Positions 1 to 64,000 of a DNA stretch of 64,000 nucleotides are shown in pieces. The notes below the pieces were generated by a model. That model worked only from the letters and a program-made list of their open reading frames with translations, was not told where the DNA came from and did not search any database. Each line of letters starts with the position of its first letter. The first letter of the stretch is position 1. Location of the stretch: positions 1-64,000 of the forward strand of contig JABVCE010000014.1 in NCBI GenBank assembly GCA_014905635.1, read 5' to 3'. Source of the DNA: Scenedesmus sp. PABB004. Lineage: Eukaryota. A program made the translations under genes and the position numbers.

Positions 1-512
1 CACCAGCCCCGCGGCACGGGGGACACCGCCCAACCTTGCACGCTGCAGAAGAGGCGCGACACGCAGCCAGCCGGGGTCGTAGCAAGCCCCGGCCGCGGAC
101 CCCCCCGGCCCCTGCAGCTAGCCGCGCGCTGCTGGAGGGGGCCGTTGCGGCCCCCTCGGCCCCGTCTGGCTCCTGCCCCCGCCCCGGCTGCTGCGGGACC
201 GGCCGCTGCGGGCGCCCATCCCATGGCGCCGGCTCTCGGGCCGGGCGCGGGACCGGCGCGCGGTCGTGCTCTCGCTGGGGCAGGCCGTGCAGCCTTCGGC
301 CGCACGGCGCGCCAGCGGGAGGCGAGCCGCGCCGCGCACTTCCAGGCGGGCGTGCGCGGCGTCGCGCAGCTCGGGCAGCTGCTGGTGCAGGGCGGGCAGC
401 CGCTCCCCTGGGCCCGGCTACACCACGTGCGACCGCGACGGGCAGCGCACCCCCGGGGCCACCGTCGCGATCGCGATCAAGCCGGACGAGCAGTCGCGCG
501 CGGCGGCGGCTG

Positions 513-847
513 CGGTCGCACACTCACCCCATTGCGTGCATGGAGCCTAAAGGAAGCTACTCGGAACATTGGGCCTTAGTTGGGCTCTTGTGGAAGGTGC
601 TAACCGCGGTGGAAGCTGCTTACGGCGCAGCTTCCGGCAGCCGCCGAGAAACTGCGATTACCGATACCGTTTCGGCTATATAGCTCCGTGCGCCCGCCCC
701 GTTTGCCTAAGGAGTCTCTTCACCACGCACATGTAACCTTTGCTCCTTCACTCGTGTCTCCGTGCTCTCTCGTTGGCCAACCGCCGCTCGCCGCCGTTGT
801 CGACTCGCTCCTCTAGCCGGCAACAACCGCGCCTACTCCGACCAAGA
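513..847 (+). repeat. 5' LTR of copia element, clipped by ~19 bp at its 5' end
   Basis: Matches 10938-11272 with ~3 substitutions; ends ...CCGACCAAGA directly before the PBS. Confidence 0.9.
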
Positions 848-859
848 GGTCATGAGCCC
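848..859 (+). promoter_or_regulatory. Primer binding site, half-tRNA-iMet type
   Basis: GGTCATGAGCCC directly after the LTR; one mismatch to GGTTATGAGCCC, the complement of the tRNAiMet anticodon arm used by copia/Osser-type elements. Confidence 0.8.
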
Positions 860-1697
860 ATCCCCGCTGCTCTAAAGGCATCGCGGAGGCTTCGCGCGCA
901 TCGCACCGGCAACTCGACAACTTTTTTTTTTTTTTTTGTTACAATGGGTGACCTGACAAGGACCGAGGCCCAGGGGCAGCCCACTGAAAAAAGCTCCAAC
1001 GGGAAGAGCGCAGCAACCCCTCGTGAAAAACCGCGCCCCGGCGCCCCCCGAGAGGGGGCCCACACACCACCCAACGGCACAGCCAGAGGCCAACGCCCAA
1101 CGGGCGCCCAAGGAGACCAGGTGATGCCCCGCAATCAAAGGGGCAGCAGCAGATCAGGCCGCACACCCCCCTTCCGGTGCGGCGAGCCGCACCGGGCATC
1201 GGTGCAGCGAGGTTTTTTTTTTTTTTTTTGTTACAACGGGTGACCAGACAAGGACCGAGGCCCAGGGGCAGCCCATTGAAAAAAACTCAAACGGGAAGAG
1301 CGCAGCAACCCCTCGTGAAAAACCGCGCCCCGGCGCCCCCCGAGAGGGGGCACACACATCACCCAACGGCACAGCCAGAGGCCAACGCCCAACGGGCGCC
1401 CAAGGAGACCAGGTGATGCCCCGCAATCAAAGGGGCAGCAGCAGATCAGGCCGCACACCCCCCTTCCGGTGCGGCGAGCCGCACCGGGCATCGGTGCAGC
1501 GAGGTGCACCGGCTCCAAGCCTCCGCGCAGAGATCACGCGCAAACGCCATCCACGCTGGCGGCGGCAGGGGCCGGCCTCAGCGGCATCAGCCCCCGCGCC
1601 GCACGACGACACACGCACACACCAGGGGGCAGCAGTTGGCTTTGCTGCAAAAACCCCTGAGAAAGCCGCGCACCGATGAGAAAGCCGCCCCGGCTAC

Positions 1698-2785
1698 GGC
1701 GCGCCGGCTACGGCCAGGCCTGCACGGCCAGCGCCATCGCGCGGCGGGAGGCGGGCCAGAAGCGCAGCTGGGCGGAGCGGCAGCGAGCCGAGACGCCAGA
1801 CCCGGAGCCTGGGCTGCCGGCGTGGCAGAAAGTCTCGCCCCCGCGGCGCCACGTCATGGAGCGCGTCGGGCCGGCGGCGGCCGCTGCCGCCGCGGCGCGG
1901 CGCGAGGAGCATGAGCAGCGGCGGGAGCAGCAGCTGGAGCAGCGCAGGACCCTGGTTCAGGAGCCAGCGGCCAACGACCTCGTCGACCCGCTCACTGGTG
2001 CGACTGCGCCGCCGCGCGCCGGCGAGCGCGCGGAGCCGCCCGCCTGGGCCGCCTGCTACGTGCGCGCGCGGCAGGCGCGCATGCCGCGCGCCCTGCGACA
2101 CTTTGGCTGGAGCCTGCTGCACGGCGGGGTGCGCGTCAGCGGCGACAGGGTCTTCTCTTACCAGCGCGCGGCGCCGGAGCTGGCGGAGCTGGCGTGCCCG
2201 CACCCGCTCTGCCGCGCGCAGCAGCAGCCGCCGCTGGAGACGCTCGGCCACGTCCTCGGCGGATGCCCCGTGGCGGCGGCGGTGCTACAGTGGTTTGCTC
2301 ACCTCTGGGCGCGGCTGCAGCCGGGCTTCCCGCGCGCGCCGCCCCCGCCCAGGGTGATGCTGGCGGACGACTTTGCCAGGTCGGGCGTCGCGCCGGAGCT
2401 GCAGCAGCTCTGGACGCACCTCCGCCTGCTGCTGCTGCGCGCCCTGCTCGCCGCGCGCGCGCGGCACGGCGGCGGCCAGCCCGGGCACGCGCCTGTGGCG
2501 GCGATTCGCATCTTTGTGTACTCGGTGCGCGACGCCGTCGTGCTGGACTGGCGCAAGGCAGCGATGGACGTGCGCGCGATGGCGGGCGTGCCGCGCTCCT
2601 GGCTGTCGGGCTCCGGCAAGGAGCTCACTCGGGCAGATTTCGAACGCCGGTGGTGCCACCGAGGGGTCATCGCGCGCACGGGCCAGCACGGGGGCCGCTT
2701 CACAATGGAGTTCCGGCTCACCGCAGCGGGCGTGCCGGCGCTGCCGGCGGCGCCGGCGCTGGCCCCGCCGGCGGCGCAGGACCCC

Positions 2786-2816
<31 letters not shown>

Positions 2817-2833
2817 CGCAGCGCGGCGGCTAG
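1698..2833 (+). pseudogene. C-terminal fragment of L1-like ORF2 (zf-RVT-type cysteine-rich region)
   Basis: WSLLHGG...CPHPLC...ETLGHVLGGCP...LWTHLR...DW...FERRW motif series; followed by 3'UTR and TGTAAC-polyA at 3529-3553. Confidence 0.75.
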
Positions 2834-3415
2834 CTGCAGGGGCCGGGGGGTCCGCGGCCGGGCTTGCTGCGACCCCGGCTGGCTGCGTGTCGCGCCTCTT
2901 CTGCAGCGTGCAAGGTTGGGCGGTGTCCCCCCGTGCCGCGGGGCTGGTGTCTGCGTGTTTGTCGTCGCGCGGCGAGGGGGCTGCAGCCGATGGGGCCGGC
3001 CCTGGCGCCGCCGGCGTGTTTGGCGGCTGCACGCGCTCCGTGCGCGGCGGCTTGGCGTGCTGCCTGCCCGGTGGGGCGGCTTTCTCATCGGTGCGCGGCT
3101 TTCTCAGGGGTTTTTGCAGCAAAGCCAACTGCTGCCCCCTGGTGTGTGCGTGTGTCGTCGCGCGGCGCGGGGGCTGATGCCGCTGAGGACGGCCCCTGCC
3201 GCCGCCAGCGTGGATGGCGTTTGCGCGTGATCTCTGCGCGGAGGCTTGGAGCCGGTGCACCTCGCTGCACCGATGCCCGGTGCGGCTCGCCGCACCGGAA
3301 GGGGGGTGTGCGGCCTGATCTGCTGCTGCCCCTTTGATTGCGGGGCATCACCTGGTCTCCTTGGGCGCCCGTTGGGCGTTGGCCTCTGGCTGTGCCGTTG
3401 GGTGATGTGTGTGCC

Positions 3416-4735
3416 CCCTCCCGGGGGGCGCCGGGGCGCGGTTTTTCACGGGGGGTTGCTGCGCTATTCCCGTTGGAGTTTTTTTCAGTGGGCTGCCCCT
3501 GGGCCTCGGTCCTTGTCTGGTCACCCATTGTAACAAAAAAAAAAGAAAAAAAAGGGGAAACGGCGCCCGGCAGCGCCGCGCCGCGGCGCCCCCGAGCGGC
3601 GCGCGCGCGGGCGGCGCGCGGCCCGCGGCGCGGCGCGGCCGCCGGCGGCCCACCTCGGCGGCGCAGCGCGTGGAGGGGCAGCACGTTGGAGCCCCGCACC
3701 TCCGCTCCGCAGGGGCGGCGGGGCAGGGGAAACGGCGCCCGGCAGCGCCGCGCCGCGGCGCCGCCGAGCGGCGCGCGCGCGCGGGCGGCGCGCGGCCCGC
3801 GGCGCGGCGCGGCCGCCGGCGGCCGACCTCTCACTGGGCGACAGCAGCAGCTGGTTTTTTTTTTGTTTTGTTTTTGTTACAATGGGTGACCAGACAAGGA
3901 CCGAAGCCCAGGGGCAGCCCATTGCAGCAGCTGGTCGAGCTGCGCGAGGCTGGCCTCGTACTCCTCCGCCCGGCTCGCCGCCTGCTGCTGCGCAGTGCTG
4001 CCGGCAGGCTGGGTGGCCCCCTCTCGGGGGCGCCGGGGCGCGGTTTTTCACGAGGGGTTGCTGCGCTCTTCCCGTTGGAGTTTTTTTCAATGGGCTGCCC
4101 CTGGGCCTCGGTCCTTGTCTGGTCACCCATTGTAACAAAAAAAAAAGAAAAAAAAGGGGAAACGGCGCCCGGCAGCGCCGCGCCGCGGCGCCCCCGAGCG
4201 GCGCGCGCGCGGGCGGCGCGCGGCCCGCGGCGCGGCGCGGCCGCCGGCGGCCCACCTCGGCGGCGCAGCGCGTGGCGGGGCAGCACGTTGGAGCCCCGCA
4301 CCTCCGCTCCGCAGGGGCGGCGGGGCAGGGGAAACGGCGCCCGGCAGCGCCGCGCCGCGGCGCCGCCGAGCGGCGCGCGCGCGGGCGGCGCGCGGCCCGC
4401 GGCGCGGCGCGGCCGCCGGCGGCCGACCTCTCACTGGGCGACAGCAGCAGCTGGTGTTTTTTTTGTTTTGTTTTTGTTACAATGGGTGACCAGACAAGGA
4501 CCGAAGCCCAGGGGCAGCCCATTGCAGCAGCTGGTCGAGCTGCGCGAGGCTGGCCTCGTACTCCTCCGCCCGGCTCGCCGCCTGCTGCTGCGCAGTGCTG
4601 CCGGCAGGCTGGGTGGCCCCCTCTCGGGGGCGCCGGGGCGCGGTTTTTCACGAGGGGTTGCTGCGCTCTTCCCGTTGGAGTTTTTTTCAATGGGCTGCCC
4701 CTGGGCCTCGGTCCTTGTCTGGTCACCCGTTGTAA
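3416..4735. repeat. 600-bp tandem duplication (LINE 3' end + satellite + LINE 3' stub)
   Basis: 3416-4015 is repeated at 4016-4615, with a third partial copy from 4616. Confidence 0.85.
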
Positions 4736-5004
4736 CAAACAAAAAAAAAAAGGCTGGGTGGCCCGCCCCAGGGAGAGAACGACCGTGCGCTGGCCGCCCG
4801 GCCTCAGCTCCGGGCCCATGGGGATGGGGCCCCGCTTCGGCCGGAGCCGCAGCAGAACGTCGGGAGAAAGGCTCCATGCGGGGCCGTCAGCAGGGCTTCC
4901 ATCCCAGCGCCGGGCCGAACGAGCGCTCCTGGCGCTCCTGGGGCCGGCGCCAGCTGCAGCTGCTGCTGCAGCAGCAGCAGCAACCCTCGGCGGCCACGGC
5001 CGTT

Positions 5005-5936
5005 CCCGCCGCTGCTCCCGCCGCTGCTCATGCTCCTCGCGCCGCGCCGTGGCGGCAGCGGCCGCCGCCGGCCCGACGCGCTCCATGACGTGGCGCCGCG
5101 GGGGCGAGACTTTCTGCCACGCCGGCAGCCCAGGCTCCGGGTCTGGCGTCTCGGCTCGCTGCCGCTCCGCCCAGCTGCGCTTCTGGCCCGCCTCCCGCCG
5201 CGCGATGGCGCTGGCCGGGCAGGCCTGGCCGTAGCCGGCGCGCCAGAGGCCCGGCACGCAGCCAACGCCGGGCGTCCAGCCCCCTGCCGGCGTGACCTCG
5301 CGCGCGCAGCGCAGCTGCAGCAGCCGCAGGGTCGCGCCGCGCACCGTAAACTGCATGACCGTGGCCGCGTGCCCAAGCCCCCACACGGAGGGGTCGACGC
5401 GGACGTCAGGCCAGAAGCCCACAAGGCACCATCGCCGCGGCCTGCTGTGCATCTCCGGCTGCTCCGCCGGCGCCGCTGCCCCGGGCGCTCCGGCCGCCGC
5501 GCGCTGCGCGCCCGCCGCTGGCCGCGGCGCCTGCGCCGCGTCCACCACGCAGCAGTCCTCCCACCCCCCCGCCGCGACTATCTCGGGCGGGGGCTCGGCG
5601 GTGCGGAGCCTGCTGTCAGGCCCCACCTCGAAGAAGCTCGCCGCTGCCGCGCCCAGCGCCCACCGCCGTACCCACCGCACGGCGGGCGGCGGCGGCGGCG
5701 GCTGCGGCGGCTGCTCCACCGGCAGCGCCGCCAGCGGCTGCTGGGGCTGCTGCACCACGCCGCCGCCCGGCGACGGCGGCGCCGCGCTGGGCCGCAGCGC
5801 CTGCCAACCCGGCGCGCTCGGCCCGCTGCGCGCGAGCGCCTGCTGCCACTCACCCGGCATGACGACGCCGTCGGCGGCCAGCCGCCACGGCAGGCGCGGC
5901 GCCGCCTGCCCGAGGCTGTCGCTGCGCAGCTCCGCG
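5005..5936 (-). pseudogene. Upstream ORF2 fragment of the same LINE
   Basis: Minus ORF overlaps the 1698 ORF in sequence (RAGYGQAC.ASAIARREAGQKRSWAE...REEHEQRREQ) and extends further N-terminally (CLVGFWPDVRVDPSVWGLG). Confidence 0.7.
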
Positions 5937-6424
5937 GGCAACTCGACAACTCCGCGGAGCTCCGGAGGCCTCCGCAGCGGCCTCCGTCAAGCGGCCCAAA
6001 AAGAAGGCCCGAGTATCGAACCTGCGACCTCCACCGTCCTATTCGAGAGCCCATTGTCCTATTGTCTACTTGGCGCTTGGCAGAGGCCATCGCCCCTCGA
6101 CCGCGACTTTCGTTACTTGAGTCGCCCTTGTCAACCGCAGTAAATCGCGCCGCGCTTGCTCGCGCGTGCTCGTTTGCGCTCGTCGCGCTCCGTTGCGCTT
6201 CCCGCGCCGCGCCCGATCTACTCGGCGCCGCGCGCTCGACGTCGGCCCTTCTCGCGCCGACTTTGCCTCTTCTCACGCTCAAGGGCCTCGGCCCTTCGCC
6301 CGTCCGCCCGCCCGCGCCGCTCACAGGTGTACGTACGACCCGGCCGTGCGCATCGGTCATCAAGGCGGGCGTCCGTGCACCTTGGGCGTGCGTGTCTACA
6401 CGGCGGCGTGACGTTGGAGGACAG

Positions 6425-6562
6425 CCCTCGACCCTCGCGCCCCTACGACCCTCGGCGCCCTCGACCCTCGCGCCCCTACGACCCTCGGCGCCCTCGACCC
6501 TCGCGCCCCTACGACCCTCGGCGCCCTCGACCCTCGCGCCCCTACGACCCTCGGCGCCCTCG
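6425..6562 (+). repeat. 33-bp tandem repeat x4 in copia 5' leader
   Basis: Unit CCCTCGACCCTCGCGCCCCTACGACCCTCGGCG repeated four times plus a partial copy. Confidence 0.9.
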
Positions 6563-6718
6563 TCTAACTCGTAACGTGTGCGTACGTCTCGGCCGCGTGC
6601 ATCGGACATCTAGGCGGGGCGTCCGTGCACCTCGTACGTGCGCGCGTTTACGGCGCGGCGTGACGTGGGAGACATCCCGCTACAGCTCCATCGACCCGCC
6701 AACGCGGCTACCGTCACG

Positions 6719-9700
6719 ATGGACTTCGAGAAGTTTGGCGTCGAGCGCTTCACCGGCTCCAACTACGTCACGTGGAGCACCAAGATAACCTTCTACCTCA
6801 AGCTCAAGGGCTTCTATGGCGCGCTCATCGACGCGCCGCCGCCCGGCAACGACGCCGACGCCGTGGACGCCGCGCCCGCGCGCGACGCCGCGCGGGACGA
6901 CAAGGCCCTCGCCGCCGTCGTCCTCTCCGTCGACAACAAGATCTTGCCGCTCATCCAAACGTGCACCACCGCCAAGGAGGCGTGGGACAAGCTCGCCAAC
7001 ATGTACCACACCCAAAACACGGCAAGCATCGTGCGCTTCAAGCACGAGATGAGCACCCTCGCCAAGGGCAACACCGAGACCATCACGGCCTTTGCCGGCC
7101 GCGCGTACGCGCTCAAGGACAACCTCATCTCCGCCGGCGCCACGGTGGACGACATGGACATCTCGCTCGCCATGCTCGACAAGCTCCCGAGCGCTTACGA
7201 GGTCACCAAGAAGATCATCATGAGCAAGAAGCCCTTCCCCACGCTCGAGGAGGTCATCTCCGAGCTCTTGACCGTGGAGGCGCAAACCCCGGCCAACACC
7301 GAGAAGGCCTACTGTGCGACCGCGCCGCGGCCCAAGTTCAAGCCGCTCAACAAGACGTTCAACCCGCGCTTCAACAAGCCCTTCAACCCGCGCGCCCATG
7401 CTCGGCGCGTCGCGCTTCGTCAACCCGCCGCGCCCGTTCAACGGCGGCGGCCCGCCCGGCGGCAACCGGCCGCGCTTCGGCGCGTCCAAGGACGCCAAGG
7501 ACGTGTGCTACTATTGCAAGAAGCCCGGTCACTTCATCGGTGAGTGCCGCGAGCGCTTCGCGGCCGAGGCGCGCAAGGGCGCGCCCGGCACCGAGCGGCG
7601 CGAGGTGGCGTGGACCGCCACCACGCTCGCGCCCGACTATGACAACCCGGACTACGCGTGCACGTGGTTCATCGACTCGGGGGCCGAGCGCCACATCACC
7701 AACGACGCCGGCGACCTCATCAACCCCAAGCCGTGCTCGACCAAGGTCATCGTGGGCACCGGCGAGGTGGTCGCCGCCGAGTTCGAGGGCGACACCATCT
7801 TGCACGAGTCCAACGTCATCTCGCGGCGCATCGTGCTCCGCCGCGTGCTCTACATCCCCGGCTTTGCGGCCAAGCTCGTCTCCATCAAGATGGCCAAGCT
7901 CGCCGGCGCGACGTTCATCATGGAGGGCACAAGTGCGCCGTGCGCATGGGCGGCGAGACGATCGTCACCGCCATCGACGCGCCCAACGGCATCCCGTGCA
8001 TCGTGAGCAACACGCTCCGCGGCTCCCCGAGCCCGGCGCTCATCGCCAAAGAGGCGCCCGAGGTGTGGCACGCGCGCTTCGGCCACCTCGGCTACGCTAA
8101 CCTCGAGCGCGCCGCCAAGCACGGCATGGTGACCGGCATGGACCTCACGACCACCGACTTCAAGGCGCTCCCCATGTGCGAGCCGTGCGTGATGGGCAAG
8201 ACGACGCGCCTCCCCTTCGGTGAGTCCTCAACCGTGTACAACACGCCGCTCGCGCTCGTGAGCATGGACGTGTGCGGCCCCATGATCGAGCTCTCTTACG
8301 GCGGCGCCAAGTACGCCGCGACCTTCATCGACCACGCGACGGGCTACTCCATCGTGCGCACGCTCAAGAGCAAGGCCGACGTCGCGCCGGCCGTCAAGGA
8401 GGTGCTCAGCTACATGGAGAAGCAAACCGACGCGCACGTCAAGGCCGTCCGCACGGACAACGGCTCCGAGTACGTCAACGCCGACCTCTCCGGCTTCTTC
8501 AAGGACAAGGGCATCGCGCACCAAAAGACCATGCCCTACACGCCCGAGCAAAACGGCACCGCCGAGCGGCTCAACCGCACGCTCCTCAACAAGGTGCTCC
8601 CCATGATCTACGCCGCCGAGCTCCCGCCCGCGGCGTGGGGCGAGGCGATCGTGACCGCAAACTACCTTCGCAACCTCTCTCCCGTGAGCGGCAAGCCCAA
8701 GACGCCGTTTGAGGCCTTCTTCGGCCGCAAGCCCGACGTGTCAACGCTCCGCGTCTTTGGCGCCACGGCCTACGCCCACGTGCCCAAGGAGAAGAGGACC
8801 AAGCTCGAGCCGCACGCCGAGAAGGGCATCATGGTGGGCTACCCGGCCTTTGGCAAGGGTTACCGCATCCTCATGCCCGACGGCAACATCAAGTCGAGCC
8901 GCAACGTCGTCTTTGACGAGAGCAAGGTGCTCTCCAAGAGCTTCGCCAACTACGAGCCCCCGACGCTCATCGACCCCGACATCACCCGCTACGCCGCCGA
9001 GAAGTTCCCGGCGGACGACGCCTTTGAGGACGAGCCCGACTCCGGCGCGCACGACGGCGCGCCGCCGAGCGGCTCCCCGCCGGGCACCCCGGGCGGCTCC
9101 CCGCCCGCGAGCCCCGGCGGCTCCCCGCCCTCGAGCCCGGGCGGCTCGCCGCCGCCCGCGCCGAGCCCGGCACCCGAGAGCAACGACAACACGCCGGCGC
9201 CGACCACTGGCGGCACCGACGCCACCACCGGCGGCACCATCACGCGCTCGGGGCGCGTGTCGCGCAAGCCCGGTGAGTGGTGGAACGCCGGCGCCGCCGC
9301 CGCGCACTATGCGGGGCAGATCTTGCCCGACCCGGCCACGCGCACCGAGGCGCTCGGCCGGCTCGACGCGTCCAAGTGGGACGACGCCATGAACGAGGAG
9401 ATCGCCGCCCACGTGGCCAACAACACGTGGGAGCTCGACGTGCCGCCCGCCGGCATCAAAATCATCCCGACCAAGTGGGTCCTCACGACCAAGACCGACC
9501 TCGCCGGCATCATTGAGCGCTACAAGGGCCGCATCGTCGCCAAGGGCTTCCACCAGATCGAGGGCATCGACTACGACGAGGTCTTCGCCCCCGTCGGCAA
9601 GTACGCCACGCTGCGCACAGTGTTCGCGCTCGCCGCGGCGCACGACTACGAGATCATCCAAATTGACATTAAGAACGCCTTCCTCCAAGGCAACCTCGAG

Positions 9701-10898
9701 GAGGAGGTGTGGATCAGCCAACCCGAGGGCTACGACGACGGCTCTGGCCGCGCGTGCCGCCTTATCAAGCGAGCCTGTGGTGTAACTATCTTTATCTTTA
9801 TCTTTTATCAAAGCGCTCTACGGCCTCAAGCAGGCCCCGCGCGCGTGGCACTCGCGCCTGCACGAGGAGCTCACCAAGATGGGCTTCGCGCCGTCCAAGG
9901 CCGACGCATCGCTCTACGTCGGCACCTCCGGCGCGTACATCCTCATCTACGTCGACGACATCCTCATCATTGCGCGCAACCGCGCGCTCGCCGAGTCGGT
10001 CAAGGCGGAGCTCTTTGCCGCCTTCAAGACCCGCGACCTCGGCGAGGTCAGCCAGTACCTCGGCATGCACATCACGCGCGACCGCATCAACAAGACCATC
10101 AAGATCACCAACGAGAAGATGGTGACCGAGCTCGTCTCCAAGTACGGGCTCGCCGACTGCGCGCCCCGCGACATCCCCGTGAGCCTCGGCACCAAGCTCA
10201 CCAAGGACAACGGCGACCCGCTCGACACCGTGGCCTACCCCTACACGTCGCTCGTGGGAGCGCTCCTCTACCTCTCCATCACGGTGCGCCCCGACATCGC
10301 CTTTGCGGTGAGCGCGTTGACGCGCTTCATGTCCTGCCCCACGACCGTGCACTGGGGCGTGGCCAAGGGCGTGCTCCGCTACCTGGCCGGCACCACCGAC
10401 ATCGGCATCATCTACGGCGGCATCAAGGGCAGCCTGGACCTCAACGGCATGTGTGACTCGGACTACGCGGCCGACCTCGACACGCGCCGCTCGACCACCG
10501 GCTACGTCTTCACCCTCAACGGCGGCGCAATCACCTGGTCCAGCAAGAAGCAGCAGACCGTCGCAGCCTCCACCACCGAGGCCGAGTACATGGCCGCCTC
10601 CGCTGCGGTCAAGGAGGCCCTCTGGCTGCGCAAGCTCATGAGCGACCTCAAGGTCAACATCGGCGCCATCGACATCCTCTCCGACAACCAGGGTGCGATC
10701 AAGCTGCCGCGCAACCCCGTGTCCTCGCAGCGCTCGAAGCACATTGACGTCGCGCACCACTTTGCGCGCGAGCGCGTGGCCCGCGGCGAGGTCACGTTCC
10801 ACTACGTGCCCACGGCCGACAACATCGCCGACGCGCTCACCAAGCCGCTGGCGCTGTCAAAGTTTGTGGCGTGCCGCACCGGCATGGGCATGGTGTGA
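6719..10898 (+). pseudogene. Copia gag-pol polyprotein, three frameshifts
   Basis: Gag (FTGSNYVTW), CCHC knuckle CYYCKKPGHFIGEC, protease WFIDSGA, GAG-pre-integrase WHARFGH, integrase (VRTDNGSEY, PEQNGTAERLNRT), RT (IYVDD), RNase H (DSDYA, SKHID, ADALTK); frame breaks near 7390, 7930 and 9770. Confidence 0.93.
9769..9804 (+). mobile_element. 36-bp retroposed 3' stub with (TATCTT)3 tail
   Basis: Interrupts RT motif RLIK-ALYGLKQ; TGTAAC then (TATCTT)3; 7-bp TSD TTATCAA at 9762-9768 and 9805-9811. Confidence 0.8.
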
Positions 10899-10918
10899 GT
10901 GTTGCGTCCGCGTGGGAG

Positions 10919-11272
10919 TGATGAGAGTGCGTGTTTTCGGCCGCACACTCACCCCATTGCGTGCATGGAGCCTAAAGGAAGCTACTCGGAACATTGGGCC
11001 TTAGTTGGGCTCTTGTGGAAGGTGCTAACCGCGGTGGAAGCTGCTTACGGCGCAGCTACCGGCAGCCGCCGAGAAACTGCGATTACCGATACCGTTTCGG
11101 CTATATAGCTCCGTGCGCCCGCCCCGTTTGCCTAAGGAGTCTCTTCACCACGCACATGTAACCTTTGCTCCTTCACTCGTGTCTCTGTGCTCTCTCGTTG
11201 GCCAACCGCCGCTCGCCGCCGTTGTCGACTCGCTCCTCTAGCCGGCAACAACCGCGCCTACTCCGACCAAGA
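10919..11272 (+). repeat. 3' LTR of copia element
   Basis: Starts TG after PPT-like CGTGGGAG (10911-10918); matches the 5' LTR; contains a TATATA box and a TGTAA signal. Confidence 0.9.
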
Positions 11273-12780
11273 GGCTCCAACGTGCTGCCCCGCCACGCGC
11301 TGCGCCGCCGAGGTCGGCCGCCGGCGGCCGCGCCGCGCCGCGGGCCCTGCGCCGCCCGCGCGCGCGCCGCTCGGCGGCGCCGCGGCGCGGCGCTGCCGGG
11401 CGCCGTTTCTCCTGCCCCGCCGCCCCTGCGGAGCGGAGGTGCGGGGCTCCAACGTGCTGCCCCGCCACGCGCTGCGCCGCCGAGGTCGGCCGCCGGCGGC
11501 CGCGCCGCGCCGCGGGCCCTGCGCCGCCCGCGCGCGCGCCGCTCGGCGGCGCCGCGGCGCGGCGCTGCCGGGCGCCGTTTCTCCTGCCCCGCCGCCCCTG
11601 CGGAGCGGAGGTGCGGGGCTCCAACGTGCTGCCCCGCCACGCGCTGCGCCGCCGAGGTCGGCCGCCGGCGGCCGCGCCGCGCCGCGGGCCCTGCGCCGCC
11701 CGCGCGCGCGCCGCTCGGCGGCGCCGCGGCGCGGCGCTGCCGGGCGCCGTTTCTCCTGCCCCGCCGCCCCTGCGGAGCGGAGGTGCGGGGCTCCAACGTG
11801 CTGCCCCGCCACGCGCTGCGCCGCCGAGGTCGGCCGCCGGCGGCCGCGCCGCGCCGCGGGCCCTGCGCCGCCCGCGCGCGCGCGCCGCTCGGCGGCGCCG
11901 CGGCGCGGCGCTGCCGGGCGCCGTTTCTCCTGCCCCGCCGCCCCTGCGGAGCGGAGGTGCGGGGCTCCAACGTGCTGCCCCGCCACGCGCTGCGCCGCCG
12001 AGGTCGGCCGCCGGCGGCCGCGCCGCGCCGCGGGCCCTGCGCCGCCCGCGCGCGCGCCGCTCGGCGGCGCCGCGGCGCGGCGCTGCCGGGCGCCGTTTCT
12101 CCTGCCCCGCCGCCCCTGCGGAGCGGAGGTGCGGGGCTCCAACGTGCTGCCCCGCCACGCGCTGCGCCGCCGAGGTCGGCCGCCGGCGGCCGCGCCGCGC
12201 CGCGGGCCCTGCGCCGCCCGCGCGCGCGCCGCTCGGCGGCGCCGCGGCGCGGCGCTGCCGGGCGCCGTTTCTCCTGCCCCGCCGCCCCTGCGGAGCGGAG
12301 GTGCGGGGCTCCAACGTGCTGCCCCGCCACGCGCTGCGCCGCCGAGGTCGGCCGCCGGCGGCCGCGCCGCGCCGCGGGCCCTGCGCCGCCCGCGCGCGCG
12401 CCGCTCGGCGGCGCCGCGGCGCGGCGCTGCCGGGCGCCGTTTCTCCTGCCCCGCCGCCCCTGCGGAGCGGAGGTGCGGGGCTCCAACGTGCTGCCCCGCC
12501 ACGCGCTGCGCCGCCGAGGTCGGCCGCCGGCGGCCGCGCCGCGCCGCGGGCCCTGCGCCGCCCGCGCGCGCGCCGCTCGGCGGCGCCGCGGCGCGGCGCT
12601 GCCGGGCGCCGTTTCTCCTGCCCCGCCGCCCCTGCGGAGCGGAGGTGCGGGGCTCCAACGTGCTGCCCCGCCACGCGCTGCGCTGCCGAGGTCGGCCGCC
12701 GGCGGCCGCGCCGCGCCGCGGGCCGCGCGCCGCCCGCGCGCGCGCCGCTCGGCGGCGCCGCGGCGCGGCGCTGCCGGGCG
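11273..12780. repeat. 172-bp satellite, ~8.7 near-identical copies
   Basis: Unit start GGCTCCAACGTG recurs at 11273, 11445, 11617, 11789, 11963, 12135, 12307, 12479, 12651. Confidence 0.95.
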
Positions 12781-13463
12781 CGGCGCTGCGCGCACATGGC
12801 CCTCGGTTACAGCCCTCGGTTACAGCCGTCTCGCGCACGCCGGCGGTTGCGCCGCGCGTTGCTCGCATGTTGTTGTGCATGTACACACGCCGCCGCACGC
12901 TGGCCAGCGGCCAACAACTCTGCCACCACGCCTAGGTACAAGCTACAAGGGCTCCACGCGCCCGCCCCTCGCGCGGCGCTGCCAAGGGCGTAGGCAGCGA
13001 GCAGCGAGCGGCGGGCCCCCCGTGCGCAGGCGCGCGTTGGCAGCGAGCGCACCAGGGGGGTGCGCCGCCGCCGCCCGGGGTCGGACGGTCCTCCCTCCTC
13101 CCCCCTCCAGCGAGCGATGCCGTGCCCCTCGCCTCCCCGCGGCGGCAGGCGGCGGCGCTCTCAGCCGCCGCCTGCCAGAGCAGCCCGCCCGACCGCGTGC
13201 CGCTCGGGTGCAAAACTTGGCCTCCAGAAATGGTACAGTGCGGGCCCCCGGGCGGCAGCGCGCAAGTGCGCGGGCGGTTGCCCGCGGCGCGGCCCCGCCC
13301 CCGCCCGGCCCTCGGGGCGCTGCTGCCGCGCGCCGCCCCGTCGCCTACCGCGAGCGGCGACAAACCGCGCGCCACGCGTGTACAACAAAAGCGCCGGCAA
13401 AAATCGGGCGCGCCGCGTCGCGCCCCGCGTGCTTGCGCACGCACGCGCGCGCGCGCGCGCGCC

Positions 13464-14615
13464 TCACCACGCCTCGCGGCTGGCGGCGGCGCGGCGGTGC
13501 AGGCCCGCGACCTGGTGCATCACCTGCGCGCGGTGGCTCTCCGTCGCGCTAAAGTGCTTGGCCGCCGCGCGCGCCGCCTCGGCGGCCGCCCAGTCGGTCA
13601 CGCCGCTCGCCATGTTGCAGCCGTCCGACATGGGGCTGCTGTCGATGTCCAGGCCCCCGCCCGGCCCCGCCGCGTCGTGCTCGTCGGGCGGCGGCACGGG
13701 CGCCGGCGGCGCCGCGCCGACGCCGAAGCGCGCCGCCGGCTTGCGCGAGCGCACCGCCGCGCGGTGCCGCAGGCCCGCGAGCTGCGTGCGCAGCGCCGCC
13801 GCGTGCGCCGCCGCGTCGTGGTGGCCGGGCGGCGGCGGCGGCGGCGGCGCCGCGCCCGCGTCGCCGCCGTGCGCGGCCGCGTCGGCGGGCGGCGGGGCGC
13901 GGCCGCGCTTGTGGGCGCCCCAGCGGCGCTTTTGCATGAACGACCAGTACCTGGCCCGCGGGGGAGGGGGGGGAGGGGCGGCGCGGGGTCGGCCGCCGGC
14001 CGGGCGCGCGCGCGGCGGCGGCGGCGGCGCGCGGGCCGCGGCCGCGGCGCGCGCACCAGTCGTGGAAGGCCCAGTCGCTGCGCCGGCCGTCGCCGCCGCC
14101 CGCCGCGCCGGGGCGGTTGCGCGACGTGAGCAGCTCGTACGCCTGCTGGATGCTCATGAACTTGCGCTCCGCGCCGGCGCTGTGGTTGACGTCCGGGTGG
14201 TGCTGCAGCACCAGCTTGCGGTACGCCTGCGCGCGCGGACGGCCGCCGGCGGCCGGTGAGCGCGCGCGCCGGCGCGGCGGCGGCGGCCGGCGGCGGCCGG
14301 CGTGCGCGCGCGGCGCCCGCGCCTGCTTGATCTCGGTCTCAGACGCGTTTGCGCCCACGCCCAGCGTGGAGTAGGGGCACAGGTTGGCCGCGGCCTGCGG
14401 GGGCGAGCCTGCAGCGTCAGCATGGCTGCGCCCCCCCTCCAGCGGCGCACCCGCGGCCCCACGGCCGGCATGCGCGCCCGCCCTGGGCGCATGGGCGACC
14501 GCACCTTCACGGAGCGGACCCTGCGCAGCGCCGGGCGCACCGGGCGCGCCGCGCGGGCGCCGCTGCTGCCGCCCGCGGCAAGGGCGCCGGCGCGCTGCTG
14601 CTGCAGCGCCTGCAT
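13464..14615 (-). CDS. J-domain (DnaJ/Hsp40-type) protein, probably plastid-targeted; ~4 exons
   Basis: Spliced PYSTLGV...ETEIKQ|AYRKLVLQHHPDVN...KFMSIQQAYELL with HPD motif; Ala/Arg-rich N-terminus. Confidence 0.85.
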
Positions 14616-15044
14616 GCTGTTGGCTGATGGCTGGGCGCGCTGGGGGACGGCGCGCCCAGCAAACACGCTCGCCCGGCGAGGAGAAGCGCGTGGGAGGCCT
14701 CTCTACGGCGGTGCGCCTCGAGCGTCTCGGGCGCGCTTCACGACCCACCGTGGGCGCCGGACGTCGGACTGCCGCGGCCGCGCGCTGCAGCCGCGACGCC
14801 CGCGGCGGCGGCGCAGCGGCGGAGAAGCGCACGGGGCGCGGCGCCGCGTCGTGGCGCCGCCGCAGCTGCCGTCCCCGCCGCAGTCGCTCCGCGTGCGCCC
14901 GCCTCTCTGTCTCCCCCGCCGGCGCGCAGCAGCGGTCCGAGCGCTGCGCCGGCCGCTGCCAGTGTGCGCGATAGCAGAGGCGGGAACGCCCCGGCGCGCC
15001 CGCTGCCGCGCCCGCTGGGGCTGGGGCTTCGCCTGGAGCTCCGC

Positions 15045-16424
15045 ATGGGCGCCTACATGGAGGCCTCGGGGCTGGCGGCCTGCATCGAGGACGCCGCGAG
15101 GTGCCCCGGACGCACGCGGCGCGCCGCCGCGCCGCGCGGCCGTCGCGCCCGCGCCCGCTGAGCGCCGCCGCCGCCGCCGCGCCCGGCGCCCTCAGCCTGC
15201 TGGCCAGCGGCGGCGGCGGCGGCGGCGGCCCGCGGGCGCGCGCAGCAACAGCAGGAGCAGCGGGAGCAGCAGCCCCGCGCGCTTCATGGCGTCGTACCTC
15301 GACGCGGTCGTCGCGGGGGCGCACGTGCTCTGGCGGCACGCCGCGCTCGTCGCCGCGACGCACGCCAACGCCCGCGCGTTCCTGGCGGCCGCGCGGCGCG
15401 CGCTCGCGCCGCTCGCGGGCGCGGGGCGGCTCAGCACCGGCGACGCGGTGTCGGTGGTGTTGCTGTGCTGCCCCGACTGGCCGCGCGCGAGCGTGCAGGA
15501 CGCGTGGGACGCGGCGGCGGCGCTGCAGAGCTGTGAGCGGCAGGGCGCGCCGCGCGCGCGCGCGCCTGCGTGTGCGGCGCCCCCTCGCTCGCCCGCCCGC
15601 CTGCGATGCGCGCCCGCGGCGCCGCCGCGCAGGGGCGGACGCGTGCAAGCACGGCGCCGGCGGCGCGCCGGCGCCCGCGCAGGCGCCGCGGGGCGTGTCG
15701 TTCGCTGTCTTCTGGCAGTGCTTTGAGGCCGCCACCTACTACGCGCGCTACCTAGCCGCGCTGCGCGGCGCCGCGTTTGGGCCGCACGGGTGCCGGGGCC
15801 TGCCCGCGCTCGACGCCGCGATGGCGGCGGCGGCGGCGGAGCTGCCGCCGCGCGGCTGGCCCGTGCCCGACGCGGCCGCCATGCGGCGCGTGGTGCTGCA
15901 GGCGAGCCGCGGGGGCACGGCGCCAGACTTTGCGTTTGCCGAGCTGCTCAAGTGCGGCCGCCAGGGCGGCACGGTGTGGGGCGCGCGGCGCGCGGCGCGG
16001 CGCGCAGCGCCCGCCCGCGACCGCCTGCCCGCGCCCGCCCGCGGCTGCCCGCCGCGTGCGCGCGCGCAGGGCGCTGTGCGGCTGCCAGGCGCTGGTGCTC
16101 GACGCGCGGCGCGATATCGCGGCCGCGGCGGCGGCCGCGGCGGCGGCCGCGGCGGCCAACAGCAACAGCGGGCTGGCAGGGGACAGCGGCAGCCCGGCGG
16201 TCGCAAGGTAGGTGCGCCGCGCACCGCGGCGCGGGGCCCGGGGGGGGGGGGGGGCGGCGCGGCGTGCTGCGCGCGCGCCCCTAAACGGCGCGCACCGCCC
16301 GCAGGCGGTCCAGCAGCAGCGGCGGCGCCTCCAACTGCAGCAGCCGCAGCGCGTCGAGCGGCGGCGGCGGAGCGGACGTGGCGGCGGCGGCGCGGCAGCC
16401 GAGCAGCGGCGGCACGCGGCGGTG
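15045..16424 (+). CDS. C11orf49/CSTPP1 (UPF0705)-like protein; ~5 exons
   Basis: YMEASGL..CIEDA; ARFMASYLDAVVAGAHVLWRH..VAATHANARAFL; LLCCPDWP; VSFAVFW..YY resemble recalled C11orf49 motifs (ARFFTEYFNSV..GTHILFRE...QATPHNRVSFL, LLCPDFP). Confidence 0.6.
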
Positions 16425-17043
16425 AGGTCTCGCTCTGATTTACAGCGTCATGCGACCGCAACCGCGCGGCGGGTCCTGCGTGCTCGCGGCCAAAAAGGTC
16501 CCACACCTCCCTCAAAACGGCGTACTTGTGCCATCACCACCATCATCATCAAAAGGAAGCCAACAGGGGGCTGCCTGGCAGCAGCCGAGCGGGCCCCAGA
16601 CGGTGCTGGGGCGTGCGTGCAGGAGGCGCGGCAGCAACGGGCTGCGCCGCTCTGCGACGGCAGCCATGGGCGGAGGCAAACGCACACGCGCGCGCACACG
16701 GAGAGTAACGAGGGCGCTGGCAGGCAGGCGGCGCGCTGCCAGCGCGCCCCCCAACCAGGGTGCTCTCACCACGGCGCTAACTGACCAACAAAACGACTGC
16801 CACGCCGGGCGGCGGGCTGCGGGCTGCGGGCACCGCCCTCGTGAGCCGGGAACCGCAGCGCCGACAAAACACACACAGCGCGGACAAAAGTTCACGGCGC
16901 CGAGCGCCGCACACGCTGCCACACTGCCGCCACAGTGCTCCCCCCTGCCCCTCGCCTTTGTTCGCTGTTCGTCCGGTCAGCTACTTACGTCAGCGCGGCC
17001 GCCGTCATCATCATCTGTGCCCCGCGTCGCCCGCGGCGCGCCG

Positions 17044-19171
17044 TCACTGCGCGGCGCCGCTGTCCGTGCGCGCCTGGCGCGCCTGCCGCATGTAGGGGTG
17101 TTCCGGCGCCGAGCGGCTGACCGTGGGCGCGGGCAGCGACATCGCGGAGAGTAGCGGCTGCCGCGGGGCGCTGGGGCGCCCCGGGGCCGGCTGGCTGCTG
17201 CGCCTCAGCCGGTGCTGCTCCTCCTGCTGCTGCGGCGGCGGCGGCTGCCGCTGCTGCTGCTGCTGCGCGGCCGCGCCCTGCATGCACGGGTGCGCCGTCA
17301 CACGCCGCAGCGGCGGCGTCGAGCCCACGCTCAGGACCTCGACGCGCCCCGTGAGCTGCTGCAGGCTGCTGCTGGCGCCGCTGCCGGCGCTCGCCAGCGT
17401 CAGCGGTTCCGGGCCCGCCGCCAGCGGCGGGCCCGGCTGCAGCGGCGCGCACAACTCGCCCCCGGCGGTGCGGCGCAGGCCCGAGGGGCTCGGCGCAGGC
17501 CCGAGGAGCTCGCGGCGCAGGCCCGAGGGGCTCGCGGCGGTGCCCCCGCCGCCGCTGCTGCTGGCGCCGCTGCTGCTGCTTGGGCTGCCGAGGCTGCCGC
17601 TGTCGGCCGGCTGCAGCCAGAGCGGCGGCCTGGCAAGGCGGCCCGCGTCGCGGCCGCACGCCGCCCAGCTGCCGTCGGCGTGGCCGTCCGGCCAGCTGCC
17701 CAGCGGCCACTGGTCGCTGCCGCCGCGGCAGGGCGCCGCGCCGCGGGCGCAGCGCAGCGCGCCGCCGGCCGCGCCGGCGTCGTCGCTGCCCAGGCTGCTC
17801 GACGAGCTGCGCACCGTGGTGTAGCTGCTCGACCCGCTGCTGGTCGCGCCGCCGACGGAGCATCTGTCGCGCGGCCGGCGGGCGAGGGCCGCCGCGGCAG
17901 CGGCCGCAGCCGCCTGCTCGCGCGGCGCCGGCGCCGTGGGCTGCTCCAGCTGCTCCGGCGGCGGGCCCTCGCCCCCCTCGCGCACGCCCCAGCACTCCGC
18001 CAGCTCCACCACCGAGAGCAGCATGTCAGGGCTGCCCGCCGCGGCGTGGAGCAGCAGGCCGACCAGCTCGGGCGTGAGCAGCGCCGCGCCGTCAAAGCTG
18101 CCCCCGCCGCCGTCCGCGTGTGCGGGCAGGCCCTCGTCGGCGAGGGCCGCGAGCAGGGCCGCCACCGACTCCTGCGCGCCCTGGCTCGTGTTCCAGAGCT
18201 CCCACCTGCGGCAGAGAGGCCGGGAGCGGGCCGCGGCTCGGCTGGCGCGGGGCAGGGCCGGCGCCCCGCGCGCGCGCGCGCCCGCGCGCCCGCGGCCCGC
18301 GCACCTGGGCGCCGTGAGTAGCGAGTTGAGAGTGCTGGCAACCAGCCCGAGCTGGCCCTGCCGGCCTGCCACTGCCACGAGCCAGCCGGCGGCCTCCGTC
18401 TGCCCACACAGCAGCGCCGCGCGGAGGTACTCTGCCAGCCCGTCGGCGGCCGCGAGGTGCCCCGCGGCAGGGGCGCCCGGCGCAGCGAGCGCCTGCAGCA
18501 GCTCCAGCCGACCCGCCAGCACCGCGCCGCGGCACGCCGCGCGCAGGCACAGCCCCGCCTGTGCGCCGGGAGCGTCGCCAGCGCCGCCGCCGAAAAGCTG
18601 CAGCAGCAGCAGCGTCGCCCCGGCGTGGCCTGCGCCCGCCGCCGTGCGCAGCAGCGCCAGCTGCTGCCGAGCGTCCGGCAGGGGCTGCGCCTCGCCCAGC
18701 AGCGCGTGCAGCGTCGCAGCGTCGCCGCGGCTCGCCGCTGCTTTCAGTGCACCCAGCCGCGCGGCGGCGGCCAGCGCAGGGCTGTGCGCCGCGCTGAGCG
18801 CCTCCGGCGCGCAGCCCCCGTCCGGCCCGCGCAGCAGCAGCAGGCTGCGGATGGTCGCCGCCGCGCCGTCGTGGCCCTCCGCCAGCGCCGCCTCGAGCGC
18901 CGAGGGCGTGAGGCCCTCCCAGAGCTCCGGCAGGCGCGTGAGGAGCTTGTGCAGCGCGTCCACGTTGCCGGCCGCGCCCGCCTGGTCAAACACGCTGCAC
19001 ATCTGCGGCCCCAGCAGCGGCCGCGCGGCAGACAGCGCGCAGCCCTGCCCCGGCCCCAGCGCAGACAGCAGCAGCTCCAGCGCGTCGCCCGCGTGGCTGC
19101 GGATGGCCAGGCGCAGGCACGCGCCCACGACCTGGACCGTCTGCGCCAGCAGCCGCGGGCCCGCCCTGTGC

Positions 19172-19202
<31 letters not shown>

Positions 19203-20570
19203 GCCGGCGCACCAGGTGGGTGCGCGCACCGGGCGGGGCGCGGCGGGCCCTCGCCGCTGCCTCTCCTACTCCCACCCCCAAGGTGCGGCAGCCAAGCCCC
19301 CCGCGCACGCCGCCGCACCTCGCGAGCTGCTGCGGCAGGATCGGCGACTCGAGCACGGCGCGCAGCGCGTCGGTGTTTGCGGTCGCGGCTGTGAAGCTGA
19401 GGGCGAGCACCGCGGCATCGTGCACGCGCAGCGCGGCCAGGTAGCGCAGCAGCTGCGCGGTCACGCTCGCGTGCCCGCCCGTGCACGCCACGCTGCGCGG
19501 CGGCGGCGCGCAGAGCGGCGGCGGGCGTGAGCGCGCAGCGCAAACACCGAGCGCGCGCAGGCGCGCTGCGGGCGCACGGCGCGCGCGCGCGCGCGGCGGC
19601 GCTGCCCCACCGCAGCGCGTCCTGCAGCTGGGCGGCGTGCTCGGGGCCAAACTGCTGCACCGCGTTGAACTGGGAGAAGAAGAACGACAGCGCCCAGGTC
19701 ATGGTCGCGGCGCTGCCCGAGTGCGCGGCGTGGCAGAGAAAGGTTGGCCCCGGCGTCGCGTGCGCGCGCAGCACCTCCAGCGCGGCGACATGCCCGCCCT
19801 GCGCCGCCAGGTCCAGGGCCATGGACGTCGCGCTGGCGCCGGGCTGCTGCGCCGCCCAGCTCAGCGCGCCGCCGGCCAGCAGGCAGCGCAGCACGTCGGC
19901 ATGCCCGGCTGCGGCGTCGGACGCGGGGCGCGGGGGCGGGCGCGGGCGGGGCGTCAGCCTCGGCGCGCGGCGACCGAGGCCCGCCCCCTGCGCGCCGCGC
20001 CGCGCGCGGCCAGCGGCGCTCACCGGCCGCGGCGGCGAAGAAGGCGCTGCTGCGCACGTAGTGGTGGCAGCCGCCGAGCGGCGCGGCGGGCATGATCGGC
20101 ACGAGCGCCGCCACGAGCGCCGCCTGGCCGCCGGCCGCGGCAAACGGCAGCAGGCAGTGCGCCGCGTGCGGCAGCGCCGCCGCTGCCACCGCGGCGCCCG
20201 CCGCCAGGGCGTCGCCGGCGCCCTGCGCCCACGCCTTGGCCGCGGCCGCGCCGCCCGGCGCGAGGCCGCCGTCCAGGGCCGCGGCGTCGAGCATGAGGCC
20301 GAGGCATGCCGCCCCGCCGGAGGGGGTGTGCCGCAGGCGCCGCAGCCGCGCCCAGCCGGCCAGCCGGTACGCGCCCAGGCCTGCCCGGCACCGGCCCCGG
20401 CCGGCGCGGCGGGCCTGGGCGGCCGCCCAGAGGCGCAGCAGGCCCTGCCGGGAGCTCAGCGCGTGCGCCAGCGCGCTGCAGGAGCTCGCGCACGCCTCCA
20501 GCGCGCCCGGCTCGTCGCGCACCGCGCGCAGCACGATGCCGAGCTGCAGGTCCGCGGGCAGGCGCAGCAT
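17044..20570 (-). CDS. Ankyrin-repeat protein with F-box-like N-terminus; ~5 exons
   Basis: MLRLPADLQLGIV start; repeated AAxxGHxxxxxxLL units (AAQGGHVAALEVL, ACTGGHASVTAQLL, AAGAGHAGATLLLL); low-complexity C-terminus. Confidence 0.7.
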
Positions 20571-21039
20571 GGCGCCCCGCGGAGGCGCACGGGCGCGACG
20601 CGGGCTAGCGATGCGCCTCCGACAGCGCCGCGCCGCGAGCCATGCCGGCGCGAGCCGCGGCGACCCGGCTGGCGAGCGCGCCGGTGCGGGAGTGCGGAGT
20701 CGAGTGCGGCAAGCGCCGCTGCTGGCGGAGAGCCCGGGTTCCGGCGTGCGCCCTGCGCGCGCTTGCTCCCTGTGCACAGCGGGCGACCGTTGTATGCGAA
20801 GGTCACGGGCTGGCGTGGCGGGCGAATGGGCGGCCAGGCCAGGCCGGCGGCGAGCAGTTGGCGCCGGAGCAGCTCGCGCGCGACCGCCGCCGCCGCCAAG
20901 TTCCACTTTTGCTCCCCCCCTCACTCGTCTACTGTACAAGCGCGGTGTGCCGCCGTGGGGTTGCGTTCTCCCTCTCTCGCCCACGGCCGCGCAGCGTCGT
21001 CGCAGCTGCGCGTGCTGGGCCGGCGCGTGCGCCCGCCGC

Positions 21040-23862
21040 TCAGCACTCGCCGCCGCGGGCGGGCGGGCCCTCGTCCTCGGCGCTGCTGAGGCTGCCGCCG
21101 CTGCTGAGGCTGGACATGCTGCTGATCTTGGCCGCCAGGTGCGCGACCGTGGTGTCGACCTTGTAGGGCGACCCCTCCAGCGTCAGCGCCTGCCACGCGT
21201 ACGCGAGCTGCGCGCACGCGCGGCCGGGCGCGCTCGTTGGTGCCGCCCGCCCACCCCCCGCGTGCCTCGGGGCGCGCCGGCGCGCGGTCGCCGCGCCGCA
21301 CCTCGGCGTCCTCGCGCTGCAGGAACTTTGCCACCGCGCCGCGCAGCGTGGGGTCGGCGAGGAAGTGGGCGCTGTGCGTGAAGCTCGGCAGGTACCCGCG
21401 CTGTGTGTGTGTGTGTGGGGGGGGGGTGATGGAGAGGGAGGGCGGGAGGGAGGCGCGCGGCCGAGGCGCGGGCGCAGGCGGGCGTGCGCGGCGCGCCTGC
21501 AGCTTGTGCTCGCCCTGCGCGCCCGCCTCGACGCGCGGCAGGCCCCGCGCGATCGCCTCTTCGATCGCCTGGCGGGCGGGGGAGGTGACGGGGAGGGGGG
21601 GGGGAGCTGGGCTGCAGGCGAGCCGGGGGCCGGGGGCGCCGCGCGCTGCCTGCCGAGGCGCTGCGGGCGCTGTGCGTGCCGCGCGTGCCGCGCGTGCCGC
21701 GCGCCGCCCGCCTGGTAGTAGCAGAGCTCAAAGTGGAGGTGCCGGTACTGCCGCCCCGGGCGGAGGCCCCAGTTGCGGCCGTAGATGCACGCGCTGCCCA
21801 CCAGGTTGAGCGCCGCCGCGACGACCTCCCCGCCCTCCTCCGCGACCACCAGCAGCACGTCGTCACCCATCTCAGACCCCAGCCTGGCCGCCGGGGGGGG
21901 GGGGGGGGGAGGCCGGGGAGGCCAGGGGTGACGGGGAGGGCAGGGGCGCGCCGCCGCCGCGGAGCGCCGCCGCCCGCGCGCGCGCCCCCTCGGCGCGGCC
22001 GCGCGGCGCTGCCGGCGCGTGCCTGTGGAAGACCGTTCGCTTCATGTAGGCGGTGCCCCACTTGCGGTCCACGGTGTCCTCGTAAAAGTCATAGAACGCG
22101 TCCCACGTCGCCGCGGGGACCTCGCCGCCGCGCAGCCGCCGCACCGTGAGGCCCTGCTTTGCGACGCTCTTGCGCTCCTGCGCGGCGCCCGCGGCGGCAG
22201 CGGCGCCGTCAGCGCGGTGGCGGGCGCGGCGGCGGCGGGGCCCCGGTGGCGGCGGCGGCGGCGGGGGCGGTGGCTCCAGCCCGCCGCGCCGGGCGCGCGC
22301 GCGCGTGCGCGCCTGGCGTATGCTCTTGCGCCGGCTCTGCTTGAGGTCTGCCAGGAAGTCCTCAAACGTGACGTAGCCCCGGTTGTCCCTGCCGGGGGCA
22401 CACAGGCGTGCGTGTGAGCGCGTGCGCGTGTCGGGGTGGGCGAGCGGGGCGCGCAGCAGGCGCCCAGGGCGCGGCGCGCGCGGCGGCGCCCGGGGCGCGG
22501 CGCGCGCCCCCGCCGCGCGCGCGGCCGCACCAGTGGTACTGGATGCCGCGGCGCTGCTGGAAGCCCAGCGCGCCCAGCGCCGCCGCCTCTGCGCCGGTGG
22601 GGAAGGTCACGTGCAGCGACGACAGGCCCATCTCCTCTGCGCCCCCGGCGGCGCGGCGGGCGGCGGGCGGCGGGCGGCGCGTGGGCGCGCGCGCGGGCAG
22701 CGCCGCGCGGGCGCGGCGCGCGCGGGGTCGGGCGCGCACGCGTGATGGCGACGAGCGACTGCGCGAGCGCCTTAGTCACGAGCGCCGCGAGCGGGCCGGG
22801 CGCGACGAGCAGGCGGTTGCCGGTCACGGGCGTGAACGGCACGGCGACCTGGAGCTTGGGGTAGTAGCTGGTGCGCGTGTGTTGGGGGGGGGGGGCGACC
22901 GAGGGGGAGGGGCGGGTGCGTTGGGTGCGTCGGGTGCGTCGGCGCGGCGCCGCGGGCCGCGCTCGCGCAGGGCCGCGGGCCGCGGCCGCTGCGCTCACCG
23001 CTGGCCGAGCATGCTCGCGTAGTTGGCCCAGCTGCTGTCAAAGACAAACTCGCCGTAGCTGTGCGCCTTGAGGTACGCGGGTGCGGCGCCCAGCAGGGCG
23101 CCGCTCCGCGCGTCGCGCACCGTCACGTGCTGCGCACCCCAGCCCTCGTTCGGCGCCTGCGGCGGCGCCGGCGGCGGCCGCCGCGCCGCGTCAGGGCCCG
23201 CTGCGTCGGGGCCGCGCCGCCGCGCCGCCGCGCCGCCGCGCCGCCGCGCACCGCCGAGCCGCTGTCCTCCAGGATGTGCAGGAAGCGCCACTTGAGCGTG
23301 GGGTTGACCTCCGCCTGCGCGCCCACCAGCGCGTCCCACTCCGCCTCGCCGACCTGCGCGGCGCTCGGGGTGAGCCGCATCGCCGCCCGCGCGTGCGCCT
23401 CGAGCGCCGCGCCTGCTGCTGGCGCGCAGGCGGCGCGGCGCACCTCGGCGATCGAGGTCAGCACCTGGACCTTGAGCTGCAGCTGCTCCCGCGCCGCGCC
23501 GCCCTCGCTTGCTGCGCCGCAGTCTGGGCCTGCTGCCGCGCCGCCCGCAGCCTCGGCAGCCGCCGCCGCCGTCTGCGTCGCGCGCGCGGCACCGTGAGCA
23601 GCAGCGCCGCGCGGCGAGCGCTCGGCGCCGCCGCCCGGGCCGCCATGGAGCCGTTCCGCGCGGCGCCACTGCGTGCCCATGGTCTCACCTGCTGCGTCAC
23701 GCCGGCGCTGGAGCACGCCAGCCGGCAGCCCAGGTGCGAGGGACGCTGCTGATGATGGCACGCCCGCCCGCCCGCCACGGGCCGCAGCGCGCGGCTGGCG
23801 CAGCGCCAGGGGCATGCCCAAGACACGCGCGATGCCACCGGCGCCCGCGCACGGCCCAGCAT
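21040..23862 (-). CDS. FemAB-like/DUF482 GNAT-fold protein; ~12 exons, start uncertain
   Basis: YLKAHSYGEFVFDSSWA, YYPKLQVAVPFTPVTG, SSLHVTF, IQYHW, YGRNWG, LHFELCYYQAIE, EAGAQGEHK, RGYLP. Confidence 0.9.
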
Positions 23863-24465
23863 TGCGTCGGCAGCGCCGCCGCCGCTGCCCAGAGTGCGCT
23901 GCGCGGCGCGCGGGTGGTGGTGGGCGCCGCTCGGGCGTGCCAGTGCCGGCCGCGCGCCGGCGAGAGGGCTGGGGTGGCCACCACCACCAGCCGCGCGCAC
24001 TCGTGGGGCCAGCGGGCGGCCGCGCGCGCGCCACGTTGAGCCCTAGCACGCGGAAGCGGGGCGCGGCGGCGGCGCCGGTCGTCAGCCGGCGGCGGCCATG
24101 GTCCGCGCCTCCCCTGCGCCCGGACCCACATCCACATCCAGCCCGACCTCGCGCAAAACGGACGGGGCGCACATATTCGCCCCCCGGGTGCGGTCCCCGG
24201 ACGCGACCGCCAGGCCCAAGTGGCGACAGGACCCACCCGCACGTGGTGCGCGCCCCGGTGATCCGCCGCGCCCGCCAGCTGCCCGCCAGGCTCGGAGCGC
24301 GCGCGCTCTCACCGCTCCCAGCGCCCCCGTGCCGCGCTTGATTGCGCCGCCTGATCCGTCCGTCGCGTACCGCGTCCCCGGCGGCCCGCGCGCAGGCCAG
24401 GCCGCGCGGCGGCGGCGGCGAGTCTCCCCATCGGGTCGGCCGCGCCCGCCGGGCGCGCACCGCGG

Positions 24466-27400
24466 ATGCAAGATCCCAGCACCCATCGTGAGCTGGTTGC
24501 CGCGGTCGCGAGCCTGAAATCATGCCTGCGCAGCGTGCTCCTCGCGCTGGCGCCGGCGCCGGGCGGGGCGCCGGGCGCCAACAACAGCCCGCCCGCCGGC
24601 GGGGCCCCGCCCGGCGCGCCCGACCGCCTGGCCGGCGCGCTGGCGCGGGCGGGGCAGGCCGCCGCGGCGCTGCGGCGCCTGCTGGCGGCGGTGTCTGACC
24701 AGTCGCTGCGCCTGCCGCTCGAGACGAGCAAGCGGCTGGTGGAGGTGGAGCTGCCCGACCTCCTGGCGTCCCTGCTCGGCGTCGCCGGCCCCGGCTGCGC
24801 CTGGCCGGCGCCGGCGCCCGCCGGCGGCGGCGGCGCCGCCGCCGGCCCGGGCGCGGGTGCGCCGCTGCCGGCGCTGCGCCACCCCGCCTGGCCGGACGTG
24901 TCGGGCCTCATCGCCGAGGTCTTTGGCGTGCTGCACCTGCTGTGCGACGTCGCGGTGCGCGCGTGCCGGCGCAGCGCCGACCCGGTCATGGTGCTGCTGC
25001 AGCTCGCGTCGCCCCGCGTCGTCGAGGCGTGCGTGGCCCACATGCACGCGCTCTGGGCGGCGCACGTGGGCGAGCAGGCCGCGGCCGCGCCCGCGGACGC
25101 GGGCGCGGCCGTGGACGCGGGCGCGCCTGCCGCGCCCGGCGGCGCCGCGCCGCCCGCGCGGCGCGCGTGCGAGGCGTTTGGCGGCGCCGTGTCGGCGTTC
25201 AGCGGCGTGTACGCGGTGCTCGCGGCGGCGGTGGACGCGCAGGCGGGGCTGGGCGAGCTCGAGGCGGTGCTCGCGGGCGGCCTCAGCGCCAGCGGCTTCC
25301 TGCCCGCCGCGGTGCAGCTGCTGCTCGCCGCCGCGGCGGCGCCGGGCGGCGAGCACGACCTGGCGGTGCACTGCCAGGCGGGCGGGTGGGACCTGCTCAC
25401 GCTCGCGCTGTTCCTCTCGGGCGGCGACATCGCGACCTGCCCCGCGGGGCCCAGCAGCGCGGACGTGCGAGCGGGGCAGCACATCCCCAGCAGCGTGCTC
25501 GCGGCCCACATCCGCCAGGCCGAGGACGCCCCGCGCGCCGCCGGCAAGCCACCGGGCGCGGCGGCGGCGGCCGCCGCGTCGGCGAGCCTTGCGGCGAGCG
25601 AGGCGGCGTGCGGGCTGCCGCTGGGCGCGATGACGGCCCAGCTCCTGGCGCCGCCGGTGCTGCTGTTCCTGGAGGAGCGGCTGCACCACGCGGTGCGGGA
25701 GATGCGCGGCCTCTGCGCCGGCGCGCCCGGGGGCAGCAGCGGCGCGCTCGCGGCGCTCGGCCGCCCCGGCTCGCCCGCCGAGGCGGCGGACAGCGGCGGG
25801 GAGGTGCTGCCGCTGCTGCCGGGGCGCTGCGTGCCGGACGACCAGGACGTGCTCGCGGCCGCGCTGCGCACGCTGCGCGTTTGGCGCGCGCTGCTGCTCG
25901 GCCCCGCGGGCCCGGCGCTGCCGCTTGTGAGCGGGCGCGGGCTGGGCCTGCTGCTCGCGCTGCTGCGCGGCGCGCTGGCGGAGAGCATCAAGGACGGCAG
26001 CGCGGAGCGCCAGGCGCTGCGCGGCCGCCTTGTGCGCGTCGCGGTGCACTGCCTGCAGCTCGTGTGCGGCTATGTGGCGCCGGGCACGCTGCGCGACGCG
26101 CTGCCGGACCTCACGTCCGCGCTCGCGGGCGTCGTGGGCGCGGCGGGCGCGTTCTGGGACGCCCACCGGCGCCTCATCAAGAGCGCAGACCTCTCCTTCA
26201 CCGGCCAGGTGCGGCGGCGGCGGCAGCAGGGCGCGGCGGTGGCCCCGGCGCACGCGAAGCAGCAGGGGCGCGCCCGCCGCGCGCGCCCGCCGACGGGCCC
26301 GCTCAGCGAGGGGCCGCCCCCCCCCCCCCCCGCCCACGCGCGCCCGCCAGGTGCGGTGCGTGGACAAGGCGACGGGCGACATGCTCGTGCGCTACAGCAT
26401 GGCCGCGGCCAGCGCGCTGCTGGTGCTCGGCCAGCTGCTCGCGGCGTGCGGCGCGGAGCCCGGCGGCGCGGCGGCCGCGGCGGGCGTCATGCTGGACGCG
26501 GGCCTGCTGCCGCCGGTGGAGCAGCTCTTCCGCCAGGTGCCCGTGGTCAGCGCCGCGCACGTCGCGGCGGCCGACCTGCTTGTGCAGCTGCTGCCGGCGG
26601 GCTCGGCGCACGCCGGCCTCGGCGCGGGGCAGCTGCCGCTGCTCGCGACGCTGCGCAAGTTCACCGTGCGCGCGGCGGGCGTGGCGGAGCCCGACCGCGA
26701 GGCCGCGCACGCCGCGACGGCGCGCCTGGCCACCCTGCTCGGCCGGCTCGCGTGCGCCGCCGACGCGGGCGCCGTGGTGGCGCCGTGCGCGCCGCAGTGC
26801 GTGCTGCTGCAGCACACGGCGGCGCAGCTGCTGCCGGCGCTGCAGGCGCACGCGGCGGCGATGCTGCGGGCGCCGCTGACGGGCGCCGTTGGCCTGGCGC
26901 CCAGCGGCGCGCTCACGTCGCTCGCGGCGCTCAGCCTGTCGCCGTCGGCGGGCGCGGCCGGCCAGGGGCCGTGCTGCCACCTGTTCAGCGTGCTGCTGGA
27001 GACGTACGCCCGCCTCGCATGCGTCGCGGCGCGCGCGCCGGCGCTGGGCCTCACGCAGCAGCTCCTGGCCGCGCAGGCGCCCGCGACGGCGGCGGCCATC
27101 GTGGGCAGCAGCTTCTGGGCGCACCCGGCGGTCGCGGCCGCCGCGGCGCTGCCGCGCAACGCGGGCCTCACCCCCGCCGCGGTGGGCGGCAGCGTCGTGA
27201 CGCTGCTCGAGGCCCTGGTCGCGGCGCCCGGCGCGGCGCCCGCTGGCAGCGGCACGGCCACGCCGCTGCTGCATTCCAGCTGCAGCGACGACTGCCTGCT
27301 CGCCATCCAGCGCCAGGGCGGCGGGCAGTGCCCGCTCGGCAACCTGCAGTGCGGGCTCGACGGCTGCTCCTGCTGCTGCAGCCCCAAGGCCACGTCGGAG

Positions 27401-28897
27401 CCCTCCCCGGGCCGGCCGGCGGGCGTCTCGTCGCCCGGCGGCCTGGGCGCTGCGCCCGTGCTGGCGCCGCCGCCGCAGGCGGGCGCGCCGCAGCAGCAGC
27501 TCGTGCTGCTGTCGGCGCTGCTGCAGAGCCGGCTGCTCCCCGAGGCACACCGGCTGCTGGCGGCGCTGCCGGCCGGCGGCGTGGCGCTGCCGCAGGCCGC
27601 CAGCGGGGCGCTGCGCGGCGAGTCGCCCCGCGGCGGCGGCGCTGGCGCGTTCAGCTCCGGCTCTGCCGCGGTGGCCATCCCGCCGCGCCTCGGCAGCGGC
27701 GCGGCGCAGCTGTCGGCGCGGGACCGCGTGAGCGGCACCAGCCCCACCTACTCCATTCTCACCACCCTCGCGGCCAGCAGCGCGCGGCAGCAGGCCGCGC
27801 GCCTGGGCGGCGGCGCGCGGCGCGCGTCGGACGGGCTCGCCGCGGGGGGTGGCAGCCCGCCCGCGGTGGACGGCGACGTCGGCGGCCTCCTGCGCGGCGG
27901 GAGCTGGGGCAGCTTCCACGGCGCCTGGCTCGCCGCCGGCTCGGCGAGCGGGACGGGCGACGCGCGCCAGAGTCTGGCGCGGCAGAGCAGCAGCGGCTTC
28001 AGCAGCAGCGCCGCGAGCCTCGGCTCGCTCGCCGCCGCGCTCAGCGAGGCCGCGGCGGCACTGCCCGCCGGCAGCCGCGGCCCATCGCTGAGCCAGCAGC
28101 AGGGCCTGGACGCGGCGCTGGCGCTGGCGCTGCGGCTGCAGGCCGTGCTGCTGGCAGTGGGCCAGCGCGCGCTCGAGCTGGCGGGCGTGGGCGCCCTGGG
28201 CGCGGCCGAGGGCCGCGCCTCGGCCAGCCTCAGCACCGCCAGCAGCGGCGAGGCGCCCGCGCGGCAGGGCAGCTGGTCCGGCGCGATGGGCTCGGCGCCG
28301 CCGGCGCTGCTCCTGCACGGCCGCAGCACCTCGGGCAGCGTCGGCAGCCTGCACTCGCTGCCGGGGCAGGACAGCGAGGTCGTGCTGGCCGCGCTGCGCG
28401 CTGCGCTTGCGGGCGCGCGGGGCGGCGCGGTCGCGCTCTCCGCTGGCGGCAGCGCGAGCGAGCCGCTGTTCTCCGTCGACCTGGCGCCGCTGGAGGCCCC
28501 GGCGCCCGGCGGCGCGCCGGCGCCGTCCGGCGGCGGCGGCGGCGCCGGCGAGCCCGCGGCCGTGCTGGAGGGCCTGCGCGGCCTGGTCGGCAGCGTGCAG
28601 GCGGCGGCGCCGCTGCTCGCCCGCAGCGCCGCGGGCGCCGACTCGCAGCCGTGCACGCACGCGGCGCTGGCGCGCCTCGCCCCGCGGCCCGTGGGCTGCT
28701 GGAACGCGGGCTGCGTCGTCATGGCCGGCGCCAGCGAGGCAGCGGCGCCCGCCAAGCCCTGCCCCAACTGCGGCGTTGCGGTGTTTTGCAGCAAGGGCTG
28801 CGAGAAGGCGGCGTGGTCCGGCCACACCCTCGCCTGTGCCAAGCTGGCGGCGGCGGCGGCCGTGGCCGCGGCCGCGGCCGCGCCGGGCGCCCACTGA
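24466..28897 (+). CDS. Large protein with C-terminal MYND-type zinc finger; 2 exons (intron ~26209-26350)
   Basis: Long coding-biased ORFs ending GCWNAGC...CPNCGVAVFCSKGCEKAAWSGHTLAC. Confidence 0.8.
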
Positions 28898-30145
28898 GCG
28901 GCGGCGGCGCGCGCACGGGCGGCGGGCGAGGGATGACCTTTCGTCTGGCAGCAGGGGCCTCCCGCCCGGCAGCGGCAGAGGGCGGCGTGAATGCGTCGGT
29001 GGGCGCCCTGCAGGATGCGTGCGAGAGACCCTTGCGAGCCGGTGTGCGCGCTGGTCTGCACTGGGGGGGAGCTTGCGCTTGCACGCGTTGTGTTGCCGCC
29101 ACGCGCGCGACTGTCCGACCAGAAGAGGGCATGGGCTTCGCTTGTCTGCGTCATCATCATCCGTGAGCGACGGGGCAGAGTGTGCCACGCTGTGCGTGTG
29201 TGTGCGCGGCGACATTCATCCGCGCCGCAGCTCGCCGGCGGCCCGGCGGCGCCCCGATTGGGGGCGGCCGCGCGGCGCCGCCGGCATGGGTCGTCGCTTC
29301 CTCATGTCTCGGCAGCAACGGCGGCGGGCACGTTTCTCGCAGCCAGCAGCCCCGCCCCCGCGCCCCTCGCCAGCGCGGGCTGCGCGACGCCGCGTAGCAC
29401 ATGCGCGCGCGCGTGCGGCCCGGCGCGCCTGCGAGCACAGCGCGGCGGGGGCGGCGGCGGCCTCGTCTGGCGTGTGTGCGTGTGTGTGTGTGTGTGCGCG
29501 CGTGCGCGCGTGTGTGAAGGGGGGTGGTGATGTATCGCTTCCTTGCTGCACCCCGCGTGGATCGTGTGTTTAGCCAGCGCAACGGCCAGCGGCTTGACCC
29601 CAGGCAGCAGCAGCACTGCTTTGACCAGTGACGGGCGCGGGGGCTGCTGCGTGGGCGGGGCGCGCAGGCCGGCCTCGCCGCGACTCGCGCGTGCGCCATC
29701 TTGGGCTGTGTTTTGCTGCCGCGGGAAGAATAAGCGACCGACGGCCCCCTCCCTCTTCTTTGTGGTGTAGTCTCCCCCTCTTGCTCGCGTGACTGACCTC
29801 CGCTTCCCCCCGCTGCGCGCGTGACTGATGTGGGCGGCCGGGCGGGTGCTGATGCAACATGCGCGCGCGGGCGGGACCGCCGCCGTCAGACCCGCCGCGG
29901 AGCATTACAGGCGGGCAGATGCGCCTCCGTGCAGCCGCGGCACTCGCCAACCAGCCGGAGCCACACCGCGAAACATGCTAGCTACAAACCGCCGAGCGCC
30001 GCTGCGCTCGGCGCCGCGGTCGGCCGCTCGCCCGCCACCGCCACCGCCGCCGCTGCGCCCGCCCGCTGCTGCGGGGCGGCAGCCGCCGCGCGGCGCTGCT
30101 GCTGCGCGCCCAAAAAGGATGCCGCCCGCGCGCGCGGGAGGCTGC

Positions 30146-31178
30146 TCAGATCCGCTTGCGCTCCGACCCGCCCTTGCCGTTCTCGCCTGCGCAGCGCGCG
30201 GCGCGGGCGGGCGGCACGTGGTGGGCGGGCGCCCCGCGTTCGCCGCCGGCCCGCGGCCGCGCTGCGCCGCCGGCCGGCTGCGCCGTCGCCGCCGCGGCGC
30301 TCACCCGAGGTCTGGGGGCCGTTGATGATGGGCAGCTTGGCGTCCTTGGAGCCCTTGGCGCCAAACGCGACGATCGCGCCGATGCCGGCTGCGCGCGCGC
30401 GGGCGGGAGCGGGGGGGGGGGGGGGGGGGGGGGTCGGCACGCGCACGCTCGCTGCCGATCGGGCGCCCGCCGCGCCCGCGCACGCTGCCGCGCACGCTGC
30501 CGCGCACGCCGCCGCGCACGCTGCCGCGCACGCTGCCACGCCGCCACCCCTGCTCCGCGCAGGCGCAGCGCGGCTCACTGAGCGCCACAAAGCCGCGCAG
30601 CGCCTCGCGGCGCTTGAGCACGTCGCCCGCGCGCATGAAGAACTCGTTCTGCATGCCCGGGTAGCGCTTGTCGCTGTCCTGGCCGTACATGTCCCAGCTG
30701 CCGGTGGTGTTCTCGAGGTCCTGCGACGACGCGCCCGCGGCGGCCGGCGTCGACGCGCGGACGCGGCGCGCTGCCGGCGCGCCCGCTCCGCCAGCACCGC
30801 CGCCTCTCTGCCTGCGCCGCCGCCCCCCGGGGAGGGCGCCGCGCACGACCGGCGCTGCCGGGCGCGCCGCGTGCGGCGCGCCGCCCCGATCCCGCCGCCG
30901 CCGCGCTCACGGTGAGGTCGAAGTAGCGGCTGTTCTCGCCGTACTTGGCGCAGACCTTCACGGCCCTGCGGGGCGCGCCAGGGCGCGCGGGGCGCGCGCT
31001 GGGGCGAGGCGTTCGCCATCGCGGGCACCTCCCGGCCAAACGCCCGCTCCGCTGGCCCTGCACGCCCGGCTGTGGGCTCTCCAGCGCGCGGGCCCCACCT
31101 GCGCGCGGGCACGGCGGCCCTGGCGCGGCTGGCGGCCACCGGACGGGCGGCCACGCTGGACTTCATGGTCAGGGCCAT
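30146..31178 (-). CDS. PSAH: Photosystem I subunit VI (PsaH); 5 exons
   Basis: Transit peptide + AKYGENSRYFDL|DLENTTGSWDMYGQD..RY...QNEFF...FGAKGSKDAKLPIINGPQ..GENGKGG. Confidence 0.95.
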
Positions 31179-31678
31179 GGCTGCGGGCGGCGGCGGGCGT
31201 GATGGCGCGGATCGGGCGGCGTGGCGGGTGTGGGCGCGTCGCGCGGCGCCACCGCGCACGCGCGGCAGTGCAGCGATCTCCGCGGTTTAGGGCGCGCGCG
31301 ACCTGGCAACATGCTCGTTGCGGGCACCCTCGTGGCGTACGCCTCCCCGCGCTGCGCCTGAGGGCGGCCGCGTCGTGGACGGCGGCGGCGGGGGCGGCGG
31401 GGGCGGGCGCCCGTCCACCCGCCCCCCGCTCTCGTCGCCGCCGCCACTGCGATCGCGATCAGGGCAGGCCGGCAGATGCTCTCTGCACCACCGCCATGCA
31501 CCGCCGACACGGCGCCCGCCGCCAGGGCGTTGCCGGTGCCCACGTCGGCCCCGCCGCGCGGCGCGCGGCGGAGCCCTGCGCCCACGCCCTGGCCGCGGCC
31601 GCGCCGCCCGGCGCGAGGCCGCCGTCCAGGGCCGCGGCGTCGAGCACGAGGCCGAGGCGCGCCGCCCCGCCGGCGAGG

Positions 31679-32060
31679 GTGAGCGCGCAAACACCGAGCG
31701 CGCGCAGGCGCGCTGCGGGCGCACGGCGCGCGCGCGCGGCGGCGCTGCCCCACCGCAGCGCGTCCTGCAGCTGGGCGGCGTGCTCGGGGCCAAACTGCTG
31801 CACCGCGTTGAACTGGGAGAAGAAGAACGACAGCGCCCAGGTCATGGTCGCGGCGCTGCCCGAGTGCGCGGCGTGGCAGAGAAAGGTTGGCCCCGGCGTC
31901 GCGTGCGCGCGCAGCACCTCCAGCACGGCGACATGCCCGCCCTGCGCCACCAGGTCCAGGGCCATGGACGTCGCGCTGGCGCCGGGCTGCTGCGCCGCCC
32001 AGCTCAGCGCGCCGCCGGCCAGCAGGCAGCGCAGCACGTCGGCATGCCCGGCTGCGGCGT

Positions 32061-32102
<42 letters not shown>

Positions 32103-32760
32103 GGGCGTCAGCCTCGGCGCGCGGCGACCGAGGCCCCTGCGGGCGGCGCCGCGCGGCCAGCGGCGCGCTCACCGGCCGCGGCGGCGAAGAAGGCGCTGCT
32201 GCGCACGTAGTGGTGGCAGCCGCCGAGCGGCGCGGCGGGCATGATCGGCACGAGCGCCGCCACGAGCGCCGCCTGGCCGCCGGCCGCGGCAAACGGCAGC
32301 AGGCAGTGCGCCGCGTGCGGCAGCGCCGCCGCTGCCACCGCGGCGCCCGCCGCCAGGGCGTCGCCGGCGCCCTGCGCCCACGCCTTGGCCGCGGCGGCGC
32401 CGCCCGGCGCGAGGCCGCCGTCCAGGGCCGCGGCGTCGAGCATGAGGCCGAGGCATGCCGCCCCGCCGGCGGGGGTGTGCCGCAGGCGCCGCAGCCGCGC
32501 CCAGCCGGCCAGCCGGTACGCGCCCAGGCCTGCCCGGCACCGGCCCCGGCCGGCGCGGCGGGCCTGGGGTGCCGCCCAGAGGCGCAGCAGGCCCTGCCGG
32601 GAGCTCAGCGCGTGCGCCAGCGCGCTGCAGGAGCTCGTGCACGCCTCCAGCGGACGCGGGCTAGCGATGCGCCTCCGACAGCTCCGCGCCGCGAGCCATG
32701 CCGGCGCGAGCCGCGGCGACCCGGCTGGCGAGCGCGCCGACGGTGTTGGAGTGCGGCGCG
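31679..32760 (-). pseudogene. Partial duplicate of the 5' part of the ankyrin gene, introns included
   Basis: Near-identical to ~19527-20697, with a 93-bp deletion (20504-20596) that removes the native ATG. Confidence 0.9.
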
Positions 32761-32765
32761 CGGGG

Positions 32766-33297
32766 CGGGCGGCCACGCTGGACTTCATGGTCAGGGCCAT
32801 GGCTGCGGGCGGCGGCGGGCGTGATGGCGCGGATCGGGCGGCGTGGCGGGTGTAGGCGCGTCGCGCGGCGCCACCGCGCACGCGCGGCAGTGCAGCGATC
32901 TCCGCGGTTTAGGGCGCGCGCGACCTGGCAACATGCTCGTTGCGGGCACCCTCGTGGCGTACGCCTCCCCGCGCTGCGCCTGAGGGCGGCCGCGTCGTGG
33001 ACGGCGGCGGCGGGGGCGGCGGGGGCGGGCGCCCGTCCACCCGCCCCCCGCTCTCGTCGCCGCCGCCACTGCGATCGCGATCAGGGCAGGCCGGCAGATG
33101 CTCTCTGCACCACCGCCGTGCACCGCCGACACGGCGCCTGCCGCCAGCACGTTGCCGGCGCCCACGTCGGCCCCGCCGCGCGCCGCGCGGCGGGGCCCTG
33201 CGCCCACGCCCTGGCCGCGGCCGCGCCGCCCGGCGCGAGGCCGCCGTCCAGGGCCGCGGCGTCGAGCACGAGGCCGAGGCGCGCCGCCCCGCCGGCG
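32766..33297 (-). repeat. Duplicate of PsaH upstream region and first ~12 codons
   Basis: Near-identical to 31144-31675 (offset 1622). Confidence 0.9.
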
Positions 33298-33588
33298 GGG
33301 GTGTGCGGACGGTGCGCGGGGCGAGCGGCCCGCGTCGCTCGCGGGCCCGGGTTCCGGCGTGCGCCCTGCGCGGGGCGCGCAACTGCCGTGTCAGCAGGTC
33401 GTGGGCTGGCGCGGGGCTCGTCCCGGCAGCAACCAGTTGTTGCCGGCGCCAGCAGCGCGTGCCCGCCAAGTGCCCCCCTCCCAACCCACGCGCATGTGCT
33501 GCGCGTCCGCTGCGGCTGCTGTTGGCACACCCGCCGCCGCGGCGCCTACGCGGCGCCGGCGGCGGTGGCCCCCGGCCCCCGGGTGGCC

Positions 33589-33619
33589 TCAAAACTGTTC
33601 GTGAAACACCCCGCTCGGT

Positions 33620-33653
<34 letters not shown>

Positions 33654-34256
33654 CCGGCGCCTGCGCCGCCCGCGCCGTCGCCTCCCGCGCCAGCCGCGCC
33701 TCGCGCAGCGCGCGCTGCTGCTCCGCGTGCGCCGCCGCCTCGCGCTGCTCCGCCGCGATCTGCTCCCTCATCGTCGCCGCCGCCGCGCGCAGCTGCGCCT
33801 GGCGCTCGCCCGCGGCCGCCGCCTCGGCCGCCGCCGCTGCGGCGGCCTCGGCGCGTCGCTGCGCGTCAAACGCGGCGAGCTCCTCCGCGGGGCGGCGCGC
33901 GCGCTCGCGCGCGACCATCTGCTCGATCAGCTTCTCCTCGACCTGCGGCGGCGGGGCGGGCAGGGGAGCGGCCTGAGCGGGGAGGCGCCGGGCGGGCTGC
34001 TGCCGCAGCGCGGCAGCGCCCTCCGGGCAGCTCCCCCGCGCGCCTGCAGGTTGCGCAGCTGGCGCTGGATGCGGACGTGGATCTTCTCCAGCGCCTCGCC
34101 CTCCGCGCCCAGCGCGCGGAGGAGCGCCTGGTACGTGATCAGGCGCAGCGGCGGCGCCGCCGCGGCGGCCGCGTCGTCCGTCGCCGCCGCCGCCTGCTCC
34201 AGCGCCAGCGGCGGCGCCAGCTGGAGCTGGAGCTGCTGCGACTCCGGCTGCGCCAT
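33589..34256 (-). CDS. Small coiled-coil protein, SNAPC5 (SNAP19)-like; 2 exons
   Basis: LRALGAEGEALEKIHVRIQRQLRNLQ|VEEKLIEQMV across a GC-AG intron (33943-34043); poly-Q near the C-terminus. Confidence 0.55.
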
Positions 34257-34648
34257 GGCGCCTGAGCGGCGGCGGGCGGCGCTGCGCCGTGCGCGCGCCG
34301 CGTGCGGGCGGAGCGCGGTCGTCGCGGTCGCGGTCGCGGCGGCCGTCGCGGCGGCGGCGCTGGTGGTGCAACGTTCGCTCAGCGAGGCACAGCGTCAGTT
34401 GCGGCCGGGCTGGCTCGCGGTTCTGCATCGCCTGGCCTCGCCCGCCTTTGCGCCGCGGCGGCCGCTGGCTCCCCCCTTTTCCCAACTCACCTGTGCCCTG
34501 CTCTGGAGCCTCACGGTGCGGCGCGCGGCCCGCGGCGGCCCCGCGGCGCGCCCGGCGGCAGCAGGCTGCGCCCGGCCGCGCCGCGCCCACGGCGCCCGGC
34601 CGCGCGTGCGCGTCGTCGCAGGCTGAGAAGGAGCAGTAAGCCGTCAAG

Positions 34649-35414
34649 ATGGTGGCCGCCAAGAAGACGGTGCGGCGGCGGCGGAGCAGCAGCAGAGCAT
34701 CAGCACGCCCGCCCCCGCCGCCCCCGGCCCCCGAGCGCCCGTGCGCGCCGTCGCCCCGCAGAAGAAGAGCCAGGAGAACATCAACAGCCGCCTGGCGCTG
34801 GTGATGAAGTCCGGCAAGTACACCCTGGGCTACAAGACGTGCCTGAAGACGCTGCGCTCGGGCAAGGGTGCGCACCCGCGCGCGCCGGCGGCAGCGGCCC
34901 AAGCCTGCGGCGGCTGGGGCAGCGGTGGCGGCCGGCGGGGGCAGCAGCGGGCGGCGGCAGCAGCGCGCGGCGGGGCCGGCGCCCCATGCCTCACGCTCCC
35001 CGCCCCCCGCCTCGCCCACACCGCCGCCGCCGCAGCCAAGCTGGTGATCGTCAGCAGCAACTGCCCCCCCGTGCGCAAGTCCGAGATCGAGTACTACGCC
35101 ATGCTCTCCAAGACGGGCGTGCACCACTACTCCGGCAGTGAGTGCCCGCGCAGCGGCGGCGAGCGGCAGCGAGCGGCGAGCTGCGCCGCCCGCGCTGCGG
35201 CGGCGAGCGGCGAGCAGCGGACCGGCGGCGCGCGGCGGCGACCGCAGCGGCGGCGCGCAGCGACCGACCCTTGCCCGCCCCGCGCCGCGCCGCCGCGCGC
35301 CGCGCAGACAACGTCGACCTGGGCACCGCGTGCGGCAAGTACTTCCGCGTGAGCGTGCTCGCCATCACAGACCCCGGGGACTCGGACATCATCAAGACCA
35401 CCGGCTCCGAGTGA
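34649..35414 (+). CDS. RPL30: 60S ribosomal protein L30; 4 exons
   Basis: [32 protein letters not shown]...[35 protein letters not shown]...DPGDSDII. Confidence 0.97.
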
Positions 35415-35698
35415 GGGGGGCCGAGCTCAGCGCGCAGCTGAGCCCGCCCGCCGCGCCGGGGCCGCGTGCGCCGCGCAGCAGCGGGGGCGGCGGCGCCGCG
35501 CGGCGGCGCGCCGCCCGTGAGGGCGCGCGCGCCGGCGCTGGCGCGCTGCGGCGTGTCGGAAGGGGCATGCAAAGAGCTCGCCGCCGCGGCTGTGTAAACG
35601 GTCGTGCGGCGGGCTGCCCGGGTCGAGGCCGAGACCGCGCGCGAGAGGCGCGAGCGCAACCCGGCGCCGCGTGCGCGTTACCCCAGTGCCACGCCCGC

Positions 35699-37062
35699 TC
35701 AGCTGCTGCCGACGAGCAGGCCGGCCACGAGCGCGAGCCCGACCGCGATGTGCCAGCGCACGCCGTAGCGCTTCAGCGGGGCGATCGCCGCCGGCACCTC
35801 GTGGTTGGCGGCCGCAAAGTCGAGCAGCGACTTGGCGGCCGGCAGCGTCGCCGCCAGCGGCGCGAGCACGCGCGCCGGCACCACCCCCGCCGCCGCCGCG
35901 GCCAGGGCGAGCACGTAGGGCGCAGCCGTGGCGGCCTGCAGCACCTGCGGGCGCGGCGCCGCGCGTGACGGGCTGGGCGGCCCCGCCAGAGCACGGCCGC
36001 CCCCCGGCCACGGGCGCCGCGCGCGCGCGCGTTGCGCGGCCGCGCGCCCCGCACCTTGCACGCGCGCGCCGTGCCGAGCCGCACCAGCGGCGAGCGCTTG
36101 CCCGCCGCCGCGTCGCCCTCGATCTGGTGCCAGTGGCTGCAGAAGAGGATGACGCTCGTGCTGCACCCCACCAGCGCGCCGAGCAGCCACACGAGTGCCG
36201 GCACGCCCGCGCCGAGCGACGGCAGCGCCGCGGCGCCCGCGCCGGCGGCCGCCGCGGGGGCGTGCGCGAGGAAGAAGGCCGTCGTCGCGAGGGGGCCAAA
36301 CGCGGCGAAGCAGAGCGGCTCGCCGAGGCCCTTGTAGCTGAGCCGGAAGGGCGGGCCCTGATACACGTACCCGCACGCAATCGCGGCGCCCAACAGGCCC
36401 AGCACGCGGCCGTCGGGCGACGCGCCGGCGTGGGACCACAGCAGGGCCAGCCCCGCGGCGAGGAAGGCCTTTGCCGCGAGCAGCACGCCCGCCGGGCTGC
36501 GCGTGAGGTTGACCACGCTCTCCGCCTTGCCCACGTCAACGCCCGTGCCGCTGTCAAACGCGTCGTTGCTGCGCGCGTGGGCGGCGCGCGGGGGCAGTGC
36601 GCGCGGGCGCGGTCGGCGGGCGCGCCGCGCTGCGCTGCGCACGGCTGGCGGCTGCCGCGCCGCGCGCCGGGCCGCCCTGGCAGCCGGCGGGCACCTGAGG
36701 TTGAGCCACGCGATGACGCAGATGGCGCCCAGCACCAGGCCGCCGCACTGGCCCCAGCTCACGGCGCCGTGCACGAAGCGCGCCGCCGCGGCGCCGACGA
36801 GCACCGGCACGATGCCGACCGAGTACATCGGCGGCTTGATCGCCGCCAGCCACAGCGCGCGCCGGTCCGCCTGATGCACGTCCCCCGGTTGCTCCGGCGC
36901 GGCGCCGTCGCCGGAGAGGCTCAGGCTCGCGCGCGGCGCCCGTCGCCGGCCGCTGCTGCCGCCCGCTGGCGCACGGCACCGGCGCAGCTCGGCGTGCCGG
37001 CCCGCCGCTGGCGCAGGAGGCGCAGGGCGAGCGGCGCCATTGCGCTGCGCCAGGCGCTGCAT
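35699..37062 (-). CDS. menA: 1,4-dihydroxy-2-naphthoate prenyl (phytyl) transferase; 3 exons
   Basis: LWLAAIKPPMYSV, WLNLSNDAFDSGTGVD..KAESVVNL, YQGPPFRLSYKGLGEPL, ILFCSHWHQIEGD...GKRSPLVRLG. Confidence 0.92.
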
Positions 37063-37398
37063 GGGCCCGCGCAGGCGCCGGGAGCGGCGGCGGCGATGAA
37101 GCGCGCCCTGCTGGGCTGCTGGGCGCCCGCGCCGGCCAGCTGCGCGTCGCGTTGCCTAGAAACCGCAAAATTGAGCGCGCACGGGCGCTCTCGGGGCCGC
37201 AATCTCGTGCCGCCGCCGCTGCTGCTGCACGCGTCGCGTGATCGGCCGGGCGCTTGATCGAGATCGGCCGGGGCAGTGGGCCAGGGAGCGACTGCTGCAG
37301 CGGCCGATGCCACGGGCCCCGCCACGTTGTTGCAGCAGCCGCGCCGCTGAACCGCTCGGCGCCCCAGCTGCAGGCAACGCGCGCCTCCTGCGCCGCGC

Positions 37399-39322
37399 TC
37401 AGAGGTGGAAGCGCCGGCGGCTGGTGTCCATCTCCTTCTTGTGCACCCACTCGAACTCGCCGTGCTTGGAGTCGAACGTGCCCTTCTGCAGGCTGAGCAG
37501 CTTGAGCGTGAAGCGCGGGCCGAGCTCCTGCAGCCGCGTCACGACCGCCGTCGCGGGCCGCGCGTCGCCCGCCTTGGCCTTTGCCTTCTCCTCAAAGATG
37601 TAGCGGTGGTGCCTGCGGGCGGCAGCAGCGGGGCCGACGGGGTCGAGGCGGCCCGCGGGGCTGACGCGGCCACGCGGGGCGGGCGGCGGCGTGCGTGCGT
37701 GCGTGCGTGCGCGCGCGCGGCGTTGTCCTGCAAGAGGCACCTGAAAAAGATGAAGTCGCGCTGGTTGTGGAACGTTGCGACGCGACGGCCCCGGAACTGC
37801 GGCTCCTGGTGGAACAGGCTGCCCAGCATGCGCCCCACGCGGCGCCCGAGGCGCGTGCCAAAGTTGTTGAGCACCAGCTCTGGCCGGTGGCTGCTCGGCC
37901 GCCCGTGGCCCTGCGCGCGGCCGCGGCGGCAACGGCTTGACCCGTGGCGGGGTTGAGCGCGGCTGCGCCCGCCGACCACGCGCGGCGGCGCTGGCGCGCG
38001 GGTGGTGCCGCGCCCTGTGCCGCGCCTTGATGTCCCGGCCGAGCACGACGCTGCTGATCTTGTAGTGCGCGGTGGGGCCGTCGGGCAGGTGCACGTGCAG
38101 CAGGCCGTTCACCTCCTTGCGGTCCTCGTTGAAGACCTGGGGGGGGGGGGTGTCACATGACAGCGAGGCGCGGCGGCGGCCGCGGCATGCGCGGGGTCGG
38201 CACGCGGCAGAGCGGTGCGCCCCGCCGCGCGGGCCGCGGCCGCGCGCGGGGCAGCCGCGCGAGGGGCCGCCCCGGCGCCGCGCGCCGCGGTGCCGGCGCA
38301 CCAGCAGGTCGCTGTAGTCGCGCGCCGCCGCAAAGGCGACCACCTTTTTGAGCGGGAAGCCCTGGCGCCGGTAGTACTCGGCGCACGGCAGCACCTCCTG
38401 CGGCGGCGGCGACGGCGGCGGCGGCGGCGGCTGCGGTCGGCCGGGCGCGCGCGCGCAGGGCGCGCCAGCCCGCCCGCCCCAGGGCCGGCGGGCGCGCGAG
38501 GCGAGCGGCGCGCGAGGCGGGCAGGGCGCAGCCGACCGGCCAGGCCCTATGCCCACCAGCATCTCAGTGAGGAAGGTGAACATTGCCTTGCTGGGCTTGA
38601 AGCACGTGGTCACGAGCACCTTGGGCTCGCGCGCGCGCGCAAAGTGGGCTGCGCCCCGGCCGGCGGCGCGGGCGCGGTGAGGCGGCGCCGCCGCGCCGCG
38701 CCGCGCCAGCCGGGCACGCGGGGCGAGCGGGATACCTCACCCGCAAACTCGTCGTCCGCCTCGTCCAGGGCGACCTCCTCGTCGCCCTCGGCCACCATCG
38801 TCACGTCCGCCTCGCGCGTGTTCTCCAGCGTCTGCGCCGCGCGCAGCGCGGGCGCGCAGCGGCGGTGGGCCGCGGCGGCAAGCAGCGGTCGTCGCTGCCG
38901 CCGCGCCACGTGCGCCCATGCCCGCCCGGCGTCCGCCTGCGGCGCACCTTCTGCTTCTGCCGCGGCGGCGGCTCCAGGCCCAGCTGCTCCGCCTTGGCTG
39001 CCTCGGCGTCGCGCTTCTTGCGCTCGGCCTTCTTGGTTTTCTGCGCCCCGGGGGGGGGGGGGGGCGCAGCGCGGGCGCGGCTGAGCAGCCTGGCCGGCCA
39101 GGCCGCCGCGCGCCCCCTCCCGCGCCGCCGCCGCCGTCGCGCCTTCTGCTTGTGCTTCAGCTTGGCGTACAGCTCCGCGCGGACGAGCTTGTTTTTGATG
39201 TGCGACGTCTGCTGGCCCACCGTCGCCTGCCGCGCCGGCGCCGGCGCGGCATCGCCGCCGTCGTCGTCGTCGCGCTTTCTCTTCTTGCCGCCGCCATGCT
39301 GCTTCTGCTCCCGCGCGCCCAT
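37399..39322 (-). CDS. RPF1: Ribosome production factor 1 (Brix domain); ~10 exons
   Basis: [85 protein letters not shown]. Confidence 0.92.
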
Positions 39323-39810
39323 CGGGGGCCGCGCCGCGCGGGCCGGACGCCGCCGACAGCCGCCCGCCGGCGTGAGCCGCTGCTGCCGCCGCCGGAGCGC
39401 TGCCGGCGGCTGTCGGCGTTGCAGCGCCCCGCTGCTCGCCCCGGCTCGATCTGCGTGCGACAAAGCGTCGAGTGCGCCGCGCTGCTGACCGCGCGGTGCG
39501 GAGGAGGCGCGCAGCTGGGGCGGGCCGAGCTGGTGGGCTGGCCTGGCCGCGTTGTGGGGCGTGGCGGGGGCGCAGGGTGGTCGCTGCCCGGTCACGACCG
39601 TGCGGGCGAGCTCTGGGCGGCGCGGCGGGGGCCAGTGTTGCCACGCGCCGCCGCCGCGCGGCACGCGGTGCAGCGACGCTCGCTTGCGCCCCACTGCCCC
39701 ACTGCCGCAGCACCAGGCCATCGTCACAAGCGTCCCAGGAGTTGTGGGGCTCACACATCGGATGGCTGCAAGAATCGGCGTGCGTTGCGTTCACAATCCA
39801 CGCGCGTTGA

Positions 39811-42800
39811 CTAGCTCCGCAGCAGCCCCGCCGGCTCGGGCGGCGCGCCGCCGGGCGCGCCTTGCCAGGCCGTGCCCGGCGCGCTGTCGCGCGAGAGGCT
39901 GAGGATGATGCTCGACGCCGCGCGCTGCGCGTCGGGCAGGTCGCACTGCTCGAGGCGGTCGTCGAGCGCGCGGCCCTTCCTGTCCGGCGGCAGAGCAAAC
40001 ACCGCGCCCGCCGCGAGCAGGCTGAGGCCGCCAAATATCGCGTACGGCGCCTGCGGCCACGCGAGGAGGCGCGCGTTGACGCTCGCGAAGGGGCTCAGCA
40101 GGCCGCCGATGCGGCTCGCCGCGTTGTTGCAGCCGAGCGCAAAGTTGCGGATGCCTGCGCCGCGGCGCGAGGGGGCGGCAGCGGCGCGCGCGGCACGGGC
40201 GGCGCGGGCGGCGCGGGCGGGAGGGGTCGGCGGCTCGGCCGGGCGACCGTGGGCGCCACACAAGCACCCCGCGCCGCGCCGCACAAGCACCCCGCGCCGC
40301 GCCCACGTGCCTGTGGGGTAGAACTCGGGCGTCATCGCCCAGAGTATGTTAAAGCTCGAGTAGATGAGGAACCTGCTCAGCCACATGCACGCGACCGCGC
40401 CGCCGCCGTGCGCGCCTGCGAGCGGCGCGGCGGGGGTGCGGCGCGGGCGTCTGCGCGCGGCCACCGTACCCTGCGCCGCCGCCGCCGCGCCCCGCGCAGC
40501 CAGCCGCCGCAGGCGCCGCCGCGTCCTCCTGCGCAGCCGCGGGCGGCGCGGCGCCGCACCGGCCATCATGGGCACGAGCACGACCGCGATGGCGGCCATG
40601 GGCCCCGCAAACGCGAGCTTGCGGTTGAGCAGCGTGACGATGCCGAGGCTGAACAGCAGCCCCGGCAGCTCGGCGGCCGAGGTGATCAAGATGGCGACCA
40701 GGTCGCCCTCCTGCGGGTCCGGCCGCCCGCCGGTCCCCCCGGAGCGTGCGTGAGTGAGGCAAGCGACAGCGAGACCAGCCGCGCGGCTGCACGCTGGCGG
40801 GAGGGGCGGCGGAGCGACGGTGCGGCGCGGCGCGGCGCGCGCACCGGCACGACGAGGCGGCCGTTGCGGCACTCCTTCGTGGCCGACTCAACAAAATCAA
40901 CCTGCGCGACCAGCGTGACGAGGCCCTGCGGCACGCGGGAGAGAGAGAGAGAGAGGGAGAGCGCGACACACAGTCAGCGCGACACAGTCGGCGGGGCGCG
41001 CGGCACGCGTGGCCGTGGGGCGTGCCGCGCGGCGCCTGGGGCCTCACGTAATACACAAATGCCTGCGCGGGGGTCGGCGGCGCACGCGCGGCGTGAGGGG
41101 GGAGCGGGCAGTGCCACCCAGCCGCCACTGCCCCGCCCTGCTGCGTGGCGGCGCCACCGCGTACGCGGTGTGCGCTGCGCCTCACCGCGACGACCCAGAC
41201 AAACATCAGCACGCAGCTCGTGAGGGCGAGCTTGCGGCTGAACATGCTCCCCAGGGCGCGCAGCACGGTGCCCGCGCCGCGCACGGCGCGCGCCGCCACC
41301 CAGGCGACCTTGCCTGCCGATGCGGGGGCGGGGGCGGTGAGCGGTGGGCGGGCGCGGCCTGCGCGCCGCGCGCGGCGGGCCGCCGCTCCGCAGCGCCGGT
41401 GCGCGCACCGCCGCTCGCGTCGGCCAGGCCCGGCCCCGCCTTGGCCGCCGCCTCCTCCTCCGACAGCAGCGGCGTGAGGTGGCCCTCCGGCAGGGTGGCC
41501 CTGCACACGCGCACCACCTGCGGCGCGCGCGCGCAGGCTGGGCCGCGCTGCGGGCCGGCTGCCGGCCTGTCCGCGCCCGCGCCGCCGCGCGCCGCCCGCC
41601 TGCGCACCTTGCCCAGCACCGCCTCGGCCTTGGCCGTCCTGCCCTTGACCAGCAGGTAGCGCGGGCTCTCCGGCAGGAACGGCAGCAGCACCAGCAGCAG
41701 CACTGTCGCGCGCACCCGGCCGCGGCGGCGGCGGCGGCGCTCGAGCGTCGGCGCGCGGCGGCGGCGCAGCGTGCGGCGCGGCACGGCGGGGCGCCGCGCT
41801 GCGGCGGCGCCGCGCTGCGGCGGCGGGGGGCGCGCCCGCACCGTAGGGCACGGTCGACACGGTGATGAGCAGCCGCCAGCCGTGCCGGTTGAGCAGGCCG
41901 TACGCGATGCCCGCCTGCACGATGGTGCCGACCGTCCAGAAGCCCTCGATGCCTGAGCGGCGGAGAGGGGGAGGGGGGGGGGGGCAGAGCGTGGCGCGTG
42001 AGGCGGCGGCGGCGGCGGCGCGGGGGGCGGGGGCTGGCGCTGCGCGCGGCGCCGCACGCACCCACGGCGAAGAGGCCGCGGCTGCGCGCGGGCGTGCACT
42101 CGAGCAGCAGGTTGAACGCCACGACCGCGCCGGGGATGCCAAACCCAACCTGCGCGGCGCCAGCGCGCGTCACGTGCCGCGCGCTGCACACGCTGGGCGC
42201 GCCGCACGCGCCCCGCGCCGCCGCCGCCGCCCCGCCCGCGCGGGCGCCGCGCCGCCCCGCCCCACGCGCACCAGGGTGCGGAAGACGACCATCGCCGCGT
42301 AGCTGGGCGCCGCGGCGGTGGCAAAGCCAAAGACGGTCGTGACCAGCGTGGCGCCCAGGAAGGCGAGCTTGCGCCCGACCGCGTCCGAGATGGCGCCCCA
42401 CACCGGCGCGCCGATCGTCATGCCTGTGTGTGGCCACGGCGGGCGTCGGGCGGCCGCGCCCACGCCGCGCTGCGGCCCGGCCGGCGCGCTGGCTCGCGCG
42501 GCGGCGCGGCGGCGCGGCGCGGCGGCGCAGCGCGCGCCTGCAAACACCATGGAGGTCAGCAGGCTCTCCTGCGTGGGCGTGAGGCCCCACTCGCAGCGCG
42601 CGGAGGGGCCGAGGTAGCTCAGGATCATGACCTCCATCGCGTCCTGAGCAGGCCGCGACAGACAGAGCGCGCGGCGGGGCGGCGGCGGCGCGTCGGCACC
42701 GGGGTGTCGCCGCTGCTGCTGCCGCGCCCGCGCGACCGCGGCGGCTCACACAGGCCCAGCTCAGGCCCGTGACGAACAGGAGCGCCCATTGGAAACGTCC

Positions 42801-42941
42801 TGCGCCGCCGCAGCGGTCCAGGGCCTCGTCGACGGTGTACGAGCCAGCGCCGGCCTCCTCGCCGCGCACCGCGGCCTGCTCGCCCGCCTCGGCTGTCTCA
42901 TAGTCGGTCCCGGCACGGTGCCGCGGCGCCGGCCCCCCCAT
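39811..42941 (-). CDS. MFS transporter, SVOP/organic cation transporter-like; ~12 exons
   Basis: YTVDEALD..G.GRFQ, DAMEVMILSYLGP, WGAISDAVGRK, LPESPRYL, ELPG, TPEFYPT.IR...G...AASRIGGLLSPF. Confidence 0.9.
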
Positions 42942-43106
42942 GGCTCCGCGGTGCGGCGCAGCGCCGGGGGAGCAGCGGCGGCGCCGCGGTGCTACCGCAG
43001 CTACGCTGGTCCGGAGGCGCGGAGGAGAAGTGGCGCGGCGGCCTTTGCGCGGCCTGGCGGTGCCGGCGGCGGCGGGGGGCGGCGCGTCGGCATCCGCTGC
43101 GCACAT

Positions 43107-43149
43107 GTGACGCTGTACAGCGTCACTCTGACGCTGTACAGCGTCACTC
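43107..43149. promoter_or_regulatory. Tandem perfect palindromes upstream of the MFS gene
   Basis: GTGACGCTGTACAGCGTCAC (20-bp palindrome) followed by TGACGCTGTACAGCGTCA, 21-bp period. Confidence 0.5.
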
Positions 43150-43329
43150 GGGTGACGCGCTGCCGCCCGCGCGACCGACGCCAGCGGCGCGGCCGGCCGA
43201 CCCGGGGCGCTCGGCACGCGTTCAACTCTGTGAGAGACCGCCATTCGCGGGGCCGGCCCGCACATTTTGCCCCTCGCCGCGCGCGCGCAGTCAAGCGCGC
43301 CCCTGCCGGCGTGCCCGCGGCACTGCCGC

Positions 43330-44530
43330 TCAGTGCTTCTTGACGCAGCTCCTGCCGCCTGCGAAGCAGGCCAGCAGGAAGATGACCAGCGCCAGCAGCA
43401 GCACCGCCACCGCGACCGCCACCTTCATGCGCAGGCTCTGCCACCTGAGCAGGCGGCGGGGGGGAGGGGGGGGGGCGTGCTTTGCGCTGCGCGGCGCCGG
43501 GCTGCCGCGCCGGCCGAGGTGCGGGCACCAGCCGGCCGAGGTGCGAGCAGCCGCGCGCGCGCACCACAGGGTTGAGCGCAGCGTGCGGCCCTGCTTCTGA
43601 AACATCGCGGCTTGGCTGCGCAGCTCCTCGGTCTTGTCGACCAGCAGCTCGATGCGCTCGCCGCGCTCCAGCACCTGCCACGCACGCGCAGCCGACGGCG
43701 GCGCGTGCGGCGGCTCGCGCGCGGCGGCCGCGGCTGGCCGCGGCGGCTGCGCGGGCGGGCTCGGCCCCCGGGCTGCAGGGGGGCAAGGGCGGGGGGCAGC
43801 TGGAGGCGCGTGCGCCGCACCTTTTCGATGTTTTGGACCATGATGCCGCGGACCTCGTCCACCTGCCTCTGCACGCCGGCGACGCGGCAGATCTCGTCGG
43901 GGTGATGGCTCACGTACTCCATGTGCTGCTTGAGCTTGGGGCCGAACGCGCGCTGCAGGCTGCGCGCGCCGCCGCCCGCGGCGCGGGCGCCGCACGTCGC
44001 TGCAAAGTCGTCGGCGATGCGCGCGAGGCACGCAAAGGCCAGCGCGCGGCCAAAGGCCTCGTCGGCGACGACCACAAACACGGCGCCGTCGCGGCGCAGA
44101 AAGTTGAACAGGTAGCGCTCCGCCGCGACGGTCAGGCGCTCGTGCTCTGCGGGGGGGGGGGGGGGGGGGGCGTCTGCGGGTGGGGAGCGGCGGCTGCCCC
44201 CGGCTGCCCGCCGCTGCTGGTCAAGCCGCCGCTGGCTGGTCAAGCGCGGTCCGCGCCGCCGCTGCTGGTCAAGCGCAGCCCGCGCCGCTGCTGGCTGGTC
44301 AAGCGCAGCCGCTGCTGCTGGTCAAGCAGCGGCCGCGCGGCGCCCGGGCGTCGAGGGGCCGCCGCTGCTGCTTGTAACTTCGATACTTGGTGCGCACCTG
44401 CGCTGAGAGCGGCCAGGCAGTCGACCGCGACGCGGCCGAAGTTGCCGGGAGCCGCCGCATGGTCGGCGAGCACGACCGGCGCGGCGCCGGCCGTCGTCCG
44501 CGCCACGGCGCCGTACACGAGGCCGCTCAT
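43330..44530 (-). CDS. VAMP7/VAMP72-type longin R-SNARE (copy 1); ~5 exons
   Basis: Longin domain (LVYGAVAR...VVLA, FVVVADEAFGR) + SNARE [31 protein letters not shown] + C-terminal TM. Confidence 0.92.
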
Positions 44531-44948
44531 TGCGCCCCGATGCGTCGTCGGACGCTGGCGCTGCGGCTGCGGGCGCTGCGGGCGCTGGGGCTGCTGCGGC
44601 GCAGCGGCAACAGCGGCGCCGGGGCGTGAGAGCGGCAGGTCCGCGAGCGGGCTGGGGCTGGGAGCGGGCGGGTGCGGGGGGTCGGGCCAGGGAGAGCAGC
44701 GGCAGTCCTTGCACGGCGCGCGCGGCCGGCAACCGCCGGCACAACCGCCGCACGCGCAGCTCTCACTCTCTTCCCCGATGCCCTCAACGAGCCCCCACAA
44801 TGATTGTGTTTGCTGTGCACCGGCAGCGCAGCAGTCGGCACGCGCCGCCGTACGCAGCGCGCGTTCGCCCGCCCGCCTCCGTCGCAGCTTGGGGTCACGC
44901 TCCGCGATCGCCGCCAGCTCCCCCCGCCCGCCCCCGCCGCCGCGCTCG

Positions 44949-46712
44949 TCAGCGCCCCGTGCCCGCCGTGGTCGTCGGGTTGGGCTCGCCCGGGACGAGC
45001 GTCGACGCGGTGCTGGGCAGGCCGGGGTCGACCACCGGCGGCGCGGCCCCCGCGGCGCCCGCGCGCGCCGGCGCGGCCGCTGCGGCGCCGCCGAGGGTGG
45101 TGGGGTTGGGGTCGCCCGGGATGAGCGTCGACGCCGAGCTCGGCAGCCCGGGGTCGACCACCGGCGGCGCGCCGGCCGCCCGCGCCGCGTTGCCGCCGCC
45201 GCCCGCCGGCGCCGGCGACGCGCCGCCGCCGCCGCTGCCGCTCTTGGGGATGCAGCGGTTGCCGCCTGCGGCGGGGGGGGGGGGGGGGGGGGGGGGGCGG
45301 CCGCGCGTCGGCGCGCGCCGCTGGCGGACGGGGCCGGGCCCGCGCGCGCTGTGTGCGCTTGTCTGTCGGTGCCCCTGTGTCGGTCGCTCGGCTGGCCCCC
45401 CTGCCTGCGCTGCAGCGGCCGCACCCGCGAAGCATGAGAGCAGGAAGATGACCGCGACCAGCAGCAGCACCAGGCCGGCGACGATGCACTTCATGCGGAA
45501 GTTCTGCCACCTGGCAGCAGAGAAGGGCCAGGCGCGAGGTCGGCGAGCGCGGCGCAGGCGCGGGGAGGGCGCGGCGCTGCGGCCGCCGCGGGCGCGGGCG
45601 CGGGCTCGGCGCGGCCGCGCACCACATGCGCTTGCGCAGCTGCGTGCCCTGCCGCTGGAAGCGGTGCGCCTGCGGGGGCGCGCGCGGCGCGGTCGGCGGC
45701 GGCGCGCCGGGGCCGCGCTGCGCCGCCGCCGTCCGCGCGCTGCGAGCTGCGCCCGGCCGCGCGGTGCGGCGCGCGCCGCGGCGCCGCGCCTGGTCGCGCA
45801 GGTCGTCGGTGCGGTCGACGAGCACGTCGAGGCGCTCGCCGCGCACGAGCACCTGCTCCACGTTCTGCAGCATGATGCTCTTCACCTCGTCCACCTGCGC
45901 ACACACGCGGCGTGTGCATGCGGAGGCCCGCGCGTGAGCCGCTGCGGCGCCGGCCGCCGCCGCCGCTGGGGTGCTCGCGCGGCGCCGCCGCGCCCGCGGC
46001 GCCGCCGCCGCCGCGCCTGGCGCTGCACGCTGGCCATCTTGGATATCTCCTCGGGGTGCTGCATGCAGTACTCGATCTGCCGCTGCATCACCGGCCTGCG
46101 GCGCGCGCGGACCCGGGCTCGGCGCAGGCGGCGCCGGCCGGCGCGCGGCGCGACGACGACGCGGCGCGGCCCATGCGACGCAGGCGCGCCCCGCTGCCGC
46201 CGCTGCCGCCGCGCGGCGCCCCGCCCCGCCCCGCCCCGCCCCGCCGCCCCGCCGCGCCGCCGCACCCGAAGCCCTGCGTGAGGCTGTTCTCCGGCGCGGT
46301 CGCGCCGCGGTCGCCGTACTTTTCGGCAAACGCGTCGCGCAGGCGCTCGAGGTAGGCAAACGGGATCTGCCGCCCGTACGCCTCGTCCGCGACGGCCAGG
46401 AAGGCTGCAGGGGGCGGCGCGGTGGCGGGCCGGCGTGGGCGGCGGCGGCGGCGGCGGGCCGGCGCGCGCGGGGGCTGCCGCCGGGCGGCAGCGGCGGCAG
46501 CGGCGGCAGCGGCGCCACGCACTCAGGCCGCCGGCGGTCAGGTAGTTGAACGTGTACGCGTCTGCGCTGACGGTGAAGCGCTCGTCGGTGAGCGCGCCGT
46601 TGGCGAGGCACTCCAGGCCGACGGAGCGGAAGTTGCCCGCGAGGCCGGCGTACTCGGCGAGCACGACATTTCGGTCGCGCGCGACGAAACTGTACACCAG
46701 ACCGCCCGGCAT
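44949..46712 (-). CDS. VAMP7/VAMP72-type longin R-SNARE (copy 2) with extended C-tail; ~8 exons
   Basis: LVYSFVAR...VLAEY, ADEAYGRQIPFAYLER, QVDEVKSIMLQNVEQVLVRGERLDVLVDRT, RKRMWWQN, TM, then Pro/Gly-rich tail. Confidence 0.9.
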
Positions 46713-47108
46713 GGTGCCCAGGGCACTCCCAGAGAGGGGTCCCGCGGACGGCGCGGCGGGAGGGGCGACGCGCCGGAGGGTGCGCGCGTGCGCGGCGCGA
46801 GGCAGCAGCAGCAGCAGATGCCGGCGTGCGTGCGCGTGGCGGCCTGCGCGGTGTCGTGGGCGGACGGGGCTGCTCGTGCGAGTGCGGGGGCGGGGGGAGG
46901 GGGCGGGGCGACGCCGCGGCCCAGCAAATGCCCGCTGTCATTTTGGGGCAGCAGCGCGGTCGGGCGCCCCAGCACGCCCCAGGCACTCCAGCAGCGCGTC
47001 ACGGCCGCACGCCCCGCGCCGCTGCAGGCTCTGTCTGCGAGAGGCGCCCCACCGCCCGCCAGCGCCCGTCCTCCACAGCGCGCGCCGGGGGGCCCGCCCG
47101 CGGACGCC

Positions 47109-47508
47109 ATGTGCCAGCCGGTGGCGGGTCCGTTCTACCGCGCGGCTGGCATGAGCTACCTGCGCTACGCCAACATCTGCGCCGACCTCATGCGATCGGT
47201 GCTCAAGGAGCCCCTCCGCGCCAAGGCGGCGCAGCGGCAGGCCATCTACTTCCGCTCCAGCACCTGGACCGACGGCCGCCAGGGCCCCTCGGGTGCGGGG
47301 CGGCCCCGGCGGCGCGGCGCGGCGCGGCGCAGCGGCGCGGCAGCGGCCGCGCGCGCCGGGCGGCGCCGGGCGGCGCGTGCGGCGCGCGCCGGCCGCCGCC
47401 GCCGGCCCCTGCCGGCGCCCCGCACCCGGGGGGCCCAGATCTGACGCGCGCCGCGCGCCGCCGCGCGCAGTGGTGACGGAGCTGAAGGAGGTGCCGCTGA
47501 CCAAGTGA
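47109..47508 (+). CDS. ATP15: Mitochondrial F1 ATP synthase epsilon subunit; 2 exons
   Basis: GPFYRAAGMSYLRYANICADLMRSVLKEP...; intron 47293-47470. Confidence 0.92.
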
Positions 47509-47772
47509 GCGCAGCAGCGCCCGGCGCTGCTGCTGGGCGGCGGGCGGAGACGTGCCGCGAGCCGGCGCGGCGGGCGGCGGCGCGGCTGAGCTGCAGCGGC
47601 AGCGGCTGGCGCCGCCGCGCGGCCGCCCCCAGGGCTGCAGCGCCACGCGCAGCGCAGCGACGCGCGGCGCTGCCGCGCGGCGGGGTTTCGGTTGGGCGGG
47701 CCGTGCGCGGGGACCGTGGGCGGGGCAGTAACACCCAGGGCGTGCTCCCCCCACCGGCGTGCGGCCGAGGCG

Positions 47773-48055
47773 CTAGCTCGCGGCGGCGCCGGCGTTCATC
47801 GGCGCGACCGCGTCTGCCGCGTCGACGGCCGCCAGCATCAGCTCCCAGAACGCCGCGACGTCCATGCGCCGCGCGACGCGGCAGTTCCGCGGCGCCTTGC
47901 TCACGTGCCGCACGTCGCACACGGTCTGCCCCGCGCTCAGCGGGCTGGTCGTCTCGATGTCGACGCGCATCGTCTCAAACTGCGGGCGCGCGGCGCGGCT
48001 CGCTCGCCGGCCGGCGTCGGCCCCGGCCCCGGCCCCTGTCCCCGCCCCGGCAGCC

Positions 48056-48119
<64 letters not shown>

Positions 48120-49356
48120 CGGGGCGCGCGCGCGCGCGCGCCTCGAAGAGCTCCGGCGCGATGACCGCCGCGACGGCGCAGGGGTCGTGCAGGGGCGGGC
48201 CGGCGTCGAAGCCAAACACGTCGCGGTAGGTGCCCTCAAAGAAGGTCAGCAGCTGGCCCACGAGCGCGCGGAAGGGGGTCGGCGGCGCGGCGATGCGCTG
48301 CAGCACCGCCCCCGACACGAGCGCGGTGTGCGTCACCTCGAGCGGCACCATCGTCAGCCGCACGCCTGGGCGCGGCGCCGCGGCCGCGAGCGCCGCGTCG
48401 GCACCCGCGTCGGCACGGCGCGGCGTGGCAAACGGCCGCGCGCGGGCCGGCGCGGCGCGGCAAACGGCCGCGCGCTGGCCGGCGCGGCGCGGCGCGGGCG
48501 GCCCGCCGCGCGCGGCCCACCCGACTCGAAGACCACCTTGGCGGCCTCGGGGTCGACCTGAATGTTGAACTCAGCCACCGCGCCCGTGTTTCCCAGCTGC
48601 GCGGCGGGCGCCACGCGGCGGCGCGGGGTGGCGCGGGGTGGGGCAGGCGGGCGCCCGACGCCGCGCCGCCGCCGCGCGCGCGCGCGTGTGCGAGCGCGCG
48701 CGCGCGACGCACGCCGAGCGCGCCGCCCATGATGGTGACGTCGATGAGCTCCACGAGCTCCGGGTGCAGCAGCAGCAGCAGCGCCGCATTTGTCAGCGCG
48801 CCCGTGCAGATGAGCTGCACGCGCGGCGCGCCGCGCGGCGCGGCCGCCGCGGATCGCGCGATGGCCTCGGCCATGAGCGTGACGCCCTTGCCCGGCAGCG
48901 GCGCGCGGCCGCAGTGGGGCAGCAGCGGCCCGCCGGCGGGGCCGTCCAGGCCGCTGTCGCCGTGGATTTCGGGGCAGAGCAGGATCGGCCGCAGCAGCGG
49001 CCGCGCCTGGCCCATCGCCACGCCGACGTGGCCCAGGCCCACCCAGTGCAGCACGTCGAGCGCGTTGCGCGTCGTCTTGTCCACGCTCTGCGCCGCGCCG
49101 GGGGCGGCAGCTCGGCGAGGGCAGCCTCGCCTGCGGCGCAGAGCGCGCGCCGCGCTGCGCCGCCCGCGCGCTGCGCCCGCCGCGCCTGGTTGGAGGCGAC
49201 CGTGCTCACGCCCAGCAGCTCCAGGGCGGGGCTGTGGCCGGCCAGCATGATGGCCATGGCATCGTCATGCCCGGGGTCGCAGTCGAGCCACACCGCCAGG
49301 CGCCCGGGCGGCGCCGCCGGGTCGCCCGCCGCCGCAGCCTCCGCCGCCACCGGCAT
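47773..49356 (-). CDS. Inosine-uridine preferring nucleoside hydrolase; ~6 exons
   Basis: [30 protein letters not shown]....[27 protein letters not shown]. Confidence 0.92.
48056..48118. repeat. (GGC)n microsatellite, intronic
   Basis: ~21 GGC units inside intron 47980-48141. Confidence 0.85.
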
Positions 49357-49984
49357 GCCGCCCGCGCGCTCCTGCAAGATCACGGCGGTACAGGCTTGCG
49401 AACGCGGCCGTGTGACCGCAGGGGCGACCGCTGGAGCTGGCGCCGCGGCCGCGCGCTGCTCGACGCCTGCTGCTGCTCGGCGGCGACGCTGAGCAGCGGC
49501 CTCGCTGCGCCTAGACGTGCGCTCGGTCAAGAGCCGCACAGTGAGCGTGCGCAGGCTTCAGCAGCGGCGGCGGCGCGAGCGGCAGCGGCGGCGAGCGCTT
49601 GTGTGAGGGGCCGCGCGGGAGCGGCTCTCTTGCGGGCGTGACTGAGCAGGTTGCGGGGAGCTCTAGGTCACCACGCCGTCAGGACCGCTCGCCTCCCCGG
49701 GCGGCCCACTTTTAGAGCCCGGCGCACAACCCCGGACCGCCAACGACACACAGTCAATCACACGCGAGTGCAGAGCTTGAACGCAAACCGACGAGCAGAC
49801 CGTGCGCGCGCGAGGCGCGCCACCGGCCTCAATCCCGCTGCAGCAGTGCTGGCGCGCGCCGCGCCGGTTGGTTGACGGTCGGTTGATGGTACATGCATGT
49901 GTGTCGGGCGTCGCCGCCGTCATGCCTCGCACGTGAACGCCAGGCGGCGCAGTGCGCGCCCCCACCCCTGCGCGCCGCCCCCGC

Positions 49985-51858
49985 TCACAGCGCGCAGCCG
50001 GGCGCGGCGGCCGCGCCGTCCTGCTGCTCGCCGCCGCGCGCCGCCAGCTCCGCGGCGAGCAGCTCCTGCGCCGTCGCGGTCTGGTCGCGCAGCTCCTGCA
50101 GCAGCGCGGAGAGGTGGCGCTCCGCCTGGCCCATCTGCGCCGCGAGCTTGTCCAGAAACTCCAGCGCGAGCGCCGCCTCCTCGTCCGCCGCGCGCGACAG
50201 CAGCTCCAGCTCCGCCGCCCGCACCGGCCGCAGCGCCTCGTACGCCGCGACCGCGGCCGCGAGCTCCTCCGCGTCGCCCGGCGGCGGCCGCGCGTCGCGC
50301 GCGCGCAGCGCCAGCGCGCGCGCCGCCAGCGCCTGCGCGTCGCTGAGCGGCGCCCGCGCCGCGCCGCCGGCGCTGCCGCCGTCGAGCCCGCCGCCGCCGC
50401 CGCCGGCGCTGCCGCCGCCGTCGACGCGCTGCATCGCCCGCAGCAGCTGCGCGCGGCGGCGGTCCTTGGCGGTCTCGCGCGCGGCGTGGCGGATCGTGGC
50501 CGCAAACATTTTCTTGTTGGCTGCCTGGATGTCACGCAGCTGCGGCGGCAGGCGCGGCCGGGGCGACGGCGGCGGTGGGCAGGCCGAGAGGCAGGCGGGC
50601 GCCGGCGCGGCCGGCGCGGCGCCGCCGGCCGGCAGAGCTGCGCTGCAGCCCCCCCCCCCTCCCCCTTCATGCCACGGCCGGCTGCCCGCAGCGCCGTCAC
50701 GCCGCGCGGGGCGACTCCGCGCACCCGGCGCATGACAGCGGCAAAGGCCTGCTCCTCCAGCTCCGCCGGCATCAGCCCCGGCGCGCGCAGCGCCCGGCCC
50801 AGCTGGCGCAGCAGCGCCGGCTCCTCCGCCGACAACGAGAGGCTCATCTGCGCCAGCGGCGGCGTCGGGGGCCCAGCGGTCGGCGCGCTGCGGCGCCGCG
50901 CTGCGCGGCCGTGCGCCGCGGCGCGCCGCGCGCACCTGCAGGCGGCGCGTCTGCAGGGCGCGGATGTGCACGTTGACGCGGTCCACCTCGCAGCTGATCG
51001 TCTCCAGCAGCATGCGCATGGCCGCCGGCTGCTTGCTGGCGAGCACCGCCGCCTGCAGCGTCGCCGTGGGCGGCGGCGCCAGCTCCGCGCCCTGCGTGTG
51101 CGCGTGCTCCGCCATGCACACCTGCGGCGCGCGCGGAGGGGGCGGCTCGGCGGCGGCGCCCGGCCGGCGGCCGCCCCCGCGCGTCCGCCGCTGCTGCTCC
51201 CACGCGGCCGGCGCCCACGCGGCGCGGTCACACCTGCTCGCGCACGGTGTCCGACGTGCGCAGGTAGAGCTGCTCCGTCGCCGAAAGCGCCCGCTGCTCC
51301 CGCACCAGCACCGCCTTGAGCAGGGCGCTGACCTCGCCGTACCGCGTCTCGCAGCACTTGGACCGCGCCTGCGCAGGGGCGGGGACGGCGGCGTGGGCCG
51401 CCGCCGCGCGCGCCGCGGCTGCCGTGCGCGCGCCGGGCGGCGCCGCGCGCCGCACCACGAGCGCTGCGGCCTCCTCCTCGATCTGCCGCACGCGCTGGTG
51501 GATGTCGGCCTTGAGCCTGGCCGCCTGCGCCCAGGCGGCGGCGGCGGCGGCGGCGCTCGGCGGGGGCCCGCGCGGGCGTCTGCGCGCGCGGCCGCATTCG
51601 AATGCGCGGCGCGCGCCTGCACTGCGTCGGCGTGCGTCGCCCGTGGCGGCGCGGCCCGGGCCTGGGAGAGGCGGGGGCGGGCCTGCGGCGCGGCGGCGGC
51701 GCCTAGCGTGAGCGGCGCGCGGCGGGGCGCGCAGCAGCAGCGAACGGCCGGCGGCGCCGCCGCGCCGCAGCTGCAGGCGCCCGCGGAGCCCGCACCGGCC
51801 GGACACCGCTGCTGCGTGCGCGAGGGAGGCCGCCGGGACGCGCGTGGGCGGCCGCCAT
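49985..51858 (-). CDS. Hypothetical alpha-helical/coiled-coil protein, multi-exon; start uncertain
   Basis: Coding-biased exons bounded by GT-AG (ARLKADIHQRVRQIEEE; CCETRYGEVSALLK; LLETISCEVDRVNVHIRAL; LRDIQAANKKMF). Confidence 0.55.
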
Positions 51859-52228
51859 TGCGCGAGCGTTTCGGTCGCACAGACTTGTGCGAGCTCCGGG
51901 GACGCGGCGGCGATCGTCGTGCTGGGAGAGCGGCACGAGAGCGAGCGGGAGCAGTGGCGGGCCTGACTCCGCGCCCGTCAACAACACTGACGGCGGCGTT
52001 TGCGACGGCAAAGACCCGCCGACTGTCGCGCGCCCACGCATGCGACGCCCGTGCATTGCCTCCCCAGCAGCAGCGCGCACGACGCACTTTCCAAAGCGGT
52101 CGCCCGGGCCCCGTTTGGCGCGCCCCTGCCTCGCCGCGCCAGCGCAGCAGCTCCCGCGCGCGCCCGCCTGGTCGCGCGCTCGGCTCAGGATGCGGCCCGA
52201 CATGTAGCGGTTGCCTGGCCGCAGCGCC

Positions 52229-55200
52229 ATGCCCCCTGGCGCGCCCTGCGAGCCGGGCAGCGAGCCCCCCTGGCCGCCCGGCCCGCCGGGGGCGCCGCTG
52301 GCCGAGTGCGTGGCCTACAAGGCGACGCGGCTGTCCGAGGTCGTCACCCGACGCGCGGTGCGGCTCTACAGCGACCGCCTGGTTACAGTACGCACAGATG
52401 GCAGCAGCGAGCGCGCCTGGGCGCTCTCCAGCCAGTGCCGCCTGGAGCCCGAGTACGCGCAGGAGATCGCGGGCGCCGAGCTGCACCGCGTGCGGCCGCC
52501 GGGGACCTGGAGCATCACCGCCAAGCTCACGGGCAGCGGGGCAGAGGCCATCGGCCTGGTGAGCCCGTGGCGCCCGCCCTGGGCCGCCCGCTCGCCCGCC
52601 GGGCCCGCCCCGCTCACGGGGCGCCGCAGCAGCAGCCGGGGCCGCCGCGGCGGCGCCATGCGGCGACCGGCGGCGCCGGCGCGGCCGCCGGCGCTGCCCG
52701 GCGCGCGCGGCGCTGCTGCTGGCGGCGGCGCTGGCGCCGGCGCCGGCGCCGGCCGCCGGTCGCTGCGGCAGCGCGCTCTGCAACCGCCGCCGGCGCCGCT
52801 CATCCGCCGCCGCGCCCGCGCGCAGTTTTGTGTGACGCTGCACTGGCCCACGAGCTGGCTCGCGACGCGCGGCTACTCGAGCATCACGCTGGGCTTTGAG
52901 AGCGCCGCCGAGGCGGCCGCGTGGCACGGCGCGGTGCAGGCGCAGGTCTCGGCGCTGCGCCTGCGCGGCAGCGGCCGCGGCGGCGACGCGAGCGCGGGGC
53001 ACAGCAGCAAGCCGAGCTACGACGACCGCAGCCTGCACTGGAGCAGCCCGGGCGGCCCCGGCGGCGTCGCGCGCAAGCCCTGCTCGCAGGACAAGGGCTT
53101 CATGGCTGCCGCGCTGGAGGCGTGGCTTGGGTCGCGCGACGACAAGGCGCCGCAGCCGGATGGCGCCGCGGGTGCGTGCCGCGCGGGCGGCGGGCGGCGG
53201 CGGGCGGCGCGGCACGGGGTATGCGACGCCGCCGCCGCACGCACGCCAACGCCGCCCGTTGCGCTGCCTCCGCAGGCGGCGAGGCGCAGGCGGCGGGCGC
53301 GTACGACAGCGTCGGGCTGGCGGCGGGCGGCTACGACGGCGCCCAGGCGAGCACAGCGGCGCGGCGGCAGCTGTGGCTGCGCAGCCGCGTGCGCGCCCGC
53401 CCTCCGTGCCCTCGGCGCCCTCCGCGCCCGCCGACCTCGCCCGCCCCGCGCGCGCCCGTCCTGCCACGCAGGCCTTCGCCAGCGTCAGCGGCGGCGGCGG
53501 CGACGACGACGCGAGCAGCACGAGCAGCGGCCCGCACGGCGGCGACGACGCCGGCGGCGGCGCGGGCGGCGAGCAGCGCTGGGTGCCGTACCGCCACACC
53601 AACGGCGTGGCGATCTACCACCACAAGGAGTCGGCGGTCGCGGGCGGGCTGTGGGCGGGGCGCGGCGCCCGCGAGCGCGGCGGCGCGCTCGCGGCGGCGT
53701 GCGAGGACGGCGACGGCGGCGACGGCGGCGTGGCCGGCAGCGAGTTCATGGCGAGCAGCATCGTGCGCGGCTGCCCCGACGAGTGCCTGGCGGTGCTGAT
53801 GGACCTCAGCAGCAACACCACCATCCTCGGCCCCGCCAGCGCGATCGAGCTGCTCGAGGACGGCGCCGAGCGCCAGGTGCGGCGGCCGCGCGCGCGGCGC
53901 CCGCGCCGGCGCCTGCGCCCGCGCGGCGGAGCTCGCGGCGGGCCGGGCCGCGCCCGACGGCGCCCGCCGCCGGCGCCGGCGCAGGTGCTGCGCATCCGCG
54001 TAGAGGCGACGGGCATGGCGCGCCGCCTGTGCGCGCCGCGCGAGGTCGTGGTCGAGCGCCTGTTCAAGCGGTGCGGCGCGTGGGCGCGGGGCGAGGGCCG
54101 CGCCCCGCGCCCGCGCGCGGGCCGTGCGCGCCTCTCACGTGCGCGCGCACGCCGCCGCGCGGCCGTCGCACGCATGCTGCAGGGAGGAGTGCGGCGTCGA
54201 CGTCATTCTCTTCAGCAGCTGCGACGCCCCGCCCGCGAGCCCGCGCGCGCGGCGCCGCGGCGCGCTGGGCTCCACCGCCAGCCTCCGCAGCGCTGCGGCC
54301 GGCAGCGGCAGCGGCGGCGCGGCGCTCGCGCCGGGCCCCGGCGGCGGCGCGGCCGCCGCGGCCGGCGCGGCCGCGGCCGCGGTCGCGTGGGGCCTGTGGC
54401 TCGCCGGCGCGCGCGCGTGCGCCGCGGCCGCGCTGCTCGCGCTCGTGCTCGCCGGCGCCGTGTGGGCGGCGCGCGCGCGGCGGCGCGGCGGCGCCTGCGC
54501 GGCGGCGCGCCGCCCGCGGCCGGCCCCGGGCGCTGGGCGGACTGGCTCGCGAGCGTCGCGGCAGGCGGTGCGGTGATGTGGTACGCGCCCGTGCGCGCGG
54601 CGGTGCAGGGTGGTTACACCATCAGCCCGCGCGAAGACTGCGTCGGCGGCGCCGGCTCGCCCGAGTGCCTCGTCACGTGCATCCTCAAGGTCAACCTGGG
54701 CGGCTGCCTCGGCGAGTCGAGCTGGCTGCGCCCGTTTGCGGACGCGCTGGGCTGGGTGGACGCGTACGTGGAGCGCATGCTGATGGCGGTCATCCTGGTC
54801 AAGGATGAGGTGAGGCAGGCGCGCGGGCGGCGCACGCGGGGGCGGCGCACGCGGGGGCCTGCGCGGCCGCCCCGTGCTGCGCGGCGCGGCGCGGGGCGGC
54901 CGCCGAGCGCGCCGCGCTGCCGCCGCCGCGCCGCCCGCGCGCCGCGCCGCAGGTGGAGCAGCGGCGCTTCCTGGTGCAGCCGTTCAGCATGCTCACGGGC
55001 GCGGGCCGCGGCGCGCTCGCCGGCAGCGACGTCGGCTCGACCGCCGGCGGCCAGGGCGCGCCCGCCCTCGGCCGCTCCAGCCTGCGCGCGAGCCGTGGGC
55101 GCCGCACGCCGCCGTTCCCGGGCGGCGGCGGCGGCGCCGGCGCCGGCGCGGGCGAGCTGTGGGCGCCGGGCGGCGCGCCGCTCGGCCCGCCGGGCGTGGT

Positions 55201-58200
55201 GGGCTGGGCGGGCGCGCGCGGCGCGCCGGCCGGCGCGCTGCAGGCGCTGCTGGGCGGCGGCCCCAGCGGCGGCAGCCCCGCGGGCAGCGCCGCGGAGCTG
55301 CGCAAGTCGGGCAGCCGCAAGGCCGCCGACGCGAAGCAGCGCGGCACGCTCGGCCGCATGGCCAGCCGCATCTACGCGCTGCGCCCGCGCCTGCTGCGAG
55401 GTGGGGACGCCCGCCGCGCAGCGCGGCGAAGCGGCGCCGCCGCTCGCGCCCCGGCGGGCCCCCGCCACAGGCGCGCGTGCCGCGCCGCGCCGCCCCGCAG
55501 GCCCCGCCCAGGAGGCCGCGTCCGGCCCGCTGGTCAGGGACAGCCTCTCGTTCAACTCCCACCTCGCCGCGCGCGCCAGCGCCGCGCCCAGCCCCGCCGC
55601 GAGCGACGGCGGCGCGGCGGCGGCCGCGGCGGCGGCTGCGGCGGCCGCGGGCGCGCCGTCGGGCGGCGTGCCGCCGCCCGGCCTCGAGGCCGGCGGGGGG
55701 CTCGAGGGCGCCGACACCGCCGCCCTGCTCGCCGCGCTGGGCATGCCGGCGGACACCGAGGTCGTGGACCCGAGCTACTACCTGGGCGGCCCGCAGGGCC
55801 CCGCGGCGCGCGACAGCAGCCTCGCAGCCAAGTGCGTGCCGCCGCCGCACCACGCGCCTGCCGCGCGACGCACCGCCTGACGCCGCCGCCGCGGCCGCGC
55901 GCCGCGCCGCAGGTTCTGGGGCGAGCTGCACACGCCGGGCACGCCCGCGCCGTTCAAGCTGCGCGGCGCGTCGTACCTCGAGGACGGCACCAAGGTCGCG
56001 GGCGGCACGCCGCAGTTTGTGCTGGGCAGCGTCGACCTGGTCGAGACGCCCGGCCCGACGCAGCACATCTCACGCTTCCTGCCCGCCGTGCGGTGCGTCG
56101 CCCGCGCGGCCGCCGCCGCCGCCGCCGCACGACGTGCCCGACCGCCGCCCACCCCCGCCGCCGCCGCCGCCGCCGCTGCCGGGCGCCGCGTCCGCGCCGC
56201 GCAGCGCGAACAAGGCGGGGTACAGCTTTGTGGTGAACCTCATCATCCCCGGCACCCCAGTGCTCAGCCTGGTGGCCGTGTTCATCAACGAGCACCACCC
56301 AGACATCCTCGACCCCGCGCGCGCGGGCGGCGCCGCCGGCCGGTCGAGCTGCAGCGGCAGCAGCGAGCCCGCGCCGCCGGCGAGCGAGGCGTCGTGGTCG
56401 GCGCCCGGCAGCGGCGGCGCCGCCGCGGACGGCGGCGCCGGCGCCGGCGGCGGCTACGCGCGGCCGGCCGACACGGCCGACTGGCAGCCGTTTGACTGCG
56501 CGCTGCACCGTTTCCTCCGCGGCGGCCCCGACACGCGGCGGAGCATGTTCAAGCTGATCCCTTACATCGCCGAGGGCAGCTGGGTGAGCTCCTCGGGCGC
56601 GCACGCACGCCGACGCGCGCGGCGCAGCGCCCCCGCCCCCGCCGCCGCGTGTCCGGCGGCTGCGCGGCGCGCGCCCGGCCGGCTGACGCCGCCCGCTCCT
56701 GCGCGGCGCGCAGGTGATCAAGCAGAGCGTGGGCAGCGTGCCGGTGATTCTGGGGAACAAGCTCGCCACGGTGTGGTACGAGTCTGACCGCTACATCGAG
56801 GCCTGCGTCGACGTCACCAGCTCCAGCGCCGCCGCATACATCACGGGTGCGCGCGCCGCCGCCACCGCCGCGGCATCTGCCCGCCGCCGCCGCCGGCCCG
56901 CGCCGCGCCGCCGACTGCGCCGCGCGCGCCGCCCGGCCACGCAGGCATGGTGCGCGGCGCGACGAAGAGCCTCATCATTGACCTGGGCTTTGTGCTGGAG
57001 GGGCAGTGCCCGGAGGAGCTGCCCGAGGCGCTGCTGGGCGCGTTCCGGCTGGACCACCTCGACTGCACCGCTGCGCAGCGCATCGACACGAGCGTGGAGC
57101 TGCCGCTGCGCCCGCGCCCGCTGCAGTTCCACCAGCTCGCCGCGCTCGCGGCGGCGGCGGCGGCCGGCGGCGGCGCCGGCAGCGGCGCGGCGCCGGCCGC
57201 GCCGCGTGCGGCGCAGGGCGCGCTGTCGCAGCAGCTCGCGGCGGCGGGCGGGGGCGAGCCCGGCGGCGCGGGCGGGCAGGCGCAGCAGGCGCTGTCCGTG
57301 TCGGACCGCGGCGGCGAGCCGTCGGAGCCCTGGCAGCACCTCGCGGCGCAGCTGCAGCAGCGCTGCCGGAACAGCCTGGGCGCGGTGGAGGGCGGCCGCA
57401 GCATGACCACGCACGCCCGCAGCCGCTCGGCCGCGTCGGTGGACGAGCTCTGCGCGGGCGGCGACGTGGCGCCGGCGGCCGGGGGCGCACGCGAGGCCAG
57501 CCGGCTCCGGCCCTCCGCCTCTGCCAGCATGGGCTGCGGCAGCCCCGCGGCGCCGGCGGCGCTGCAGCCCAGCAGCGCAAGCTGCCAGCTGCCGGCGGGC
57601 AGCGGCGGCGCCGCCGGCGCCGTGCTCGCGCTCGCGAGCAGCTGCCAGCTGCCCCGAGCATCAAGACCGCGCCCGGCGGCGCGGGCAGCGGCGGCGCGGG
57701 CCCGCCACCCGCCTCCGCCAAGCAGCTGTTCGGCAGCCTGCTGAGCTTCAGCTCAGCCGGCGGCGCGGCCAAGGCGGGCGCCGGCGACAGCGGCGCCGGC
57801 GCGCCGCCGCAGGGCTGCGGCGCGGTCAGCAGCCTGTCGGCGGCGGCGACGCCTGGCGCCACGCCGCCGGCCACGGGCGCCAACACGCCCAACGCCGCCG
57901 CCGCGGCCGCCGCAGCCGCGGCCGGGGCGCCGGGCTCGCTGCTGGGCACCGCCACGAGCGTGGGCAGCGTGGGCGCGCGCAGCAGCAACCTGGGCACCGC
58001 GACGCCGACCGCGGTGCCGCTGCGCGGGCACCACCGCACCAGCAGCACGAGCGAGTGCCGCACGCCTGGCGGCGGCGCGGGCGGCGGCGCGTGGCCTGCG
58101 TCGCCGCCGGGCGGCGCGGCGAGCGACTGGAGCAGCAAGCCGTCGGCGGCGGCCTACATCAGCCGCGCGCACGCGGCGGCGCTGGCGGCCTCGGCGCAGC

Positions 58201-58726
58201 GCCGCGTCGGGCGCAGCCCGGCGCAGCAGGGGCAGGCGGCGGCGCAGCAGGCGCCTGCTCCGGGCGAGGCCTGCGGCAGCACCCCCGACGCCAGCAGCGC
58301 GCCGGCCTACCTCTCGCTCTCTGCCGACGCAGCGGGCGGCGCCTGGCTCGTGAAGCGGCCGCGCACGAGCAGCAGCTGCAGCGCCGCCGCCGGCGCCGCC
58401 GGCGGCGAGGCGCAGCCGGCGCCGGCCGGGGCGGTGCCCGACATCCTGCTGCTGGGGTCGGCCGGCAGCGGCGGCGCGTGGGGCGGGCAGAAGATCAGCG
58501 CCTCGGAGCAGCTGCGCCTCACCGGGTCCACCATCCGCGCGTCGGCGTCGGGCGGCGCCGCCGCCGCTCACCCCGGCGGCAGCCCCGGTGGCGGGCTCGC
58601 GGCGCCGCCGGCGCCGCCGGCGGCGGGGGCGCGGCCGCGCCGCTCGGCGCGGGCAGCCCCTCGATAGCGCCGCAGAAGCGGCGCTTCGGGCACCGGCGCT
58701 TTGTCAGCCTCGGCGCGGTGCAGTGA
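52229..58726 (+). CDS. EDR2-like protein (PH, START, DUF1336/EDR2_C); 3' end uncertain
   Basis: PH-like N-terminus, START (WVPYRHTNGVAIY, FMASSIVRG, LCAPREVVVER, ILKVNLGG), EDR2_C (FKLRGASYLED..K, FKLIPYIAEGSWVIKQSVG..PVILG, IIDLGFVLEGQ..EELPEALLG). Confidence 0.85.
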
Positions 58727-59067
58727 GAGAGAGAGGGAGATTTTGGCAGCGTAGAGCGCTCTTCGGGCTGCCGGCGCGCCGCGCGGCAGCCGCTAGGGAT
58801 TGTGCGGGCCGGGCCATCGCGCGCGCCCGCGACCGCGCGGGGCGCGGCGGCTGCGACACGCCGCCGCGCCCCGGCCGCGCCTAGACACCATGCTTTCGCC
58901 AGGGATCGGTTCGGCACCCCGCGCGAGGGAAAAAGCGCGGCGGTTCTTGTCGGTTCGCCGGGCGCGCCGCTGCCGCCCGCCGCCGCCGTGCCTGCCTGCC
59001 GGCGCCACCGGCACTCCGCCGCGCCCCGAGCACTCTCCGCATCGCCCCGCGCCGCATCGCCCCCGTC

Positions 59068-61046
59068 ATGCGCCTGGCTCGCGCAGCTGCTGCTGCCGCA
59101 CGCGTCGCGCCGCGCCTGAGCTACGTGCGGCCGGCCCTCGGTGCCCGGGGTGCGCTGCGAGCGGGAGCGAGCGTCGCCGACGGCCGCCAGCGCGCAGCGG
59201 GGGCGGGGCGGGGCTCGGCGTCGCGCCATCACACGCCACGGCTCCCGGGCGGGCTAGGGGCGCCGCGCCGGGCGGCGCTGGCGGCCCTGCCCCCGCCGGC
59301 GCTCCATGCGTGCCCCCGACCCCGCCCCGCCCCCGCGCAGGCCCCGCGTCGCCCGCCGCGCCGCACACGGCAGCAGCGGTCGCCGCCCGCGGCGGCGTGC
59401 GCGCCATGGCCAGCGCCGCGGCCACCGTGGAGGCGGAGGTGCGGCGCGGGCGGGCCGGCGGGCGCAATCGAGCCACCGCCGCGCCTCCCTCGCGCCGCCG
59501 CCGCCGCGAGCCGAGCGGCCGCGCCCGCGCCGCACATGCGCAGGCGCCGGCCAAGCCGCAGCCCATCTTCCGGGCTGACTACAAGCCGCCCGCGTACCTG
59601 GTCGACTCGGTGCGCCTCACGTTCGTGCTGGACGAGGACACCACGACCGTGACGAGCACGCTCGCGCTGCGGTCGAGCGGGCCAACCAACGGCGCGCCCG
59701 CGCCGCTGCTGCTCAACGGCCGCGACGACGTGAAGCTCGTCAGCGTGAAGGTCGCAGGTGCGCTGCGCCGCCGCGCTCGCTCGCGCGCACGGCGCGCGCT
59801 CGGCGGCGGGCAGCCGCGCGGCCCGCCGCAGCCCGCGCCCGTCCCTGCCCCCCCCCCCCCCCACGCACACACAAAAACACGCACACTCACATGCACACGC
59901 ACACGCGCACGCGCCGCGCCAGGCGAGGCGGTGCCTGAGGGCGACTACGAGGTCACGCCCAAGTCGCTGACGCTCAAGGCGCCGCCGGGGGGGCCGTTTG
60001 AGCTGGAGGTCGTGACGGCGCTGCGCCCCCAGGACAACAGCCTGCTGGAGGGGCTCTACAAGAGCGGCGGCAACTTCTGCACGCAGGCGCGCCCGCCCGC
60101 ACCGCGCGCGCGCCGCGCCGCGCCGTGTTGGTTCGTCTCGTCCTCCGCCTCGCCCTCCCTCCGCCCCGCCCCCCGCCGTCCCTCCCTCCCGCCCCGCGCG
60201 CGCCGCGCGCCGCGCGCCTCGCGCCGCGCCCGCGCGCCGCGCGCCGAGGGTTTAGGCCGAGCCCCGCCGCCGCGCCGCCGCAGTGCGAGGCGGAGGGGTT
60301 CCGTGGCATCACCTTTTTCCCTGACCGCCCTGACGTGATGGCGACCTACACCACGCGCATTGAGGCCGACAAGGCCCGCTACCCGGTGCTGCTGAGCAAC
60401 GGCAACCTCCAGGCCTCCGGCGACCTCCCCGGCGGCCGGCACTACGCGGTCTGGGAGGTGCGGGCGCGGTGGAGAGGGGGGGGGGGGGGGGGGGGGGCGC
60501 TGGCACGCGAGCTGGCGGGCGAGCTGGCGGGCGAGCTGGCGGGCGAGCTGGCGGCGCGCGCTGCGTGCGTGGCAGCGGCGCGCCGCGGCGGGGCGCACCC
60601 ACCCGCCCACGCCCACCCACGCCCACACCCTGACCCCCCCCCCCACCTTTATCAGGACCCCTTCCCCAAGCCCTGCTACCTCTTTGCCCTCGTCGCGGGC
60701 GACCTCGCGAGCAAGGAGGACACCTACACCACAGCCAGCGGCCGCGCGGTCACGCTGCGCATCTTCACAAACCCAGCCAACATCGGCCAGGCGCGCGCGC
60801 GCGCGCGGGACGCCCGGGGGTGGCGCGCAGCCCCCACCCGTGTGTCCCCCCCCCCCCCCCACACACACAATCCCACACCCACCCACACCCACACCCACCC
60901 ACACCCAACACACCCACACCCTTGACACACACCCAGGTTGACTTTGCGATGGAGAGCCTCAAAAAGTCGATGCGCTGGGACGAGGACGTGTACGGCCTCG
61001 AGTACGACCTGGTGCGCGCGACTGGAGCGCGTGTGCGCGCGCGTGG

Positions 61047-61115
<69 letters not shown>

Positions 61116-64000
61116 GTGGGTGTTTGCGGGCAGCCCCGTGCCCGCCGCCGCCCCTCCCGCGCCGTCCGTCCCTCGCCCGCCCGCCCGCCCCCGCGCACCG
61201 CCCACGCGCCCACCCACCCACCACCCGCCCGCGCGCCCTCCCAAACCTCCCGCTCCTCAACCCTAAACCCTGAACCCTGAAACCCTGCAAACCTAAACAC
61301 CCCCCCCCCGCAGGACCTGTTCAACATCGTGGCGGTCGACGACTTCAACATGGGCGCGATGGAGAACAAGAGCCTCAACATCTTCAACTCCCGCCTCGTC
61401 CTCGCAGACCCAGAGTCGTCCACGGACGGCGACTACGCGCGCATTGAGGTGCGGGGCGGGGCGTGGGCCAGGGCGGGGCGGTGTGCGCGTGTGTGGGTGG
61501 GCGTGGGCGGGGCGTGGTGGTGTGAGCAAGGGAGAGAGGGAAAGGAAGGGGGGAGGGAGGGAGGAGGCCGCACCGCGCGCTGCCCCGCCGCGGTCGCGCG
61601 TGCGCCGGCGGCGCGGCGCTTGTGCGCGCGCGCCGTGCGAATGCATTGTCTAGCACGGCTTGACAGCGCATTCGCACGCCGCTCGCCCACAAGCGCTGCG
61701 CCGCGGCCGCGCGCGGCGGGCAGGTCGGGCGGCGGGCAGGCGAGCTGGGGCAGCGCCGCCGCAGCAGCCCCGCGCCGGCGGCGCGGCGCTTGTGCGCGCG
61801 CGCCGTGCGAATGCATTGTCTAGCACGGCTTGACAGCGCATTCGCACGCCGCTCGCCCACAAGCGCTGCGCCGCGGCCGCGCGCGGCGGGCAGGTCGGGC
61901 GGCGGGCAGGCGAGCTGGGGCAGCGCCGCCGCAGCAGCCCCGCGCCGGCGGCGCGGCGCTTGTGCGCGCGCGCCGTGCGAATGCATTGTCTAGCACGGCT
62001 TGACAGCGCATTCGCACGCCGCTCGCCCACAAGCGCTGCGCCGCGGCCGCGCGCGGCGGGCAGGTCGGGCGGCGGGCAGGCGAGCTGGGGCAGCGCCGCC
62101 GCAGCAGCCCCGCGCCGGCGGCGCGGCGCTTGTGCGCGCGCGCCGTGCGAATGCATTGTCTAGCACGGCTTGACAGCGCATTCGCACGCCGCTCGCCCAC
62201 AAGCGCTGCGCCGCGGCCGCGCGCGGCGGGCAGGTCGGGCGGCGGGCAGGCGAGCTGGGGCAGCGCCGCCGCAGCAGCCCCGCGCCGGCGGCGCGGCGCT
62301 TGTGCGCGCGCGCCGTGCGAATGCATTGTCTAGCACGGCTTGACAGCGCATTCGCACGCCGCTCGCCCACAAGCGCTGCGCCGCGGCCGCGCGCGGCGGG
62401 CAGGTCGGGCGGCGGGCAGGCGAGCTGGGGCAGCGCCGCCGCAGCAGCCCCGCGCCGGCGGCGCGGCGCTTGTGCGCGCGCGCCGTGCGAATGCATTGTC
62501 TAGCACGGCTTGACAGCGCATTCGCACGCCGCTCGCCCACAAGCGCTGCGCCGCGGCCGCGCGCGGCGGGCAGGTCGGGCGGCGGGCAGGCGAGCTGGGG
62601 CAGCGCCGCCGCAGCAGCCCCGCGCCGGCGGCGCGGCGCTTGTGCGCGCGCGCCGTGCGAATGCATTGTCAAGCACGGCTTGACAGCGCATTCGCACGCC
62701 GCTCGCCCGCAAGCGCCGCGGCCGCGCGCGGCAGGCGGGTTGGGCGGCGGGCGGGCGAGCTGGGGCAGCGCCGCCGCAGCAGCCCCGCCGCGGCCGCGCG
62801 CGCGCGCCGGCGGCGCGGCGCTTGTGCGCGCGCGCCGTGCGAATGCATTGTCAAGCACGGCTTGACAGCGCATTCGCACGCCGCTCGCCCGCAAGCGCCG
62901 CGCTGCGGCCGTGCGCGGCCGGCGGGTCTGGCGCCGCGGTTCCTGCCTCGCCCGCTGTGATCCGCGCCCGCGGCGGCCGTGCTGGCGCTGACGCCCGCCC
63001 GCGCCCTGCCTCCGCCGCCGCCGTGCCCCGCTCCGCCCCGCCGCGCGGCGCAGGGCGTGGTGGGGCACGAGTACTTCCACAAGTGAGTAGCTGCTGCCGG
63101 GCCGGCCCAAACCCGCCAGCCCAGCCCTGACGGCCCACCGCAGCCGCGCGGCCGCCGCGGGGCAGCTCGCGCCGGTGCCGCGCCCCGACGCTGTCCCCCG
63201 CCGTCCCCGCCGCCGCCGCTCACGCCGCGCCGCGCGCCGCACGCGCGCCCGCCGTAGCTGGACCGGCAACCGCGTGACGTGCCGCGACTGGTTCCAACTC
63301 ACGCTCAAGGTCAGGCAGGGGCGGCCCCCGGCCCGCCGCCCGCCGCGCCGCACCCCCCCCCCTGCCCCGCCGGCCTCGCCGCCGCTGCCGCCGCCCGACG
63401 CGCGCCGCCGCCGCCCCCCGCCGCGCGCCCGCCGTGCCGCCGCGCAGGAGGGCCTGACCGTGTTCCGGGACCAGGGCTTCAGCGCCGACATGAACAGCAG
63501 GGCCGTGAAGCGCATCGAGGTGCGCGCGGCAGCGCGCCGCGGGAGCAGCGGGGGGCCGCGGCGGCGCGGCAGGGCGGCGCGCGGGCGGTGTGCGCGCGCC
63601 GAGGCCGCTCCCTCCCTGCACGCGCGGCGCGCCGCGCCGCGCGCGCGCCCACCCGCTCCTCGCTCCCGCCCTTCCTCCCTCACCCGCGCGCACGCCAGGA
63701 CGTCGCGGTGCTGCGCGCGAGCCAGTTCAGCGAGGACGCGGGGCCCATGGCGCACCCGATCCGCCCCGACAGCTACATCAAGATGGACAACTTTTACACA
63801 GTCACAGTCTACGAGAAGGTGCGTGCGCGCGCGTGTGCCTGTGTGACTGTGCGTGCCTGTGTTTGTGTGCGTGTGTGTGCCTGTGTGCGTGCCTGTGTGC
63901 CTGTGTGTGTCCGCGCGCCCGCGCCTGCGCGTGCCTGTGTGCGTGCGTGCGTGCGTGCGCGCGTGCGCGCGTCGGTGCCTCGCGCGCTGCGCCGCGCCGG
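59068..64000 (+). CDS. pepN: M1 aminopeptidase N (alanyl aminopeptidase), runs off the window end
   Basis: [88 protein letters not shown]. Confidence 0.96.
61048..61094. repeat. (TG)n microsatellite, intronic
   Basis: ~23 TG units in a pepN intron. Confidence 0.9.
61602..62905. repeat. 170-bp tandem array, each unit with a long hairpin (8 hairpins), in pepN intron 61449-63053
   Basis: TGTGCGCGCGCGCCGTGCGAATGC recurs at 61621, 61791, 61961, 62131, 62301, 62471, 62641, 62823. Confidence 0.95.

Follow-up and report, generated by a model that had tools for sequence, protein, structure and literature searches.

An intron of an aminopeptidase gene in the algal DNA analysed here, a stretch of 64 kb (the window), carries eight head-to-tail copies of a unit of about 170 bp, each built around a long imperfect palindrome. 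Six of the copies are identical, and the palindrome folds equally well on either strand. We conclude, with moderate confidence, that this array is a young minisatellite which arose in the intron by ordinary expansion of a palindromic repeat.

The array swells an intron of an aminopeptidase gene

An earlier note on this DNA had placed the array in an aminopeptidase intron just upstream of the HEXXH exon, and this location was confirmed. Based on translation and splice context, the exon with the GAMEN motif of an M1 aminopeptidase (PepN-like) lies at 61314..61448 on the plus strand, followed by a GT donor at 61449; using tblastn, it was assigned to query residues 308–397 of the Haematococcus PepN-like protein P0003. 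The host intron (61449..63053, plus strand, 1605 nt, GT..AG) is followed by the exon of the zinc-binding HEXXH motif (63054..63082, plus strand, translated GVVGHEYFH(N)), which corresponds to P0003 residues 397–406 with 90% identity. The residue numbering of P0003 continues from one exon to the next (397 to 397/398), so that no part of the coding sequence is lacking. In a protein search with the PepN exons, the best match reached 88%, Haematococcus, Volvox and Chlorella 86% and bacterial PepN 81–86%, none of them being identical, and judged by these similarities the gene appears only chlorophyte-like.

The array makes up 83% of the intron. Without it, the intron would measure 273 nt, compared to 138–299 nt for the eight other introns mapped in this gene; the array accounts for all of the excess length, an approximately sixfold swelling. 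A coding role of the array was considered and rejected: the long open frames are an effect of the 78% GC, one TAG occurs per unit, and the alignment of the aminopeptidase has no break at the intron. Given the intronic position, it is a fair inference that the array is transcribed together with the host pre-mRNA.

Six identical and two diverged copies

TRF detected the array at 61602-62933 (no strand assigned), with a period of 170, 7.8 copies, 96% matches and a score of 2378. The eight-copy array proposed earlier for 61602..62905 is thus real, but its end was set too early, as 62905 marks the end of the eighth hairpin and the repeat runs to approx. 62933. On the left side, the unit alignment revealed about 33 nt of linker-like sequence, starting at approx. 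61569. A unit-by-unit printout showed that units 1–6 (61602-62621, no strand assigned; 1020 bp) are identical letter for letter, pointing to a recent expansion. Copy 7 (62622-62803) is a variant of 182 nt, and copy 8 (62804 to approx. 62933) is partial. Since the six copies are identical while the two 3′ copies diverge, we infer a recent local amplification. The head-to-tail units of the 170-bp array exceed 10 bp and are highly identical to each other, as in a minisatellite or short satellite.

A 46-nt hairpin core was found eight times in the 64-kb window (six exact copies, two with one mismatch), always on the plus strand and within the array, against a chance expectation of 0.00 in 100 shuffles. 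According to the unit alignment, an 81-nt core differs between the two copy types at only 2 positions, compared to 4 substitutions and 2 indels outside this core in copy 7. This leans toward the core being kept, in numbers too small for a test. The rest of the unit includes a G-rich linker (61711..61771, plus strand, in unit 1), which recurs at +170 in units 2–6 and contains a loosely defined G-quadruplex motif (loops ≤12), a 5′-splice-site-like GGTCGG and a 3′-splice-site-like CGCAG. The linker G-quadruplexes were rejected as a distinctive feature: 7 are in linkers (loop ≤12), compared to 96 window-wide (1.5 per kb).

Six units without any difference are also the pattern of collapsed or consensus-polished repeats, and assembly errors are known to arise at tandem repeats (available text of PMC6868369). 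Nevertheless, it is very unlikely that a repeat which is in fact shorter or more heterogeneous was mis-assembled into this copy number or into six identical units. Copies 7 and 8, like the unique sequence on either side, are in register with the array, and a second array in the window (172 bp × 8.8, 11273-12781) consists of equally near-identical copies (99%). Arrays with large periods are common here, as four of them, with periods of 170–600, occupy about 4.8 kb of the 64 kb. The 172-bp unit folds no better than shuffled sequences (z −0.35, 71/200). Kinship between this array and the 170-bp unit was rejected: the local score of 51 compares to 43.5 ± 6.5 for shuffles, 29 of 200 of which reached at least 51, as did 98 of 300 random segments of the window.

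Each unit carries a long and stable hairpin

All pair counts and folds refer to hairpin 2 (61778..61874, plus strand, centre 61826). Its 39-nt arms pair without gaps in 33 Watson–Crick pairs and one G:U pair with 5 mismatches, exactly as counted in the earlier note, and the extension of about 8 bp claimed there exists as well, as pairing goes on for 8 more pairs past position 39. The stem thereby reaches 47 positions (40 Watson–Crick pairs, 2 G:U pairs, 5 mismatches), with looser pairing to approx. 56 positions (46 Watson–Crick pairs, 2 G:U pairs, 8 mismatches) and a hairpin loop of 3 nt (ACG). Expressed as an inverted repeat, the unit has arms of 54–58 nt which are 83% complementary and 3 nt apart. 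The proposed fold check of a unit turned out positive, since the 109-nt hairpin has a free energy of −86.4 kcal/mol (z −8.07; 0 of 200 shuffles as good). The same hairpin folded as DNA yielded −54.1 (z −6.38). The minus strand reaches −87.7 kcal/mol (z −6.92), equally stable as the plus strand, and the number of G:U pairs is 2 on the plus and 1 on the minus strand. Such equal folding is expected of a DNA palindrome, in contrast to an RNA under selection on one strand, and gives no sign of selection on the sense RNA.

In the remaining 61.5 kb of the window, 33 close inverted repeats were found; the longest 25 of these 33 are ≤42 nt long, 71–79% complementary and all GC low-complexity sequence. 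None of them comes close to the hairpin of the array. The hairpin core has a GC content of 60% in a window of 78% GC and is not simply compositional; it could be foreign, e.g., derived from a mobile element.

Six of the eight hairpins, all on the plus strand, fold locally in the MFE structure of the full 1605-nt intron. Hairpin 1 (61608..61704, centre 61656), with its 47-position stem and ACG loop, has 41 symmetric pairs there, hairpin 3 (61948..62044, centre 61996) has 42, hairpin 4 (62118..62214, centre 62166) has 41, hairpin 5 (62288..62384, centre 62336) has 42 and the variant hairpin 7 (62628..62725, centre 62676) has 38. The local hairpin is absent from this structure for hairpin 6 (62458..62554, centre 62506; 0 symmetric pairs) and for hairpin 8 (62810..62906, centre 62858; z −7.68). 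Compared to the identical copies, hairpin 7 has a T>A change which closes a mismatch and an A>G change which gives a wobble, and its outer 3′ arm has lost 5 nt. Hairpin 8 shares both core variants of hairpin 7 and has three further changes in the outer 3′ arm.

The earlier note had read these stem variants as preserving the pairing. While both changes are present as described (T>A turns a mismatch into A-T, A>G turns T-A into T.G), their value as evidence for selection on pairing did not hold up. As they are common to copies 7 and 8, each counts as one event, and the probability that two random substitutions are both non-disruptive is 0.08 (unweighted) to 0.18 (transitions to transversions weighted 2:1). 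Both changes are one-sided (n = 2), and neither the G:U asymmetry nor the compensatory changes that would indicate a structure kept on the transcribed strand were seen. If copies 7 and 8 were ancestral, the amplified form would have gained one mismatch and lost one wobble.

Are the hairpins a source of small RNAs?

A Dicer-like enzyme might cut the eight intronic hairpins into miRNA-like or hairpin-siRNA duplexes, in which case tandem amplification may raise the dose of one identical small RNA. This is possible, if doubtful. The stem of 47–56 positions is free of bulges, and each 21-bp window up to position 38 has between 1 and 4 mismatches and 0–1 G:U pairs, in agreement with the structural part of the criteria for plant-type miRNAs. 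The plant miRNA annotation guidelines of 2018 reportedly ask for a 20–24-nt duplex with ≤5 mismatches, ≤3 of them in asymmetric bulges, and no secondary stems. The very stable fold (z −8.07), the local folding of six of eight hairpins within the intron and their position on the sense strand of an intron of a housekeeping-type gene also point in this direction. However, structure alone is a poor predictor of miRNAs, strand asymmetry is absent, covariation is within chance, and six identical copies mean that the amplification is too recent for constraint to be visible. The unrelated 172-bp array, which has no hairpin, also leans away from a selected RNA.

No known RNA family was matched. Rfam returned 7 matches for 61000-63500 at E ≤ 1, all far below their gathering scores, including mir-4888 (28.6 bits, gathering score 90) and MIR9666 (24.4, gathering score 88). 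Target-like sites in the window for 89 21-mers of the hairpin (≤3 mismatches) numbered 37, compared to a shuffle mean of 68 (range 12–231, n = 20), and all 37 derive from the GC-rich outer stem. Of the 278 stop-to-stop ORFs in this stretch, the 86 longest gave Pfam matches among which Dicer-like and Argonaute proteins were absent. An intronic snoRNA cluster was rejected as well, since C, D and H boxes are absent from the sense strand (no consensus motif RTGATGA, TGATG, CTGA or ANANNA) and Rfam gave no snoRNA match at E ≤ 1. Intronic snoRNA gene clusters of Chlamydomonas, reportedly the topic of a paper by Chen et al. from 2008, going by its title, are likewise repeated small-RNA genes in introns, but the unit described here lacks these boxes.

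Precedents for small RNAs from introns exist. In Chlamydomonas, 9 of 18 high-confidence miRNAs are intronic, splicing is unnecessary for their processing, the Dicer DCL3 also cuts stem-loops of mRNAs, and intronic hairpins are the main source of miRNAs (available text of PMC4817775). The intronic precursors of C. reinhardtii (e.g., the DCL3-dependent cre-miR1157) are, like the hairpins here, stable stem-loops located in introns of protein-coding genes and oriented in sense. However, they are defined by sequenced small RNAs and DCL3 dependence. In the available part of PMC4817775, we found no miRNA precursor that was said to consist of identical hairpins in tandem. In mouse, the miRNA cluster in intron 10 of Sfmbt2 grew via tandem duplication of a repeat unit; according to the available passages (PMC3212979), this cluster, the miRNAs of which are expressed, spans 55–65 kb and is made up of B1 SINEs together with CA/TG repeats, compared to 1.3 kb of algal sequence here.

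Of the tandemly amplified, host-transcribed small-RNA cassette suggested earlier, the amplification, the intron site and the hairpin geometry were retained, while the argument from preserved pairs was dropped. It is quite unlikely that we see here the birth of a polycistronic small-RNA gene with eight near-identical Dicer substrates, in which a single miRNA-like or hairpin-siRNA species would be dosed by minisatellite copy number.

Possible descent from a mobile element

The unit essentially consists of two inverted arms with a 3-nt loop, i.e., it has terminal inverted repeats, and the GC content of its core (60%) is below the 78% of the surroundings. Both would fit a MITE, foldback or introner-like non-autonomous DNA element which inserted into the intron and later expanded in tandem. 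With a single unit, the intron would have 443 nt, still more than the 138–299 nt of the other eight, and the linkers contain a donor-like GGTCGG in each of units 1–6 and an acceptor-like CGCAG in each of units 1–7. Moreover, hairpins of MITEs are confusable with miRNA precursors, and satellites can arise from transposons (PMC3495686, PMC12628747 and PMC5932611, available passages). MITEs, foldback and introner-like elements resemble the unit in being short, non-coding, intronic and composed almost entirely of inverted arms.

Nevertheless, we consider descent from such an element, the alternative raised in the earlier note, unlikely. A second copy of the core was not found in the other 62.6 kb (≤3 mismatches in 46 nt or 16 nt; blastn with word size 7), a search range in which only very high dispersed copy numbers can be excluded. 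When the unit was compared with the window using blastn and the array was masked, the core was unmatched, and only the GC-rich linker and outer stem had matches, at about 70–80% where these were longer and at higher values where they were short. A target-site duplication was not recognisable by eye at the hairpin ends, where GC-rich, low-complexity flanks make short duplications uninterpretable. Metagenome contigs contained 0 matches to a 35-nt core pattern and to a looser palindrome pattern, and viral contigs contained 0 as well. The only match in contigs of prokaryote genomes, in Nocardia crassostreae, was rejected as a chance hit: it is a perfect, unrelated palindrome in which just 12 specified bases per arm coincide.

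Probable origin by repeat expansion

The explanation we favour, a young minisatellite built on a palindrome, requires a formerly ordinary intron with a stretch of about 170 bp, in which an imperfect palindrome of 47–56 bp was followed by a G-rich linker. Head-to-tail duplication of this stretch would have occurred by DNA-level processes, either replication slippage or template switching at the hairpin-forming sequence, probably followed by unequal exchange between copies. The diverged copies 7 and 8 at the 3′ end may go back to an older step, and the six identical copies would come from a very recent one. The array is presumably transcribed only within the aminopeptidase pre-mRNA and removed with the intron. 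The very stable RNA hairpin of each unit would then be a side effect of the palindromic DNA rather than a gene for a selected RNA; incidental cutting might occur if the organism has a Dicer.

Among the closest known counterparts are the intronic minisatellites or short satellites of chlorophyte genomes. In Chlamydomonas and Volvox, the density of tandem repeats is highest in introns among the site classes compared (available text of PMC3887541), and satellites together with transposons make up 7.8–25% of the compared core-Reinhardtinia genomes (Table 1 in the available text of PMC8226300). As in other intronic tandem repeats of chlorophytes, GC-rich units are arranged head-to-tail in an intron of a coding gene; in contrast to these, the unit here is long (170 bp) and built round a palindrome of 47–56 bp.

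Implications

As it stands, the array is what repeat instability ordinarily produces in an algal genome that is very rich in GC and prone to repeats. In practical terms, it is likely to be a length-polymorphic marker, and it is a hazard for assembly and gene models. The miRNAs of unicellular algae are young and are not known to be conserved between species. If the hairpins were processed, the array would be a small-RNA cluster caught at birth by minisatellite expansion. It would then bear on the origin of miRNA genes in unicellular algae, as an algal counterpart of the repeat-born Sfmbt2 cluster of the mouse.

The array and its host intron

The array was delimited at 61602-62933 by Tandem Repeats Finder, with a period of 170, 7.8 copies and 96% matches. 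Units 1-6 (61602-62621) are letter-for-letter identical, and unit 7 (62622-62803, 182 nt) differs by four substitutions in its linker, the loss of 5 nt and the gain of 12-17 nt at its end. The partial unit 8 grades into unique intron sequence near 62933, and on the other side similarity to the unit junction in its long form extends approximately 33 nt leftward from 61602. That the copies are an artefact of the assembly seems very improbable.

The host is an M1 (PepN-type) aminopeptidase gene, whose 5′ two-thirds lie on the + strand in the last 5 kb of the window. Using a PepN-like protein of Haematococcus lacustris (P0003) as tblastn query, ten exons were found between 59568 and 63818, with GT..AG borders wherever checked. 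The array lies between the exon with the end of the GAMEN region (61314-61448, + strand) and the exon encoding GVVGHEYFH(N) (63054-63082, + strand). Since the P0003 residue count continues unbroken over 61449-63053 (397 to 397/398), this stretch is a single intron without a hidden coding piece. It measures 1605 nt, versus 138-299 nt for the eight other mapped introns; the array makes up 83% of it, and the 273 nt left after subtraction fall within the range of the neighboring introns. The preceding intron contains repeats at 61048-61123 and 61258-61298: a (TG)38 microsatellite plus a brief telomere-like stretch of AACCCTA/AACCCTG units. In the P0003 model, the GAMEN motif is interrupted midway by 45 low-complexity residues that the gene in the window (61314-61448) lacks; they are probably a retained intron in the Haematococcus annotation.

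The hairpin

Each unit holds the same imperfect palindrome around a 3-nt loop. Over the first 39 positions from the loop, the stem has 33 Watson-Crick pairs, one G:U pair and five single mismatches without gaps, exactly as counted in the earlier note; at 47 positions the figures are 40, two and five, and pairing fades by about position 56. Folded as RNA, the 109-nt hairpin reaches −86.4 kcal/mol (z −8.07), and none of 200 dinucleotide shuffles was as good; as DNA, it reaches −54.1 (z −6.38). When the whole intron was folded to its energy minimum, six hairpins formed locally, the exceptions being hairpins 6 and 8, which had no symmetric pairs. All eight occurrences of the 46-nt hairpin core in the window lie inside the array (0.00 expected). 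The remaining 61.5 kb contain 33 close inverted repeats, none comparable: the longest 25 are at most 42 nt, 71-79% complementary and of GC low complexity. Based on these results, we conclude that the hairpin array is real and beyond a chance effect of composition, and that its anatomy was described correctly.

A mobile element as the source of the palindrome would fit the AT-richer hairpin core (60% GC) and the fact that one unit alone would already make the host intron the longest of those mapped. However, a second copy is absent from 62.6 kb of the window, and we consider this origin rather doubtful. Half-sites of the core were not found elsewhere in the window, and nothing related to the hairpin was detected in the metagenome, viral and prokaryote collections scanned. 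A perfect palindrome with 17-bp arms in a Nocardia crassostreae contig (L001, 2001-2040), which shares the 12 bases per arm fixed in a loose search pattern for the hairpin, was judged unrelated and terminator-like.

Other repeats in the window

Four large-period arrays (periods 292, 600, 172 and 170) occupy approximately 4.8 kb. The 172-bp array (11273-12781, 8.8 copies) has nearly the same period as the 170-bp array (61602-62933, 7.8 copies) and a similar copy number, and is unrelated in sequence; the near-equal periods may be coincidental or may reflect a preferred length, e.g., nucleosome spacing. As the 172-bp unit has no folding advantage over shuffles (z −0.35), arrays of such size and period arise in this window without a hairpin. 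Because large-period arrays thus form readily in the genome, the prior for a small RNA is lowered. Of all site classes in Chlamydomonas and Volvox, introns are the richest in tandem repeats (PMC3887541).

A Ty1/copia-type retroelement ORF lies at 7643-10895 (+ strand) and encodes gag-pre-integrase, integrase core, SH3-like and RVT_2 domains. The composite repeats on its flanks comprise a 292-bp unit (twice at 922-1505, and again at 3259-3550, 4015-4152 and 4615-4751), a 600-bp unit (2.2 copies, 3413-4751), the 172-bp array at 11273-12781 and extra copies of the 172-bp unit in reverse orientation (3553-3830 and 4155-4430, about 96% identity). Together they have the look of a satellite linked to a transposon, possibly located within long terminal repeats. 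The window has 78% G+C, extreme for a eukaryote, and nearly everywhere both strands can be read for several hundred codons without a stop, so ORF length is uninformative. Of the 86 stop-to-stop ORFs that are longest, only 11 gave a Pfam match, two of them belonging to the copia-type element (RVT_2, integrase and others); further matches are DnaJ, UbiA, Brix, Sugar_tr, Synaptobrevin, ATP-synt_Eps, IU_nuc_hydro and EDR2_C.

Sequence tests for a small RNA

Every 21-bp window of the stem out to position 38 has the structure expected of a plant-type miRNA precursor. An RNA selected on one strand usually has G:U pairs, seen as A.C mismatches on the opposite strand, whereas a DNA palindrome does not. 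The antisense hairpin is equally stable, at −87.7 (z −6.92) versus −86.4 (z −8.07) for the sense strand, with one versus two G:U pairs. Within the 39-nt stem, two changes are common to copies 7 and 8 (T.T mismatch to A-T; T-A to T.G), each a single event and neither compensatory. Among the 234 possible single stem substitutions, 28% (unweighted) to 43% (transitions favored 2:1) do not lower pairing, giving a chance of 0.08-0.18 that both changes would be neutral in this sense. The preserved pairing of the variants is therefore within chance. Position and diverged linkers suggest that copies 7 and 8 are the older form; if so, the step to the amplified form added one mismatch and removed one wobble, with no net change.

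Rfam (E ≤ 1) returned only sub-threshold matches, e.g., mir-4888 (28.6 bits, gathering 90) and MIR9666 (24.4, gathering 88), which are generic hairpin matches. Target prediction for the hairpin 21-mers gave 37 near-complementary sites in the window, fewer than the shuffle mean of 68. An intronic snoRNA cluster was rejected, as the sense strand of the unit has no snoRNA box. In Chlamydomonas, the introns and UTRs of coding genes are the source of most high-confidence miRNAs, whose production does not depend on splicing (PMC4817775). The array is like a Chlamydomonas intronic miRNA precursor in shape and, in architecture, like the miRNA cluster that arose from repeats in intron 10 of mouse Sfmbt2 (PMC3212979), but both classes are defined by sequenced small RNAs. 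The interpretation in the earlier note is borne out in part: structure allows a small-RNA reading, and the sequence-level tests lean neutral. For an RNA gene, the evidence from sequence is thin and mostly negative. A real small-RNA locus is possible but unlikely.

Origin of the array

The array both works like, and belongs to, intronic minisatellites. On balance, we slightly favor a young minisatellite born of palindrome slippage or exchange and spliced out with its intron. When replication exposes single-stranded DNA, a palindrome of such length can extrude a hairpin, and hairpin-forming palindromes are recognized replication obstacles which promote slippage and template switching. An initial duplication of the palindromic unit would have produced two copies, from which unequal exchange or slippage would very recently have generated the six identical units; the array would then be carried in the pre-mRNA and removed by the spliceosome. 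Such an array is of modest interest unless its hairpins prove to be processed into small RNAs.
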